Below the pieces are notes generated by a model, which had not been told where the DNA came from, did not search any database, and saw only the letters and a program-made list of their open reading frames with translations. DNA of 63,385 nt, filler included, from Stramenopiles sp. TOSAG23-3 (Eukaryota), in assembly GCA_900128585.1 (NCBI GenBank). It is 19 parts of 19 records of this genome, joined end to end, with 100 filler letters (N's around TTAATTAATTAA, not from the genome) between each part and the next. Parts side by side here need not be neighbours in the genome. Positions count along the whole stretch, not along the records: positions 36,812 to 40,049 come from LT644336.1; 18 more parts are not named here. One strand, 5' to 3'. Position numbers and translations under genes: made by a program. Position 1 is the first letter of the stretch, and each line of letters starts with the position of its first letter. Shown here in pieces: positions 1 to 63,385 of the stretch.

Positions 1-49
1 AGAAGAAGAAAGAAGAAGAAGAAGAAGAAGAAAGAAGAAGAAGAAGAAG

Positions 50-81
<32 letters not shown>

Positions 82-105
82 CGAAAGTGTGTCCAGAAGA
101 AGAAG

Positions 106-137
<32 letters not shown>

Positions 138-153
138 CGAAAGTGTGTCCAGA
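1..153. repeat. (GAA)n microsatellite containing two copies of GTACGAAAGTGTGTCCAGA
   Basis: Directly visible; the 19-mer occurs at about 79 and 135, separated by GAA repeats. Confidence 0.9.
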
Positions 154-870
154 TTTTTTTATGACAAAGGAAAATCCGTCGAAGAAAAAAAGTTAAATAC
201 AATTTAAATAGCTCAATACTTAAATTATATTATAGTATTCATATGATAGTGAACCTCTGTAATGAATTATTATAAAATATGTAGAATACAATTGTATTGT
301 AAAAAACATTCTTTTTCTATACGAAAGTACAAATTTCATTACACCATTAAATACAAATATAAGTGAATAACAATAACGATTACTCACATATATACCTCAA
401 CTTAATAGGAAATTTTATGATACATACAGGATTCCGTACTAATTTTGAAACTTACATATTCTTCTACGATTTCTTTACCTACATTATATTTCCAAGATTT
501 TCTATAATTAACTCCCTATTTTAATCTTGGATATTTTAAATATGTACATAATTGTTAAACTTGTAATTTGTTTTGCGACGACGCCGCGTTGTGAGTTGGA
601 AATTATTATAATGGTATAATAATGGCACATATGAGGCATGCAGCCCATTTGCTTATAGAAATGGTATATATGTACGAAAAGAACGAAAAACGAAGGTGGC
701 ACCAATCTTCTCTGATTCATGGATTGAATTTGGTTTGCATTTTTCCTGTCTACATTTTGTTCATTTTGTAAATCTTAGGTCTTGGAGTTCCCAGGAATCA
801 AGGCGTTTGTGCGATCGGTTTTGCCTCGATTGGGCCGCTAGACATCCCTTTTGTAATCTCGCATTCAAAA

Positions 871-1884
871 ATGTTGCTCCGCGACATGTTGAGAAGCGGG
901 CAGGTGCCCCCGGAAATTGGCGATAATCGCCAGTTGGTTGCGTTGAAACACTTTCAAAAGTACTTGGACGAGCAGGCAAAAAGGGCTCTGAACCATAGTC
1001 TCTACATGGATGTTACAAATATTTCGTTGGTTCAGGAGCTCGTTACACTGCTGCAAAGTGACGTGGGCAAGGTGAGTGAGGTTGTCGGTGAACTGTTGGT
1101 CGAACTAAATCTTAGGTGCAGGGCTTACCAAAAAATTTACGTGTACCAAGTGGAAGTTTCGCGTATTATGGCAGAAATTAAGAAGTACCGCCAAACGAAG
1201 ATAAAGACGAAGAGGGGCTTCATGACCTACTTGCATGCCATGAAGCACGGGCAAAGTGAACAGCAGAATCGTATGGTAATTGCAATGGATGCTAGGTCAC
1301 AGGTTAGTAAATGCTCTGTTGCCGGTATATCTTGCTTCAAACGTGGTGAATTAACAAATCCGCACTTAGTAGAAGGAATTAACGATCACATCAGGCCCGA
1401 TGCTACGGCTAAAAAGCTTGGGACACGCTCAATGGTAGGTCTGGTGACAAGAACTTTTTCGTACAAAGAGCTAAAGCGACGGGGAGTAATTCATAACTAC
1501 CAACTCGGTGTGGCGGATGGAACTTCTCAAAAACCTATTGCAGGAGATTCTATGAGTGTTTCTGAAGCCTCGGAAAGTATTACAGATTTAGAACAAGATC
1601 CCACGGATGGCAGTAAAATCGTTCCTGGGGTGTCGATGTCCAAGCTCAAATCCAAATTAATGTACAAATTCATGCAAAGGTCTTCCGTTGACTACAATGT
1701 CTATGAAATTTATGACCGAGTTGTTATCATTGAACAGTTTGTGCTTAATATGGAAGAAATTTCTGCCATCGGTCGTAGAGGAATAACCACCTATCGACCT
1801 CTTGGTTCAAACACAACATTCGATACTGCGTTACTGTTTAAAGCGGTCGCCGAGATTCAAATGAGAAAGGTTTTAATCATTTAA
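871..1884 (+). CDS. IQGAP/RasGAP C-terminal-like protein (probably 5'-incomplete)
   Basis: FSYKELKRRGVI resembles the RasGAP_C motif (F[ST]xxxLxxxGVI) and follows a coiled region. A protein-like upstream frame (VLEFPGIKAFVRSVLPRLG) joins through a 1-nt shift at GGG near 832. Confidence 0.5.
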   Translation: MLLRDMLRSGQVPPEIGDNRQLVALKHFQKYLDEQAKRALNHSLYMDVTNISLVQELVTLLQSDVGKVSEVVGELLVELNLRCRAYQKIYVYQVEVSRIMAEIKKYRQTKIKTKRGFMTYLHAMKHGQSEQQNRMVIAMDARSQVSKCSVAGISCFKRGELTNPHLVEGINDHIRPDATAKKLGTRSMVGLVTRTFSYKELKRRGVIHNYQLGVADGTSQKPIAGDSMSVSEASESITDLEQDPTDGSKIVPGVSMSKLKSKLMYKFMQRSSVDYNVYEIYDRVVIIEQFVLNMEEISAIGRRGITTYRPLGSNTTFDTALLFKAVAEIQMRKVLII

Positions 1885-2074
1885 AGGAGCTGGGGGTGTA
1901 AATGGTCAAATTAAGGATAAGATTAACGATGCCTCCTTAAGAAAGGTTTTTTTTTAACTTTTTACTTGTGCACTAAGTAGTTTTTTAAAAAAAGACTAAT
2001 ATGTAGGTCATAGATCATTAAACAATAATCTCGTGACGAGAATGTACCTCGCAGTGGAGTGAAAAACACTCCCT

Positions 2075-3091
2075 TCAAGTCGTGGCTTCCATTGCCATGG
2101 TGTGGTCATAATTCATCGTCGGAATCACGCTCTGAATGAATTTCAAGAATATAAATATGTACTGATCGACCCTTGCTGTTCGTCCTGAGTCATTCAAGTG
2201 ATCGACTATTTTTTTCATGACCGAAGAGTGCTTACAAGGGTGAATGCTGGCGTATATTCCGCTGCTTAAGTGGGGGAATGCTTCGATGGTTACCGTCTTG
2301 TTGGCATAGTCTTGCATAATGTCTTCCAATATTTGCTCTGGTCGCATCGGCTGACCGTGCTCGTCGCTTCCGCTTAAAAATACTCTAGGGGTTTGATAGT
2401 ACTTGTCGTACGTCATAAATATGTCGTATCGTCGGGTCAGTTGAATATTTTTCATGTCATCCGCAAAAATGTAACCGTCTTCGTCGTCGAGAGCGTTCTC
2501 TTCGTCTTGGACAAGCAAATTGTCCTCCTCAAAATCTTCCATAAAATCTTCGAATTCGTCGCCTCCGCTGCTCTTTTTCCGCAAGTCCTCCGAATCGCCG
2601 CTAGCGTCTTCCCGTGCACTCTCTTTCTGGACTTCCAACGACATCTTTTCGGTTTCTTGCGCAAGGGAGTCTGCGCCACAGTCCGCGGTGGGGCTTTTTT
2701 TGGAGTCGTCTGCGTTCGCCTGTTTTTCTCCGCTGTTGATGTGTGTTGCCAGCCAACCACTTTCCTCGTCGCCCTCTTCGCCGTCAACAATTTCTTCGTT
2801 CACCTTTTGCGACAGCAAAGAGTTGACTCGATCTAGGCACGGGATGTTTTTGGTTACCAAGTACTGCTTGTCTGCAGGTAAGTAAGACTTCCTCAATTGT
2901 GGCTCACCAGATCCCCACTCCCACGTTGGACACTTATATACAAGCATATCTCCAGCCTGAACAAACTCTTCCGGTGTCATAACACCCTTCTCTGTAAATT
3001 TGCTTTCCTTCAGCACGGGGGTAGTGTACTCTCGCACTACACCCACCTGGCGAGTGACAAAGTTTGTCAAATTTTGTGTAAAAGAAGACAT
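2075..3091 (-). CDS. ATG3: Autophagy E2-like conjugating enzyme Atg3
   Basis: GVMTPEEFVQAGDMLVYKCPTWEW N-terminal motif, YDKYYQTPRVFL, catalytic IHPCKH and FLKFIQSVIPT. Confidence 0.97.
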   Translation of the reverse strand: MSSFTQNLTNFVTRQVGVVREYTTPVLKESKFTEKGVMTPEEFVQAGDMLVYKCPTWEWGSGEPQLRKSYLPADKQYLVTKNIPCLDRVNSLLSQKVNEEIVDGEEGDEESGWLATHINSGEKQANADDSKKSPTADCGADSLAQETEKMSLEVQKESAREDASGDSEDLRKKSSGGDEFEDFMEDFEEDNLLVQDEENALDDEDGYIFADDMKNIQLTRRYDIFMTYDKYYQTPRVFLSGSDEHGQPMRPEQILEDIMQDYANKTVTIEAFPHLSSGIYASIHPCKHSSVMKKIVDHLNDSGRTARVDQYIFIFLKFIQSVIPTMNYDHTMAMEATT

Positions 3092-3258
3092 TTTCGTGGG
3101 TGCAAAATCTTCAAATTTAAAATTAATTAATGCTTATCTTTTCTTCAACTTATCTACTCTGGAAACTTTCTTTAAATAATAATCCCTTCTTGTCTATATA
3201 TATAATAAGAATGACTAAAGTACGAGGACTGAACGAACCGGTACGGTACCGGTACAGG

Positions 3259-3358
3259 NNNNNNNNNNNNNNNNNNNNNNNNNNNNNNNNNNNNNNNNNN
3301 NNTTAATTAATTAANNNNNNNNNNNNNNNNNNNNNNNNNNNNNNNNNNNNNNNNNNNN
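3259..3358. other. Artificial contig linker N44-TTAATTAATTAA-N44 (first of 18)
   Basis: The same 100-nt spacer, with stops in all six frames, recurs about every 3.35 kb. Confidence 0.97.
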
Positions 3359-3785
3359 GAAACATGATTTTGTTATTGTTCATATATTGAAATAACATCA
3401 GCGAATTAGAACAGTACATCACTAGACTATGAAGAGTAGAAACGATACACAAATCCTTAAAACTACTTCAATCAGCAGGGTCCTCGTGCCGCAGGTACTT
3501 TTAATAATAAAATATTACCGCCGGTAGTATTATTATAATTATATACTTGGTATTATTCACATCTTCTTCTCCTCATCATCTTTTCTTTTTTGCAAAACAA
3601 AAATTATTGCAACAAATAATTGAAAACGATTGGATTTTTATTTTTTGCTCGTTTGCATCTTGAATCTCTTCAACATTCGCCAACCGACCCCTACGCGTGC
3701 CATCTTATTACATTTCAGCTTCTTTGCTGTTCTGTATACTGGTAATCCACAAACGATAGAGTCCGTGCAAATGCACTAGAGAGGA

Positions 3786-5528
3786 ATGTTTCGGTTTTCG
3801 GCGTCGTGGGGTTTAGTGTGCGCTGCCTTCTGCTTGTTTGTCGGCCTCTCGGGGGGTATCAATGCTCCGACCGGGGAGTCCTACTCTCTGCTGTCAAAGC
3901 GAGACAGGGAAAAGGTAGATCGTGTAGAGGCCTGGGTTGCTGGTTTTCGCCCATTTTCGTATGCACAAACCAGCACAAGATCGAAGAACTTGAAAGTGAA
4001 AGTGTTTCGCTCTGCCTCGCAAGGCATGGGGTACTGGGTGAGAAAGAACAACGAGGTTTCAGTGGAAAGTGGGGAGGAAATTTTCAACGTACCGCTGGAA
4101 GCTTGCATATCCTTCAATGCGACCAAGGGGCACCCGGCGATCGAACACGTCTTTGACGAACTGAGAAAGGACGAGTTCGAGGAACTGAGTGGGCTAGGGG
4201 AAGACATGGCGATAGCCCTGTTTTTGATGATAGAAGCACGTCGCGGCGAAGACTCTCCGTTCTCTGGGTACGTGAGCTTCCTTCCCCACAACATAGACAG
4301 TCCACTGATGTGGGCAAAGGAGCAATTGGACGAGTTTCTGCAGGCGTCTCCGGCAAAGCAGCGAGTGCTGTCGCTTCAGAGGCTTATTTCTCGTGTCTTT
4401 AGAACGCTGGGAAAGACCGATGACCTGGTGAACTATTTCCCGAAATTATTTTATGGCATGACGAGGGCGACCGTGGAAGAGTTCACCTGGGCAGTAGCAA
4501 CTGTATGGGCGCGCGCGGCTTTTGTGGACTTGAGCGGAAATGTGCAAACTAGAAAGGGAAACGTTGTAGAAATTTATAGACCGCGCGAAGACAAGGCAAG
4601 CGGTCACCAAAACTCGCTGAAGGAGATGAAATTACTCGAAACCCTCGACATAGCGACCTACAACAGGAGGCTGAAGGCGGGCCAAATAAAAAACGAGCGG
4701 CTCATCGTCCCCTTGCTCGATACTGTCAACCACGACCGGACCGCGTCCTCCTTTTACCGATACGTTCCGAGCCAAAAGGCCGTCAAGCTCTGGGCCGGGT
4801 CACCGTATGGAAATGGTGAGGAGGTGAAATTAAATTACGGGCTATTTTCCAATCACGACTTTTTTGTAAAGTACGGGTTCGTAGATCCGGACAACTCGTT
4901 CGATTTTTACAGGATTCCCGTCCGACTTCATGAGGAGGAAGCGGACGACGGGGTGAAAACGGCCTTGGACGAGGAGAGGAACAGGACGAAACAAATACAG
5001 CAGCAGTTTATTAACCGGCACATTGTTGACCCCGGGCAAGCCACGATAGCAACCGACGGCAGGCCGTTGGGAGAGACAATGCTGCTCCTTCGGGTCATCT
5101 CCATGACGATGCCGTTTAAACCTTCAAGATCAGCAAAGGTCGCCTTGGCCCATGCCCAGCGCTCTCTTTTGGAGTCCATTGACGCTGGAAAGTTAAACAC
5201 TTCGAAGGTTTTCGACGATTTGCAGCCCTTCCAAAATCACTCTTACATGCTTTTGCACGACATGTGCAAAGCGACCTTGCAAACTTACGAAACTCTCCTT
5301 GAGGACGATGAGAAGCTCTTGGCACGGTTGATGGACGAAGAAAACGCCCGGGGGGAGACCCGCAGCGGTAAAAGGGGACTTTCCTCTCTGATCATTGGGC
5401 TTCAAGTGAGAATCTCAGACAAAAGAATACTAAAAAAATGCACGGAATACGTGAAAGTGCAGCTGTTTGGCAATGATGTGAACGTTGTTGTGGTCGGAGA
5501 AGAGGGGCAAAGTGATGGATCGGTTTGA
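3786..5528 (+). CDS. SET-domain methyltransferase, SETD3/Rubisco-LSMT type, with N-terminal hydrophobic leader
   Basis: EARRGEDSPFSGYVSFLP, FTWAVATVWARA, IVPLLDTVNHD and GEEVKLNYGLFSNHDFFVKYGF motifs, then an LSMT substrate-binding-like C-terminus (YETLLEDDEKLL ... R..DKRIL). Confidence 0.88.
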   Translation: MFRFSASWGLVCAAFCLFVGLSGGINAPTGESYSLLSKRDREKVDRVEAWVAGFRPFSYAQTSTRSKNLKVKVFRSASQGMGYWVRKNNEVSVESGEEIFNVPLEACISFNATKGHPAIEHVFDELRKDEFEELSGLGEDMAIALFLMIEARRGEDSPFSGYVSFLPHNIDSPLMWAKEQLDEFLQASPAKQRVLSLQRLISRVFRTLGKTDDLVNYFPKLFYGMTRATVEEFTWAVATVWARAAFVDLSGNVQTRKGNVVEIYRPREDKASGHQNSLKEMKLLETLDIATYNRRLKAGQIKNERLIVPLLDTVNHDRTASSFYRYVPSQKAVKLWAGSPYGNGEEVKLNYGLFSNHDFFVKYGFVDPDNSFDFYRIPVRLHEEEADDGVKTALDEERNRTKQIQQQFINRHIVDPGQATIATDGRPLGETMLLLRVISMTMPFKPSRSAKVALAHAQRSLLESIDAGKLNTSKVFDDLQPFQNHSYMLLHDMCKATLQTYETLLEDDEKLLARLMDEENARGETRSGKRGLSSLIIGLQVRISDKRILKKCTEYVKVQLFGNDVNVVVVGEEGQSDGSV

Positions 5529-5654
5529 CGCGTGACCAGCGGCTTGTAAGTACGCTGAATATGTGTACGCGCTATTTTTTTAACAAATAAAATAAGAGAC
5601 CCTTATGCATTTTACTCTAAAATGAGGATACTAGATGTTTTTGTAAAAATTTCT

Positions 5655-5686
5655 AAAAAAATTGGCTGTTATTTAAAAGTGACTGC
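5655..5686 (-). promoter_or_regulatory. Copy of dispersed 3'-flank motif (GCAGT...TAAATAACAGCCAAT)
   Basis: The plus strand reads ATTGGCTGTTATTTAAAAGTGACTGC, matching copies at 10141, 31636 and 50557. Confidence 0.6.
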
Positions 5687-5855
5687 ACCTTTAAAACATT
5701 CACGCCGATGCTTGGTAAACCACACAAGGAATGATTCACCTAGATGAGTGAGACATCGGATGTGAAGAAGTTGATTATGGGTCTTGACGGACGACATGGC
5801 AGTCGGCCCACGTTGGGATTTGACCACCAGTGCCAGCGATACCGTTCGGGCAATT

Positions 5856-6089
5856 TCATTGGAACTTTTTCTGGTATTTCTTCGCCTCCTCTTTGTACCA
5901 CTCGTTTTGCTTTTTCTCCTCCCTATCAAGACGAATGATCCAGCACATGAAAAATATGGAGAGCACGAACAACGTTAAGAACCCGTAAAAGGCCCCAGCT
6001 TCGCGGTGGCCCATTCTTTCAATTTTCAGCATTTCCCACTCCATGTACTCAAACCCTTTGTTTATATATTTACGCACTGGTTCGTACAT
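5856..6089 (-). CDS. Small single-TM protein, unknown function
   Basis: ATG-initiated 77-aa ORF with one hydrophobic helix (FYGFLTLFVLSIFFMCWII) and a charged tail. Confidence 0.5.
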   Translation of the reverse strand: MYEPVRKYINKGFEYMEWEMLKIERMGHREAGAFYGFLTLFVLSIFFMCWIIRLDREEKKQNEWYKEEAKKYQKKFQ

Positions 6090-6533
6090 TTCTAATGTTT
6101 CGATCTCGACAATCTCTTCAAATGAATATCCTCTACTGCTGTATATAGTTCCACTAACTGTATCACCAACGAATAAATTGGCGACTTAGTTGTTGAAACA
6201 TGTAATTTTTACAGAAAAAGTGGACAAAATAATCATCAACAATGATCACAATGGTTATTTAATTAGAAATGATGATCACTTGTAAAAATGAAGTGAGTGG
6301 TGGCAATGAAATCCCTTCCTGCACCATTATTTTTTACCGTCTGGGACGACTTGCCTCACTCACCTTATTTTGTTACTCTCTAAAAAAAGAAGGAAAAAAA
6401 AAAAGAAAATAGAGGATATCATATATATATGGATAATAAACATTTCGATGAGACTAATTTTATTGAATAACATATAAATAACATTAACAATATAGAGTCT
6501 AGGAAATGCAATTTCCTATATTAGTTGTTTTTC

Positions 6534-6605
<72 letters not shown>

Positions 6606-7250
6606 AACAAACNNNNNNNNNNNNNNNNNNNNNNNNNNNNNNNNNNNNNNNNNNNNTTAATTAATTAANNNNNNNNNNNNNNNNNNNNNNNNNNNNNNNN
6701 NNNNNNNNNNNNTATCTATTATTTTATTCTTCTGTAGATCACCTTTGTCCTGTGTGCTGTGCTGTGCTTTTATTGACCCAAAATCCAACAAAAAATAATG
6801 TGTCTTATTTATTTAGAAAAGGCGATAGTAAGTATCAAAGGACAAGGAATAATAGGTAGGCTGGTCACAAGACAAGCCATTCACCAACTGTGTTCCTGTT
6901 TGTGTTGTCATGTCTCTTCTTCTTCTTCTTCTTCTTCTTCTTCTTCTTCTTCTTCTTCTTCTTCTTCTTTTTCTTCTTCTTCTTCTTCCTCCTCCCTCCT
7001 CCTCCATCCTCCAATATTATATTATTATTATTATTGTGTATTATTATTCATTTTGATCGTTCGTCAACACTTGCATGGTTCGTTCGGTGCGGTTTCTTTG
7101 TTTAATAGAAAACATGATTTTTATCTTAAACCCGTTTTCATTAAGAGAAACATTTGAGGGACGTAAAAAACTCTTGCAACGGCGCATTTGCATAAGCTTC
7201 CCAAAAGTCGTGTCTGTGCACTCGTTTGTGTTGTCATTTGTTTTGCACCG

Positions 7251-7508
7251 CCGAGCCACTGCCCTCCGAGCCCGCCGCCGAGCCACCGCCGCTACCGAGC
7301 CCGCCGCTGCCACCGAGCCATCGCCACCGAGCCATCGCCGCCGAGCCCACCACCACCGCCGAGCCACCGCCGAGCCGTCGCCGAGCCCGCCGCCGAGCCA
7401 CCGACAACGTTCTCTGAAGAGTATCAAATAGAGGTTTAATTCCATCTAAACGTCCCTGCCCGCCGAGCCAAGAGCCCGCCGAGCCGAGTCCGCCGCTGCC
7501 ACCGAGCC
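7251..7508 (+). repeat. GC-rich array of 14 CCGAGCC heptamers upstream of the Crypton ORF
   Basis: Hand-counted at 7251, 7266, 7278, 7295, 7313, 7327, 7341, 7359, 7370, 7381, 7393, 7463, 7479 and 7502. Confidence 0.9.
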
Positions 7509-7558
7509 CGCCCTCGCCACTGCCGCCCTCGCCACTGCCCCTCGCCGCCGCCACCATC

Positions 7559-9646
7559 ATGTCTGCTGAAAGACCAGCAAAATTGACTAGGCTTAAACGC
7601 CATGATGATATAACATCTTCATTTGAAGCGCTTTGTCAAGCTTCGCAGGAGACGGATAAAGAGTCCCACGCCAATAGCACGGTCAAGGAGTACACAACCA
7701 AGTACAACGAGATTGTGTCTTGGTTGTGTACTAAAAATTTATCTGCAGTTCTGACTGCAGATAAGGTAACAATCAATTTCACAATGTTGCGTGCGGCGCA
7801 TGTTAAGGCTTTCTTAGAAACCAAGAAAATGACAGATTTAACTGGTCAAATTGTTGCAGACTACGCTCATAATTTAACAAAATACCGGTCTGCTATCAAC
7901 TACTTTCGAGCAGGCAAGAACGATTCTGTTCATCTGGCGTATGAGCTTGAAATGAAAAAGTATTTCAAAGCTGTAGCGAATCGTGAGGCCAAATTAAAAT
8001 TAGCTGGCCGGTTACCAATGAAGCTTGGCCAAAAGCATATGCAAAAATCAATATATGATTTTTTTTTAAGAAAAGCTGTGACGCGACCCTGGTGTTGGGT
8101 GTTTTGTGCATTTATGTGGGCATCCTTTGGTCGCAGTGTAAACATCGCGACAACCAATTTATCCCATATGGGAGTTTTCGAAGATGCGTTGACGGTGCAA
8201 TTCCCCAAAAGTAAGGGAGATACTACTGGAGCAAGAGAGCATGTAATGCATTTTTACTCAAATCCGTACAACTATGAATCATGCTTATTCTTTGCATTAG
8301 GAATATACTTCCTTCAGATGAAGGCATTTGTGGGAGGACGGCTATTCCAGGGTGGGAAGAGTAAGGGGAAGACATTCATCGATGCTATGAAAAGAATAAT
8401 ACCAGAAGCATATCTTGTAAACTGGGTCGGATACGGGTGGAGTAACCTGAATAATCATGCTTGGCGCAAGGGAATAACATCCCATATCACTGGGGGAGTG
8501 GAGTATCCTTCTCCCCAAGTGAACATTGACTTCAGAGCGGGCCATTTCCCCCATGATGTCAAGGAAACCTACTATCACAGTGGGCAGCCGGGGGATCAAC
8601 GAATAGGACAGGATGTCTCTGGAAAAGCACTTGGAACGAAACAAATGTATACTTTGTGCCCGTACTTCAAAAACCCAAACTCAACAATCATACAAGAAAT
8701 GTTACCGGTTGTATTTGAATGGTACGAACCAGATAAACTCCCAACAGGCTTTGATGCTGTGGCTCGTCGTATACTCGCATCAATCGTGTGGCATTTATCG
8801 CAAGGTCATTTCCAAAAGGATCATCCATCTCATGACGTCTTAATGGAATCGCCGCTCTTTGACGGAAATAACCTTCAACGCTTGCTTGGCGAGCTTGGCG
8901 ATCATTTTACAGTCAATACCTATGTAAACTGCGACAAGACCGGTGATGACACCGCCACAGATTTAGATGAGGAAATTGATGAAAAACCTTCTCTCACTGG
9001 GGTCGGATACCGTGACAGACGGATGGCACGTATTGAAGAAAACACATCCGAACAACGGTTACGAAAAATTGTACGCGAAGAATCTGGAAATAATTCAAAC
9101 AACCAAGCTTTGCTTGAACGATTCAACACCTTTGAGGACAGAGTATCACAGCAAATGAGGCAGTTGCAGTCCCAAATATCTACATCATATGGTCATACTG
9201 TAACCCCCCCTGTAAACAACGATATGCCAACATTTAAGCACAATGATGGTACGGAATACTTAATACCTGAAAATTTTGAGTTTCCAAAATGCACAATATT
9301 ACCAGCATTCAAGTCTTGGTTTTTTACTGGTGATAAGATAAGCAAAGTTGGACCATTCAAGAGTTTATCTGCTAATGATATACCAACCACAAACAAAGTG
9401 TTAAAGAATGCCAGAAAGCGTTGGTCAGATTGGCAATACGTGATGACATATTATGCTCAGATTTTGGATACTCTGTATGAAGGAAATTGGCGTATGAGGT
9501 TTGACTACAATGCACGACGCATAATCATACGTGAAGTGCAGAAACTTGGTCCTCTGTGTAAAACTGGTACCATTCCTACAATGCTGAAAGTTCGCACTCT
9601 TGCAGCTAAATTACGCAAGCTTCAAAAGAGGAATAGCAATACTTAA
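7559..9646 (+). mobile_element. Crypton (CryptonS-like) DNA transposon tyrosine recombinase ORF
   Basis: Catalytic set R (SFGRSVN), K (FPKSKGD), HxxR (NHAWRKG), H (RAGH) and Y (ETYY). Crypton-typical HFYSNPY..ESCLFFALGIY and GDQRIG..VSG are present, plus a C-terminal IPENFEFP..W...GPFKSL....RKRWSDW domain. Confidence 0.85.
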
Positions 9647-10130
9647 TAATAACAAATAGTATACCATTAAATAGGTGGCTGCATCCCATCACAGCCCACA
9701 CATCTGAAATACACAGTTCTACGGGACGATTCGTGGGACAATGCTGTGTTCATCTTATTCTCTCCCAACATGGAAATAGCACTGCGAACATCAGCAGGCA
9801 AATAACACTATAATCTCTGTCAACTCCTCCCTGTCCCACAAATCGGACTCTATTAAGAAGAAGAAAGAAGAAGAAGAAGAAGAAAGAAGAAGAAAGAAGA
9901 AGAAGAAGAAAAAGAAGAAGAAGAAGAAGAAGAAGAAGAAGAAGAAGAAGAAGAAGAAGAAGNNNNNNNNNNNNNNNNNNNNNNNNNNNNNNNNNNNNNN
10001 NNNNNNTTAATTAATTAANNNNNNNNNNNNNNNNNNNNNNNNNNNNNNNNNNNNNNNNNNNNTATTATAAATTATAAATTCGTAACATTTTGTGCCCCTT
10101 TTTAAATGTAAAAATATAGAAGTAATTAAG

Positions 10131-10200
10131 AAACAAGAAAATTGGCTGTTATTTATAAGTAATGTTAATTAAAATCAATGCACTGCGAACTGAACTCCAC
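10131..10200 (-). promoter_or_regulatory. Copy of dispersed 3'-flank motif
   Basis: AAACAAGAAAATTGGCTGTTATTTATAAGTAATGTTAATTAAAATCAATGCACTGCGAACTGAACTCCAC lies about 140 nt downstream of the C2 gene stop. Confidence 0.7.
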
Positions 10201-10342
10201 TAAACCTTCGAGGTTTACATTCCTTCATGTACTGCGAACTTATCTTTGCTCATTATTAGCGAAGACTAAATTGACAAGACTAAATTGGGATTTAAAGAAA
10301 AGCACCCTCTAATATTTAAACTCATACTGTTACGAATTTGTT

Positions 10343-13309
10343 TTAAAACATACTTTTCGACAGTGTTGCCTTTGCAATTGCATTGCTGAACGTTTTCCTT
10401 CGGCCCCGCTTGGCATTGCGGTGTTTAGGGGCAGGATTGAAGCTTGGTAGCTCTGAAATCGAATCTTCTTCTGTGCGGGGGCTCTCCATGGTTGGGCTGC
10501 GGATTCCATTCTCTCTCGTTTCTTGCACCTTTTCGGTGTAGTTGTCGGGCGCTTCGGCCTGCTCAATTGCCTCGATCTCCGCCATCAGTCGTTCCTTCTC
10601 CAGCAGCAGCATGGAACGTTTCTTCAAACTAACATCGCTGGTACGGCGCGGCATTTCTTTTTGTTGATTGGGTTCTTGGTTTCTGCCAACAATCCTGTGC
10701 GCCTCCTCATCCTTGCCATAAAATTCCATGAAATCCATTTCGTAGGCGTCATTTTCCGCCGGGGATCCTTGAATAGGAAGCATGGCATTGTTGTTCTTCC
10801 AGTACACGCCGTACTCCTTCGATGGGGACATTGGCGAGGCCATATTTTCTTGAAAACTGTCGCCGGGATTTCTTGCCACGCCGGTAGGCACGTTCATTTG
10901 GGCGCCCGGGGAGTACTTTTCGCGTCCTCCCCCACCGGCTTCAAGATCATTAAACTCTTGCCTCAGTTCCCTCAGCCGGTTCACGTGCTGCCCAAGTCCA
11001 CTCAACGTTGCCCGCCCCGCAATTATATTGTTCATTTTGCTGATGCTGACGACTTCCCTTAAATTTGCAATGTTAGTCCGGAGCTGGGCACGCCTTTCTG
11101 CTATCTCGGCTTCGCTGCGGTGGGCCGTGATGGGCGGTACGATGGCTTCTACCTGCATCGGAGGAGGCGGCGGGGCCTGCGGTGCTACTGGGACGTGAGA
11201 TATGTCATTGGATCGGACAATCTGACGGTAGTTAGGCGATGGCATGCCGGGCGAATGAAACTTTTCTGGGGAGACTGGGGGAGACTGTATGCCGACGTCT
11301 TTCAATTCTGGGCTATTCTTCTTTTCCTCTATCAGCGCTGCCGACTTTTCTAAAATATCTTGGGCTTTCGACTTTTGTTCCCGCAGGGCGTCTCCTAGCT
11401 CAGACGACGCCTTTATCAGGTAATGCCTCTCTTGGCTCATTTTTTCTATCTCCTTTTTCAGCTTTGCGTTCTCAACAAGGTAGTCCTCTCGCCGAGACAT
11501 TTCATCTATGACTTGCCGCAGCAATGCGTTTTTCCTTTCCATCTCGCTGTATTTGTAGCGAAGGGCTTGCCACGCGTCGTCGAACGTGTTGACCGTAAAA
11601 GCTCCCTTGCCTGGACTCCCGTTTTCGGCCACGTACGCGATGGCCGTGTTGCTTTTTGCTACGGTATGGACTGCCTGGTCAATTTTGCTATAAAAATTCG
11701 GAATCAAGGCGTCTGTTTTGGCCCGTTTCTTCTCCTTCTCTACCAAATATTGAAACGGGCCAGAATCTTCTGGTTTCAGGGTTTTTGTGTACGAAGACTT
11801 GAACTCGACCAACTTTTGGTCCAGCTCCGCGGCGGACATCGGTTTGGAGAGGTACGTCGGGGAGGATTTGTACTGTTTCCCCGGCTGATTTTTTCCGAAA
11901 CGTTTCAACTCTTTCAATTTCGCTGCGGTTACACCCCCGTCAGCACTCGGGCTTAGCGGAGTAAAGATCGGGGCCGCCATGTCTACTGAGCTCTTATTGG
12001 GCCGTTTCTTTGGAACTTTGAAACTCGCCACGGTAGGGTTTATTTCCACAATTGGCCGGTCCTTATCTTCCACGGCGGGGTAGCCCTGGTCTTCTTCTGC
12101 AAGGGGAACTGCGGCCGGGACTTCCGTTGGTTCTACAGTAGCTGCATTACCGGTGGGGGCACTGTCTGCTTCACCAGTAGAGGGCTTGTCCTCCTCGACG
12201 TCGGCACCGATCGCCTCCTCGACACCTGTTTCCATCGCCTCCTCGACACCTGTTTCCCTCACCTCCTCGACGCCGACGCCGATCGTCTCCGTTTTCGACG
12301 ATGTGGCAGCTTTTTGTGCTTTTTCAAACGCCTCCTGCGCCTGGCGCGCTTCTTTTGCTGCGAGCTCAGCTTTCTGCCTGGCCTGCTCCGCTTCGAACGC
12401 ATGCTTTGCATGCTTGGCATCGGCTTCTTTCTGTTTTAACGCTTCGTCTTTAGCTTTCTTTTCGGCCGCCGCCCTCTCCGTTTCTTCTTTTAGCTTTGCA
12501 AATTTTTCCTCTTCGGCTTTCAGCGCAGCTGCTTTTTCGGCTTCTTCTTGCTCGGTCTTTTCGCGTGCTTTCTGGTCTGTCATCACACTAAAAGAGAGAA
12601 AAAGCTCACCGCCAACCTTTTTGTTTTTTTTTTCTGATCTATTACGGTCACTCTTCAGCTCGAAGGGGACATTCTGCTTTCCGTACAGTGCCTGGATATC
12701 GTCTGTGTCGATGTTTACTTGCCCCATAAAGGTATGACTGCCCACGCGATCCCAATCATACATCTCAAATCGTAGGTGGACGTGCCCGTAGTGCAAGTCA
12801 ATATCGTACACTTCGTTCCACTGGGGCTTCTTCGTGCTCTTGATAACACCCGTTTTGCCAATGCGGGTGTCGTTGGCGAATACAATAACGTAAGGGTCGG
12901 CCCAGCCGATCGTGTCGCACTTTTTAATGTTCTCCGCCCCTACAACATGTAAATGCAAAACTTGATGGGTCGTGTGCACCGACAATTGCCTCTGTAGACT
13001 TTTGATTCTTGACCCGGCCTCAAATTTTGTAGCATCTATTGAAGTAATGTCCCCGCCTTCCCCCGCTTTCCTCGTCTCGGCCTGTTCATCCAGCATAACG
13101 CTGAACGACAGAAAAATCTCGCCCTGGACGTGTTTGTTGTACTTATCCTTTTTGTCAGGGTCCGGCAACAGCTCGAACTTCATGTTGTGCTTGTCATAGT
13201 GCGCGGCGGCTTCGTTTGCGTCGATGTTGACAAGGCCCAAGAAGGTGTGCTTGCCAATTGCGTCCCAATCAAAGACTTCGAACCGCAGGTCCACGTGCCC
13301 GTAGTGGAG
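10343..13309 (-). CDS. Multi-C2-domain coiled-coil protein (5'-partial)
   Basis: Two C2 domains (LRFEVFDWDAIGKHTFLG; DTIGWADPYV ... LRFEMYDWDRVGSHTFMG) followed by coiled-coil and low-complexity sequence; open at the contig end. Confidence 0.85.
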   Translation of the reverse strand, partial: LHYGHVDLRFEVFDWDAIGKHTFLGLVNIDANEAAAHYDKHNMKFELLPDPDKKDKYNKHVQGEIFLSFSVMLDEQAETRKAGEGGDITSIDATKFEAGSRIKSLQRQLSVHTTHQVLHLHVVGAENIKKCDTIGWADPYVIVFANDTRIGKTGVIKSTKKPQWNEVYDIDLHYGHVHLRFEMYDWDRVGSHTFMGQVNIDTDDIQALYGKQNVPFELKSDRNRSEKKNKKVGGELFLSFSVMTDQKAREKTEQEEAEKAAALKAEEEKFAKLKEETERAAAEKKAKDEALKQKEADAKHAKHAFEAEQARQKAELAAKEARQAQEAFEKAQKAATSSKTETIGVGVEEVRETGVEEAMETGVEEAIGADVEEDKPSTGEADSAPTGNAATVEPTEVPAAVPLAEEDQGYPAVEDKDRPIVEINPTVASFKVPKKRPNKSSVDMAAPIFTPLSPSADGGVTAAKLKELKRFGKNQPGKQYKSSPTYLSKPMSAAELDQKLVEFKSSYTKTLKPEDSGPFQYLVEKEKKRAKTDALIPNFYSKIDQAVHTVAKSNTAIAYVAENGSPGKGAFTVNTFDDAWQALRYKYSEMERKNALLRQVIDEMSRREDYLVENAKLKKEIEKMSQERHYLIKASSELGDALREQKSKAQDILEKSAALIEEKKNSPELKDVGIQSPPVSPEKFHSPGMPSPNYRQIVRSNDISHVPVAPQAPPPPPMQVEAIVPPITAHRSEAEIAERRAQLRTNIANLREVVSISKMNNIIAGRATLSGLGQHVNRLRELRQEFNDLEAGGGGREKYSPGAQMNVPTGVARNPGDSFQENMASPMSPSKEYGVYWKNNNAMLPIQGSPAENDAYEMDFMEFYGKDEEAHRIVGRNQEPNQQKEMPRRTSDVSLKKRSMLLLEKERLMAEIEAIEQAEAPDNYTEKVQETRENGIRSPTMESPRTEEDSISELPSFNPAPKHRNAKRGRRKTFSNAIAKATLSKSMF

Positions 13310-13818
13310 ACNNNNNNNNNNNNNNNNNNNNNNNNNNNNNNNNNNNNNNNNNNNNTTAATTAATTAANNNNNNNNNNNNNNNNNNNNNNNNNNNNNNNNN
13401 NNNNNNNNNNNTGGAGAAAATGTGACTTCTTCTTCTTCTTTCTTCTTCTTTCTTCTTCTTCTTCTTCTTCTTCTTCTTCTTCTTCTTCTTCTCTTTTATA
13501 ATACTTTTTTTCTCATTATTATTATTTGGTAGTATTAATATATAGTAGTACGTAGTAATTTTACTCGCGTTTAAGAATCACAGAACACATTTGTACATTG
13601 TACATGTTTGTCATTTTTACGTTGGATCACGTTTAAAGTAACGCGGTATGTATGTATTTATATGCATATTCTTTAGACATCCAGAAATTGGTAATTGATG
13701 AAGAAGTGAATTTTCATTTTACTTCTGTAATTTAGCAATTTATAGTTCGTGTGGTTTGTATACAAGGTGTCGGTATTTTTAGAGGGGTGAAGTAGTTGCG
13801 CGGGTAGAGGGACAGCAA

Positions 13819-14907
13819 ATGCGGGGGAACGGGAAAGATAAAAGGCGTTGGGGATTTCCAGTGAGTTTGGGACTGGTAGTGTTCTTCTTTATTTCTTTTT
13901 TCTTATGGGGCATGTTTAAAGTGTACAGTCAATTGCAGACAAACGCTCACGAGCAAGTGTTGGTAGACGGCTCTCTGCAAAAGCTCCGGACTACTTTAGA
14001 TACTGACCTTTTGAAGTTCCGGTCAGAAATTTCTCAGAAAATACAAAAGCTGGAGATGCAGCTGGCACAATCTCGCGAGAGATTCGTCCCAGAACCTTCC
14101 CCAATTGTCCCACGGCCACGGCCTGGTGGGGGCGACGCCGAAGGGAAGAGACCACCCCCGCTTGCAAACTTAGTGCGAACCGGCGCGGCAGAACCCCTCC
14201 CGTGCCTTTTGACCCGCACTGCGACGAGTCCACAATTTCGCATCTGCACCTTAGACCCTAGCTTGGACAAGACTAGCAGAGTGATTCATAGTTTGGATGG
14301 AAAAATTGAGCTAACGGAGCATTGGCCATTGTCACGGCTGCTGAATAGTGCAAAAAATGGCTTGGTGGTTGATGTGGGGGCTGGGATTGGTTATATTTCG
14401 CTGCGAGCGTCTTCGCTCGGGTCGCGGGTAATCAGCGTAGAACACGACGTTGCCTTGGTCGGGCTGTTGCGCGAAAGCGTGAAATTGAATAGTGCAGAGA
14501 TAAAGAAAGGTTATTTTGGCCCCGTACGGGTCATCAGCGGGGCAGCGTCCGCGTCTGCCTCCTTCGATCGTGACGAAATCACGGTAGATGGGGTAGTGGG
14601 ATTGAAAGATGTGCACTTGCTGCACATTGCATCGCGCGGCAATGGGGAGATCGCGGTATTGAACGGCTGCACGAAAATGCTCAAAGAGAAACGGGTCCGG
14701 TATATTTTGCTGGAGCTGTGCCCCCAGAAGGCGACAAAAGCAGGCTTGAAACCTTTGAAAACGTTGCGTGAAATTCAAGGTTACGGTTACAATATTTTTG
14801 ACGACGCTACAGCAGAGGATGGGGCCCTCACTGGGCCTGAACTGGTCGTCCTTCTTCACGGGATTGGAGCCGGATGTAAGAATATTTTCATCGCGCGTGC
14901 CATGTAG
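13819..14907 (+). CDS. FkbM-like SAM-dependent methyltransferase, type II membrane protein
   Basis: N-terminal TM helix and stalk, VVDVGAGIGY SAM-binding motif, GSRVISVE, GEIAVLNG and YILLELCP. Confidence 0.8.
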   Translation: MRGNGKDKRRWGFPVSLGLVVFFFISFFLWGMFKVYSQLQTNAHEQVLVDGSLQKLRTTLDTDLLKFRSEISQKIQKLEMQLAQSRERFVPEPSPIVPRPRPGGGDAEGKRPPPLANLVRTGAAEPLPCLLTRTATSPQFRICTLDPSLDKTSRVIHSLDGKIELTEHWPLSRLLNSAKNGLVVDVGAGIGYISLRASSLGSRVISVEHDVALVGLLRESVKLNSAEIKKGYFGPVRVISGAASASASFDRDEITVDGVVGLKDVHLLHIASRGNGEIAVLNGCTKMLKEKRVRYILLELCPQKATKAGLKPLKTLREIQGYGYNIFDDATAEDGALTGPELVVLLHGIGAGCKNIFIARAM

Positions 14908-15027
14908 CACAAACCGGAGGTAGAGAGATGATCATCTTAATTTAATCAATACGATTCATATAATGCACAGTATCTTGGGGTATCAGAGTATTTCATATCA
15001 TAGGAGTACGTACGAATTATCGTAAGA

Positions 15028-15067
15028 AGTAGTAAAGAAGAGATTTGCAAATCTCTTCTTTACTACT
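15028..15067. repeat. Perfect 40-bp palindrome between convergent genes
   Basis: AGTAGTAAAGAAGAGATTTGCAAATCTCTTCTTTACTACT equals its own reverse complement. Confidence 0.95.
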
Positions 15068-15171
15068 GTAAGATCTTATCATATATGCTTATTTTAAAGC
15101 ATACTACAATAAAATATGTTTTTTTCCCATTAAAACAAGAACAAATAATCTTAGTTGTGCCGCGCGCGCTG

Positions 15172-15723
15172 CTACTTTTTCCCTAAGCCAGACTTAAAAG
15201 TTCGTTCAAACTTGGAAATGTCCTTCAGCTTCGTTTGCAGCAACACTAGCTCTACGTTCAGATTGTCCACAGTGCCGTCTGCTATAATTGATTCTAGCCC
15301 AACGCAAACTTTGCCAAAATTTTTCAGCAAAACATCTTCGTCCAACTCCTTTCCGAGAATTTTTTTCCCAAAACATATTTCACACACAACTTCTATCACC
15401 GTTTCTAACACCTCCTTCAGCCCAAGTTCGTCGCAGTCGTCCGATCCCGTTATGGAAAACAGGACGTTCCCGGCGCCCACATACACAACGTACCGTTCTC
15501 CGACCGTCGCGACCTGGTACGTCCCCGCAAACGCTTCTCTCCACGTAGGTCTCATCAGCTGAAATGTCTTTTTCCGCCAGTCAGCCATCTCACGTTGCCA
15601 CTCATCTTTATTGTTTTCCCCATGATCACCCGCAAATTCCATCGAGTCCTCCGCAGTTCGAAAGAAGCGTTCCACAAGCACCTTACCCCCCCTATCGCAA
15701 AGCAGCAAGTGATGGATAGGCAT
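15172..15723 (-). CDS. Sigma-adaptin/longin-fold small subunit, most like TSET TSPOON (plant LOLITA)
   Basis: GKVLVERF, YVVYVGAGNVLFSITGSDDCDELGLKE..VCEICFGK and FGKVCVGLESIIADGTVDN..LQTKLK parallel recalled LOLITA motifs (GNILIERF, GKDEYDELAL, YGRICLCLDEI..G). Confidence 0.7.
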   Translation of the reverse strand: MPIHHLLLCDRGGKVLVERFFRTAEDSMEFAGDHGENNKDEWQREMADWRKKTFQLMRPTWREAFAGTYQVATVGERYVVYVGAGNVLFSITGSDDCDELGLKEVLETVIEVVCEICFGKKILGKELDEDVLLKNFGKVCVGLESIIADGTVDNLNVELVLLQTKLKDISKFERTFKSGLGKK

Positions 15724-16309
15724 TTCGCTATATGTACAATACCGCAAGCACTGTTCAATATGATAAACAAGTGTCTATAAAAAACACATCAAATCGGAGG
15801 GAGAGAAAAGAGAACAAACAGTAAACATTTGGACGGGATAATCATCAACCTTTTTAATTAAAAAAAGACTCAAGTTCGAAAAAAAAGGAAGGTGTGACGA
15901 CGACGACATTTTTTTTTTGCCCCTTCTTCTTCTTCTTCTGCTGCTGTGCTGCTGTGCTGGATTGCAGAGAAAAAAAAGTCTTCTTCTTCTTCCTCTTCTT
16001 CTTCGCTCTTCGCTCGCTCTTCTTGCTTCTTCGCCGCCGCCAGCCGCCAATCATCGCCGTTAGTTGGTTGTTGTTTTTTGTGATTAAATATATAAATTAG
16101 GGCGTAACGCACAAAGACAGCTCGCATTACATGAATAATGTGGTGCGGTGTATATATTAGACGAATGGTGTATGTGAACCCAAAACAATCTGAAATTTGG
16201 TAAAAATCATAGTTGTTGAAAGGAGAAAGATGAGAATATAATTGTTTTATCTATCGTGCAGTTGTACATATTTTGTTGTTGAATCGTTTAGATCTGAAGC
16301 GATTGTTCA

Positions 16310-16657
16310 ATGTCGGTATTACGAAGCGAGTCGGCGGTTTTGTTTGCGACCGGGTGCGCTGTTGGTGCAGCTGTTATTTTTCTTTGGAATAGGGTAAAAA
16401 AGGAATCATTGGACGATAAAACGCGAGGAAACACGAACCTGGCTTCTAGTGACGTGGTCAACATGCCTGTGGGGGCAAATACGACGTATATCATTTCTAC
16501 CTCTGGAAGGCCTTCATCGATGAGAAGATACAGGCATTTGCTTCGCGACGTGCTGAAACTGGACGTGGCGTACATTCCAATCAACACAGGAGGAGGAAAA
16601 ATAGAGACCAAGGGCCAAACGAAAATTAGTGCTGTTGACTTTTGCGACGCGATAAGA
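16310..16657 (+). CDS. Shikimate dehydrogenase-like protein (3'-partial) with N-terminal TM anchor
   Basis: IISTSGRPSS...LLRDVLKLDVAYIPI ... DAIR resembles the N-terminus of SdhL-type shikimate dehydrogenases (SLSGRPSN..LGLNFIYKAF). Confidence 0.5.
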
Positions 16658-16757
16658 NNNNNNNNNNNNNNNNNNNNNNNNNNNNNNNNNNNNNNNNNNN
16701 NTTAATTAATTAANNNNNNNNNNNNNNNNNNNNNNNNNNNNNNNNNNNNNNNNNNNN

Positions 16758-16836
16758 TGATAGAATCGTCTTCTGTGAAAGGCTGGAAGGCCTCCCTTGA
16801 AAATCAGAAGAAGCAGAGAAATCGTTTGTACAGACC
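16758..16836. repeat. 79-bp inverted copy of the contig's other end (19924-20002), probable chimera
   Basis: Exact reverse complement; it joins STT3 at a GACC microhomology. Confidence 0.9.
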
Positions 16837-19433
16837 CGTGGTTCAACTACCGTGCGACGGAGTACTTGGACCAGCACGGGCTGGAGAAGTTTTTCAAGTG
16901 GTTCGATTACATGTCATGGTACCCGCTCGGGAGACCCGTGGGAACAACCATATACCCCGGCATGCAAATGACGTCAGTGTTCATTAAGAACACCCTGAAC
17001 AACATGGGGTACCCAATTAGCCTGAACGACGTATGCTGCTACGTCCCAGCCTGGTTCGGCGTATCGGCCACGTATTTTCTAGGTTTGTTGACGTACGAGT
17101 GCTCGAACAACGCAAACGCGGCAGTTGCATCTACGGCAATCATGGCAATCGTACCGGCCCACATCATGCGGTCTGTTGGCGGTGGTTACGACAACGAAAG
17201 CATCGCCATGACGGCGATGATGATGACATTCTTCCTGTGGACACGATCTCTGCGAACCAAGAATTCGTGGTGGATCGGTATTTTTGCTGGGGTTGCCTAC
17301 ATTTACATGGTGGCCGCATGGGGCGGGTTTATCTTCGTGCTGAACATGGTCGCACTGCACGCAGCAGGCTTGGTCATTGTAAACCGCTACTCCAGCAAGC
17401 TCCACCGGGCCTACTCCTTGTTTTACATCATCGGTACCGCGGGCGCGATCCAAATCCCAGTCCAAGGGTGGAAGCCACTGAAGGATATGGAGCAACTTGG
17501 CGGCCTTGCCGTCTTCTTGGCCCTGCAACTGTTGGAGGTCTGCGAATACTTCAAGCGTCAGCAAGAGAAAAAAAACAAAGAAAAGCTAAACTTTTACGAA
17601 GTGCAACTGTTGCGTATGAAGGTGTTCGGGGCGGCCGGGGCTATGGGCATCGCCGCTTTGGCCATTTTCACGCCTGCGGGGTACTTCGGACCGCTGTCGT
17701 CGCGTGTTCGTGGCTTGTTCCTCCGACACACTCGAACCGGGAATCCCCTGGTAGACTCGGTGGCAGAGCACCAGCCGGCGACGGCAGATGCGTACTTCAG
17801 GTTTCTCCATTACGTGTGCCTGTATGGTCCAATTGGATTCGCCATCGCATGCTTCAAGCGTACCGATGCGGGGTTCTTTTTGATATTCTACGCCGTGACG
17901 GCATACTACTTTTGTAACAAAATGAGTCGTCTGATTATTCTCCTGGGGCCAATTGCATCGGCATTGGGCGGGATCGCCTTATCGTTCATGTTCAATTGGT
18001 CTTTTACTCAGTTCGATGACGTTCTTAACCCGGAGAAAGAAGCCAAGGTCGAAAAGGCTGCCCCGACGGCTGCGTCGGCGACAACGGAAAAGAGCAAGGC
18101 GAAGAAAATGAAGAAGCTGCAGCGCTTGAACAAAGGCAAGACCTCGTTGTCCGACACAATTGGCCTGCAACAAGTGTACGAGGAGCAGAAGCCGATGAGA
18201 AAAGGTATGGCGATATTTTTCGTTCTCATGACCTACGTCGCAGCTCGCCAGTTTTGGCATTACTCGCATGTCATGGCCCGCAACATGTCCCACCCTTCGA
18301 TCATGTTCAAGGCCAATTTGCGGAATGGCGAAACCATCATGGTAGACGATTACCGCGAAGCCTACTGGTGGCTTCGGGACAACACCCCAGAAGACGCAAG
18401 GGTTATGGCCTGGTGGGATTACGGGTACCAAATCACCGGAATTGCAAACCGCACGACGATTGCAGACGGTAACACGTGGAATCATGAGCACATTGCCACC
18501 TTGGGAAGGTGCTTGACCTCCCCGGTAAAGCAGGCGCACCGCATCATCAAGCACATTGCAGACTACGTGCTGATTTGGACCGGTGGAGGTGGCGATGACC
18601 TTGCAAAGTCTCCGCATATGGCCCGGATCGGTAATTCCGTGTACCACGACATTTGCCCAGGTGACCCGACCTGCTCCAAGTACGGGTTCGTGGACCAGCA
18701 AGGAACGCCGACGCCGATGATGGCCAAATCGCTGCTTTACAAACTGCACGGCCACGGCCAGGTCCCTGGCGTCAGAGTAGACAAGAACAGGTTCAAAGAA
18801 GTTTTCACCTCCACGTACAACAAGGTGCGCATTTTCCAAGTAATGCACGTCTCGGAAGAGTCGAAGCGATGGATAGCAGACCCTGCCAACCGAATTTGTG
18901 ATGCTCCGGGCAGTTGGTATTGCACGGGCCAGTACCCTCCAGCCATGGACAAACTTATGGCCAAAAAGCAAGATTTTGCGCAGCTTGAAGATTTCAACGT
19001 GAAGAAAGGCAAGAAGGACGAAGAGTACCAAAAGCAGTACCACAAACGCATGAATGGCGAAGTGCAAAGTGACCGCACTTCAGATTACGACCGATCGAAG
19101 GACGACGAATACTACGAGGAGGACGATGACATCCCAGAGGATATCAACGATGAGGAGGCACCCAAGTGGAGGGACACTGCCTCAACAACACGGATGTGGA
19201 ACCTAATCCATGAGAATGATATTGAAGCCCTAAAGGCTTGGATTGAAGAAGAGCCAGAGGCCGTGCACATTCGCTCTAGCGACGGTCGTGGTCCTTTGTG
19301 GTGGGCGTACGAGCACCGCAACAAGAAGATTGTGAAATTGTTGAAAAATAATGGTGCAGACCCGAAGGCCGAGGACAAAGATGGTTTGAAACCAAAGTCC
19401 ATGATGAAAAAGAAACAGAAATCTGACTTGTAA
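16833..19433 (+). CDS. STT3: Oligosaccharyltransferase catalytic subunit STT3 (5'-partial) with C-terminal ankyrin-like repeat
   Basis: DPWFNYRAT, RSVGGGYDNE, SVAEHQP, WWDYGY, DGNTWN and DLAKSPHMARIG motifs; C-terminal DGRGPLWWAYE...IVKLLKNNGADPKAEDKDG is ankyrin-like. Confidence 0.96.
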   Translation, partial: DPWFNYRATEYLDQHGLEKFFKWFDYMSWYPLGRPVGTTIYPGMQMTSVFIKNTLNNMGYPISLNDVCCYVPAWFGVSATYFLGLLTYECSNNANAAVASTAIMAIVPAHIMRSVGGGYDNESIAMTAMMMTFFLWTRSLRTKNSWWIGIFAGVAYIYMVAAWGGFIFVLNMVALHAAGLVIVNRYSSKLHRAYSLFYIIGTAGAIQIPVQGWKPLKDMEQLGGLAVFLALQLLEVCEYFKRQQEKKNKEKLNFYEVQLLRMKVFGAAGAMGIAALAIFTPAGYFGPLSSRVRGLFLRHTRTGNPLVDSVAEHQPATADAYFRFLHYVCLYGPIGFAIACFKRTDAGFFLIFYAVTAYYFCNKMSRLIILLGPIASALGGIALSFMFNWSFTQFDDVLNPEKEAKVEKAAPTAASATTEKSKAKKMKKLQRLNKGKTSLSDTIGLQQVYEEQKPMRKGMAIFFVLMTYVAARQFWHYSHVMARNMSHPSIMFKANLRNGETIMVDDYREAYWWLRDNTPEDARVMAWWDYGYQITGIANRTTIADGNTWNHEHIATLGRCLTSPVKQAHRIIKHIADYVLIWTGGGGDDLAKSPHMARIGNSVYHDICPGDPTCSKYGFVDQQGTPTPMMAKSLLYKLHGHGQVPGVRVDKNRFKEVFTSTYNKVRIFQVMHVSEESKRWIADPANRICDAPGSWYCTGQYPPAMDKLMAKKQDFAQLEDFNVKKGKKDEEYQKQYHKRMNGEVQSDRTSDYDRSKDDEYYEEDDDIPEDINDEEAPKWRDTASTTRMWNLIHENDIEALKAWIEEEPEAVHIRSSDGRGPLWWAYEHRNKKIVKLLKNNGADPKAEDKDGLKPKSMMKKKQKSDL

Positions 19434-19646
19434 TTTACCACGTACCGTACGAGCCTTCACCATTGCTGGGAATAAGAGTGCGAAGCGCATGCATTCTGCT
19501 TTTAGTTTTTGGTTAAAAACGGTCAATTGTTTACTCCAAAGCAAAGCGGGGGAATATAACTGAAACGAGTAAGACTTACGTATCTTTTACGAAGTATAAA
19601 CTTTTAAAATACACGCCTTAGTAGTACAGATTTTTATTCTTAGATT

Positions 19647-20002
19647 TTATCGACCAGTTTGCGAAAACTTTTTCTTTCTTTTGTATGCTTGGTCAAACAA
19701 TTTGCTCATGTTCTTTTTTGGCGCGTCAAATTCCTGCTGTGGGGCTTTCACCTTTTTTTGGCGCCCTTGGTCGTACAGACTATCCCACTCATCTGGGCGG
19801 CGAGACCTCTTCAGTTCCCGATCTTCTTTCGTATGCATTTTTTGCATAGCACTATACAGCGCTACTTGGCTCTGATTCGCAGACCCTTCCCAGCTCCCAG
19901 TAGCTTTTGATGGGTCAGGCAAAGGTCTGTACAAACGATTTCTCTGCTTCTTCTGATTTTCAAGGGAGGCCTTCCAGCCTTTCACAGAAGACGATTCTAT
20001 CA
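19647..20002 (-). CDS. C-terminal fragment of a USP36/USP42-like nucleolar protein
   Basis: DEWDSLYDQGRQKKVK matches the conserved DxWDxxYDxGKxKKVK tail; open at the contig end. Confidence 0.55.
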
Positions 20003-20104
20003 NNNNNNNNNNNNNNNNNNNNNNNNNNNNNNNNNNNNNNNNNNNNTTAATTAATTAANNNNNNNNNNNNNNNNNNNNNNNNNNNNNNNNNNNNNNNNNN
20101 NNAT

Positions 20105-23100
20105 GTTAACATTTTGAACGTGAATGAGCCCCCAGTTTTGTTTGATGCAACTCGTTTCATTTACGAAGATGCTGGAGAAGGGGAAACTTTAGGACCGGCT
20201 TTACAAGCCTTAGACCCCGACGAAGAAGCCTCTCTAAACTATTTCATAGTTAGCAGAGACGACCAGTATGTATTTAATCTCGAAGCGTGCAGCGGACAAC
20301 TGCGATTGCAAGTTGGGAATGTGCTGGATGCAGAGACAAAACCAATGTATGTGCTGGGTGTTGAAGTCAAAGATGGCGGAAGTCCAACATTGTCAGCGCA
20401 ATCGTCTGTTAGCATACATGTTAATTTTACCAATAGGCTGCCAGTGTTTTCCCAAAATGAATACCACTTTTCCATTTCGGAAAATTTTGTGCCAGGGAGC
20501 TATGTGGGTACGGTTCAAGCAACTGATAGAGATATGAACCCCGATGACAATGGATACTTGGACGAGCTTTTTGTCGGAACGTCTACAGCCGCATCAAAGT
20601 GGATAGAAAACAGCAACAACTATAGTGCATGCAGCAGGTTTTCATCTGGCGCCGAAGGAGGATTGAAAGAGTTTGATATAGAAGTAGATAATGATTTCAT
20701 TAAAGTGACCAGAGAAGATGAAACCGCAGACCAAGGTTGGGCAAACCAAATGACCTTGCTCTGTACAACGTCCGCAGAACTGTTGTACTATAGTATGTCC
20801 AGCGAGAATAACGATGGAACGTTTACCATACATAGAACAACTGGGCAAATATTTGTAAATAATTCTATAGATTTTGAGACAATGTCGTCTTACAGCTTGA
20901 AAGCCGAATCATATGATAGGGAGGGTGTTGTTTCCGTGACGCTGAAAATCGACATTGTTGACGAAAATGAAGCGCCCATTATTTTAAATGGGACTATTTT
21001 ACATTTGCACGAGAATGCATTGATAGGGACCGTCGCGCGAGGAACGATACCTGTTTTAGACCCGGACAATGGTCAAACCGTTCGTGCAAGCATACTGAGT
21101 TGCCAATCAAATGTTAGTTGTACAGGATTATTCGGTGTAAATAAAGTGACACGGGAAGTCTACCTTGCTTCAGGTACCTTAGATTTTGAACATGTACAAG
21201 AATACAAACTCTCGATTGCATTTGCTGACAGCCACCCTACATCTCCTAAAACAACAATTGCAAACGTGATCATGAAAGTGACTGACGTTAACGAAGTCCC
21301 TACTTTCACAGATTTCACCCACATTAAGAACGAAGTCCCAGTATACGAACTCAGTCTTCCTGAGATTACCGCCGATTCGTTGATAAACGTAAATGCAAAT
21401 TCTTCGACTGGGGCAATAAATGTATTAAACATTAAGTATGGTGCCAACTGTGGCGTGACTGCAAATCATGGCAGTTCACTGCAATCGGTGAAAGCCCAAT
21501 GCGATGGAAAGTCGACGTGCGATTTTGTAATCCGGAATGAATTACTTGGAAATCCAGCCCCATCATGTGGAAAATTGTTTCAAGTTACGTACCGGTGCAG
21601 ACAGGGAGCCACACATACGGCGGAAGCAATAAATCCATATGCCTTAAAAAACGCTGGGAAGGACTGCTGGTATCCTTGTAATACAAAATCTGGCGTCTGT
21701 ACATACTGCGGGAAGGACAACAAATGCTGTCGGAAAGACTGGAAAGGTGGTGAAAAAGGCTGTTTAAGTACGGAGGGGGGGTCCAATTATCATACGTGCA
21801 TACCTGGGCATAGAAGGCAAACGTTAGAGGGCAAGATAGTCCATTTAATTTGCGGTACTAGAAATCGTCTATTGGTAACCAGTAATGTTGCTGCATGGGA
21901 CCCAGACTTATACCATGATGTTCTCCGTTATAGCATCATTGGAGGAAACCGCAATAATGTGTTTGCCATGAACGACCGTACCGGGATGCTGTTTGCTCGC
22001 CCAAAAGGCATTGACTACGAACGTACCAACGAATACAACATTTTTGTGCAAGTTCAAGATAATGGGTCTCCCGTGCGAACTACGATGGCCCAGATTCACA
22101 TTATCGTCTTGAATGTAAATGAGCAGCCGTCCCTTCCACCATTCTATAATTTTACAGTGCCTGAGAACACACCTAACGGGGTGAACGTGGGACCGCCGTT
22201 ACAGGCAACTGATCCTGATAGAAAAGATAGCATTTTTTACTCTATTACATCAACGGGGAGTCCATTTTCTGTTGATTTGCTGACTGGTCAAGTCACAGTT
22301 TCAAATAGTGCTGTCCTGAATTTTGAGGAACAGGGAGGAGCAAGATTTATATTTCAAATTAATGCGAAAGACTTCGGTGGACTGCTTGTTACAACTGAAG
22401 TAAATGTACAGGTGACAGATGTCAACGAACCACCCGTGCTAGCAATACAGGAACGGGCGATCAATGCAGGATCTCCTGTTGGTAGTAAAATCGGAAAACC
22501 GATTGTTGTAAGTGATGTTGACTACGATCAGTCTCATATGTTCACCATTGTAGATGAAGATAGTAACCCGTATTTTATTATCAGCGGTACAACAGGTCAA
22601 CTTTCGCTATCCTCGCAGGCCACAAGTGGATATTACCATTTGTACGTTCGTGTATCTGACGATGGCATCGGTCGCCTCGCTACAGTCGGTTTAGTCATAA
22701 TACACGTTGTAACCACGAACACAAGACCGACAATATACAACGAAACGTTTTCGGTGCAAGAAAATTTATTTTATCATGAAAAAATCGGGCAGCAAATAAG
22801 AGCACATGATGCCGACATAAACCCGAAACAGAAGCTTATGTTTAGGATCGAAAGCGGAAACGACGATAACTGTTTTGAAATTGATCGGTACAGCGGGCAA
22901 CTTCGCTCAAAACGTAGACGATTTTGGTATTGGTTTCACAGAAAAGACAGACAATGCTTCAATTTTGAAAATGTTCAGCCATGGATGGAAACGGATGGAG
23001 ATAGACCAGAGTCTGCTCTAGGGCAATGGTATCGGTTAACAGTGTCGGTCACTGATGATGGACTTGGCCAAATGTCCAATTCTGCAACTATGTATATTAT

Positions 23101-23344
23101 AGTGCAAAATCGAAACGAACATCCATACGCAAAGTACCCCGAAAACAGATATTTTCATGTAGATGTTCCTGAGAACCTTCCCGTTGGCTCACAGATAAAG
23201 GCGCCTTTTGTTTTTGCCGATCCCGACGAGAATTCAAACCTGGAGTACGCCGAAGGGATGTCGTGGGATCGCACTTGGTCTCTGACGGACACAGTGGTAA
23301 TCGGTCAGCCGTTTCATATTAACTTGAGATCAGAATTAAATTTC
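20105..23344 (+). CDS. Cadherin-repeat surface protein (internal fragment) with SUEL-type lectin and Cys-rich inserts
   Basis: Multiple cadherin repeats (VNEPP, ALDPD/ATDPD, LDFE, VxDxG), an inserted YGANC...CDGKSTC...GNPAPSCGKLFQVTYRC lectin module, and a GKDCW..C...CCR Cys-rich module. Confidence 0.88.
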
Positions 23345-23633
23345 GANNNNNNNNNNNNNNNNNNNNNNNNNNNNNNNNNNNNNNNNNNNNTTAATTAATT
23401 AANNNNNNNNNNNNNNNNNNNNNNNNNNNNNNNNNNNNNNNNNNNNTTATTACAAATTATAACACAGAAGAAAGAAAGGGTTGCAATTGATGTATGAATG
23501 ATATCAATTAATCCAATTAAGAAACATTATATAACCCAACGATACACGAGCAAACGAATGAATTGTTATTAAGAAAAAAGTTTTAATATAATATAAAATA
23601 GGACGACTTGAGCGCAATCGTTTCGTTGACAAC

Positions 23634-24778
23634 ATGATATCTGCAGAAAATCTTGCGTTGGAAAGTGAGGTCACCAAACAGCTGCTGAAAATAAAGGAAG
23701 CAGAAGTCACCTTTTACACCGATCGGTTCAATGCAATCGGGACGCAAGCCGCTTTGATGGGCGGATTCTTAATCGAAAGTTTGGCCAGCCAGGGCAGCCA
23801 TAAAGAGAAGCGCCAGGAAAATGATAGGGCTTATTTTCTCATTTACACTTGGGCCAGCGCGGTGGCCCTTGTTTGCTGCATGCACTGCATTATTTGCACC
23901 ACGTACGGGTCCATTTGGGGCCCGTCTTTGTCCTTGCGAGGCCCGGGGGGGTCCGTTATGAAAGCGACCAACAATATGCGCCGCGAAAGTAAACACATTT
24001 TGGTATCGTACAATATTTTGATATTTGCATATTGCGTCCATTTCATGATGGCCTTCTTGCTCATCGACGTAAAACTCGACAACTCTTCGGACGAGGAGTC
24101 CATGGGGTCACGTGGCCTCCTGTCGGTATCTCTATTTTTGGAATGTTGTATACGCTGTTCGCTATTTTTCGAATGCAAAAACGAATGAAACACAAAAAAG
24201 TTATCAATGTTAGGCGGGAAGAATTGCAGGGCCTCTTTCATGATGGGGGGGACTCCAGCGCATTAGAAAGCACACCAAAAGGAAGTGCCGAAAGCACACC
24301 CACCACCACCGAACCACGGGGAGACCGAAACACCTGGGCAACGAGGAGCATAAGCCAGTCGAACATGCAAGGGTACTTGCTCAAAAGAGGAAACTTCCTC
24401 GGGGGAAAGCTCAATAACAAATGGTCCCGTCGTTATTTTGTGCTGAACGGGATCGCTGGGGCCATGTACAGCTTCAAAGACCGCGAGGCCTACCATCGAA
24501 GTTTAGAAGGCGAGGGCGAAGGCAAAAATCGGAAGAATGGAATACCAAGGGGCGGTACTGCCTTCAATATGTTTGGGGGACGGTCAAAAACATACCCCCT
24601 GGCTGGTTACGAAGTGATGGTAGTTCCCGGCAACACAACAAACGGGTCGTCTGACATATTTATGCTGAGTAACATGGACAACACAATGAAGGATCACTAC
24701 TTTCGAGCACAAAGTGAAGAAGGGATGGAAAAATGGGTGCGGGCGTTAGTAAATGCCTCCGTTATGGCAGGCGAATCC
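23634..24778 (+). CDS. 4-TM (Orai/PGG-like) plus PH-domain protein, paralog 1; frameshift in a G-run near 24104-24107; 3' end in gap
   Basis: ORFs 23634..24188 and 24032..24862 join (SMG|VTWPP) if one G is added to GGGG. PH motifs are GYLLKRG, WSRRYFVL and FRA.SEEGMEKWVRAL. Confidence 0.75.
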
Positions 24779-24949
24779 NNNNNNNNNNNNNNNNNNNNNN
24801 NNNNNNNNNNNNNNNNNNNNNNNNNNNNNNNNNNNNNNNNNNNNNNNNNNTATATGCTTTAAGGCTAACACAAAATATATTAGCCCTGTTGTTTTAAGAA
24901 TTTAAAATTTGTGTGTCAACAAATTTACTGACACAAAAAGAAAATCGCA

Positions 24950-26215
24950 TCACTGGTTGATGAGCCACGATTTATACAAGGCCCTGACCCATTCGTCCAT
25001 ACCAGCGTCTGTAACCGTTCGAAAGTGGCGATCCTTGCTTTTGCTGTGCAGACTTTCTAGAACGAGCGTCTCCTGATTTTCCACCGAGCCTTTCGCGCTG
25101 TTCTTCACCATGATGGAGTAGTCCCTGAGAACCACCCTTTTTGGCTTCTTGGCTTGCCCCCGGCGCTCTATGTACAGCTCGTAAGCTTCCCGGGAGACAA
25201 AATTGTATAGGATACCCCTTCGCCCCCTCAGGACAAAGTACCGCTTTTTCCACCCCAACTGGAACATAACCCCCAACGCCCCAGCAACATCCCCTCTTTT
25301 GTAAAGGTACCCTTCGTGGTCGAACTTAGAATATACCGCGACAGACCCCATGAGCCCGCTGCGCGTAATAAGGGACCCATGCATAGACGAATTCCTACCC
25401 GAAGCAAACCTGTCGCCTGTACGGGAGCGTAACAGACCGTTGTCTGATAGCAGCAGTGCTTTGTGTCGGTCGATCGTAGACGTCAACTCTAGGCCATCTG
25501 CAGGATTCTGAAAAAGATTTTGGTACATCTCTGAAATGGTGGAACCGTCTTCCTCGAATTTGAATTTCTCATGAATGGCTTTCGCCTTAACGTACGTGAA
25601 GGTCATCATAACGATAAGCAAAGCAGCCAATATTAAAGGGAGAGTTGTTGGCAATGTGCCACTGCCGCAGTTCTCCCCTGGGCTTCCGGTTACAGTTGAT
25701 GAAGACGTAATGTTACATGGCACGCACAATGCCTTTATCGAATCGAACCGTTCGTCATCGTCGCACCGGACATGCTTTGTCAACAAAAAGAAAGCGCAGC
25801 ACATATGCACCGCAAACGAGCACAGACCACCAAAGACAAAAATTCGAGAAATGCGATCGCTTTCTTCCTTCATTACTACGCTGGCCCTCTGAACGCTCCC
25901 CGGCTCTCCCCTCAAAGCCAGCGATTTCGCCCAAAAAACACCGTGGGTGGTGGTGGCGACCGAGTAAATGCAGGACGCCATTGCCGTCGCTGCCGATGAA
26001 AGGAATACCCACAGGAAAATTTTATATTCCTCATCTACTTCCTCGTAACTGCCTCTCATGTTTGCAACCGTTTTACCTAGAAACGTCGCAACAATCATCG
26101 CTTGAGAACCGTACAGGGAACATTTGGTGACAAAATGTTCGACTTCCTTGTCCTGCATAACAAGTGCCTGCTTGACGACTTCATCCTCCAACGCCTCGTG
26201 CTCCGCAACCTGCAT
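24950..26215 (-). CDS. 4-TM (Orai/PGG-like) plus PH-domain protein, paralog 2
   Basis: Colinear with paralog 1 (ALEDEVVKQ, W..SLALRGEPGSV.RA); PH motifs are EGYLYKRG, WKKRYFVL and GMDEWVRAL. Confidence 0.8.
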   Translation of the reverse strand: MQVAEHEALEDEVVKQALVMQDKEVEHFVTKCSLYGSQAMIVATFLGKTVANMRGSYEEVDEEYKIFLWVFLSSAATAMASCIYSVATTTHGVFWAKSLALRGEPGSVQRASVVMKEESDRISRIFVFGGLCSFAVHMCCAFFLLTKHVRCDDDERFDSIKALCVPCNITSSSTVTGSPGENCGSGTLPTTLPLILAALLIVMMTFTYVKAKAIHEKFKFEEDGSTISEMYQNLFQNPADGLELTSTIDRHKALLLSDNGLLRSRTGDRFASGRNSSMHGSLITRSGLMGSVAVYSKFDHEGYLYKRGDVAGALGVMFQLGWKKRYFVLRGRRGILYNFVSREAYELYIERRGQAKKPKRVVLRDYSIMVKNSAKGSVENQETLVLESLHSKSKDRHFRTVTDAGMDEWVRALYKSWLINQ

Positions 26216-27233
26216 TCTCGAACGACAACGACAACGAAAAGGTTGGTACGTACGAACTAGTTAGATAAAATACCCAAACAAAAACAAAGACGAAGAAGCA
26301 GGACACCGAACAAAACAAAGTAATTATCACCCTGTTCCAATGCAGTCTTTAAAATATTTTTATTGAACTTCTTCGAAGAAAAAAGAGCAACAAACAATAA
26401 TAATCTTCTATCTAATTAGGCTATAATTAATAATAATAATAAAAAAAAAAACAACAAACAAAATAAAAAATATAATAAAAGAAGGAGGAGGAGAACAAAA
26501 ACAATATTAAGTATATAAACAGATAGGGATACCTATCATTTATATTACAATATTGAATCTTTCTTCAATATATTTAATTATTATACTTATGGTTTATTTT
26601 CTCGTATACTTGTTCTACTATTTGATAGAGACTACTACAAAAAACAAAATCAAAGTTGTTATTTTATTACCTGACACCTGACACCTGACNNNNNNNNNNN
26701 NNNNNNNNNNNNNNNNNNNNNNNNNNNNNNNNNTTAATTAATTAANNNNNNNNNNNNNNNNNNNNNNNNNNNNNNNNNNNNNNNNNNNNACCAAAAAAGA
26801 AAGTTGAAAAATTCTCTCGCACTGCCGTCCCAACCCTCGAGGATTCGTGAGGGCTCAAGTGATAAGTAGTATAGGATTAGCATTAGAACTTTCTAGGTTT
26901 CTGGAGATGATGAAAAGAACGAGTACATGATTTATGTACTTGATTAACTATAAATACAACTAATTAAATTTAGAACAAGCGGGACTCATTGGTGTTGTTG
27001 TTAATATAATAATAACAAACACAGCACAGGGATTAAAAAACTAAAAAAATAATCAACTGTCTGAGTTTGATCGTTAGTCGACTTGGTTTCACGCTACGGA
27101 TGCACGCCCTCCCCACCTCCCTTGCAACGATTCCAGAAACCTGCCAACGTTCACGATACGTAGCTGGAAACTTCATTAGTAACAAATAATTACGTTAGAT
27201 TCATTAGTATTGCTACATTTTTACAAGACTACA

Positions 27234-28265
27234 ATGAAGCTTCTGATTGTTCTCCTCGCGGTTTTATTGGCCCTGGCCAGTGCCCACAATATTCGCCGTG
27301 CGGCCACCGGCGGAGCGACCGGCGTGTCCGAAGGAAGCGCAGAAACCGGCGCGTCCGAAGCCGAGCAAATCAAAGCGGCGGGCGAAGCCGCTGCGTCAGC
27401 AGACGAAAGCAAAGCGCACGCCGCCACCATCAAGATCATGGAGGAGAGCGACGCCACCTGGGCTAAAGTCGGGAAGACTTGCGCCAAGGAAGAATCGTCC
27501 ACGAAGGACTGGCTTGCCAACCCAATCGTGAACGTCCCCAAGATGACCAAGCGCCGCCTTGCCGCCGAGAAGAAACTTTTGGCCGCGTTGCTCAGCCGCG
27601 TAGAGGGATTGAAGAACTTTATCAAGCGCATCAAGGTGACCCGCAAGCGCCTTCGGGAACGCATCGTCAGCGTGAACGCCCTGTTCAAGCTGAAGTTCGA
27701 CGAGAACATGGCGAACGTGGAAGCCGCGACCGTAGTATTGACGGACATCGGCCACCTGAAGCTTGTGCCGTACAACCCAAAGCTCGTAAAGATCAAAAAC
27801 TTCAAGTGCATCAAGTGCGAGAACCTAGCCCTCATCGAAGAGACCAAGACCGCCCTTGCCGCAGCCAGCCAGACCTGCGCCGAAAAGGACGAGTGCTCCG
27901 GCGCCACCAAGATCGCCTTCAAGGCCTACCGCAAGGGGCTCGAGCTGAACAAAGCCATGGGCGTCAACTTTGAGAAAGAGCGCAAGATCTTGGCCGGCAT
28001 GCGCGACCAAATCCGCAAGTTGATCGACCAGAAGCAGCACAAGCTTAACCAGCTTCTTGCCCAGATCGAACGTATCAAGGGTGCCATGGCCGACGATGAC
28101 TATGATGCGGCCAAGAAGAGCCTTTCCGAGCACTTGCAGATCGTTGGAAAATCGTGTGCCGGCATGACCACCTTCGCGAAGCAAGAGAAGGGCGCGTTGG
28201 AGAAAGTTTTGAGCGCCATGGAGAACAAGGGAGAGCTTCACAAGGGTGCGGGCGCCCAAGCTTAG
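27234..28265 (+). CDS. Secreted coiled-coil protein with spaced cysteines, unknown function
   Basis: Signal peptide MKLLIVLLAVLLALASA, long heptad helices and a strong bias to C/G-ending codons. Confidence 0.8.
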   Translation: MKLLIVLLAVLLALASAHNIRRAATGGATGVSEGSAETGASEAEQIKAAGEAAASADESKAHAATIKIMEESDATWAKVGKTCAKEESSTKDWLANPIVNVPKMTKRRLAAEKKLLAALLSRVEGLKNFIKRIKVTRKRLRERIVSVNALFKLKFDENMANVEAATVVLTDIGHLKLVPYNPKLVKIKNFKCIKCENLALIEETKTALAAASQTCAEKDECSGATKIAFKAYRKGLELNKAMGVNFEKERKILAGMRDQIRKLIDQKQHKLNQLLAQIERIKGAMADDDYDAAKKSLSEHLQIVGKSCAGMTTFAKQEKGALEKVLSAMENKGELHKGAGAQA

Positions 28266-28949
28266 AGAGAGAGGGACAGACCTAGTGCGTTTGTGTGCAC
28301 ACTACGAGTAGTATAAAAAGACGTAAGGTAAGCTCTGATTGAAAAATATTACATTTTAATAAAGAATTGCATTTCAGAAGAACACAGCACTAAATTAGGT
28401 GCTGTACGTATGTATCTAAGTAAGAACCGTGTTTCCTATCCGTACTAGATGTATATAGTATAGTAGTTAGTATACTTTGACATCATCTCAAATGATGGGA
28501 TGGGGATGATGGGGAAGAATGGGATGATTGATTGATTTTATTTAATTTTATTACACTACGAACTGTGTTATTGTCATCATCATATTAAAATTATTAAAAT
28601 TTAAATCCAGATGAGATGATAGATAGAGGAGGGTATATATTTTAGAAGAAGAGTTTTAGTAAGTAGTGTGTGGTACTACTGATAATATAATAGTACCAAG
28701 AAGGGTATCTTCTTCTTCTCCTTCTCTTTTTTATTATTTATTATTATTATTATTATTTATCATCTAATATAATAATAATATATTATTCACAAAAGTCTAC
28801 AGTATTTCTCTCCTTTCTTATTGACTGTATGTATACGTTTAATTAAAAAATAATTCAACTTTCCTTTCCCTTCGTATTCCCATTGCACCCATCCCGCAAC
28901 GCAGCCCACCGACGCGCCCACACCCCTCCACCTCTTCACAACGTCGAAT

Positions 28950-30017
28950 ATGGAAGCGGAAAACACGTTAACCAGCCGCGTAATGGCCACCGCGGAGCAC
29001 CTGAACGGGGTTATTATGGGGGGCCTGTCCCTCCTGGTGTGCGTGATCGTGACACTTTCCGTTCACGGCGCAGCGCAGGACAACATTGAAAACTGCAAGG
29101 GCGGTTTAAGCAACCTGGACAACGGCCAGAGCACGGCGCTCAAGGGGTTCATTTTCATCACGGCCACCTTGTCCTTTCTGGGGTCCTCGTTCATCATCTT
29201 CAGCTACTACTACTTTGTCGAGCTGCGGAGCTTTCCCTTGAAGCTGATCACCATGCTGTCCGTGTCGGACTGGTTTTCGTCCCTCCAGTTCTACGTCGGG
29301 ATCGACAATTTCGCGAACAAGTGCTTTGAAAAATACTTTGCATGCTCCATGTCCGCGACGATGGGGCAGTTCTTCGAGATGGCGTCGTTCTGCTGGACGA
29401 CGGTGATCGCGTTCAACATTTACCAGGTCCTCGTGGCCCGGCAGGGGGAGCGGGTGGAACGGTATGAAAAGGTGTACCACGCCTTCGCCTGGGGGTTCCC
29501 GATGCTCCTCCTCGTGGTCGTCGCCGCGACGGACTCCCTCGGGGACGCCGGAAATTGGTGTTGGATCAAGTTGGACCACACGGGCGCGCGGTGGTTCGGG
29601 TACTACATCCCGCTCCTCGTGATGATGATGTTGAACGGGTACTTTTATGTTAAAATTGGACGGGGGCTCAAGTCCTTCGCGACCGGGCAAAAGGTCGCCA
29701 TCGTTCAGCGGCTCCGGGTGTACCTTGCGGTGTTCCTGGTCACCAGGATGCCCAGCGTTCTGAACCGAGGGTACGAGCTATTCGCAGTGGACCACTCGTT
29801 CTTTCTCCTCCTCCTTCAGTCCCTGTCCGCGCCCCTCCAAGGGTTCTGCAACGCGGTTGTGTACGGGTCGAACAAGAAGTTGAAAGACCAGTGGGCCGAT
29901 TTTCTCGAGACCAGGCTCGGGATCGGGCGCGGGCCGCCCGGTGGGACAAACGTAACGGGTGACGGCGGGGAGTTCACCTCGATGGGCGGGGGCGACGGCC
30001 AGCCCGATGCGGTCTGA
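28950..30017 (+). CDS. 7-TM GPCR, cAMP-receptor-like/GCR1/GPR157 family
   Basis: LSFLGSSFII, LSVSD, QFFEMASFCWTTVIAFN, YHAFAWG, GDAGNWCWI and PLQGFCNAVVYG. Confidence 0.9.
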   Translation: MEAENTLTSRVMATAEHLNGVIMGGLSLLVCVIVTLSVHGAAQDNIENCKGGLSNLDNGQSTALKGFIFITATLSFLGSSFIIFSYYYFVELRSFPLKLITMLSVSDWFSSLQFYVGIDNFANKCFEKYFACSMSATMGQFFEMASFCWTTVIAFNIYQVLVARQGERVERYEKVYHAFAWGFPMLLLVVVAATDSLGDAGNWCWIKLDHTGARWFGYYIPLLVMMMLNGYFYVKIGRGLKSFATGQKVAIVQRLRVYLAVFLVTRMPSVLNRGYELFAVDHSFFLLLLQSLSAPLQGFCNAVVYGSNKKLKDQWADFLETRLGIGRGPPGGTNVTGDGGEFTSMGGGDGQPDAV

Positions 30018-30679
30018 GGAGATGCCTGAGTNNNNNNNNNNNNNNNNNNNNNNNNNNNNNNNNNNNNNNNNNNNNTTAATTAATTAANNNNNNNNNNNNN
30101 NNNNNNNNNNNNNNNNNNNNNNNNNNNNNNNGGTTGAAATTTTCAGGGGATTTGCATGGTACAGCATGGGGAATCTAACTTTTTTTTTTAAATTTTCTTT
30201 TTTTTAGACCGAGTTTAGCACTGTACATAGACACACTATCGAGCACGGGCTGCAAGAGGGGGTCATGATAGCATAGTAATACGTTGATTGATCATCTATA
30301 TATTTATTTCATTATTAATAATAATAAAATTATTATTTTTTACTGTATTTTTTTTTTATTTTTTATTTTTTCCCTTCTTCTTCTTTTCTCTTCTTCTTCT
30401 TCTTTTCTCTTACTTCTTTCTTCTTCTTTTCTTCTTGGTTGTTGTTAGACTATTAAATAAAAAATTTTTTTTTTATATATTCTTCTTGTTTGTGTTCTTG
30501 ATGATTATTACTGTTTTAAACAACAGCCATTTTCATTTCTTTCCTTCTTATTCTTGCGCGGGCGTCCTCTTTTTCTTTTTAACACGACGATGAATGAGTT
30601 TAAAATATAGAGTTTAAATACTTTGGGCAAGGGTCGAATTTTGTTCTTTTCAAGAAAAAAGTTAGTGGGATTGATTAAT

Positions 30680-31591
30680 ATGAGTGAAGGAAAGAAGAAA
30701 GTCGGATCGATAGGCACCAGCACACCTTGGAAAGGGTTCGCGTTCTCTTGCGTAGCGTGTTGCTCGGCGGAGGTTGTCACTTGCCCCATTGATGTGGTGA
30801 AAGTTCGGCTTCAACTCCAAGGGGAGCTGGGTGCAAAGCGCGTTTATAGCGGGGCGTTTAATGCTGCAACCCAAATTTTTCGTACGGAGGGAGCCTCGGC
30901 CTTGTGGAAGGGCGTGTCCCCGGCACTGCTGAGGCAAGCCACATACGGCTCCCTTCGTTACGGATCTTACGAGCCGATAAAGGGACTCTTTGGCGTGGAT
31001 GCCGACGGCAACTGTCATTTGTGGAAAAAAATTGCTGCAGGCGCTGTCACGGGTATTTGTAGCAGCGCGGTGGCAAACCCTGCAGATCTGGTGAAGGTTA
31101 GACTGCAAGCGGATATGGCCAGTGGCAAAGACGGGGCCGCGAGGCGCAGCATGTTGTCCACTTTTAAAGAGGTTTACCGTGCCGACGGACTCATGGGCTT
31201 TTATAGAGGCGTGGCACCTGCCTCTTCTCGTGCTTGCGTGGGGGCCATGACGGAGTTGGCGTGCTACGATGAAATCAAGAGTACCCTGCTGTCTAGTGGG
31301 TTTATTAAGCCGAACGACAGCCAGCTTAAAGTTCACGTGAGCAGTGCGCTGGGCGCTGGACTTTTGTCGTGTTTTTGTATGAACCCGTTTGATGTTGTAC
31401 GTAGTCGCCTCATGAACAGTTCGAAGGGCGAAGGCCGATACACAGGGATGATGGACTGCTTTTTCAAGACGGTGCGTTCAGAGGGAGTAACTTCCTTGTG
31501 GAAAGGATTTTTTCCCAGCTATGCTAGAATTGGGCCTCGCGTGGTTATTATTTTTGTCCTTTTGGAGAAAATGAGAGAGGTATTTGATTAA
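30680..31591 (+). CDS. Mitochondrial carrier (SLC25), UCP/dicarboxylate-carrier-like
   Basis: Three Px[DE]xx[KR]xR motifs (PIDVVKVR, PADLVKVR, PFDVVRSR), plus LLRQATYG and ELACYDEIK. Confidence 0.92.
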   Translation: MSEGKKKVGSIGTSTPWKGFAFSCVACCSAEVVTCPIDVVKVRLQLQGELGAKRVYSGAFNAATQIFRTEGASALWKGVSPALLRQATYGSLRYGSYEPIKGLFGVDADGNCHLWKKIAAGAVTGICSSAVANPADLVKVRLQADMASGKDGAARRSMLSTFKEVYRADGLMGFYRGVAPASSRACVGAMTELACYDEIKSTLLSSGFIKPNDSQLKVHVSSALGAGLLSCFCMNPFDVVRSRLMNSSKGEGRYTGMMDCFFKTVRSEGVTSLWKGFFPSYARIGPRVVIIFVLLEKMREVFD

Positions 31592-31620
31592 ACCTCGAAA
31601 CACTAATAAGAGTTCTTTAA

Positions 31621-31691
31621 AAACAAAGCAAAACATTGGCTGTTATTTAGAGTAATTAAAAATTAATGTACTGCGAACTGATCTCTACACT
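31621..31691 (-). promoter_or_regulatory. Copy of dispersed 3'-flank motif
   Basis: ATTGGCTGTTATTTAGAGTAATTAAAAATTAATGTACTGCGAACTGATCTCTACAC aligns with 10141-10200. Confidence 0.7.
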
Positions 31692-32068
31692 GTTGTAATT
31701 TTAGAAATCAATAGACCCTTGTCACTTAGTCTTGACTAACATTTTCATGTGTACTCCATGCATGATCCGAATCAGTGTGTGGAATTGCGTCGATGTCAAA
31801 AGACCCATAATAACTTATTTCCGTACTTTGTATAAGAACTTCATTCTTAAGAGTACTTGACAAAAACGATTTTGTTATCTCTAATTCTTAACATTATGTT
31901 AACTGTTAACACCACTAATTAATTTTGACAGCGCGCGAACAATACTCCTTACTACCACTACCTGGTACGGTGCGCGTGAGACCTTACATTCAGCACGTAA
32001 CGGGTAATAATTTTAAGCTGCGACCCTCCGTGTATTTTACAAATGCATGCGCATAAGATTTTCCCTGC

Positions 32069-32980
32069 TCAGCAGACGGTGCATTTGCCCTTGCTTGCCT
32101 CCGTCGGGATGGCTTGGGCGTTTTCTCCACCCCCCTGTTTCGCTGAAAGGTACTCTTTGAAAATTGTATCGTTTAGCCAATTCTTGTCGGAATGCACGTG
32201 CAGTGCCTTTGCTAGTAGGTCCCATTTATTTAACTTGGATATTTCTGAATTCACCATCGAAAGAAAAATTTCTCCCTCCGTAGGGAATTCTGCCACCAGG
32301 ATCGACCCCTTCAAGGTCAAAAGCAGTGCGATGGAGCACGAAAGTAGAATCCTATTACTGTCGCACACAATCAAGTCCATCAAACGAACCCAACATTTGT
32401 CTTCAACTTCCGCGCAACACAATTGACGGTAAAACAACCCCTGAAACATTGGCAGAAAAAGATGGGACCACACGTCAGTGCCCGAACCAGCAGGTAATTC
32501 ACAGGAAGACAGTCGTTTGAAAAGCTCTGGCTCGTTCTCTTCCATTAACTCTTTGAGCAGAGTCACGTACGTTGAACCTAAATCACCAACATATATACCC
32601 TTTATTTGCGGCATTACAACGCTAAGCATCGTGTCTTTAGCAGCATTGGAGCCAAGTATTTTTATGAGCCGAATGACAATATCACAAAGCCCTGGAGGGT
32701 ACCCAAGAGACCAGTCTGTGTTGTTGCCAATTGACTGCAAGATGCCCCTAGCGCCGGATATGATCTTTTCGTCTTCTTTTGGTGCACGTCGTTCCAGAGA
32801 GGCTTCGATATCGTTCATACAAGAAGCGCCTTCATTATTTCCCTCTGCGGTTTGCTGCGTGTCCTTTATTTCTACTTTTTTGCCAGCGCTCAAAATCAAC
32901 CATACAGTCGGCCTCAAGCCGTCTGGGATGCCCTCTTCCGTTCCTAGCTTCAATCGCCAACGGTCTGGATTAATTGCCAT
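32069..32980 (-). CDS. TBC (RabGAP) domain protein with degenerate catalytic motifs and C-terminal CaaX-like end
   Basis: GIPDGLRPTVWLILS (TBC motif A), LGYPPG in place of GYxQG, WVRLMDL, and C-terminal GKCTVC. Confidence 0.7.
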   Translation of the reverse strand: MAINPDRWRLKLGTEEGIPDGLRPTVWLILSAGKKVEIKDTQQTAEGNNEGASCMNDIEASLERRAPKEDEKIISGARGILQSIGNNTDWSLGYPPGLCDIVIRLIKILGSNAAKDTMLSVVMPQIKGIYVGDLGSTYVTLLKELMEENEPELFKRLSSCELPAGSGTDVWSHLFLPMFQGLFYRQLCCAEVEDKCWVRLMDLIVCDSNRILLSCSIALLLTLKGSILVAEFPTEGEIFLSMVNSEISKLNKWDLLAKALHVHSDKNWLNDTIFKEYLSAKQGGGENAQAIPTEASKGKCTVC

Positions 32981-33571
32981 ATTGCAGCCCTGTTCAAAAA
33001 CAAAACAAAGAACAAACACTTGGCAGTACGTAACCCCACCACCACCACTAGCATATTCTCCAACCTCCCGTTTTGCTTCCTTCTTCTACTTCAAACTAAA
33101 TCTTTTCTCAATGGGTAGTATATATAAGAAGTGACCGAAAGGAAGAAGAATCAAAAAAAAAAAATCCTTCTCCTACTCTTCTTATTATTATTATAATTAT
33201 TATGATTTTTTTGGTTGCGCCAGCAGCAGGCAGCAGCCTTCTGTTGCCTTATTATTAGGCCTTGTTGTTTTGCCTTTTTCTTCTGCTTCAGCAGGGGTAA
33301 GAGGTAAGACGGACAAAAAATCGGAAGAAGAAGAATGAAAAAAAAGGAGAAGACGAAAGAAGAAAAAAATANNNNNNNNNNNNNNNNNNNNNNNNNNNNN
33401 NNNNNNNNNNNNNNNTTAATTAATTAANNNNNNNNNNNNNNNNNNNNNNNNNNNNNNNNNNNNNNNNNNNNCCCCCCCCCTATTTGTAGAATTGAAAGCC
33501 ATTTAGGGCCTTTGTGGTTGAGTTACATTACTGCTTCAGTTTCTGGCCAATAATATATATTTCTTACAAAT

Positions 33572-34681
33572 ATGTCGGCGGCTGCTCGGAAAGGGAACGT
33601 GCACTCGATGAAGCAGGTGAAACGGACGTACAAACTAGACGCGTCTACTGGAGAAATCATCCCTGCAGTATGGCAAGACCGGGAGATTCGATTCGATGTG
33701 ATGACGTCGATGCTTAAGGTTCGCAAGGGGGAAGAAGAGATAGACTCGATCAACAGCGTAGAAGATACGAAGGGGAACAACGGCCATCGTGGGTTTTTGG
33801 TGGTGACCAACTTGCGGCTGATATGGGCCAGTCACAAGCAGCCCACGACCAACTTAAGCATTGGCTTCAACTGCATCACCGGAATATCGATAAAGAGTAC
33901 GTCATCCAGGCTTCGCGGGGGGACCTCCCAAGCCCTGTACATAATGTCAAAGTTTAAGAATGGACGGTACGAGTTCGTGTTCACCAGCTTGGTCGCAAAG
34001 AGCCCACGGCTGTTTACGACCGTCCAGGCCGTCTCCAGGGCGTACGAAACGAGCAAGGTGTACCGGAACTTAAAGCTTCGAGGGGCAATCATCAAGGACA
34101 ATAGTTTGATCCAAATGCCGGACGAGAGCATATTTACCCACGAGCAAGGTGTGTGGAACCTGTCATCCGACCAAGGGAACCTGGGGTCGTTCTACATTAC
34201 AAACGTGAGGATCGTTTGGCACGCCAACCTGGCTCACAACTTTAACGTGAGCATTCCGTACTTGCAGATTCGATCGTTGCAGGTACGAAAGTCGAAGTTT
34301 GGGCTGGCCTTGGTCATAGAGACACGAAAATCAGCGGGTGGGTATTTGCTAGGGTTTCGCATTGACCCGGAAGATCGGTTGGAGGAAGTTTTTCGTGCGA
34401 TTGCGAGCCTTTACCGGGTGTACGCCTCGAAGCCAAACTTTGGTATCCGGTTCATCGTGGAAGAGACCCCGAAGGCGCTGGACTCCCTGAAAGTGGCAAG
34501 GACGGAGGACGCGGTGGAAATCATCGACAACGACGATACGATGGAATCCCTGTCTGCATACTACGCCGATGGCCACGGCGGCGGGGAGGACAGGGAGATA
34601 GTGTTCAACAAGGAACTTGGGTTGGCGATGGAAAAGTTACCGGACGGGTATACGCCACAAAACCTATGGTTGATGTACTGA
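33572..34681 (+). CDS. BBS5: Bardet-Biedl syndrome 5 protein (BBSome)
   Basis: WQDREIRFD, VEDTKGNNG, SPRLFTTVQAV, GVWNLSSDQGNLG and ELGLAMEKLPDG. Confidence 0.97.
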   Translation: MSAAARKGNVHSMKQVKRTYKLDASTGEIIPAVWQDREIRFDVMTSMLKVRKGEEEIDSINSVEDTKGNNGHRGFLVVTNLRLIWASHKQPTTNLSIGFNCITGISIKSTSSRLRGGTSQALYIMSKFKNGRYEFVFTSLVAKSPRLFTTVQAVSRAYETSKVYRNLKLRGAIIKDNSLIQMPDESIFTHEQGVWNLSSDQGNLGSFYITNVRIVWHANLAHNFNVSIPYLQIRSLQVRKSKFGLALVIETRKSAGGYLLGFRIDPEDRLEEVFRAIASLYRVYASKPNFGIRFIVEETPKALDSLKVARTEDAVEIIDNDDTMESLSAYYADGHGGGEDREIVFNKELGLAMEKLPDGYTPQNLWLMY

Positions 34682-35342
34682 ACGGGGAACATGGAGCTGT
34701 GTGCGTGTGGGAGGGGCGGCGCTTGAGAATGGGGCAAGCGAGACATGAGACACCGGCAAGATAGGAAGGAATTAACCCGCCGGAGGGAGTCCCAGGCTAT
34801 TGTCAAAGATCAATCAAGTTTAATCCTGAAGTCGTAAATGACCCTAAGACTGATTTTAAGCCCACAAGTTCACTAAAGTGTCACTTGAATGAAGGAAAAC
34901 ATCATTTTGTTCATCGCTTTAATTAAGGAAGTAATTTAACTTTAATTATTTTGATAAAACTGAAGTATTGAATTATCTTAATACTATGAAGCTGTTAATA
35001 TTTCTTTTTCGATTGACAAACACGTCAGCAATATATATGAGCAAAACACCTAAGCATGGAGACATAAAATCAATTTAACAATAATTTTGAAATAAAACAA
35101 GACGATGCTATATAGTATTTATTTGGATTGGTATTTTCGATATTTGTTTTTGTGCTAATTAAAAGTGTGCATAAACCACATTAACATTTTAGTTTCTTCC
35201 TTCTCAACACAAAGAAAAGATACTACCGGCGGCGGCGGTATCGGTCGGTCGGACCCCCCCCTTTCCCCCGTATAGAACAGGACTGCGGCGTCCAATCATC
35301 ATCACTTGCATATTGTGCATTGTTCTGGTACTGATGACATTG

Positions 35343-35418
35343 GCGCGCATGGTCAGCGACTGGCGTGTGCACGTACGCATATTTTCACAACACAATCGCG
35401 TCATTTCTCTTCCTGCTC
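35343..35418 (-). promoter_or_regulatory. SECIS element in the SelH 3' UTR
   Basis: The minus strand reads ATGAC-GCGATTG-TGTTGTG-AAAA-TATGCGTACGTG-CACACGC-CAGTCGC-TGAC: an AUGA/GA core, GCGATTG pairing with CAGTCGC, unpaired AAAA and an apical mini-stem. Confidence 0.85.
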
Positions 35419-35512
35419 TCGAAGGACCGACTATACCTACCGTTCGGTGGTGGGCGCGAGGACGTCTCTCTCTCTCTCTCACACACACACACTCGTTCAC
35501 GACTATACACTC

Positions 35513-35998
35513 CTACTTTCCATGGGCCATCAGAATCGCGTCGTGCAGCGCTGTCCCAAGTAGAATGTCAAATTTCTTCGCTCGTGGCGGGCCTAAGCTC
35601 TTCCCATCCCACACTTCGTCCCCGTTCAGCGTCAAGTTGAAACTTTGCCGCCGTGGCTTGGTCTCGTTGGCTTTCACGTTCAAGTTTGGGAAACAGCCCT
35701 GCACTCCAGAAATTAGTTGCTTGGCTCGCCTCTTGTACGTGGATCAAGAAACGCAGTGTTCAAAGATCAGGTCACCGGTGACCTTCTTTTCCTTTGCCCC
35801 TGTAACTATTTCCGGATCAAAGGATGGGCGGGCCTTCTTCTTCTTTCCAGAACTTTTTTTTGTCGTCCTGGGCATAGTCGTTGCTGAATTCGAAAAACGG
35901 CGTAACGACGATGGGGTGAAGTGTCCGAGTGAAAACGCAGCAGGAATGGTTGTAGTAGAAGTCTTCGGGATCAATCGAACGAAGAATACTGCGTTCAT
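35513..35998 (-). CDS. SELENOH: Selenoprotein H (Rdx/thioredoxin-like, CxxU); in-frame TGA at 35746-35744 read as Sec; alternative start at 35875
   Basis: Read-through gives LIFEHCVS-U-STYKRRA...NETKPRRQSF...VWDGKSLGPPRAKKF, matching SelH (IEHCxSU, KPRRGSF, GPPRKLKF). ORFs 35744..36013 and 35513..35704 are in the same frame. Confidence 0.92.
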
Positions 35999-36634
35999 AC
36001 GTACAAAATACAAATGGACACAACCTTAACAGATGAGTAGAACGGGACAGGGGAAATCAAAACTGTATATATAAACAACAATATCTTCATAACCTCTATA
36101 AATATTATACTTGGATGGTATGTCAAATGTCAAATGTATATGTCAAATAATAATAAAAAATAAAAGAAGAAGAAGAAGAAGAAGAAAGAAGAAAGAAGAA
36201 GAAGAAGAAGAAGAAGAAAGAAGAAAAAAAAAGAAGAAGAAATATGAATATTTAGAGCTTCTTAGAGCTGGAAAGACAAAAGAAACCATCTATGATTAAG
36301 GATATATGTATATATAAATTATTTATGCTATGTATATATAAATAGGTATATTTTATATCAATTGTTAGTTCTATTTAATTATAATTAATATCAAGCAATT
36401 ATTTCATTTAAATACATATATATACAATAGCCTTAGGATCTCTTACTATTATCCTATATACATATATCCTTAATAATGACTCTTCTTGTCTTTCTCTTAA
36501 TTATTAATTTCTTCATTCTTCTTCTTCTTCTCTTTGTTCTTCGTTGTTCTTTTTTGTTCTTTTTTTTAGTTAGGGTTAGGATTATGGTATATTATGACAT
36601 ACAGAACTACAAACAACAAATTCACAAAAAATGA

Positions 36635-36674
<40 letters not shown>

Positions 36675-36675
36675 C

Positions 36676-36710
<35 letters not shown>

Positions 36711-36841
36711 ANNNNNNNNNNNNNNNNNNNNNNNNNNNNNNNNNNNNNNNNNNNNTTAATTAATTAANNNNNNNNNNNNNNNNNNNNNNNNNNNNNNNNN
36801 NNNNNNNNNNNTCTTTCTTTCGACTCTTTCTTTCTTTCGAC

Positions 36842-36889
<48 letters not shown>

Positions 36890-36935
36890 TTTATTTGGAT
36901 AAATTATATAATAGAATAGCTGTGCGTGGAAGGAA

Positions 36936-36968
<33 letters not shown>

Positions 36969-37675
36969 GAAGAAAGGCAGGAAGGAAGAGAGGAAGGAAG
37001 GAAAGAGAAAAAAAGAAAAGGATCTTCTTCATTGTAATACAGTTTATTTTATATTATAGCTTGTGGGGATTGTTGCTTTATTATCAATTATATAGGATAT
37101 AGTATATATAGTATAATACTAAATACAAATATAATAGAATGGAATAAATAAGAAATAAAATATCCAACAAGAAGAAAGAAGAACACACGCTCGCTCTTCT
37201 TCTTTCTCTCTTTCTTTCTTCCTTCCTTCCTTCTTCTTCTTCTTCTTCTTCTTTTTCTTCTTCTTCTTCTTCTTCTTTCTTCTCTTCTCTTCTCTTCTCT
37301 TCTCTTCTCTTCTCTTCTCTTCTCTTCTCTTCTCTTCTCTTCTCTTCTCTTCGCTTCGCTTCTTTCTTCTTTTCTTCTTCTGTTCAATCATCATCATCAA
37401 AATATTATTATTATTATTATTATAAAATAATAAATAATAAGAATAAAAATTGAAAAAAAAAACAGCACAACTAATAATAATAATATAATAAAACCATCAT
37501 CGCCATATAACGAACAACCTACTACACACTTATATTCATACTCTAACAAAACAAAAGCAAAACTCACGGACGAAACCACCCACCCACCCAACCACGCACA
37601 GCACCCACGCACGCACAGCAACAAGAACTACACACGAACGACAGGACCACCCCCGCCGGATCCCTCGCAACCACC

Positions 37676-39449
37676 ATGTCGGACCTCGCCGACGCGGCCT
37701 CCTCCGCGTCCTCCCCGGACGGCAAGTCTATCATCCGGGCGACCCGGCACTACGTCGACCGAATGCTCAAGGAAGTCTCCGGGATGAAGATCATGCTGCT
37801 CGACACGGAAACCACGGGGATCCTCTCCATGGTATACACCCAGACGCAGATCCTCTCCAAGCAGGTCTACCTCGTCGAGCACATGAAGAACACGGCCCAG
37901 CACGGCCGTATGATGCACCTCAAGGCGATCGTGTTCCTTCGCCCGACCCTCGCCAACGTCGAGCTCCTCAAGGCGGAGCTCGCGGACCCGCACTTCTCCC
38001 AGTACCACGTGTACTTCTCCAACGTCGTCCCGCAGGAGTACCTCGCCCAGGTCGCCAAGGCGGACGTCCACGAGGTCGTCGCGACCGTCCAGGAGTTCTA
38101 CGCGGACTTCTTCGCCGTGAACGCGGACACGTTCACCCTGAACCTCCCGGTGAGCCTGTCCCTGAGCCTCCCCAAGGACATGTGGGGCGGGGGCCAGGAG
38201 CGGAGCTTCGCCCGGGCCGCGGAGGGCGTCCTCGGTGTCCTCCTCTCCCTCAAGCTCAAGCCGACCATCCGGTACCAGGGGAGCAGCGACCTGGCCCGGG
38301 CCTTTGCCCGGAAGCTCCAGCAGAGCGTCCTGAGCGAGAGCGCCCTCTTTACCTTTCGGAGCGCGGCGGGCGGGGGCGGGCCCCCCCTCCTCCTCGTCCT
38401 CGACCGCCGGGACGACCCGATCACCCCCCTCCTCACCCAGTGGACCTACCAGGCCATGGTCCACGAGATGATCGGGGTCAACGACAACCGGGTCGACCTC
38501 TCCCGGGCCCCGGGGATCCGGAAGGACCTGAAGGAGGTCGTCCTCTCCCCCTCCGACGACGCCTTTTACCAGAAGAACATGTACGCGAACTTCGGGGACC
38601 TCGGGGTCGCCATCAAGGAGCTCCTGAACCGGTACCAGCGGGAGTTCAAGGACAACCAGAACCTGAACTCGATCGAGGACATGCAGAACTTCGTCGAGCG
38701 GTACCCGGAGTTCCGGGCCATGTCCACGAACGTCTCCAAGCACGTCGCCGTCGTCGGGGAGCTCTCCCGGCTCGTCGACCAGCACAAGATGATGGACGTC
38801 TCCCAGCTCGAGCAGGAGCTCGCCTGCCAGGACGACCACGGGGCGCAGTTCAAGGCCCTCCAGGAGATGCTCGGGAACCGGAACCTCGCGACCGTCGACG
38901 CCCTCCGCCTCGTCATGCTCTACACCCTCCACTACGAGACCAAGAGCGGGAACCACGTCGACGCCCTCAAGCAGATGCTCCGGGACCGGAACTGCGACCA
39001 GGTCGGCCTGCTGGACACGCTGCTCAAGTACGCCGGGGCCGGGAAGCGGGGGGGGGGACCTGTACGGGAACAAGTCCTTCATGGCCCAGCTCGGGAAGGG
39101 CCTCGCCGGGCTGAAAGGGGTCGAGAACGTCTACACCCAGCACGTCCCGTACTTTAGCGAGGTCATCGAGCAGGCCGCCAAGGGAAGGTTGAAGGACGGG
39201 AGCTACCCCGTAGTGAGCGGGGCGGGGGGCGGCCAGAAAGGGGCCAAGCACGTCGTCGTGTTCGTCCTCGGGGGGATCACCTACGAGGAGGCCGCCGCCG
39301 TGGCCCGGATGAACCAGGCCGCCGGGGCGAACGGGTGCAAGATCGTCCTCGGGGGGACCTTCATCCACAATAGCAAGAGCTTCTTGACCGAGCTGAACCG
39401 GTTGAAGGAGATCTACCAAGGGTACGGCGGCGGCGGGTTCGGGAGGTAG
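37676..39449 (+). CDS. VPS45: Sec1/Munc18 family protein Vps45; frameshift in G10 run at 39048-39057
   Basis: GMKIMLLD.ETT, HLKAIVFLRPT, DRRDDPITPLLTQWTYQAMVHE and NVSKHV; after the shift, GLKGVENVYTQH and FVLGGITYEEA. Removing one G restores RGGDLYGNKSF. Confidence 0.95.
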
Positions 39450-39754
39450 GTAGGGCGGAGCGATAGAGAGTGGTGACTGTGTGTATAGGTTTAAGAGGAA
39501 GTGGTTGGGTTTTGGAAAGGTTAGTAGGGTCTGTTTAGAAAGAGTACGTACTTAAAAATATATCCTCTACATACGCGTCGGATGGAGAGAGAGAGAGTAT
39601 AGAATATGCCTTTTACCATTTCGTAGTGTAATGGTTGTACTTCTTCCTTTCAACAGCAGAACAACAGGTATATTAGAATAATATATTATATATACTATAA
39701 TACGTACTCCCCTATCACAATATTACGTCTACAAGCCAATGTTATGTAACACAT

Positions 39755-39898
39755 GGCGGTATCGTCCAGTGGTTAGGTAAGTTTCATAAAATCCCAAAAT
39801 GATGACTTCTCAGTTCTCTAACATCTTAAAATCAATCTTCAATTTCAGGACGGCAGACTCTGAATCTGTAGACCCGGGTTCGAATCCCGGTACTGCCT
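39755..39898 (+). tRNA. tRNA-Gln(CUG), exons 39755-39776 and 39849-39898, with a 72-nt GT-AG intron between positions 22 and 23
   Basis: The spliced 72-mer folds fully: acceptor GGCGGTA/TACTGCC, D-stem GTCC/GGAC, anticodon stem GCAGA/TCTGT with loop CT-CTG-AA, T-stem CCGGG/CCCGG with TTCGAAT, and U73. A T-run terminator follows. Confidence 0.93.
39777..39848 (+). other. Spliceosomal-type (U2) intron inside the tRNA gene
   Basis: Starts GTAAGT, has CTAAC at 39818-39822 (branch A 27 nt before the end), a pyrimidine-rich 3' part, and ends TTTCAG. Confidence 0.85.
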
Positions 39899-39972
39899 TT
39901 ATTTTTTCCAAACGTAACAATGCTGTGTGATGTATTGTCTTTTCCGGACTAATTAAAAAACGTTATTCGATA

Positions 39973-39990
39973 CCCTAACCCTAACCCTAA
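39973..39990. repeat. (CCCTAA)3 telomere-type repeat
   Basis: CCCTAACCCTAACCCTAA is directly visible. Confidence 0.75.
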
Positions 39991-40149
39991 CTTGGGTGGA
40001 TCGAGTGATTACGGGTAGCAACATCCAACAGGCTTGGATTAAGAAGATTNNNNNNNNNNNNNNNNNNNNNNNNNNNNNNNNNNNNNNNNNNNNTTAATTA
40101 ATTAANNNNNNNNNNNNNNNNNNNNNNNNNNNNNNNNNNNNNNNNNNNN

Positions 40150-41418
40150 CACGTCGAGGTGGCCTTGCCCGACGGCTGCGCTCAGGGCGCTCAGCCCCGC
40201 GGTGCTCGTGGGCGTTGTGTCGGCCCCGGACTCAAGCAATTGCTCCACTACCTTCGCATGGCCTCTGTACGCTGCTTTCAACAGTGCGGTCTCCCCGTAC
40301 TTATTCAAAATATTCACATCGGCGCCTCGGGTAACTAAAAGTTTGACCACGGGCAAGTACTCCTTGGTGGTGTTGCACGCGTAGTGCAGCGGCGTGAACT
40401 GGTCTTCGCTCTCTGAGTTTACACAGGCCCCTTGGGCCAAGCACGTCATCACCGATTCTACACACCCGCTCTCCGCGGCGTAACTCAGGTACACATCTAC
40501 TTCGCTGGGGTCCATCTTCGTAGACGTGTTTTCTACGGTGATAGCCGCCTTTACGACCATTGTATCATCCTTTAAAAACCCTTCCCTGAAAACCCGGCTA
40601 GCGTTCACAAAAGAACTCCAGCCCCAGTTGCACAAGTCGTTCTTCTGGCTTTTGAATATATGGCGGTGAACATTTTTCTGCACACTCTTGCTATCGTCCG
40701 CGTAGTTCACTAAGGTCAGTGCAAAGCACACAGTACGCTCCCACCCAAAGGGGAGGTCCGGGGTGTCTAGAAACAACGATAAATTCCCGTCCGCTTTCGT
40801 TCCGTTCGGGTACAGCTTGAGGCGCCACTGGTGCTCCTTCTCGTCCGACTGCGTCTCCGTGGTGTGGCAATTCTTGCTCGGGTCGTCGCTTTGCAGCTTT
40901 GAGAAGTTCTTGATTTCCCACTGCAGTTGAACGGCGTTGGCCATGCATGCGGGCTGCTTGCCGCCCTTGCCGCTTCCTTTTTTTCCCACACTATGATGGT
41001 CCGCTTCTGAAGATAAACTATGCCGGTCTTGGGTGCCCGGCGGGGGCCTGCTCTCGAAGTGGACCCCCCCGTGCTCGTCTACCATTTCTGGGTCGCCCTC
41101 ATCCTCCTCACTGGACTTTCCAACCGGGTCATCGACCCTTCCACTGTCGCTCTCCACTTCTTCGTTCTCTAAGCGATCGCCACCGACCTCGGGGACATTA
41201 TCGCCGCCGTCGCTGTTGAAACTACCGACGGCCCTGGCATCGCCCCGGTTGTGCTGGTCGGACCGACCCGAAGCGTTGTGCGGCGACTCGCTTCTTCCTA
41301 TAGTGGCAGGGGACTGTACTCTCTTCTTTATGCTGTCGCGACTGGAAGCGCTCACCCCAGACGCGTGGTTGGAACTACTGCCGCGACTTCTAGACGCAGA
41401 ACTCCCGCTTGCAGACAT
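40150..41418 (-). CDS. MATH/TRAF domain plus ankyrin-repeat protein (3'-partial)
   Basis: MATH motifs WEIKNFSKL, WRLKLYPNG, LSLFL and NWGWSSFV; ankyrin motifs TPLHYAC and GETALLKAAYRGH. Confidence 0.88.
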
Positions 41419-41991
41419 GACAATTCTTCTTCTTTTTTGCGCGTATCAAAATACAAGTGGTCTACCCTTTCCCTGCCTTCTGCACCTTCGGCTATACCTC
41501 GCACCGCAGTTAGTTTGTATCGCTAGCTCGGTGTCTTATTTCTGGTAGAACTCGCTCGCTTTACCTTACCGAATCTTTCACCGCCAAGAAACAACGTTCT
41601 CAATTCCTATACCTTTCAATGAAAGTCTCCTGCTTCCGTTAAAGAGAGAGAGAAAAAAATAAAGAATGATAAAATAATCCTCAGTTCGATCAGTAGTCTT
41701 CTCTATTTTTTTTCTTTCTCCCTCCCTTATACTTATTATAATTATATTGAGTCATATTATTAATTTATTATTATTATTAATAAATAATTTTATTGTATAA
41801 TAATAATTATTATATTATTATTAATTTAGGAAGAAGGGAGGAGGAAGAGAAAAGAGAAGGAAGAGAAGGAAGAGAAAAGAGAAGGAAGAGAAGGAAGAAG
41901 GGATTTCATAGATGACACAAACAAGTATAAAATATTAAATTATAATATATAGGCAATATTTTACACAAAAAAAACAATCATCATCATTCAT

Positions 41992-42029
<38 letters not shown>

Positions 42030-44069
42030 GGAAATTATATTACTGTATAACACAGTCACTCCGCCTCGCATCCTCGCATCTGTTCTATATAATAAAATTG
42101 TACTTTTTTATTTACATATTTATAGCATAGAATAAATAATAAGTAGGGAACAATACTAGTTCTATGTAGATGGATCGAACAAGATGGATAAGCTCTTTTT
42201 TTTCTTTTTAATTAATAGTCTGTACCTGTAAATTTTAATGTTCTATTTTAATAGTAATTTCTATTTCGTAAGTACGTCCGTCGAACTCCTTGATTGAGGT
42301 TGGTTGTTGTTGGCTGATGCTTTTTTGCTTTGTTATATCCCCTATTCTGTCCACTTACTTATGAGTACACTCCATTTATTCGACGAATTTGGATATTTTA
42401 TTATATTACATTACATTACACATTACATTTTATTAGACTAGTGTATTATTGGCGCATTTTAATAGTCCTCCTGGAATCTGGAATAATCGGTCTAGTAGTG
42501 TGTGTACATTGCTAACCATTAATAGGCACAAAGGCGTAGGGTAGGGAGGGAGGGAGGGATAGGAATCGATCGATCGATCGATCGATCGATCGGGAACATT
42601 AACTAACTAACCATTTTTATTTTTATAAAAAACTGTCGGGTGGTGGTGGTGGATGTTTCTCTTTTAGCTATTATTTTAGAAAGAAGAAATTAATGGAAAG
42701 GAACGCTCTAAATTTTAATCGCATATTATTAAGGATATAATTACTTAAATATATGTTTATCAATTAAATTTATATACTAAATAAACTATTCAATCGTGAC
42801 ATTGATTACATATAGATTGTAAAAATACCGATAGTATATTTATAATTATACTGTAATATGTTTTACTATATATCCTTACTATACATTATTTCCTTTTTTT
42901 TAGCGAAGGAGATTTTCGGGCTCTCCTCCATTCATCAAAGAGAACCTTCATCTATACTTAATATAACAAATCATATTCTTAGACACAGAAAATACTATGA
43001 TGAAGAAAAATAGAAGATTCTAACATAAGTACTGAAGTACTAATTGGAGTATACTTCTATTATTTATACTATTTATTTTGCCCTAATATTAACACGGATA
43101 GGATTTGTTTTTTTTTAGTTCAGGCTTTATTGAACTACAGAAAAAGCGCTCTTCTTTCTTCTTTTTTTTCTTCTTTTTTTTCTTCTTTCTTCTTTTTTTT
43201 CTTTTTTTTCTTCTTTCTTCTTTTTTTTCTTCTTTCTTCTTCTTCTTCTTCTTCTTCTTCTTCTTCTTCTTTCTTCTTCTTTTTCTTCTTTCTTCTTTTT
43301 CTTCTTCTTCTTCTCTCTTCTTCTTCTTCTTCTTCTTCTTCGTTCTTCTTCTTCTTCTTCTTCTTCTTCTTCTTCTTCTTCTTCTTNNNNNNNNNNNNNN
43401 NNNNNNNNNNNNNNNNNNNNNNNNNNNNNNTTAATTAATTAANNNNNNNNNNNNNNNNNNNNNNNNNNNNNNNNNNNNNNNNNNNNGGGAGAATGGCTAT
43501 AATATTCTACTTGTAGATTTCGACGATGCTTTCTTCTGTTTACTATTTGATTATTATCATACGCTGTGTGAGGTTGGTTTATTACTATTCGCTTTCATAT
43601 ATATTAATACCTTTTTTTGTATGATGTGGGCCTATTATTTGTACAATTACCTACAATAATGACAACACCATGACAGTCGTTTAACGTCGTTTTTAAAACT
43701 ACATCATCATCCCATGCTTTAGTGCTGCTGTCCTCATAGTAGATCGACAATGTACTTTATATTTAGTCATCATAGAGCAGTTTGTTTTTTTATAACGATA
43801 TATCTGTATTACATTTATAATAGCCGTCGTCGACCATTCTCTCTTCCTGTACGTACCGTATTAATACCAAAGTAGTAATGGAATTATTAAATAATTAAAT
43901 AATAACAAAACAACAATCAGCACGCAATCATTCCCCCACGATACCAAACAAGAATGAAACTTCTCGTTCTTCTTGTTTGTTCGGTGTGGTGGTATGCAAT
44001 TTAAACCACAAAGCCGCTGCAGCAACGACCCGGCAACAAAGACAGAGACTTCAAAGGACTTGCAGCAAT

Positions 44070-46722
44070 ATGTCTTACGTGGTTGAGCCGCACGGGTCCT
44101 ATTTTATAGACGGCGGCGCGCCCCCGCCCGGACTGCAGAGCGATGCGCAGAGCGGCACTTCGAACTCGTCGGGCAATGGGGCGGCGGCGGAAGGGCCTCG
44201 GAGAAAGCACAAGAAGAAGGGCAGGAAAGTGGGCGAGGCGGCTGTGGCCGGAAAACCGGCGCGCCAAGCGAGAAAGCGAAAGAAGAAGAAGAAGAAGAAA
44301 GCGCTGTCGAAGAAACAGCTCCAAGCAATAGAAAGGTATCACTACGACGCCTGGGTCCTGGAACAGCACAAACTGTTCCAGCAAGATAGCCCCAGCGAGC
44401 AGACCCCGCCGCTTTCGAATCCACAAAGAAGGGGCAACACAAACAAGGAGTCGCCGCCCCTCTCCAGACCTGTAAATAAAAACGCCGCGTTGAAACCGGT
44501 GCCCCCAACGAGCAAACGGCCACCGAGCCCAGTGAACATAGGCAAAGGCAGAAAGAGGCGGTTGGCAGGTACGGGCGCCGACCTGCCTGCGCAGAAGGAA
44601 AACGCGGCCGAGGCGGCCAAGAGCCCTGTGCGGAGCAAGAGCACCAGCCCGAAAGAGTCCAGCCAAAAGGGGTCCGCGCACCGGCACGCGACGCGCCCCA
44701 ACATTCCCAGGCCAAAGAGCACGCAAAGTTTCAAACCCCGGGGAATCCCGTTTTCCAGGGCAAAGCAAAACGCCATGGAGCAGTTGGCCAACGAGGTCAC
44801 CACCTTGAAGAACAAGTACAACCTAATTAAGCTGAAAGCCGACGTTGCCGAGAGAGAGTTAGCGAAACGGCAGGCTCGGTACAAGGAGGACCTTGAAATA
44901 AAATTTCAAGGCATCCAGTTTGACAATTTAGAGTTCAAGGACGCTTTGTCGCCGAAGAGAGTGGTGGCGAAGAAGTTGCACCAGGTTGTGGCCGACCGGC
45001 TGGGCCACTTTCTGTACGACTTTTTCCAGGCCTCGCCACCGATCACGAAAATCGACGAGCTCGTCGAGGACATCGTGGGAGACCCGCAGAATGGCATATC
45101 GGAGGAGCTCCAGGCGCTGCTCTTCTCCGGGGCAACCATGGACGATATTCTGTGCCGAAAGAAGAAGGAGGCCGTAGAATTTTTGATCGACGAGGCGAAG
45201 CTATGGGAGCAACAGTTGAAATTCGTGATAGAGCGGGAGCGCGTCTTCAGTGCCCGCGTGGGCGGGCAGATAGAGGACTTCAACCACCACATCACCAAAA
45301 TAAAGGAGGACGTAAAGATTTGCAAAACGAACCTGGTCGATTTCAGGAGCCAGCACGACAACTGGAAAAACGACCTGGCGGAGCTCGAGAAAAAGTTGAC
45401 GAAGCAGCGGAAGCAGAACACGGCCGAAATCGAAAGCCTGAAGAGGGAGGAGCAGGACAGCGCAAAGTGGACCGCAGAAGTGGAGCAGATGTCGTCCCGG
45501 CGAAAGCGCGTGACAAAGATGTTCAAGGACGACCTTATCGCGAAGAAAATGGCCCGGGAGGCCAGGGAGCAGGACATGAAGCGGGCACTGCTGCAAGCAA
45601 AGAAAGAGCAGGAAGAGCGGCGCCTGAAGCCGTTCCGGGAGGCGGCCACGAAAATATACAATTTGACGGGCGTGAAAGACATCGACTTAATTTTGGAGAC
45701 GTTCGAGACCTGGGAAGGGAAGCAGGAGAACATGAAGGAGATGATAGATCAAAAGGAAGGGCAGATCGAGAACTACCAAGACGAGATATCTCGGTTGACA
45801 CGACTTTTGAACCAAAGCAAGGTGATCGGAAAGCCTTCTGGGGACCAGAAACGGCTGGGAACGGACGTGTACACGTCGAAATTGACGGAGGCCCTCGCCG
45901 AGGCAAACATGGGGCGCATGCGGGCGCGCACGAAATTTGTTACGAAGCGGGACGCCTTAATCGGCCTTGCGACGGCGGCGAAGAAAATGTCTCTGGAAGT
46001 TCAATTGCCCAAGCTCAAGGAGGAGGAGCTGGTGAAGTTCGTCATGCCAAAGAAGAGCCGGCGACGGTCGATCGCATCCCGCCCAACGCAGAAGCTGTCC
46101 ACGTATGACAAGGCGCGGGGGATAGAGGAAATTCAGTACGCCAGGGACCTTACCGAAAAAGTTCGGCAAGGAATCCAACCGATTCTCGACGAGATACTCC
46201 CAAAGCTGAGGGAAATCGCAAAAGCTAGGGAGAGCGCCCAAAAAGGCAAGCCTGTTGATACGCTGGAGGAGATGTCCAGAGAGCGCGAGCGCACGCTTGA
46301 CGCCAACAGGAATCTCATGGGGGCGAACGTGGACAGCAAATCGACGTCGTCCATCGACAGCAAGCGTTCGAAGGGAAGGAGAGGAAGCAAAGTAGGCAGC
46401 AAAGCACCGAGCCGAGCCTCCAGCTCTGCGAGTCTGGCGCAGAGAAGCACGAAGAGCGAGGAGAAGGCGGCAGAGGGCGAAGGCGGCTATACGGCGCAAG
46501 ATTTCGCCATCCTGAACGAGGAGATCCACGAGTTGTCGCCGTCAAAGAACGCCGAAAACATGCGGATATCTGCCAGGAAGGTCATAGTGAGCGAGTACTT
46601 CGATTACGGCCAGGGAAAGGTGCAGTATTATTACGAGTACATATCGGAAGACGAAGACGACCAAGAGGAAGGGACAGACGACAAGAGAGGCGGTGGGGCC
46701 GCCAGTGAGCTCCCATCGCATT
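44070..46722 (+). CDS. Large coiled-coil protein with outer-dynein-arm docking complex (ODAD1/ODAD3)-like segment (3'-partial)
   Basis: FREAATKIYNLTGVKDIDLILETF...ENMK...IE resembles the ODA-DC motif (EEAFxKIKEATGVxDxxE), within long heptad repeats. Confidence 0.5.
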
Positions 46723-46823
46723 CNNNNNNNNNNNNNNNNNNNNNNNNNNNNNNNNNNNNNNNNNNNNTTAATTAATTAANNNNNNNNNNNNNNNNNNNNN
46801 NNNNNNNNNNNNNNNNNNNNNNN

Positions 46824-47006
46824 AGTAAGACACGTTAACGTTGAGTGACAGAAACCACAACCAGCATTTCTTGTACATGCACTGCAATTAGAAACTTCCT
46901 CCCAATAAGATAAAGCGCTATCTGAATTGTAAGTTTCGCAGTTCCGGGCGCGCACAGCCCCTGACACAGCAGAAAACAATACAAGTAAATGAATAAAAAA
47001 ATACAT
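46824..47006 (-). CDS. Signal peptide plus PSI (plexin-repeat) domain protein, N-terminal fragment
   Basis: Signal peptide followed by NCSACTRNAGCGFCHSTLTC, a PSI cysteine pattern. Confidence 0.7.
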
Positions 47007-49211
47007 TTCGAATGAATTTTTTGTCTTTCACAACAAATCTTTTGAACTTTTTTGGAAAAACGATAAATCGAATCAAGCGACGACCTGTAACAGGAAGAAA
47101 ATTCTCTTACAATAAAACATTCATGTAACTTGACATTATCTGAGTCGAAATGTATTGAACAAATAATAATAATAAACCAAGAAAAAGTGGAAAAAACATT
47201 ATTATTAGCGAGCAGGATCTGTTGTGTGATAGGCACAATGCATCGTCTGAAGTCGTATATAATAGCAAAAAGTAAATATTATTCTACTAGTAAAGGCATT
47301 TCATCTAAAAATCATCCGTATTTTTTGCTGATGTTAGTAATACCAAGGAATAACATGAAGGATGTTGTAAGGCCGGTAATTAAATAAAGAGAAGGCCTGT
47401 AATTAGAATGTAAGAAAATGTGCTGTGCAATGGAGAGGACAATTACAGGCGTCTATCAAGTATAATACTACACGTTGCTATGCTTCCGAAGTAACCAGCC
47501 AGTGATTGAATTAAATAATTAAAAAGAATATTTTGTGTGGCGCACGCAACTTTGTAACTTTGTATTCTAGTTGAGGAAGCACACCACTAATTGCTTGTAA
47601 ATTACGAGAAAACTATTTTAAGGAAATGTTAGTCGTCTAATATAATTTCGTCCACTAAAATTAGAGAAACAATTTTTAACATCATGGAAATTCAGCTAGA
47701 GTGCCCAGCCCAGTTAATTCACTTAATAAATAGGCTAGCATAATTAATTAAAAATAATAGACGAAACAGGATTGTGTGGAAAGTTCGTTTTTTTGCCAGC
47801 GCTTCATTTTTGCCATATTTCATTCCATTCACTGGTCTTGGTCAGTTGTTCATTCAATCATATAGACGACGACTATATTTATCTACACCATACAGTAGTA
47901 GAAAACAAATCTGTTCGTTAGAAAATGTCGTTCGTAGAAATAGCCAACTATTATAATGTTGCTAAAAAAAGATGAAGTCCGAATTCCCGAATTCCATTAG
48001 TACATTTAAGGTAGACCAACGGGACAAGTGATCAAAATTTCTACTCGTTACATCAACCCGAAAATTATTTACTTGTTTTAAAAGAGATCACTACTATTTA
48101 ACTCTGGTAGATTATGTATTTTGATAGGCATATATATTATTATCATTGGGTACAGTACATAACCGGACAGTTGGAAAGAAAAAAAATGTCCTACTCAGGC
48201 CATTATTAACGATTGGTGTTTGTACTTAATACACTACACACTTCTGGCCTGATCATGCGTAGCTGTAGCGGCTCCGAATAGTCGACAAATAATGAAAAAT
48301 TAAACAAAAAGGCTCCTGCCAGGCAGGCCCCGAAGGGTCACTAATGTTTATAAACGTTTTTAGAAAACACAAATTTGCAAAAAGTGCAAGAGATTGCAAT
48401 GTACCACAATGCTATTACCTGTTATTTTCGGATATTCGACCAGAGTGCCATATCTAATTTATTCTTATTTGTGTACTTGTACTGTACATATTATACTATG
48501 TGATTAAACAATTAAAAATTTAAAACCTTAATTTTTATTTTTCTCTTGAGGAGTCCCTTCGGAGCTGGCAACGATTATGGGATATATAACTAATTTGCAC
48601 GAAGACCGTAAAAACTTCGAACAACCAAGCGCACCCATTTAAGAAGCAGGGCGTTCGTGCCACATGTTCTTAGAATATAAATGGTTACAGTTAATTGAAA
48701 ATAAAACAACCTGACAGTGTCACACTAGCACTTCTTCGACAGCAGTTATTCCTCGCTCTGTGGCTGTATTTTGGCGACCTAAAAAAACATCCAATAGCAG
48801 GACATCACTTTCCCGATTTTCGGATCTTACCAGTTAATTATTTTATTATTAAATAAATGAAAGCTATAGGTCTAATATGAAATATTGTGTAGTGGGAACC
48901 CTAAAAGTTTCCTGGTGATTTGATTTGAACATGCTTCATTGATGAACTACAACACTCCTTGACAGAATCTTGTGCCACATGATTTATTAGCCGAGTTTAA
49001 CAAACAGAGTCCAATTTGAAAGCGTTGCTTGCAGAAGTTACGAAAAAAACATTTCCAGAAGTAATAATTTTCAGTAAGAAAAAAATTCGTGGGTTCGTGT
49101 CCCGTTTGTATAAACCAGTTTTAAAACTGGTCGGGGGTTTAATTCATTGCCCGCTCAAGCGGGTACGTTAGAAAAGATTCTTTGTATACAGAAGCACTGA
49201 TACGTGTGTCC

Positions 49212-50058
49212 ATGTTTCACAAGGAGAGTGGTAAAACCCTTCTGATGGTGCTGGACAGCACTTCTTTACAACTTTTGGAAGAATATATTAAATTAGTGCA
49301 AGAAATTGATACTACAAATATGAATTCACTAGCTTACAACATTGTCCATTCTTCCAGAGAAAAGGTATTTAAGATGCTCTGCTTGATTAAGTTAGCGCAA
49401 CAGAATTCTCATAGTCGCACATTATGTTTTAAGAGTCGCATTCATTTACTAAAACTACGTCGGCAAGTATCCACGTTTATAAGTCTATCAAAAGTATTGC
49501 AGGAGGGGCATCGATATTTTACTTTATCGCGTTTTAGGGTGGACTTTGCATGTAATACACTATCTGGGGGAGCATATGAGACAATGCCACTTTGGCCCTA
49601 TGGGTATCTCGATCGGTTGTCAGAGATCAACTATGGCGTTCAGGGTGTAAGTGAACTGAGTGGTTTTAAACTAGAAGATATTTTGAAGAAGAAACTTGAT
49701 AAAGAAAAATCGTTGCTCTGGTTTGACCATGTTAAGATCATGAATTGCCGTGTGATCTTACACAAACACAATATGTTTCGTATTGAAATAAGTATCCACC
49801 CGAATAACGCAAGAGAATCATCGATATGGTACCTCCTGGCATTTCATAGTTTAGTAGATGCCAAACCGACAGCTCCTGTCGGGTCCCTGCGTACACCTCC
49901 AATGGAGAAATTTTGTAGTATGGTAAAGGAAATAAATCGCGTAATAAAAAATGCCATCGGGCGAAAACAATTGTATAACCTTTTCAAAGAACTAATTGAT
50001 TTGAAATACAACGGGAGGGAGAAAGAATTTATGGAATTGTGCGGACGTTTGATGGTGG
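49212..50058 (+). CDS. MED14: Divergent Mediator subunit MED14 N-terminal region (3'-partial)
   Basis: SREKVFKMLCLIK ~ TRQxFxRLLALVKW; FRVDFACNTLSGGAYETMP ~ YDVxxAxDVLTTGxYxRLP; RVILHKHNMFRIEISI...WYLLAFHSLV ~ GRVxFxVxxEFxxxL...WxLL. Confidence 0.6.
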
Positions 50059-50262
50059 NNNNNNNNNNNNNNNNNNNNNNNNNNNNNNNNNNNNNNNNNN
50101 NNTTAATTAATTAANNNNNNNNNNNNNNNNNNNNNNNNNNNNNNNNNNNNNNNNNNNNATTGTTCATTGGAAATTATATCATCCCCTCGGTGATTGACAA
50201 CCAACAACGAAACAAAATTACAGAATCAATTTAGGATTAGAGTATGAGGAAGCTAAATTTAA

Positions 50263-50556
50263 TTACCAAAATTGGAAAGTCTCGGACACGCTTTTAATGT
50301 GGGGAACAATAAGAATATGGAAAAACTCGAGTTACCAGCATTGAAGAAAGTTGGGCACGCCTTCAGCGCACAAAACAACGAGAATCTGAAGACCATCGAT
50401 TTGCCAAAAATGAAGAAAATTGAGCACGCCTTCAATCTTCAAGGCAACGAAAAGCTTAGAACGATCAATGCGCCACATTTAAAAGTTGGTCACGCTGTTA
50501 ATGTACATGGTGTTCCGAATGGACAAGCATTTCAAAAACGATTTAAAAGATTATAA
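50263..50556 (+). CDS. Receptor-L-domain/Ecm33-like beta-solenoid repeat fragment (possibly disrupted)
   Basis: About 22-aa repeats LPxLxxVGHAFxxxxNxxLxxI; the upstream frame is broken near 50260. Confidence 0.5.
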   Translation, partial: LPKLESLGHAFNVGNNKNMEKLELPALKKVGHAFSAQNNENLKTIDLPKMKKIEHAFNLQGNEKLRTINAPHLKVGHAVNVHGVPNGQAFQKRFKRL

Positions 50557-50604
50557 GCAGTACATTAATTTTAATTTACTTAAATAACAGCCAATTTTCT
50601 TGTT
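50557..50604 (+). promoter_or_regulatory. Copy of dispersed 3'-flank motif immediately after a stop codon
   Basis: GCAGTACATTAATTTTAATTTACTTAAATAACAGCCAATTTTCTTGTT. Confidence 0.7.
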
Positions 50605-51482
50605 AAAAGATTATGAGTAAGTTTTTAAGAAGACAAGTTGTGAGGGTAAAATATGTTGTGTACACACACAAAATATAAATAATATTTTTTTTTTCCAAAA
50701 AATTATAATAATATATAATTAAGGGTTAACCCTATATACCCTAATAGACAAAATGCAGCGGCGCACAGAACCTGGGGAACGGGCCTAATCCCTACCTGTG
50801 TCTATGAAAAATTTCACCTATTAAATTTATACATCATCATCAATGATGAGGTCACAGCACAACAACTTCGAAGTTGTTGGAAGCAAAACCTCTTCTTCTA
50901 TTATACCCCGTTTTATAATACCTAAGTTTATACAGGTACGAAGACGGTATTGTACTTTGCACGATTAGTGCACAGGGGGGGGGGGGGGGGGGGGGCNNNN
51001 NNNNNNNNNNNNNNNNNNNNNNNNNNNNNNNNNNNNNNNNNNNNNNNNNNNNNNNNNNNNNNNNNNNNNNNNNNNNNNNNNNNNNNNNNNNNNGGGGGGG
51101 GGGGGGGGGGGGCGCCGAGGGGTCCCCCCCCCCCCCCCTGTTCACTAACCGCAAAAAGTACAATATTCATACATGATAGTACGGTAACAGGTACCGTACC
51201 GGTAGTCGGTAGTGCAGTATAATATAATACCAGTATATACCAGGTACCGAAAATAGTAGTAAACAAATAAAAATTGTTTGCGTGAGTACAACATTCAGCA
51301 GACTTCAATTTTCCACCTCCAGATTTCGTCAATGTGTTCAACATCTGTGGTGTAGTCAAAGGAACCGTGTCTGAATCAAGAAACGCATGGGCAGCAAGTG
51401 CGTGTGAGCGATCGTAGCAAGGCACGAAAACGACACGCTCCCTCCGGGGATACTCTCGCGAAGGTTCACCACCCCAACGAAA

Positions 51483-52874
51483 ATGAAGCTTCCGAAGGAT
51501 CGTGGGCCAGACTGGGAGGAAGGTACACCTCCGCCGCCAATGCCCAGTGGGGGCAGTACACCAGTGGCAGTCGCTAACTTAGTGCCAGACGCAATTGGTA
51601 TTGGAGTGAAAGTACCTGACGAAGACACCCGGGGTCCACAGACCGTGGAGCCGATGGTCGTTCGTGCATCCTTACGAGAGAATGCAACGTGCATGGAACA
51701 AATGCGCTGCGGCGATGGTACAAATACCAAGTACGGCCTCTGCTGGTTCATTTGGAAATTTATTGCTCAGTGGCACCGTGCGCTTGGATTTGTGTCTGGA
51801 ACTACATGGCTGGTTGTCTACCTGGGACCATGGGATATATTTTCCTGGGGGGTTCACCCCACCAGAGACGACCCGAAGATGGAAATACGCGCGATAGACA
51901 CCCCATTATCTGTCTTTCTGTTCCCGTTCTTGGCCTTGCTTCTTTGGAACTTTTTCTACAAATGTTTGTACCTTAAGCTGCGCATTTCGGATTGTATGTG
52001 GCCAGCAATTATCCCTGATTTCGTCCATGGGGTTATCATATGGACTTGTATATCGTTTGCCATTATGAAAGAGGATAATTTGTACCGTGGGTATCGTGAT
52101 GAGTTTCAGCCCAATTATGGTCTGATTGGCGTTGGGATTGTGTCCATATTAATATCGTTTTGGGACCATGGAATCATCGCAATCATGAACAAAGCGCCCA
52201 TTTCTTCTTACGAACGGGTCGGGAAATTGTTGCACGAGAAAGCGGCAGAGCATCCAGCTATTGTCATTTCGGGAGAAGCGTATCACTACGAAACACGAAC
52301 GCGGCGGAAGAAAACAAAAAATGGCTACCGTACAGAAACGTACCAGCAAAAAGTTGTCACTGCAACGGCTCACGAAAATATGAACTTTGCTGATGTCCGT
52401 TGTTTTGGTCCCAAATTCAACGTTGGCGCGTTCAAACAACGCAAGTGGAGCGCCTTTCATTGCCTGTTTTCCGCTCGCTTCTTCACCGTGGTGGCCGACG
52501 CCGACACTAAAGCTGCTATTGCAGCCGCTGTGGGAAGCATGCGCGCTCGAATGCAAGGCCGCGACACGCATGCAAGTGCAGGCTCTAGTATTGCGGACGG
52601 ATCAATGGACCATTACGTCACCCCAGGAGACAGCGAGAACGAAACGTTTGGCATGTGTCTAAAAGTACTGTGTGGGTTGTCCATCTTGTCTGGGACCCAG
52701 TTCATCTTTTTCACATTGTTGGGTTTCATCGCTCATAACCCGGTGCTGCGGTATGCCAAAGAAATCAGTGTCCACCGTTTCACGGAAAAGGAAGACCTGA
52801 TTACAAACGATGGGGGCATGATCATCGAGCAGCCAACCCAGAAGAAGTGGTGGGAGTTACCGAGTCGAAATTAA
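51483..52874 (+). CDS. TMEM151-family membrane protein
   Basis: PAIVISGEAYHYETRTR...TETYQQKVVT.TA.E ~ TMEM151 PxIxxxAxxYHYxxRTR...ERVxTHxA; several TM helices. Confidence 0.7.
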   Translation: MKLPKDRGPDWEEGTPPPPMPSGGSTPVAVANLVPDAIGIGVKVPDEDTRGPQTVEPMVVRASLRENATCMEQMRCGDGTNTKYGLCWFIWKFIAQWHRALGFVSGTTWLVVYLGPWDIFSWGVHPTRDDPKMEIRAIDTPLSVFLFPFLALLLWNFFYKCLYLKLRISDCMWPAIIPDFVHGVIIWTCISFAIMKEDNLYRGYRDEFQPNYGLIGVGIVSILISFWDHGIIAIMNKAPISSYERVGKLLHEKAAEHPAIVISGEAYHYETRTRRKKTKNGYRTETYQQKVVTATAHENMNFADVRCFGPKFNVGAFKQRKWSAFHCLFSARFFTVVADADTKAAIAAAVGSMRARMQGRDTHASAGSSIADGSMDHYVTPGDSENETFGMCLKVLCGLSILSGTQFIFFTLLGFIAHNPVLRYAKEISVHRFTEKEDLITNDGGMIIEQPTQKKWWELPSRN

Positions 52875-53492
52875 GTTTTGAAGCCGTGGGCGACAGAATT
52901 TTATTTTACCGAACGTCACTTCTGACAGAAACGAAAATCCGATTACTGATTACACCCTCCTGACTAGTTCACTAAGAGCAAGAGAGGCAATGCCAAATAA
53001 TTTAGAAACAATAAAGGTACACTTAATATATAAATCCACTTATTTGGACTGTCTCATTTTTGTAACGGGTACCTGGTACAGGTACATTACTGTGCTCCAT
53101 AATTTAATATTTCCTTAGCAGTATTAAGAGAGTACGTAAGGCTGTAATGCTGTAATTTAGTGTAACGATAATCACATTCGTTTTTTATTCTCTTTTTCAT
53201 ATAACTCTAACGAACAACTCTAAAAAAAAAAATAAGAGAAAAGCACGAAAGTTTTGAAAATAATTTTCTTTGTATCCGTTCTTGATAATTATTTCATCTG
53301 CGAGTAAAAAAATATCATTGCAATGATCTTTCCAACGATAAGCTAACAGGATTTTGCAAATATACGAAGACTACGCTTCCCGAAACGAGCGNNNNNNNNN
53401 NNNNNNNNNNNNNNNNNNNNNNNNNNNNNNNNNNNTTAATTAATTAANNNNNNNNNNNNNNNNNNNNNNNNNNNNNNNNNNNNNNNNNNNNA

Positions 53493-54830
53493 GGGAAGAT
53501 GTGGGACCCGAAGGACGGGACGATCGGAGACGCAGCGGACATTTTGAAAGAGCACGGGCTGACGCCCATCATGCTGAAGGCTAAGGAAGGGCTGGCGATG
53601 ATCAACGGGACCCAGCTCATTACCTCCTTGGGGGCGGAGGCCTGCTCGAGGGCGCGGAACGTTGCCGTGTGCGCGGACATTGCGGTGGCGCTCAGCTTGG
53701 AGTCCCTGAAGGGAACGCCAAAGGCGTACCACCCTTGCATCCACGCCGTTCGGCCACACCGGGGGCAAGGCCTCGTTGCGAGCCGCCTCCGAGCACTGCT
53801 GACCCCGGACTCGCCGTCGGAAATTTTCCAAAACCATCGCTACGTCGGGAGCGTCCAAGACGCATACAGCCTTCGGTGCGCCCCGCAAGTCCACGGGATC
53901 GCCCATGACACCATCGAGTTCGTCGGCTCGATTCTGAGCACCGAGATGAACAGCGCCACGGACAACCCCATGGTCTTTACTGGGGAAATTTCCGAGAAGG
54001 ACATGCTTGGAAAGTACGCAGAGGACGAGGCCGAGGGTGGGGCAGGCCCGCCGGCGAAAAAGAGCCGGTCGAGCTCTGTGGACGTGAACCAGATCGAGGA
54101 CCTCTCGGAGGCGAAGGCGGAGATCAATCGGCTGCGGCGCATGATTTCCAAGGCGGAGGCTTCCTCCGAGGATGGGGGCAGCAGCTCCCCCAGGTCGGGT
54201 AAGTACAAAAAGCGAAAGTGGGGGATATACAAGCAAGAGTCAGACCTTTACTACACGGGGAAGGGCGGGTTTGTGATCTCCGGGGGAAATTTCCACGGGG
54301 AGTACCCCGCCAAGTCTTTGGATTACCTCGCCATTGGGGTGTCCGAGTTGGCCGCCATTTCCGAGCGGCGCATCGAACGGCTCTGCAACCCCGACCTGAG
54401 CGGGCTCCCAGCCTTTCTAGTGAAGAGCGGGGGGTTCAACTCGGGGTTCATGATTGCCCACTGCACTGCAGCTGCGTGCGTTTCCGAAAACAAGGTGCTC
54501 GTGCACCCTTCGTCCACCGACTCGCTGTCCACCAGCGCGGCCAAGGAAGACCACGTCTCCATGGGTGGGTTTTCTGCCCGAAAAGCGTTGGAGGTCGTGG
54601 GAAACGTGGAGGTAGTCATTGCCATTGAAATTCTTGCAGCCTGCCAAGCGCTGGAGTTCTTCAAACCTTTGAAGACAACCGCACCCCTCAACGAGGTGTA
54701 CAAGGCCGTGCGCGAAAAGGTGAAGCCGTGGGACAAAGACCGCGTCATGAACACGGACATTGAAGCTGCCCTCGAACTCGTTCGTTCCGGGGCACTCGTC
54801 AAGGCAGTGTCCCCATGGTTGAACAAATAA
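53493..54830 (+). CDS. HAL: Histidine ammonia-lyase (5'-partial) with an insertion of about 95 aa
   Basis: [46 protein letters not shown] and [13 protein letters not shown]. Confidence 0.96.
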
Positions 54831-55179
54831 AATCTAAAAACCTGCATTCAATTAAGATTAAGAAGTCTTAGACCTTAAGACTTCTTTAAAAAACAAATGA
54901 TCTAATCCAGTATGCTTTAAGACTCTCATTTTATTAAGACTTATCTATCTATTTTAATATGGAGTTCCTATCTGAAATTATAACATAAAAATAGTATGGT
55001 TTTCTCTGCTGTGTTGAATTTTCAATAAAAAATTTCTTTTACGATATAATAAATTACTGCTGGATTTCTGTCGTTATACCCAATTCTTGTATTGAATTCG
55101 TGAGGTCATAGCGCAATAGAGCCAATTGTTGTTTAAGTTTAGGATAACACACAATTCGTATGCTCATCTTAAGGCTATA

Positions 55180-56229
55180 TCATATGTTATCACTCATGTT
55201 AAAGAAGCCGATGCCCTCTAGCTCTGCAAAAAGCGCGGCTTTGTTTCCAGTGAAAGGAAGCCAGGGCCTTCTCGCGGTTCCCAAATCAACGTCGATGAAT
55301 CGCTCGTACACAAGTCGCTCGGCGCTCCCTCCCCCGTACTTTGAAAAAATTCCCATCGCCGAGTATTTCCACGCTTGCTCTTCGCGGGCCGACTGAATGT
55401 CGCCCTGAAGATAGTGCGCCTGCATCTTCAGGTAAGTCTGGGCGAAAAAGTCTTCGGCAAGCACGACCCCTCGTCCAGAACCAAGGCCAAACGATGCAAT
55501 TTTGGGCTCAGGGGCAAACAAGAGCGCGTACGAGTCGTTGAACCGCGAAACCGCAGTGAACCAGTCGTGGTTGTCCAGCTCGACCCATTTGATGCCGATC
55601 AGGTTCGGAAACTTCACACTTGCCTGCTCCAAAAACAACGTGATCGATTTTTGAAATACATTCGGAACTATGTGGTAGTAAAAGAATGGCAGCGTCGGGG
55701 CAGCGTCCGATATTTGCTTGAGAAAGTCCAAACAGACGTCGATTTGTTCCGCCGTCGACTGTGGCTCGTACAAGTAAAATGGGGGAACGCTGGCGATAGC
55801 GTCCGCTCCGACTTGCTCTGCGTGCACGGCGAGTGCGCGGGATCGTTCGATGGAATTAGACCCAACGTGGGCCACGATGTAGATCCCATGCTTGTGGCCG
55901 GCTTCTACCCAGTACTCCACAAGAAGTTTCCTCTCTTCGTCCGTAAGCGTTTGGAACTGTCCCATAGACCCGGGAACCCAAACGAGGTTAACGCCCTGCT
56001 GTTTTGCTAGTGCAGCAAGCTTGTCCACGGTCTCTTTCGTGGCATTGAACGACCGTTCCTCATCGTCTTTAAACGGCGTGTACGGCGCGTGAAGGATGAC
56101 ATTATCCGGCAAGGCATCCAACCATTTTTGCCGCTGGCTGCTGGTACCCCCCGTGGCCTCACTCTCTGACAGCCCCATTGCCAGGACTGCCAGTACCGTA
56201 CATAAATAGAACGAACAACCCTTCATCAT
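55180..56229 (-). CDS. N-acetylneuraminate lyase/DHDPS-family aldolase with signal peptide
   Basis: APYTPF, GSMGQ (GTTGE equivalent), LTDEERK, AHVGS, GADAIASVPPFY, FFYYHI and the Schiff-base IGIKW. Confidence 0.85.
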   Translation of the reverse strand: MMKGCSFYLCTVLAVLAMGLSESEATGGTSSQRQKWLDALPDNVILHAPYTPFKDDEERSFNATKETVDKLAALAKQQGVNLVWVPGSMGQFQTLTDEERKLLVEYWVEAGHKHGIYIVAHVGSNSIERSRALAVHAEQVGADAIASVPPFYLYEPQSTAEQIDVCLDFLKQISDAAPTLPFFYYHIVPNVFQKSITLFLEQASVKFPNLIGIKWVELDNHDWFTAVSRFNDSYALLFAPEPKIASFGLGSGRGVVLAEDFFAQTYLKMQAHYLQGDIQSAREEQAWKYSAMGIFSKYGGGSAERLVYERFIDVDLGTARRPWLPFTGNKAALFAELEGIGFFNMSDNI

Positions 56230-57318
56230 GGTTTGCACTATTTTTGTATTATTATACTGTATATAGAGAGTGGTGTCGAGAAAATAAATTTCAACACACG
56301 ATTCAATCTATCCAATGTAATATATACTGCATATATTCCAGTCGTCTTCTAAATAGTACCGTACATAAAGGAATAGTCTATATAGTTATAAAAATGACGT
56401 CTGTTCTTCTCGCTCTTTCAATCATCATCTTCTTCTCTCTCTTGCTTCACTCCTTCTTCTTCTTCTTCAAGTTGAGGAGGATTGGAGAGGGATGTTTTTT
56501 TTGTTGGTTGTATGTGGTGTAAGTAAAATAAATCAGATATCCTTCTTTTTTCCCTTCTTGTTCTTCTTTCTTCTTTCTTGTTCTTTTTTTTCTTCTTGTT
56601 CTTGTTCTTGTTCTTCTTTTTCTTCTTCTTCTTCTTCTTTCTTCTTCTTTCTTCTTCTTCTTCTTCTTCTTCTTCTTCTTCTTCTTCTTCTTTTTCTTCT
56701 TCTTCTTCTTCTTTCTTCTTCTTNNNNNNNNNNNNNNNNNNNNNNNNNNNNNNNNNNNNNNNNNNNNTTAATTAATTAANNNNNNNNNNNNNNNNNNNNN
56801 NNNNNNNNNNNNNNNNNNNNNNNTTGCTGTGTAGTTGTATTAATAGTAGTACTGTAACGATAGGGATACTTCTTCTCCTATTTGGTACCTCATCCTATCT
56901 CCCCTATAAATTTTATTCTTCCTCTTTTTCTTCTTCTTCTCTACTTCTTTCTTCTATAAAGTATACTACTGTACTTCTATATAATAAAATATTATTTTAT
57001 TATTATTATTAGTCGTCCGTCTTTCTTCTTCTTCTTCTTCTTCTTCTTCTTTCTTCTCTTCTTTCTTCTTCTTTCTTCTTCTTCTTCTTCTTCTTCTTCT
57101 TTCTTCTTCTTCTTTCTTCTTCTTCTTCTTCTTCTCTTCTTCTTCTTCTTCTTCTCTTCTTTCTTCTTTTTTCGAATAATAATTATTATATATGGAGAAT
57201 ATTTTGAACCCTCTTCTCTTTTTCAACAAAACAGTTTATGAGATAAAGAAAAGTACAGTCCTTCAAGAGAAATAGGATATATTGCAACGGGGAAGACCAA
57301 GGGTGGTTTGTGTGCAGG

Positions 57319-57849
57319 ATGGATAGCTTTATTAGAATAAAGATTGCCAACGGGGAGAAAGAGCCCGTAAACGTCTCTGCCAACGATGACACGACGGTGG
57401 CGGAGTTGAAGGCAACGCTGTTTCGAATGTTCAATGTCCCGTACTCTCACCAGAAAATTTTGTTCAACAAGCGGAGGCTGGATAAGAAAGAAAATGTCGA
57501 CGTGCCTTTAAAAAAGTTTAACCTCGTCTACGGGAAGGGCAAATTCTCTTCCAAAGCGTCTTGTATTGTCTTCGAAACATTTTTCCCCCTCAAAGAGTAC
57601 CACAAGGGTGGCAAAGCGTACGCGTACGTTGGACGGGATGGGGTTTTGAAGACTTCCCCAGTCAACAGCGAAACGTTTATGGACAAATATTTGGTGGCTG
57701 CCCAGTCGTCCTTTTCAGCTCGTATTATCACATACATGTGGTCGAAGAACTACTTGACACGTTTGATCCTTGTAACGTCCCTTATGTTTTTATTTTTCTC
57801 CTTGTTCATTGGAGACCCGGTCGAGGAAACGTTTCAATCTGACCTGTGA
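57319..57849 (+). CDS. Ubiquitin-like domain protein with C-terminal TM anchor
   Basis: TTVAELKATLFRMFNVPYSHQKILFNKRRL is a UBL signature; hydrophobic C-terminal helix. Confidence 0.75.
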   Translation: MDSFIRIKIANGEKEPVNVSANDDTTVAELKATLFRMFNVPYSHQKILFNKRRLDKKENVDVPLKKFNLVYGKGKFSSKASCIVFETFFPLKEYHKGGKAYAYVGRDGVLKTSPVNSETFMDKYLVAAQSSFSARIITYMWSKNYLTRLILVTSLMFLFFSLFIGDPVEETFQSDL

Positions 57850-58266
57850 CGAGGAGCGCCAGGCCGTGGTATGCTCTGAAACGTTCCACCGGGGTGGCGA
57901 TACCGTGAACAGAATGCGCGTACGCATTTGGTTAAAATGCTTTTGGTCTGCACGGACTGGAGCGAGATGTTTCTACCACGTGTATTACGGAAGACATCAC
58001 ATTTTTAATGTTTAAGAATGCCGAAGTACGATGTTAAGGATTACGAATTCGGAACAGAGCCGGTGGTCGGCCCCGGTCTTGTTTTCATCAAACGATGGAA
58101 AATCAAAAGCAGTCCTCTCTGCGAGAGCGGTAACGATAAACACCTTATGAAGAATAAAGCATAAAAAGCGTAGTACCGATATAATGACATAAGTTTTAAT
58201 TCTTAATTTACTCGCGCGTACATTTTCCGTCAAGTACAATATTTAAGAACTTTAAGAATTATGAAG

Positions 58267-58971
58267 CTACGCCTTCATCGAATCATCGACCACGATGTCC
58301 AAAATGCGCATGGACGTGATGTATGACCTATGCCCTTGTTTCTTCTTGTACCCCTTGCGTTTTTTCTTCTTGAAAACAATAATTTTCTTATCCCTGGTCT
58401 GCTCTTCCACGGTGGCGACTACCTTCGCCCGCGGGATCACCGGACGCCCAACAATCGTTTGCGTCTTTGTGCCGACTAGCAGGACGTCTTCAAATTCTAT
58501 GGTGGTTCCAACCTTCAAATGCCCAGACCCATCTTTTAGTTTATTTGTAATGATAACGTCGTCCAAAGTTGCCTTTACCTGGGACCCACTAACTTTGAAC
58601 ACTGCAAAAATATCGCCTGCTTCATCTTTGACCCCGTTCAGCGAGTCTAGGTTATGCTTTACTATTGAAAAATGTTCACCCGTACCGTGGCCGCCGCCAA
58701 ACTGTACAGTAGGCATCGTTGGCACCAGAGGTGGCGAATCCGCCGGAGGGGGAGGGGCCGCAGGGTCCTCCTCCGCCAATTCAGAGTCCGCTGGAGGGGG
58801 AGGGGCCGCAGAGCCATCCTCCGTCGATGCAGAACCCTCCGTGGATGCAGAACCAGAACGTGTGGGCGTTCTTCCGAAGGCAGCCGTCGAGAGGCTTCGC
58901 CGGGCAGCCCCAGTACTAGCACGAGCTACCGCAAGCGTTGCCTTTGAAAAAAACGGCAACAAAACACTCAT
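58267..58971 (-). CDS. MRPL21: Mitochondrial ribosomal protein bL21m
   Basis: FAVFKVSGSQVKA, IVGRP.I..AKV.ATVEEQ and IIVFKKKKRKGYKKKQGHR; N-terminal presequence. Confidence 0.93.
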   Translation of the reverse strand: MSVLLPFFSKATLAVARASTGAARRSLSTAAFGRTPTRSGSASTEGSASTEDGSAAPPPPADSELAEEDPAAPPPPADSPPLVPTMPTVQFGGGHGTGEHFSIVKHNLDSLNGVKDEAGDIFAVFKVSGSQVKATLDDVIITNKLKDGSGHLKVGTTIEFEDVLLVGTKTQTIVGRPVIPRAKVVATVEEQTRDKKIIVFKKKKRKGYKKKQGHRSYITSMRILDIVVDDSMKA

Positions 58972-59962
58972 CTTTGTACAATCTTCAATTTCACAGCTAA
59001 AAACACGTATGTATTCAATGCAGTAAAAGACGTGAGTTGATTCTTCAACTTAAGACATGAATTACATTCATTCGTTTTCATTTTCATTTTAACTTTATAC
59101 TCCTTACTTTCGAGTCGTCCTAAAAGTACTGTACAATATTCTTCTTCGGGGAGGATGGACGGAGGAGTAGAGAAAGAATTAGAGCTGGACAAAATACTCC
59201 ACGATTAAGGAGATGTCCCTTCGGTATTATATATGCTGTGTTAGTGTTAAAGGTGTACTTTGTCGATTCGCAAATATAGTTTTTAATTCTATTTAGTTAT
59301 AATTAATATTAATAAATGATTTCATCTAAATCCGTGCATCTACAATGGATTTATTATTCCAAAAGGTCTTACATCATTATTTCTATAAACACATATCCTT
59401 AATTTTAGATGGCTTATTTAGATAGATAGAATAATTAATATATGTATTCTATTCTATAATATAGAGCTAAAATTATAGAACTAACAACTATAGAACTAAA
59501 ATAACTAGAAAGAAAGAGCAAACAGCTAACACAGAAAGAAGAAGATGAAGAATATCTATTATCTATCCTACACAATGACAGAAGAAGAAGGAAGATTCGA
59601 AAACTTCACATCTCACTACTATTTATTATAGCAAAAAATAATGGAATAATAATAATAAATTAAAACAAAGAAGAAAAGAAGAATCAATCAACTCTCTCTC
59701 TTCTCTTTTGCTTACATCCATCCATCATCCACATTGGCATATATGGATATAGGTTCTAATCTAAATAGACCTACATTTCTCATTGTGCATAGTATAGCAG
59801 AAGCTCTTTAATAATTATTGGCAGTTGCTTCTACAAGTATATTATTACTGTATACTTTAGAACCTATAGTAGGGGATGGAGGAATGAATGAATGGAATGT
59901 GGTCTCTTGTTTGTTTCTTTCTTTGTTTCTTTGTTTCTTTCTTTGTTTCTTTCTTCCTTCAC

Positions 59963-60032
<70 letters not shown>

Positions 60033-60765
60033 AGTTATTGTGTAGGATAGATAANNNNNNNNNNNNNNNNNNNNNNNNNNNNNNNNNNNNNNNNNNNNTT
60101 AATTAATTAANNNNNNNNNNNNNNNNNNNNNNNNNNNNNNNNNNNNNNNNNNNNGAACCCCAATATCTCATCTGAAGAATTAAAAACCAAATTCAAAAGA
60201 GTTTGGAGGGAAAAAGGAAAGAATCCGAATAGATTATACTTTAAATAACTTTTTAATTCTTAAAAGTAAATCCTTATTATTATACATTAATCCTATCCTG
60301 TGTGTACATATATTAAGGGCATATGTAGTATTTTATTATTGATTATATTGAACAACCAACAAAATCATCATCATTGCATCTTCTTCTTTCTTCATCTTCT
60401 TTCTTCATCTTCTTTCTTCTTACCAAGGTATTAATCTTCTTTCTTCATATCATATTATTTCATCATCATATTTTATTATTATTTTATTTTTTGGGTTCTT
60501 CTTCGTCGTTGGTTGGGTTAAATTTTTTAATTAATATTATTATAATTTTTATTAATCGGTCTATTATTATTATCACAAAAATATCGTTTTGAATCCCCAA
60601 ATTCTATTTGAGCGAATAGCTCAGAAATCACTAAAACTTGATCGATCCATCACAATAATATCGATGATTGGAAATTCCATAATTAAACCCATACATATTT
60701 TTTCAAGCCATTCGTTTGCGCCAGTAATGCGCTGCTGGACCCGGTAACAAAAACAAACAAACCAG

Positions 60766-62490
60766 ATGAAACTGCAGACTCTCGCGTGCGTGTTTCTGTG
60801 TCTGGCGACTGGGTGCGCCCGCCCTGTCGCCAACCGTAGCAACCCATCGGCTCATCCACCTCTAAATTTCCGCCCAAATTTTGTATTCATTCTAACCGAC
60901 GATCAAGATCGTATGCTGGGAAAAAAAGATGTTTACACCAATCTTGGCTCCTTGGATATCATGTCATCTTTAAAGTCTAGACTTTTGGATGAAGGTTCGA
61001 TTGTTGAAAATTTCATGGTGAACACGCCAATATGCTGCCCGTCTCGGACGGAGTTTTTCACGGGGCGATATTTTCACAACGTCGGTCCACCAGGGGATAA
61101 GAATGGGACATGCATGCACGCTGACACGACAATCGCAGGGTCTAACGAGACGGGGATGTTTGGGGTGTTCAAAAAACTAGGCTATAATGTGGGAGTCTTT
61201 GGCAAGGTAACGAACGACCAGCAAAGGATCCTGACACAAATGTCCAATGAGAACGCAGCGACTATGATTGACGCCCCGATCGACATCAACGACTACATGG
61301 GTCGACACTACTACCAATATTGGTCCACAAACCAAAGTACTCACACGGAGACCTTACCCCTGAAAGCCCCGGTATTCAAGACTGCATACCAAACGACGCA
61401 AATTGGTAATCGCACGTTGCGATGGCTGGAAAACGCAATCGACGGTGAATCGCCTTTTCTGGCTTACATTGGGCCGCACGCTCCACATTACCCGGCACAG
61501 CCCGCCCCATGGTACGAGCACGCGTTCGACAATGTGAAAGCACCGCGAACCCCAAATTACAACCTATCTTCCCCGGGAAAAGCGCAACATGTGCGACAAA
61601 ATCCCCCTTTAGACGCCCAGGTCAAATGTTGGGAAAACCAGCATTTCCGAGACCGGTGGAGCTCACTGCTTTCTGTGGACGACATTATTGAAGACGTCTA
61701 CACCATGCTTCGTGAGAAAAATGCGTTGGATACTACCTACATCCTTTTTTCCAGTGACCATGGGTACAAGCAAGGGCAGTGGCGGATTGGCACGTCAAAG
61801 CAGCACCCGTATGAAACCGACATCAGGGTTCCGTTTATCATTCGTGGCCCTGGAATTGAAAAAGGGGGAAATTACACTGCACAAATTTCTGGAAATGTAG
61901 ACGTGTTTCCGACGATGTTGGATTTAGCAGCTGGCCTTGAGTTTGTCGCATCGATGGGCATGGACGGGAAAAGTATGGCATCGTTTCTGGTTGACGGTGT
62001 CAAAGAAGACAGACAAACGGGTTGGCGAGACCACTTTTTGAATGAATACTTGTCGGTGGGTACCTATTACAACGACCATTCCGAAATCTGGCAAGACAAT
62101 AATGCAACAACGGTCCGGTGCGGCGGACCTCCTGGTGGGCTCAGCGGGCCCCGGAGTCCAGCCGGAACAAAGGTCAAAGAGTGCGTCGAAGCGGACGGGG
62201 TAGGAACTGGCGAGTGTTATTTCGTCGATTCAACTCATTCGAATTCGTGGCGACAGTTACGTATCATAAACGCTTCGATGAATTGGAATTACGTCGAGTA
62301 CGATCCCTCCTGGACTTTTGAAACTATTGGAGGGAGCTGGAAGGGACTGCAGCATTATGAACTGTACGATGTCTCCGCTGATCCATACCAAGTAAATAAT
62401 ATAGTCGAAACGACACCGGAGCACACTCGACAAGCGTTGCACGAACAGCTACAGCAATATTTTCAATGCTCTGGGAGCTCGTGCCCATAG
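60766..62490 (+). CDS. Secreted/lysosomal sulfatase, N-acetylglucosamine-6-sulfatase-like
   Basis: Signal peptide, RPNFVFILTDDQD, CCPSR formylglycine motif, PHAPH, SSDHGY and PYETDIRVPF. Confidence 0.93.
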   Translation: MKLQTLACVFLCLATGCARPVANRSNPSAHPPLNFRPNFVFILTDDQDRMLGKKDVYTNLGSLDIMSSLKSRLLDEGSIVENFMVNTPICCPSRTEFFTGRYFHNVGPPGDKNGTCMHADTTIAGSNETGMFGVFKKLGYNVGVFGKVTNDQQRILTQMSNENAATMIDAPIDINDYMGRHYYQYWSTNQSTHTETLPLKAPVFKTAYQTTQIGNRTLRWLENAIDGESPFLAYIGPHAPHYPAQPAPWYEHAFDNVKAPRTPNYNLSSPGKAQHVRQNPPLDAQVKCWENQHFRDRWSSLLSVDDIIEDVYTMLREKNALDTTYILFSSDHGYKQGQWRIGTSKQHPYETDIRVPFIIRGPGIEKGGNYTAQISGNVDVFPTMLDLAAGLEFVASMGMDGKSMASFLVDGVKEDRQTGWRDHFLNEYLSVGTYYNDHSEIWQDNNATTVRCGGPPGGLSGPRSPAGTKVKECVEADGVGTGECYFVDSTHSNSWRQLRIINASMNWNYVEYDPSWTFETIGGSWKGLQHYELYDVSADPYQVNNIVETTPEHTRQALHEQLQQYFQCSGSSCP

Positions 62491-62582
62491 TTGTAAATTA
62501 GAGACGGCGACAGAGTGCAAAACCAGAGTGTAGGCGCGTGTTGAATTTTTACTTAAAGTCGCAGTACATTTTAATTTTAATT

Positions 62583-63385
62583 TTACTTTCCCAAGCTGAT
62601 TTCATTCCCAAGCTCTGCACTATCGTCTTCAGCGCACAACCCTGCGGCAACTTGGGGGTCGGTGATTTCTACCTCGTTGGAGATCTCTGACCAGGCGTCA
62701 TCGGCCTCCGTTTGAAGGCTTTCTATTTGGCCCACATCTTCTTCATGTGCTATCATTTTATATCCATCCTCTGCTACAGTATCTCCCTGCGATATATTGA
62801 CTGTTTGATCACCATTTCCAATGCCGTCGTCTGACTCGTTGGAAATGTCTGAAAGGGCATCGTCAGAAATCGTTCCAAAGCTCAATTTCCTATCAAGTTC
62901 ATTCGAACGGTTGGCCTCCGAGTCCTCCCCCACTTCGCCCCCCCCCCTACAGTAGAATCTGCATGCATGTATACATTTTTGTTTTCGCCTTCTTCGGAGA
63001 TGGACAAGCTCTCTTGCGGCATTGTTTGCCGTAGTTCTAGCTTGCCGAATAGCTCGCGGAGAGCCGCGTGTCCCCGACGTCCCCGCCTGGATATTCTTTT
63101 ACTCTTTTTCCTGCGCTCGGACCCATCCGTCCCATTTCTCATTGCCTCTACCCGTCTTTGTACTTTTTCCTGTTGGCGCCTACTCTTCGCGATCGAGTTC
63201 GGCGCGGACGTTTTTGTAATACGCGGTAACGGTGGTGGGCTTGTATTGTCGTTCCAAGGCGTGCATCGATGATTTGTTCTTTCAGCCCCGTATCTACGTC
63301 TGTGGCACTTTTTCCCCCGCCGGCGCCGTCGTTTCCTCCTGTTCCTTTCTAACTGCGGCGACCCAATGCTCGTTTTTATTGGTGA
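62583..63385 (-). CDS. C-terminal fragment of an unknown low-complexity protein; probable frameshift in the C-run near 62937-62947
   Basis: The frame is open from the window end through ORF 62882..63142 and continues in ORF 62583..62933 across the homopolymer. Confidence 0.45.

What the first reader, a model, noticed from the sequence alone, without database searches (positions are those of the whole stretch)
39755..39898. tRNA-Gln(CUG) gene interrupted by a spliceosomal-type intron
Seen: GGCGGTATCGTCCAGTGGTTAG | GTAAGT...TTCTCTAAC...TTTCAG | GACGGCAGACTCTGAATCTGTAGACCCGGGTTCGAATCCCGGTACTGCCT. Removing exactly the 72-nt GT-AG segment (39777-39848) restores the D-stem (GTCC/GGAC) and a complete 72-nt cloverleaf with intact A-box, B-box (39877-39887), U73 and a T-run terminator. 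The insert has a consensus U2-type donor, a CTAAC branch point 27 nt from the acceptor and a YAG, and it sits at an AG|G proto-splice site (position 22/23). Known: nuclear tRNA introns are removed by the TSEN endonuclease, normally at 37/38 or at bulge-helix-bulge sites. Spliceosomal introns in non-coding RNAs are known from fungal snRNAs and rRNAs; I am not aware of a described case in tRNA. Inference: this tRNA is matured by the spliceosome, and the intron was gained by reverse splicing or an introner-like insertion (AGG is repeated at both junctions). The undecayed exons argue against a dead copy. Such genes would be missed by tRNA scanners.
Basis: partly seen in the sequence, partly recalled or inferred. 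Interest (0 to 1): 0.95.

Follow-up and report, generated by a model that had tools for sequence, protein, structure and literature searches.

The report
tRNA-Gln gene split by spliceosome-type intron
A glutamine tRNA gene of an uncultured marine stramenopile is interrupted in its D-arm by a 72-base insert that carries mRNA-intron splice signals and not the fold cut by the tRNA-splicing enzyme, which, if RNA data confirm its removal, would mean the spliceosome matures a tRNA.

Summary
Window 39755-39776 and 39849-39898 are two halves of a tRNA-Gln(CUG). Once the 72 bases 39777-39848 are taken out, they give a canonical 72-nt cloverleaf (ARAGORN; MFE fold). ARAGORN and Rfam find nothing in the unspliced DNA.

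The insert has GTAAGT, CTAAC with its branch A 27 nt from the 3' end, and CAG. About 5e-7 of random 72-mers of the same composition show this. No bulge-helix-bulge motif can form in any of the 4 equivalent registers (0 of 8 geometries).

An independent marine metagenome holds a second locus. It has the same exon 1, a near-identical exon 2, a different 5' flank and about 70 different bases at the same site. That argues against an artefact or a decaying dead copy.

No RNA contig covers the gene, so splicing is not shown. No relative could be fetched, and the window holds no certain protein-gene intron for comparison.

Best reading, at 0.5: a working tRNA gene whose intron is removed by the spliceosome. 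I found no published case.

The parts
39755..39776 (+). Exon 1 of tRNA-Gln(CUG): tRNA positions 1-22. It holds the acceptor 5' strand, the D-stem 5' strand GTCC, the D loop and an A-box-like stretch at 39762-39772.
   Evidence: Identical in 22 of 22 bases in contig record 8 of metagenome run X3.
39777..39848 (+). 72-nt insert (intron) between tRNA positions 22 and 23. AT-rich (A26 T25 C15 G6), with no T run longer than 3.
   Evidence: Its removal restores the cloverleaf. The register is ambiguous over 4 positions because AGG is repeated.
39777..39782 (+). 5' splice-site consensus GTAAGT, preceded by exon bases TAG.
39818..39822 (+). Branch-point consensus CTAAC. The branch A is at 39821, 27 nt before the last intron base. 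The 26 nt after it are 58% pyrimidine.
39846..39848 (+). 3' splice site CAG.
39849..39898 (+). Exon 2: tRNA positions 23-73. It holds the D-stem 3' strand GAC (after G22), the anticodon arm with CTG at 39860-39862, a 4-nt variable loop, the T arm with the B box at 39877-39887, the acceptor 3' strand, and T at position 73. No CCA is encoded.
   Evidence: Contig record 8 of X3 matches 39849-39907 with 2 other letters in 59.
39899..39908 (+). 3' trailer with a T6 run (39902-39907), which is a Pol III terminator-like signal.
37676..39449 (+). Neighbouring gene, given for context only: an intronless Vps45/Sec1-family coding sequence. It has a 1-base frameshift in a G run near 39048 that looks like an assembly error. 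Its RNA contigs end at 39479, 39518 and 39606, upstream of the tRNA.

Best explanation
This is a working nuclear tRNA-Gln(CUG) gene of an uncultured marine stramenopile, and its D-arm is interrupted between positions 22 and 23 by a U2-type (GT-AG) intron.

Proposed path:
1. The gene is transcribed, most simply by Pol III, from its intact A- and B-box-like elements to the T6 run. The intron has no run of four T that would stop the polymerase.
2. In the precursor the acceptor, anticodon and T arms form, and the intron sits as an enlarged D loop.
3. U1 pairs with UAG|GUAAGU and U2 pairs with CUAAC (branch A 39821). The intron leaves as a lariat.
4. Joining G22 to G23 recreates the D stem GUCC/GGAC.
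5. RNase P, RNase Z and CCA addition then finish the tRNA.

Shown here: the sequence anatomy, the absence of a BHB, and a second intron-bearing locus with conserved exons. Inferred: transcription, the polymerase used, removal of the intron, and the machinery that removes it.
For: - Removing exactly 39777-39848 gives a canonical tRNA-Gln(ctg). This is also the MFE fold, z = -2.6.
- The insert has a consensus donor, branch site and acceptor with correct spacing. About 5e-7 of random 72-mers match per register.
- None of the 8 register/geometry combinations tested gives the 4-bp central helix of a bulge-helix-bulge motif.
- The unspliced fold keeps 3 of the 4 arms and leaves the insert in the D loop.
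- In an independent marine metagenome (X3) a 484-nt contig has exon 1 identical (23 of 23 aligned letters) and exon 2 plus trailer matching in 57 of 59. Between them lie 69 other letters in place of 71, and the 5' flank is unrelated. So at least two loci carry an insert of about 70-72 nt at this site, with exons conserved while the insert and flank have diverged. That is the pattern expected under selection on the mature tRNA.
- CAG codons are used: 206 CAG against 248 CAA in 22 ORFs of at least 300 aa, and 26 against 0 in the neighbouring Vps45 gene. The decoder is therefore needed.
- There is precedent that Pol III transcripts and other non-coding RNAs can carry spliceosomal introns. U6, U2, U5 and U1 snRNA and rRNA genes are listed in passages of PMC5855946.
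Against: - There is no RNA evidence. 0 of 3 RNA runs laid (X10, X14, X20) has a contig over 39700-39910. These are contigs of metatranscriptomes, so a gap there proves nothing either way.
- The window's own intron sequence (39778-39848) is not covered by the independent DNA run X3.
- The 69 letters of the second locus were not shown. Its alignment stops at 39777 and restarts at 39849, which means its insert does not read GT..AG in the same register. A GT..AG insert shifted by one base would fit, but that is untested.
- The 63-kb window shows no certain spliceosomal intron in about 25 protein genes. I could not show that this organism's own introns use these signals or this length.
- Whether an intronless copy exists elsewhere in the genome is unknown, because no genome is held.
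- tRNAs fold tightly and are normally not spliceosome substrates. A 2023 review contrasts the two pathways without exception in the passage read (PMC10275265).
Confidence: 0.5

Rival explanations
1. The gene copy or copies are inactivated. An intron-like or mobile 70-nt element landed in the D loop of tRNA-Gln genes. The loci are not matured, and an intronless copy elsewhere supplies the tRNA.
For: - No RNA contig covers the locus.
- The genome outside the 63-kb window could not be searched for an intronless copy.
- tRNA scanners do not call the gene.
- According to the review passage read in PMC4090602, non-canonical inserts in eukaryotic nuclear tRNA genes are usually taken as pseudogenes.
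Against: - The exons are flawless: every conserved tRNA position and all four stems are intact.
- A second locus with an unrelated 5' flank and a different insert keeps exon 1 at 22 of 22 and exon 2 plus trailer at 57 of 59. Neutral decay would have hit the exons as hard as the insert.
- Two independent hits at the same site are unlikely.
- The window holds no other copy of the insert.
- The terminator and both box elements are intact.
Confidence: 0.22
2. The intron is removed, but by a protein endonuclease and ligase pathway (TSEN or an unknown enzyme) that recognises something other than a standard BHB. The splice-site-like motifs would then be fortuitous or serve another purpose.
For: - All tRNA introns described so far in nuclear genomes are endonuclease substrates. 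This includes those in D arms of Cyanidioschyzon merolae and of nucleomorphs.
- Some of them have relaxed motifs or motifs without a helix, and the removal mechanism of some is unknown (passages of PMC3728597 and PMC4090602).
- Archaeal tRNA introns are known at 22/23 (PMC4090602).
Against: - 0 of 8 register/geometry combinations gives a 4-bp central helix. The best has 3 of 4 pairs, two of them G-U, and no adjoining outer helix.
- The site is not 37/38, so the eukaryotic ruler mode does not apply.
- The joint presence of GTAAGT, CTAAC at 27 nt and CAG is about 5e-7 by chance, and this model leaves it unexplained.
- At 72 nt the insert is far longer than the 3-24 nt quoted for non-canonical nucleomorph introns (passage of PMC4090602).
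Confidence: 0.13
3. The structure is an assembly or amplification artefact of a fragmentary assembly. The window is a chain of 3.2-kb contigs, and one of them is palindromic at its ends.
For: - The window is 19 short contigs joined by linkers.
- Contig 16758-20002 has a 79-nt perfect terminal inverted repeat.
- The neighbouring gene carries a homopolymer frameshift.
- The window's own insert is not covered by run X3.
Against: - Chimeric joins do not create a precise 72-nt insert with three splice signals between two halves that rejoin to a perfect tRNA.
- An independent metagenome contig shows the same split architecture.
Confidence: 0.03

Closest known systems
mRNA-type (spliceosomal) introns in U6 snRNA genes of fission yeast and other fungi; also in U1, U2 and U5 snRNA and in rRNA genes
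   Same: A GT-AG intron with a branch site sits inside a small, highly structured, abundant non-coding RNA gene. For U6 the gene is a Pol III gene with internal promoter elements. These introns are thought to be gained by reverse splicing (passages of PMC5855946).
   Different: The host RNA here is a tRNA, which is not part of the spliceosome or near its active site. tRNA is absent from that review's list. Splicing here is not demonstrated.
BHB-dependent ectopic tRNA introns: Cyanidioschyzon merolae nucleus, cryptophyte and chlorarachniophyte nucleomorphs, Archaea (including position 22/23)
   Same: An intron interrupts the D arm of a tRNA gene, standard scanners miss the gene, and the exons rejoin to a normal cloverleaf (passages of PMC3728597 and PMC4090602).
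   Different: Those introns are defined by a bulge-helix-bulge or a relaxed form of it and are cut by the splicing endonuclease. Here no BHB can be drawn, and the insert carries spliceosomal signals instead. It is also longer than the 3-24 nt nucleomorph cases.
Group II intron in the D stem of plastid trnG-UCC (recalled from memory, not checked in any call)
   Same: A lariat-forming intron, from the family thought ancestral to spliceosomal introns, sits in the D stem of a tRNA gene.
   Different: That intron is organellar, several hundred bases long, and has a self-folding ribozyme architecture. The 72-nt insert here has no room for group II domains, and the gene lies beside a nuclear Vps45 gene.
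Introners / introner-like elements (mobile intron families of marine protists and fungi)
   Same: They are short inserts that bring or create splice sites, and they are common in aquatic protists. This comes from the search listings only; the papers were not read for it.
   Different: That family is defined by many near-identical copies. The window has no second copy of this insert: the best other match is 15 nt. The second locus in X3 carries a different sequence.

Membership tests
U2-type GT-AG spliceosomal intron | 5' splice site GTRAGT at the first intron bases | tested here: met
   GTAAGT at 39777-39782, preceded by TAG.
U2-type GT-AG spliceosomal intron | Branch-site consensus CTRAY about 10-40 nt upstream of the 3' splice site | tested here: met
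   CTAAC at 39818-39822. The branch A is 27 nt before the last intron base.
U2-type GT-AG spliceosomal intron | 3' splice site YAG | tested here: met
   CAG at 39846-39848.
U2-type GT-AG spliceosomal intron | Agreement with the host's own intron signals and lengths | tested here: inconclusive
   Three scans of the window found no convincing protein-gene intron. Genes such as BBS5 and a mitochondrial carrier are complete in one ORF.
U2-type GT-AG spliceosomal intron | Removal as a lariat by the spliceosome | not testable with these tools
   Only contigs of RNA runs could be laid, and none covers the locus.
U2-type GT-AG spliceosomal intron | Splice signals conserved in homologous loci while the interior diverges | tested here: inconclusive
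   A second locus has an insert of about 70 nt at the same site with a different sequence, but its letters were not given. No relative was found in other collections.
Endonuclease (TSEN/EndA) tRNA intron | Bulge-helix-bulge motif, or a relaxed hBH/HBh' form, placing both cut sites in 3-nt bulges 4 bp apart | tested here: not met
   0 of 8 combinations (4 registers x 2 geometries) has a 4-bp central helix.
Endonuclease (TSEN/EndA) tRNA intron | Canonical position 37/38, as required by the eukaryotic ruler mechanism | tested here: not met
   The insert lies between positions 22 and 23.
Functional nuclear tRNA-Gln(CUG) gene | Canonical cloverleaf with conserved positions after intron removal | tested here: met
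   ARAGORN calls tRNA-Gln(ctg), 72 bases. The MFE fold is the cloverleaf.
Functional nuclear tRNA-Gln(CUG) gene | Internal A and B boxes and a downstream T-run terminator | tested here: met
   A-box-like 39762-39772, B box 39877-39887, T6 at 39902-39907. The consensus forms are recalled, not taken from a call.
Functional nuclear tRNA-Gln(CUG) gene | Expression as mature, CCA-ended tRNA | not testable with these tools
   No RNA contig over the locus in X10, X14 or X20.
Introner / mobile intron family | Multiple near-identical copies in the genome | tested here: not met
   In the 63-kb window only the self-match appears, and the next best hit is 15 nt. The whole genome is not held.
tRNA pseudogene | Decay of stems or conserved positions in the exons | tested here: not met
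   All stems and conserved positions are intact. The exons are conserved in a second locus.

The most novel reading that the evidence does not exclude
In this marine stramenopile lineage the spliceosome matures a nuclear tRNA. tRNA-Gln(CUG) genes, at two or more loci, carry a GT-AG intron in the D arm that must be removed as a lariat before the tRNA can fold. This would be the first tRNA known to depend on the spliceosome, and a class of tRNA genes that all current tRNA finders miss.
Probability: 0.45. Interest if true: 0.9.

Novelty: new variant of a known kind. Interest (0 to 1): 0.8.

Why it matters
Textbook tRNA splicing is protein-catalysed (endonuclease plus ligase) and is kept strictly apart from spliceosomal splicing. 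A tRNA that needs the spliceosome would break that division and extend the list of non-coding RNAs carrying spliceosomal introns from snRNA and rRNA to tRNA.

It would also give a natural case of intron gain in an abundant structured RNA, bearing on the reverse-splicing model. It would show that tRNA gene counts in protist genomes can be too low, because scanners allow introns only at 37/38 or with BHB motifs.

It is directly testable with small-RNA or lariat sequencing of samples in which this organism is common. 20 of the 24 listed public runs hold part of the contig.

Tried and rejected
Searches that gave nothing:
- An exact 38-base exon-2 pattern gave 0 hits in viral contigs, metagenome contigs and genome contigs.
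- An exact 23-base exon-1 pattern gave 0 hits in viral contigs. It gave 1 hit in genome contigs, a chance match in a haloarchaeal contig that ARAGORN does not call a tRNA.
- A degenerate split pattern (D loop, gap, anticodon loop, T loop) gave 2 metagenome hits, both false. One is two adjacent tRNA genes and one is unrelated sequence.
- Rfam at E up to 10 on 39500-40049 gave 5 weak matches and none listed to the tRNA family. One lower-scoring same-clan match was hidden under a 14.6-bit tmRNA T-arm hit.

RNA runs: X10, X14 and X20 give no contig over the tRNA, and X3 gives no intronless joint. Gaps in contigs prove nothing, so I do not use this either way.

Readings considered and dropped:
- Absence of TTTT in the intron as a sign of Pol III compatibility: 50% of shuffles also lack it.
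- The AGG repeat as a target-site duplication: it is automatic for GT..AG in AG|G.
- A box C/D small RNA in the intron: ATGATGA is present at 39799-39805, but the insert has no CTGA.
- A transposon with terminal inverted repeats: none seen by eye in the insert.
- The intron as part of the Vps45 mRNA: the RNA contigs end at 39479, 39518 and 39606.
- An ORF over the region: there is none of 60 aa or more beyond 39551.

Introns in the window's protein genes, sought in order to define the host consensus, gave no convincing case.

Literature: nine searches found no description of a spliceosomal intron in a tRNA gene. The exact phrase 'spliceosomal introns in tRNA' is in 0 papers. Subscription journals and supplements were not searched.

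Full report
**What the window is.** The 63,385-base window is not one chromosome stretch. It is 19 contigs of about 3.2 kb, sorted by length and joined by linkers made of 44 N, TTAATTAATTAA and 44 N. The finding lies on the contig 36812-40049. That contig carries simple repeats and an intronless Vps45/Sec1-family gene at 37676-39449. The gene has a one-base frameshift in a G run near 39048, and an independent metagenome contig leaves one base out there. The tRNA-like element lies about 300 bases after the stop codon.

The nearest named relatives of the Vps45 protein are stramenopiles at 52% identity or less: Hondaea, a Thraustochytrium, an Ochromonas, Ectocarpus and oomycetes. Unnamed environmental proteins reach 77-82%. 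The contig recurs in marine and seawater metagenomes: 20 of 24 listed runs hold part of it, and 8 hold half or more of its words. So the host is an uncultured marine stramenopile, and I did not take the taxon further. Its genes in this window are single-exon. BBS5 matches profile positions 1-332 of 334 in one ORF, and a mitochondrial carrier has all three repeats in one ORF. For comparison only, passages of PMC5269757 report compact genomes with 0.36-0.56 introns per gene for one group of uncultured marine stramenopiles.

- Exon 1 is 39755-39776.
- The 72-nt insert is 39777-39848.
- Exon 2 is 39849-39898, followed by a T6 run at 39902-39907.

ARAGORN finds no tRNA in the window (also with anticodon-loop introns allowed), and Rfam finds nothing at gathering scores. 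When a script joins the two exons, ARAGORN calls a 72-base tRNA-Gln(ctg) in 2 of 2 settings, and calls nothing on the unspliced stretch in 2 of 2 settings. The joined RNA has the cloverleaf as its minimum-energy fold: -29.8 kcal/mol, 500 shuffles at -21.5 +/- 3.1, z = -2.6. The acceptor stem has 7 pairs (one G-U), the D stem is GTCC/GGAC, the anticodon is CTG, the T loop is standard and position 73 is T.

The insert begins GTAAGT. It has CTAAC with the branch A 27 nt before its end, and it ends CAG. Only 1 of 2,000,000 random 72-mers of the same composition showed GTRAGT, CTRAY in the right zone, and YAG. A motif scan of the whole window found 4 such segments on the + strand and 0 on the - strand. 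The other three lie in intergenic AT-rich DNA or inside a long ORF.

**What it is not.**
- *A BHB intron.* The junction can be drawn in 4 equivalent registers because AGG is repeated. For each register I tested both possible BHB geometries, and 0 of 8 gives the 4-bp central helix. The best has 3 of 4 pairs, two of them G-U, and no adjoining exon helix. The site is 22/23, not 37/38. So the two known ways in which the tRNA-splicing endonuclease finds its sites do not apply.
- *A repeat family.* The insert is not repeated elsewhere in the window; the best other match is 15 nt. No other tRNA-like pair of halves exists in the 63 kb.
- *Part of an ORF or of the Vps45 mRNA.* No ORF of 60 aa or more overlaps the region. 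RNA contigs of the Vps45 gene end at 39479, 39518 and 39606, before the tRNA.

**Independent support for the architecture.** I laid contigs of one DNA run (X3, a marine metagenome from another study) and three RNA runs on 39000-40049. X3 holds the same organism or a very close strain: a 1,809-nt contig matches 39000-39674 with 2 other letters and 5 gap letters, at depth 6.3.

A separate 484-nt contig of X3 (depth 5.5) matches 39755-39777 without a difference and 39849-39907 with 2 other letters. Between the two pieces it has 69 other letters where the window has 71, and its upstream flank is unlike the window's. This is a second locus, either a paralogue or a gene of a close relative. It carries an insert of nearly the same length at the same place, with conserved exons and a diverged insert and flank. 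That pattern is expected if the mature tRNA is under selection and the insert is removed. It is hard to reconcile with a decaying dead copy or with an assembly artefact.

The evidence has limits:
- The 69 letters were not printed, so I cannot say whether that insert has splice signals.
- The alignment stops exactly at 39777 and restarts at 39849. In the window's register, then, the second insert does not read GT..AG. A GT..AG insert one base further on would fit these alignment ends, but that is conjecture.
- The positions of the 2 differing letters within 39849-39907 are not given.
- X3 does not cover the window's own insert.

A third X3 contig is an intronless, different tRNA-Gln-like gene with 5 differences in 51 bases and another 5' half, presumably from another organism.

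**No RNA evidence.** None of the three RNA runs has a contig over the tRNA. These are assembled metatranscriptomes, where tRNAs are rarely represented, so I draw no conclusion from it.

**No further relatives.** Exact and degenerate patterns found nothing useful in the viral, metagenome and prokaryote-genome collections.

**Mechanism.** The most economical reading is a working tRNA gene whose intron is taken out by the spliceosome. The precursor can still form the acceptor, anticodon and T arms, with the insert as a large D loop (MFE -32.8 kcal/mol, not more stable than shuffles, z = -1.0). UAG|GUAAGU matches the U1 consensus in 8 of 9 positions, and CUAAC is the U2 branch consensus (both consensus forms recalled). 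Ligation of G22 to G23 rebuilds the D stem.

Pol III is the simplest polymerase because both box elements and the T6 run are intact. The lack of TTTT in the insert is compatible with this but not informative, since 50% of shuffles also lack it. A Pol II host transcript cannot be excluded. Pol III transcripts can be spliced by the spliceosome, as the fission-yeast U6 gene shows. Passages of PMC5855946 list spliceosomal introns in U6, U2, U5 and U1 snRNA and in rRNA genes, and note that determinants such as RNA abundance may govern such gains. tRNA is not in that list.

The organism needs the decoder: CAG is 206 of 454 Gln codons in 22 long ORFs, and 26 of 26 in Vps45.

**Origin.** Reverse splicing into an abundant RNA at an AG|G site is plausible, as is an introner-type insertion, but nothing here tests either. 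The AGG repeat is an automatic consequence of GT..AG in AG|G, and no second copy of the insert is in the window.

**Comparison with the literature.**
- Passages of two reviews and one research paper on disrupted tRNA genes describe D-arm and other ectopic introns in archaea (including 22/23), nucleomorphs and Cyanidioschyzon merolae. All are discussed as endonuclease/BHB substrates, and the word stem 'spliceosom' occurs 0 times in each (PMC4090602, PMC4033280, PMC3728597).
- In a 2023 review of tRNA biology (first 300,000 characters held), the only occurrence of 'spliceosom' is the contrast between the two splicing systems (PMC10275265).
- A 2026 preprint speaks of 'non-spliceosomal tRNA introns' as the norm.
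- The phrase 'spliceosomal introns in tRNA' is in 0 papers of the library. The other searches gave nothing closer (listings).
- Subscription journals are largely absent from the library, and I saw no supplements, so a prior description cannot be excluded.

**Verdict.**
- A real, probably functional, split tRNA-Gln(CUG) gene with spliceosome-type signals and no BHB: about 0.7 that the gene is functional.
- Functional and spliced by the spliceosome: about 0.5.
- Rivals: inactivated copies (0.22), removal by an endonuclease or an unknown pathway (0.13), artefact (0.03).

The decisive data are junction and lariat reads, the sequence of the second locus, and a whole-genome census of tRNA-Gln genes.

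Noticed in passing
window 1-63385 (linkers for example at 3259-3358 and 40050-40149): The window is 19 contigs of 3,231-3,258 bases in descending length, chained by N44-TTAATTAATTAA-N44 linkers. Neighbouring contigs are therefore not neighbours in the genome.
   Followed up: yes
window 16758-20002: This contig begins and ends with a 79-nt perfect inverted repeat. That is typical of a chimeric or palindromic assembly or amplification artefact.
   Followed up: partly
window 39040-39056: The Vps45-like gene changes frame in a run of G. An independent metagenome contig has one base fewer at 39048, so the frameshift is probably an assembly error and not a broken gene.
   Followed up: partly
window 39973-39990: Three CCCTAA units (a telomere-type repeat) lie 75 bases downstream of the tRNA gene and about 60 bases from the contig end. 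It is the only such run in the window.
   Followed up: no
window 39799-39805: The intron contains ATGATGA, which matches the box C consensus of C/D small RNAs (consensus recalled). The intron has no CTGA, so a C/D RNA is not supported. In the MFE fold this stretch pairs with the region just after the 5' splice site.
   Followed up: partly
window 37676-39449 compared with the other ORFs: The Vps45 ORF has third-position GC of 0.90, while the longest ORFs of the other 18 contigs range from 0.40 to 0.83. The flanks are very AT-rich with long (CTT)n and (GAAA)n repeats.
   Followed up: no
window 50997-51093: A 97-base N run is flanked on both sides by runs of about 19 G followed by C.
   Followed up: no
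run X3, contig record 9, laid on window 39850-39900: This is an intronless tRNA-Gln-like gene with 5 differences in 51 bases and a different 5' half. It is presumably from another organism in the same sample.
   Followed up: no
L003 2717-2739 (-): The 23-base exon-1 pattern has one exact match in a Halorussus genome contig. ARAGORN calls no tRNA there, and I take it as a chance match.
   Followed up: yes
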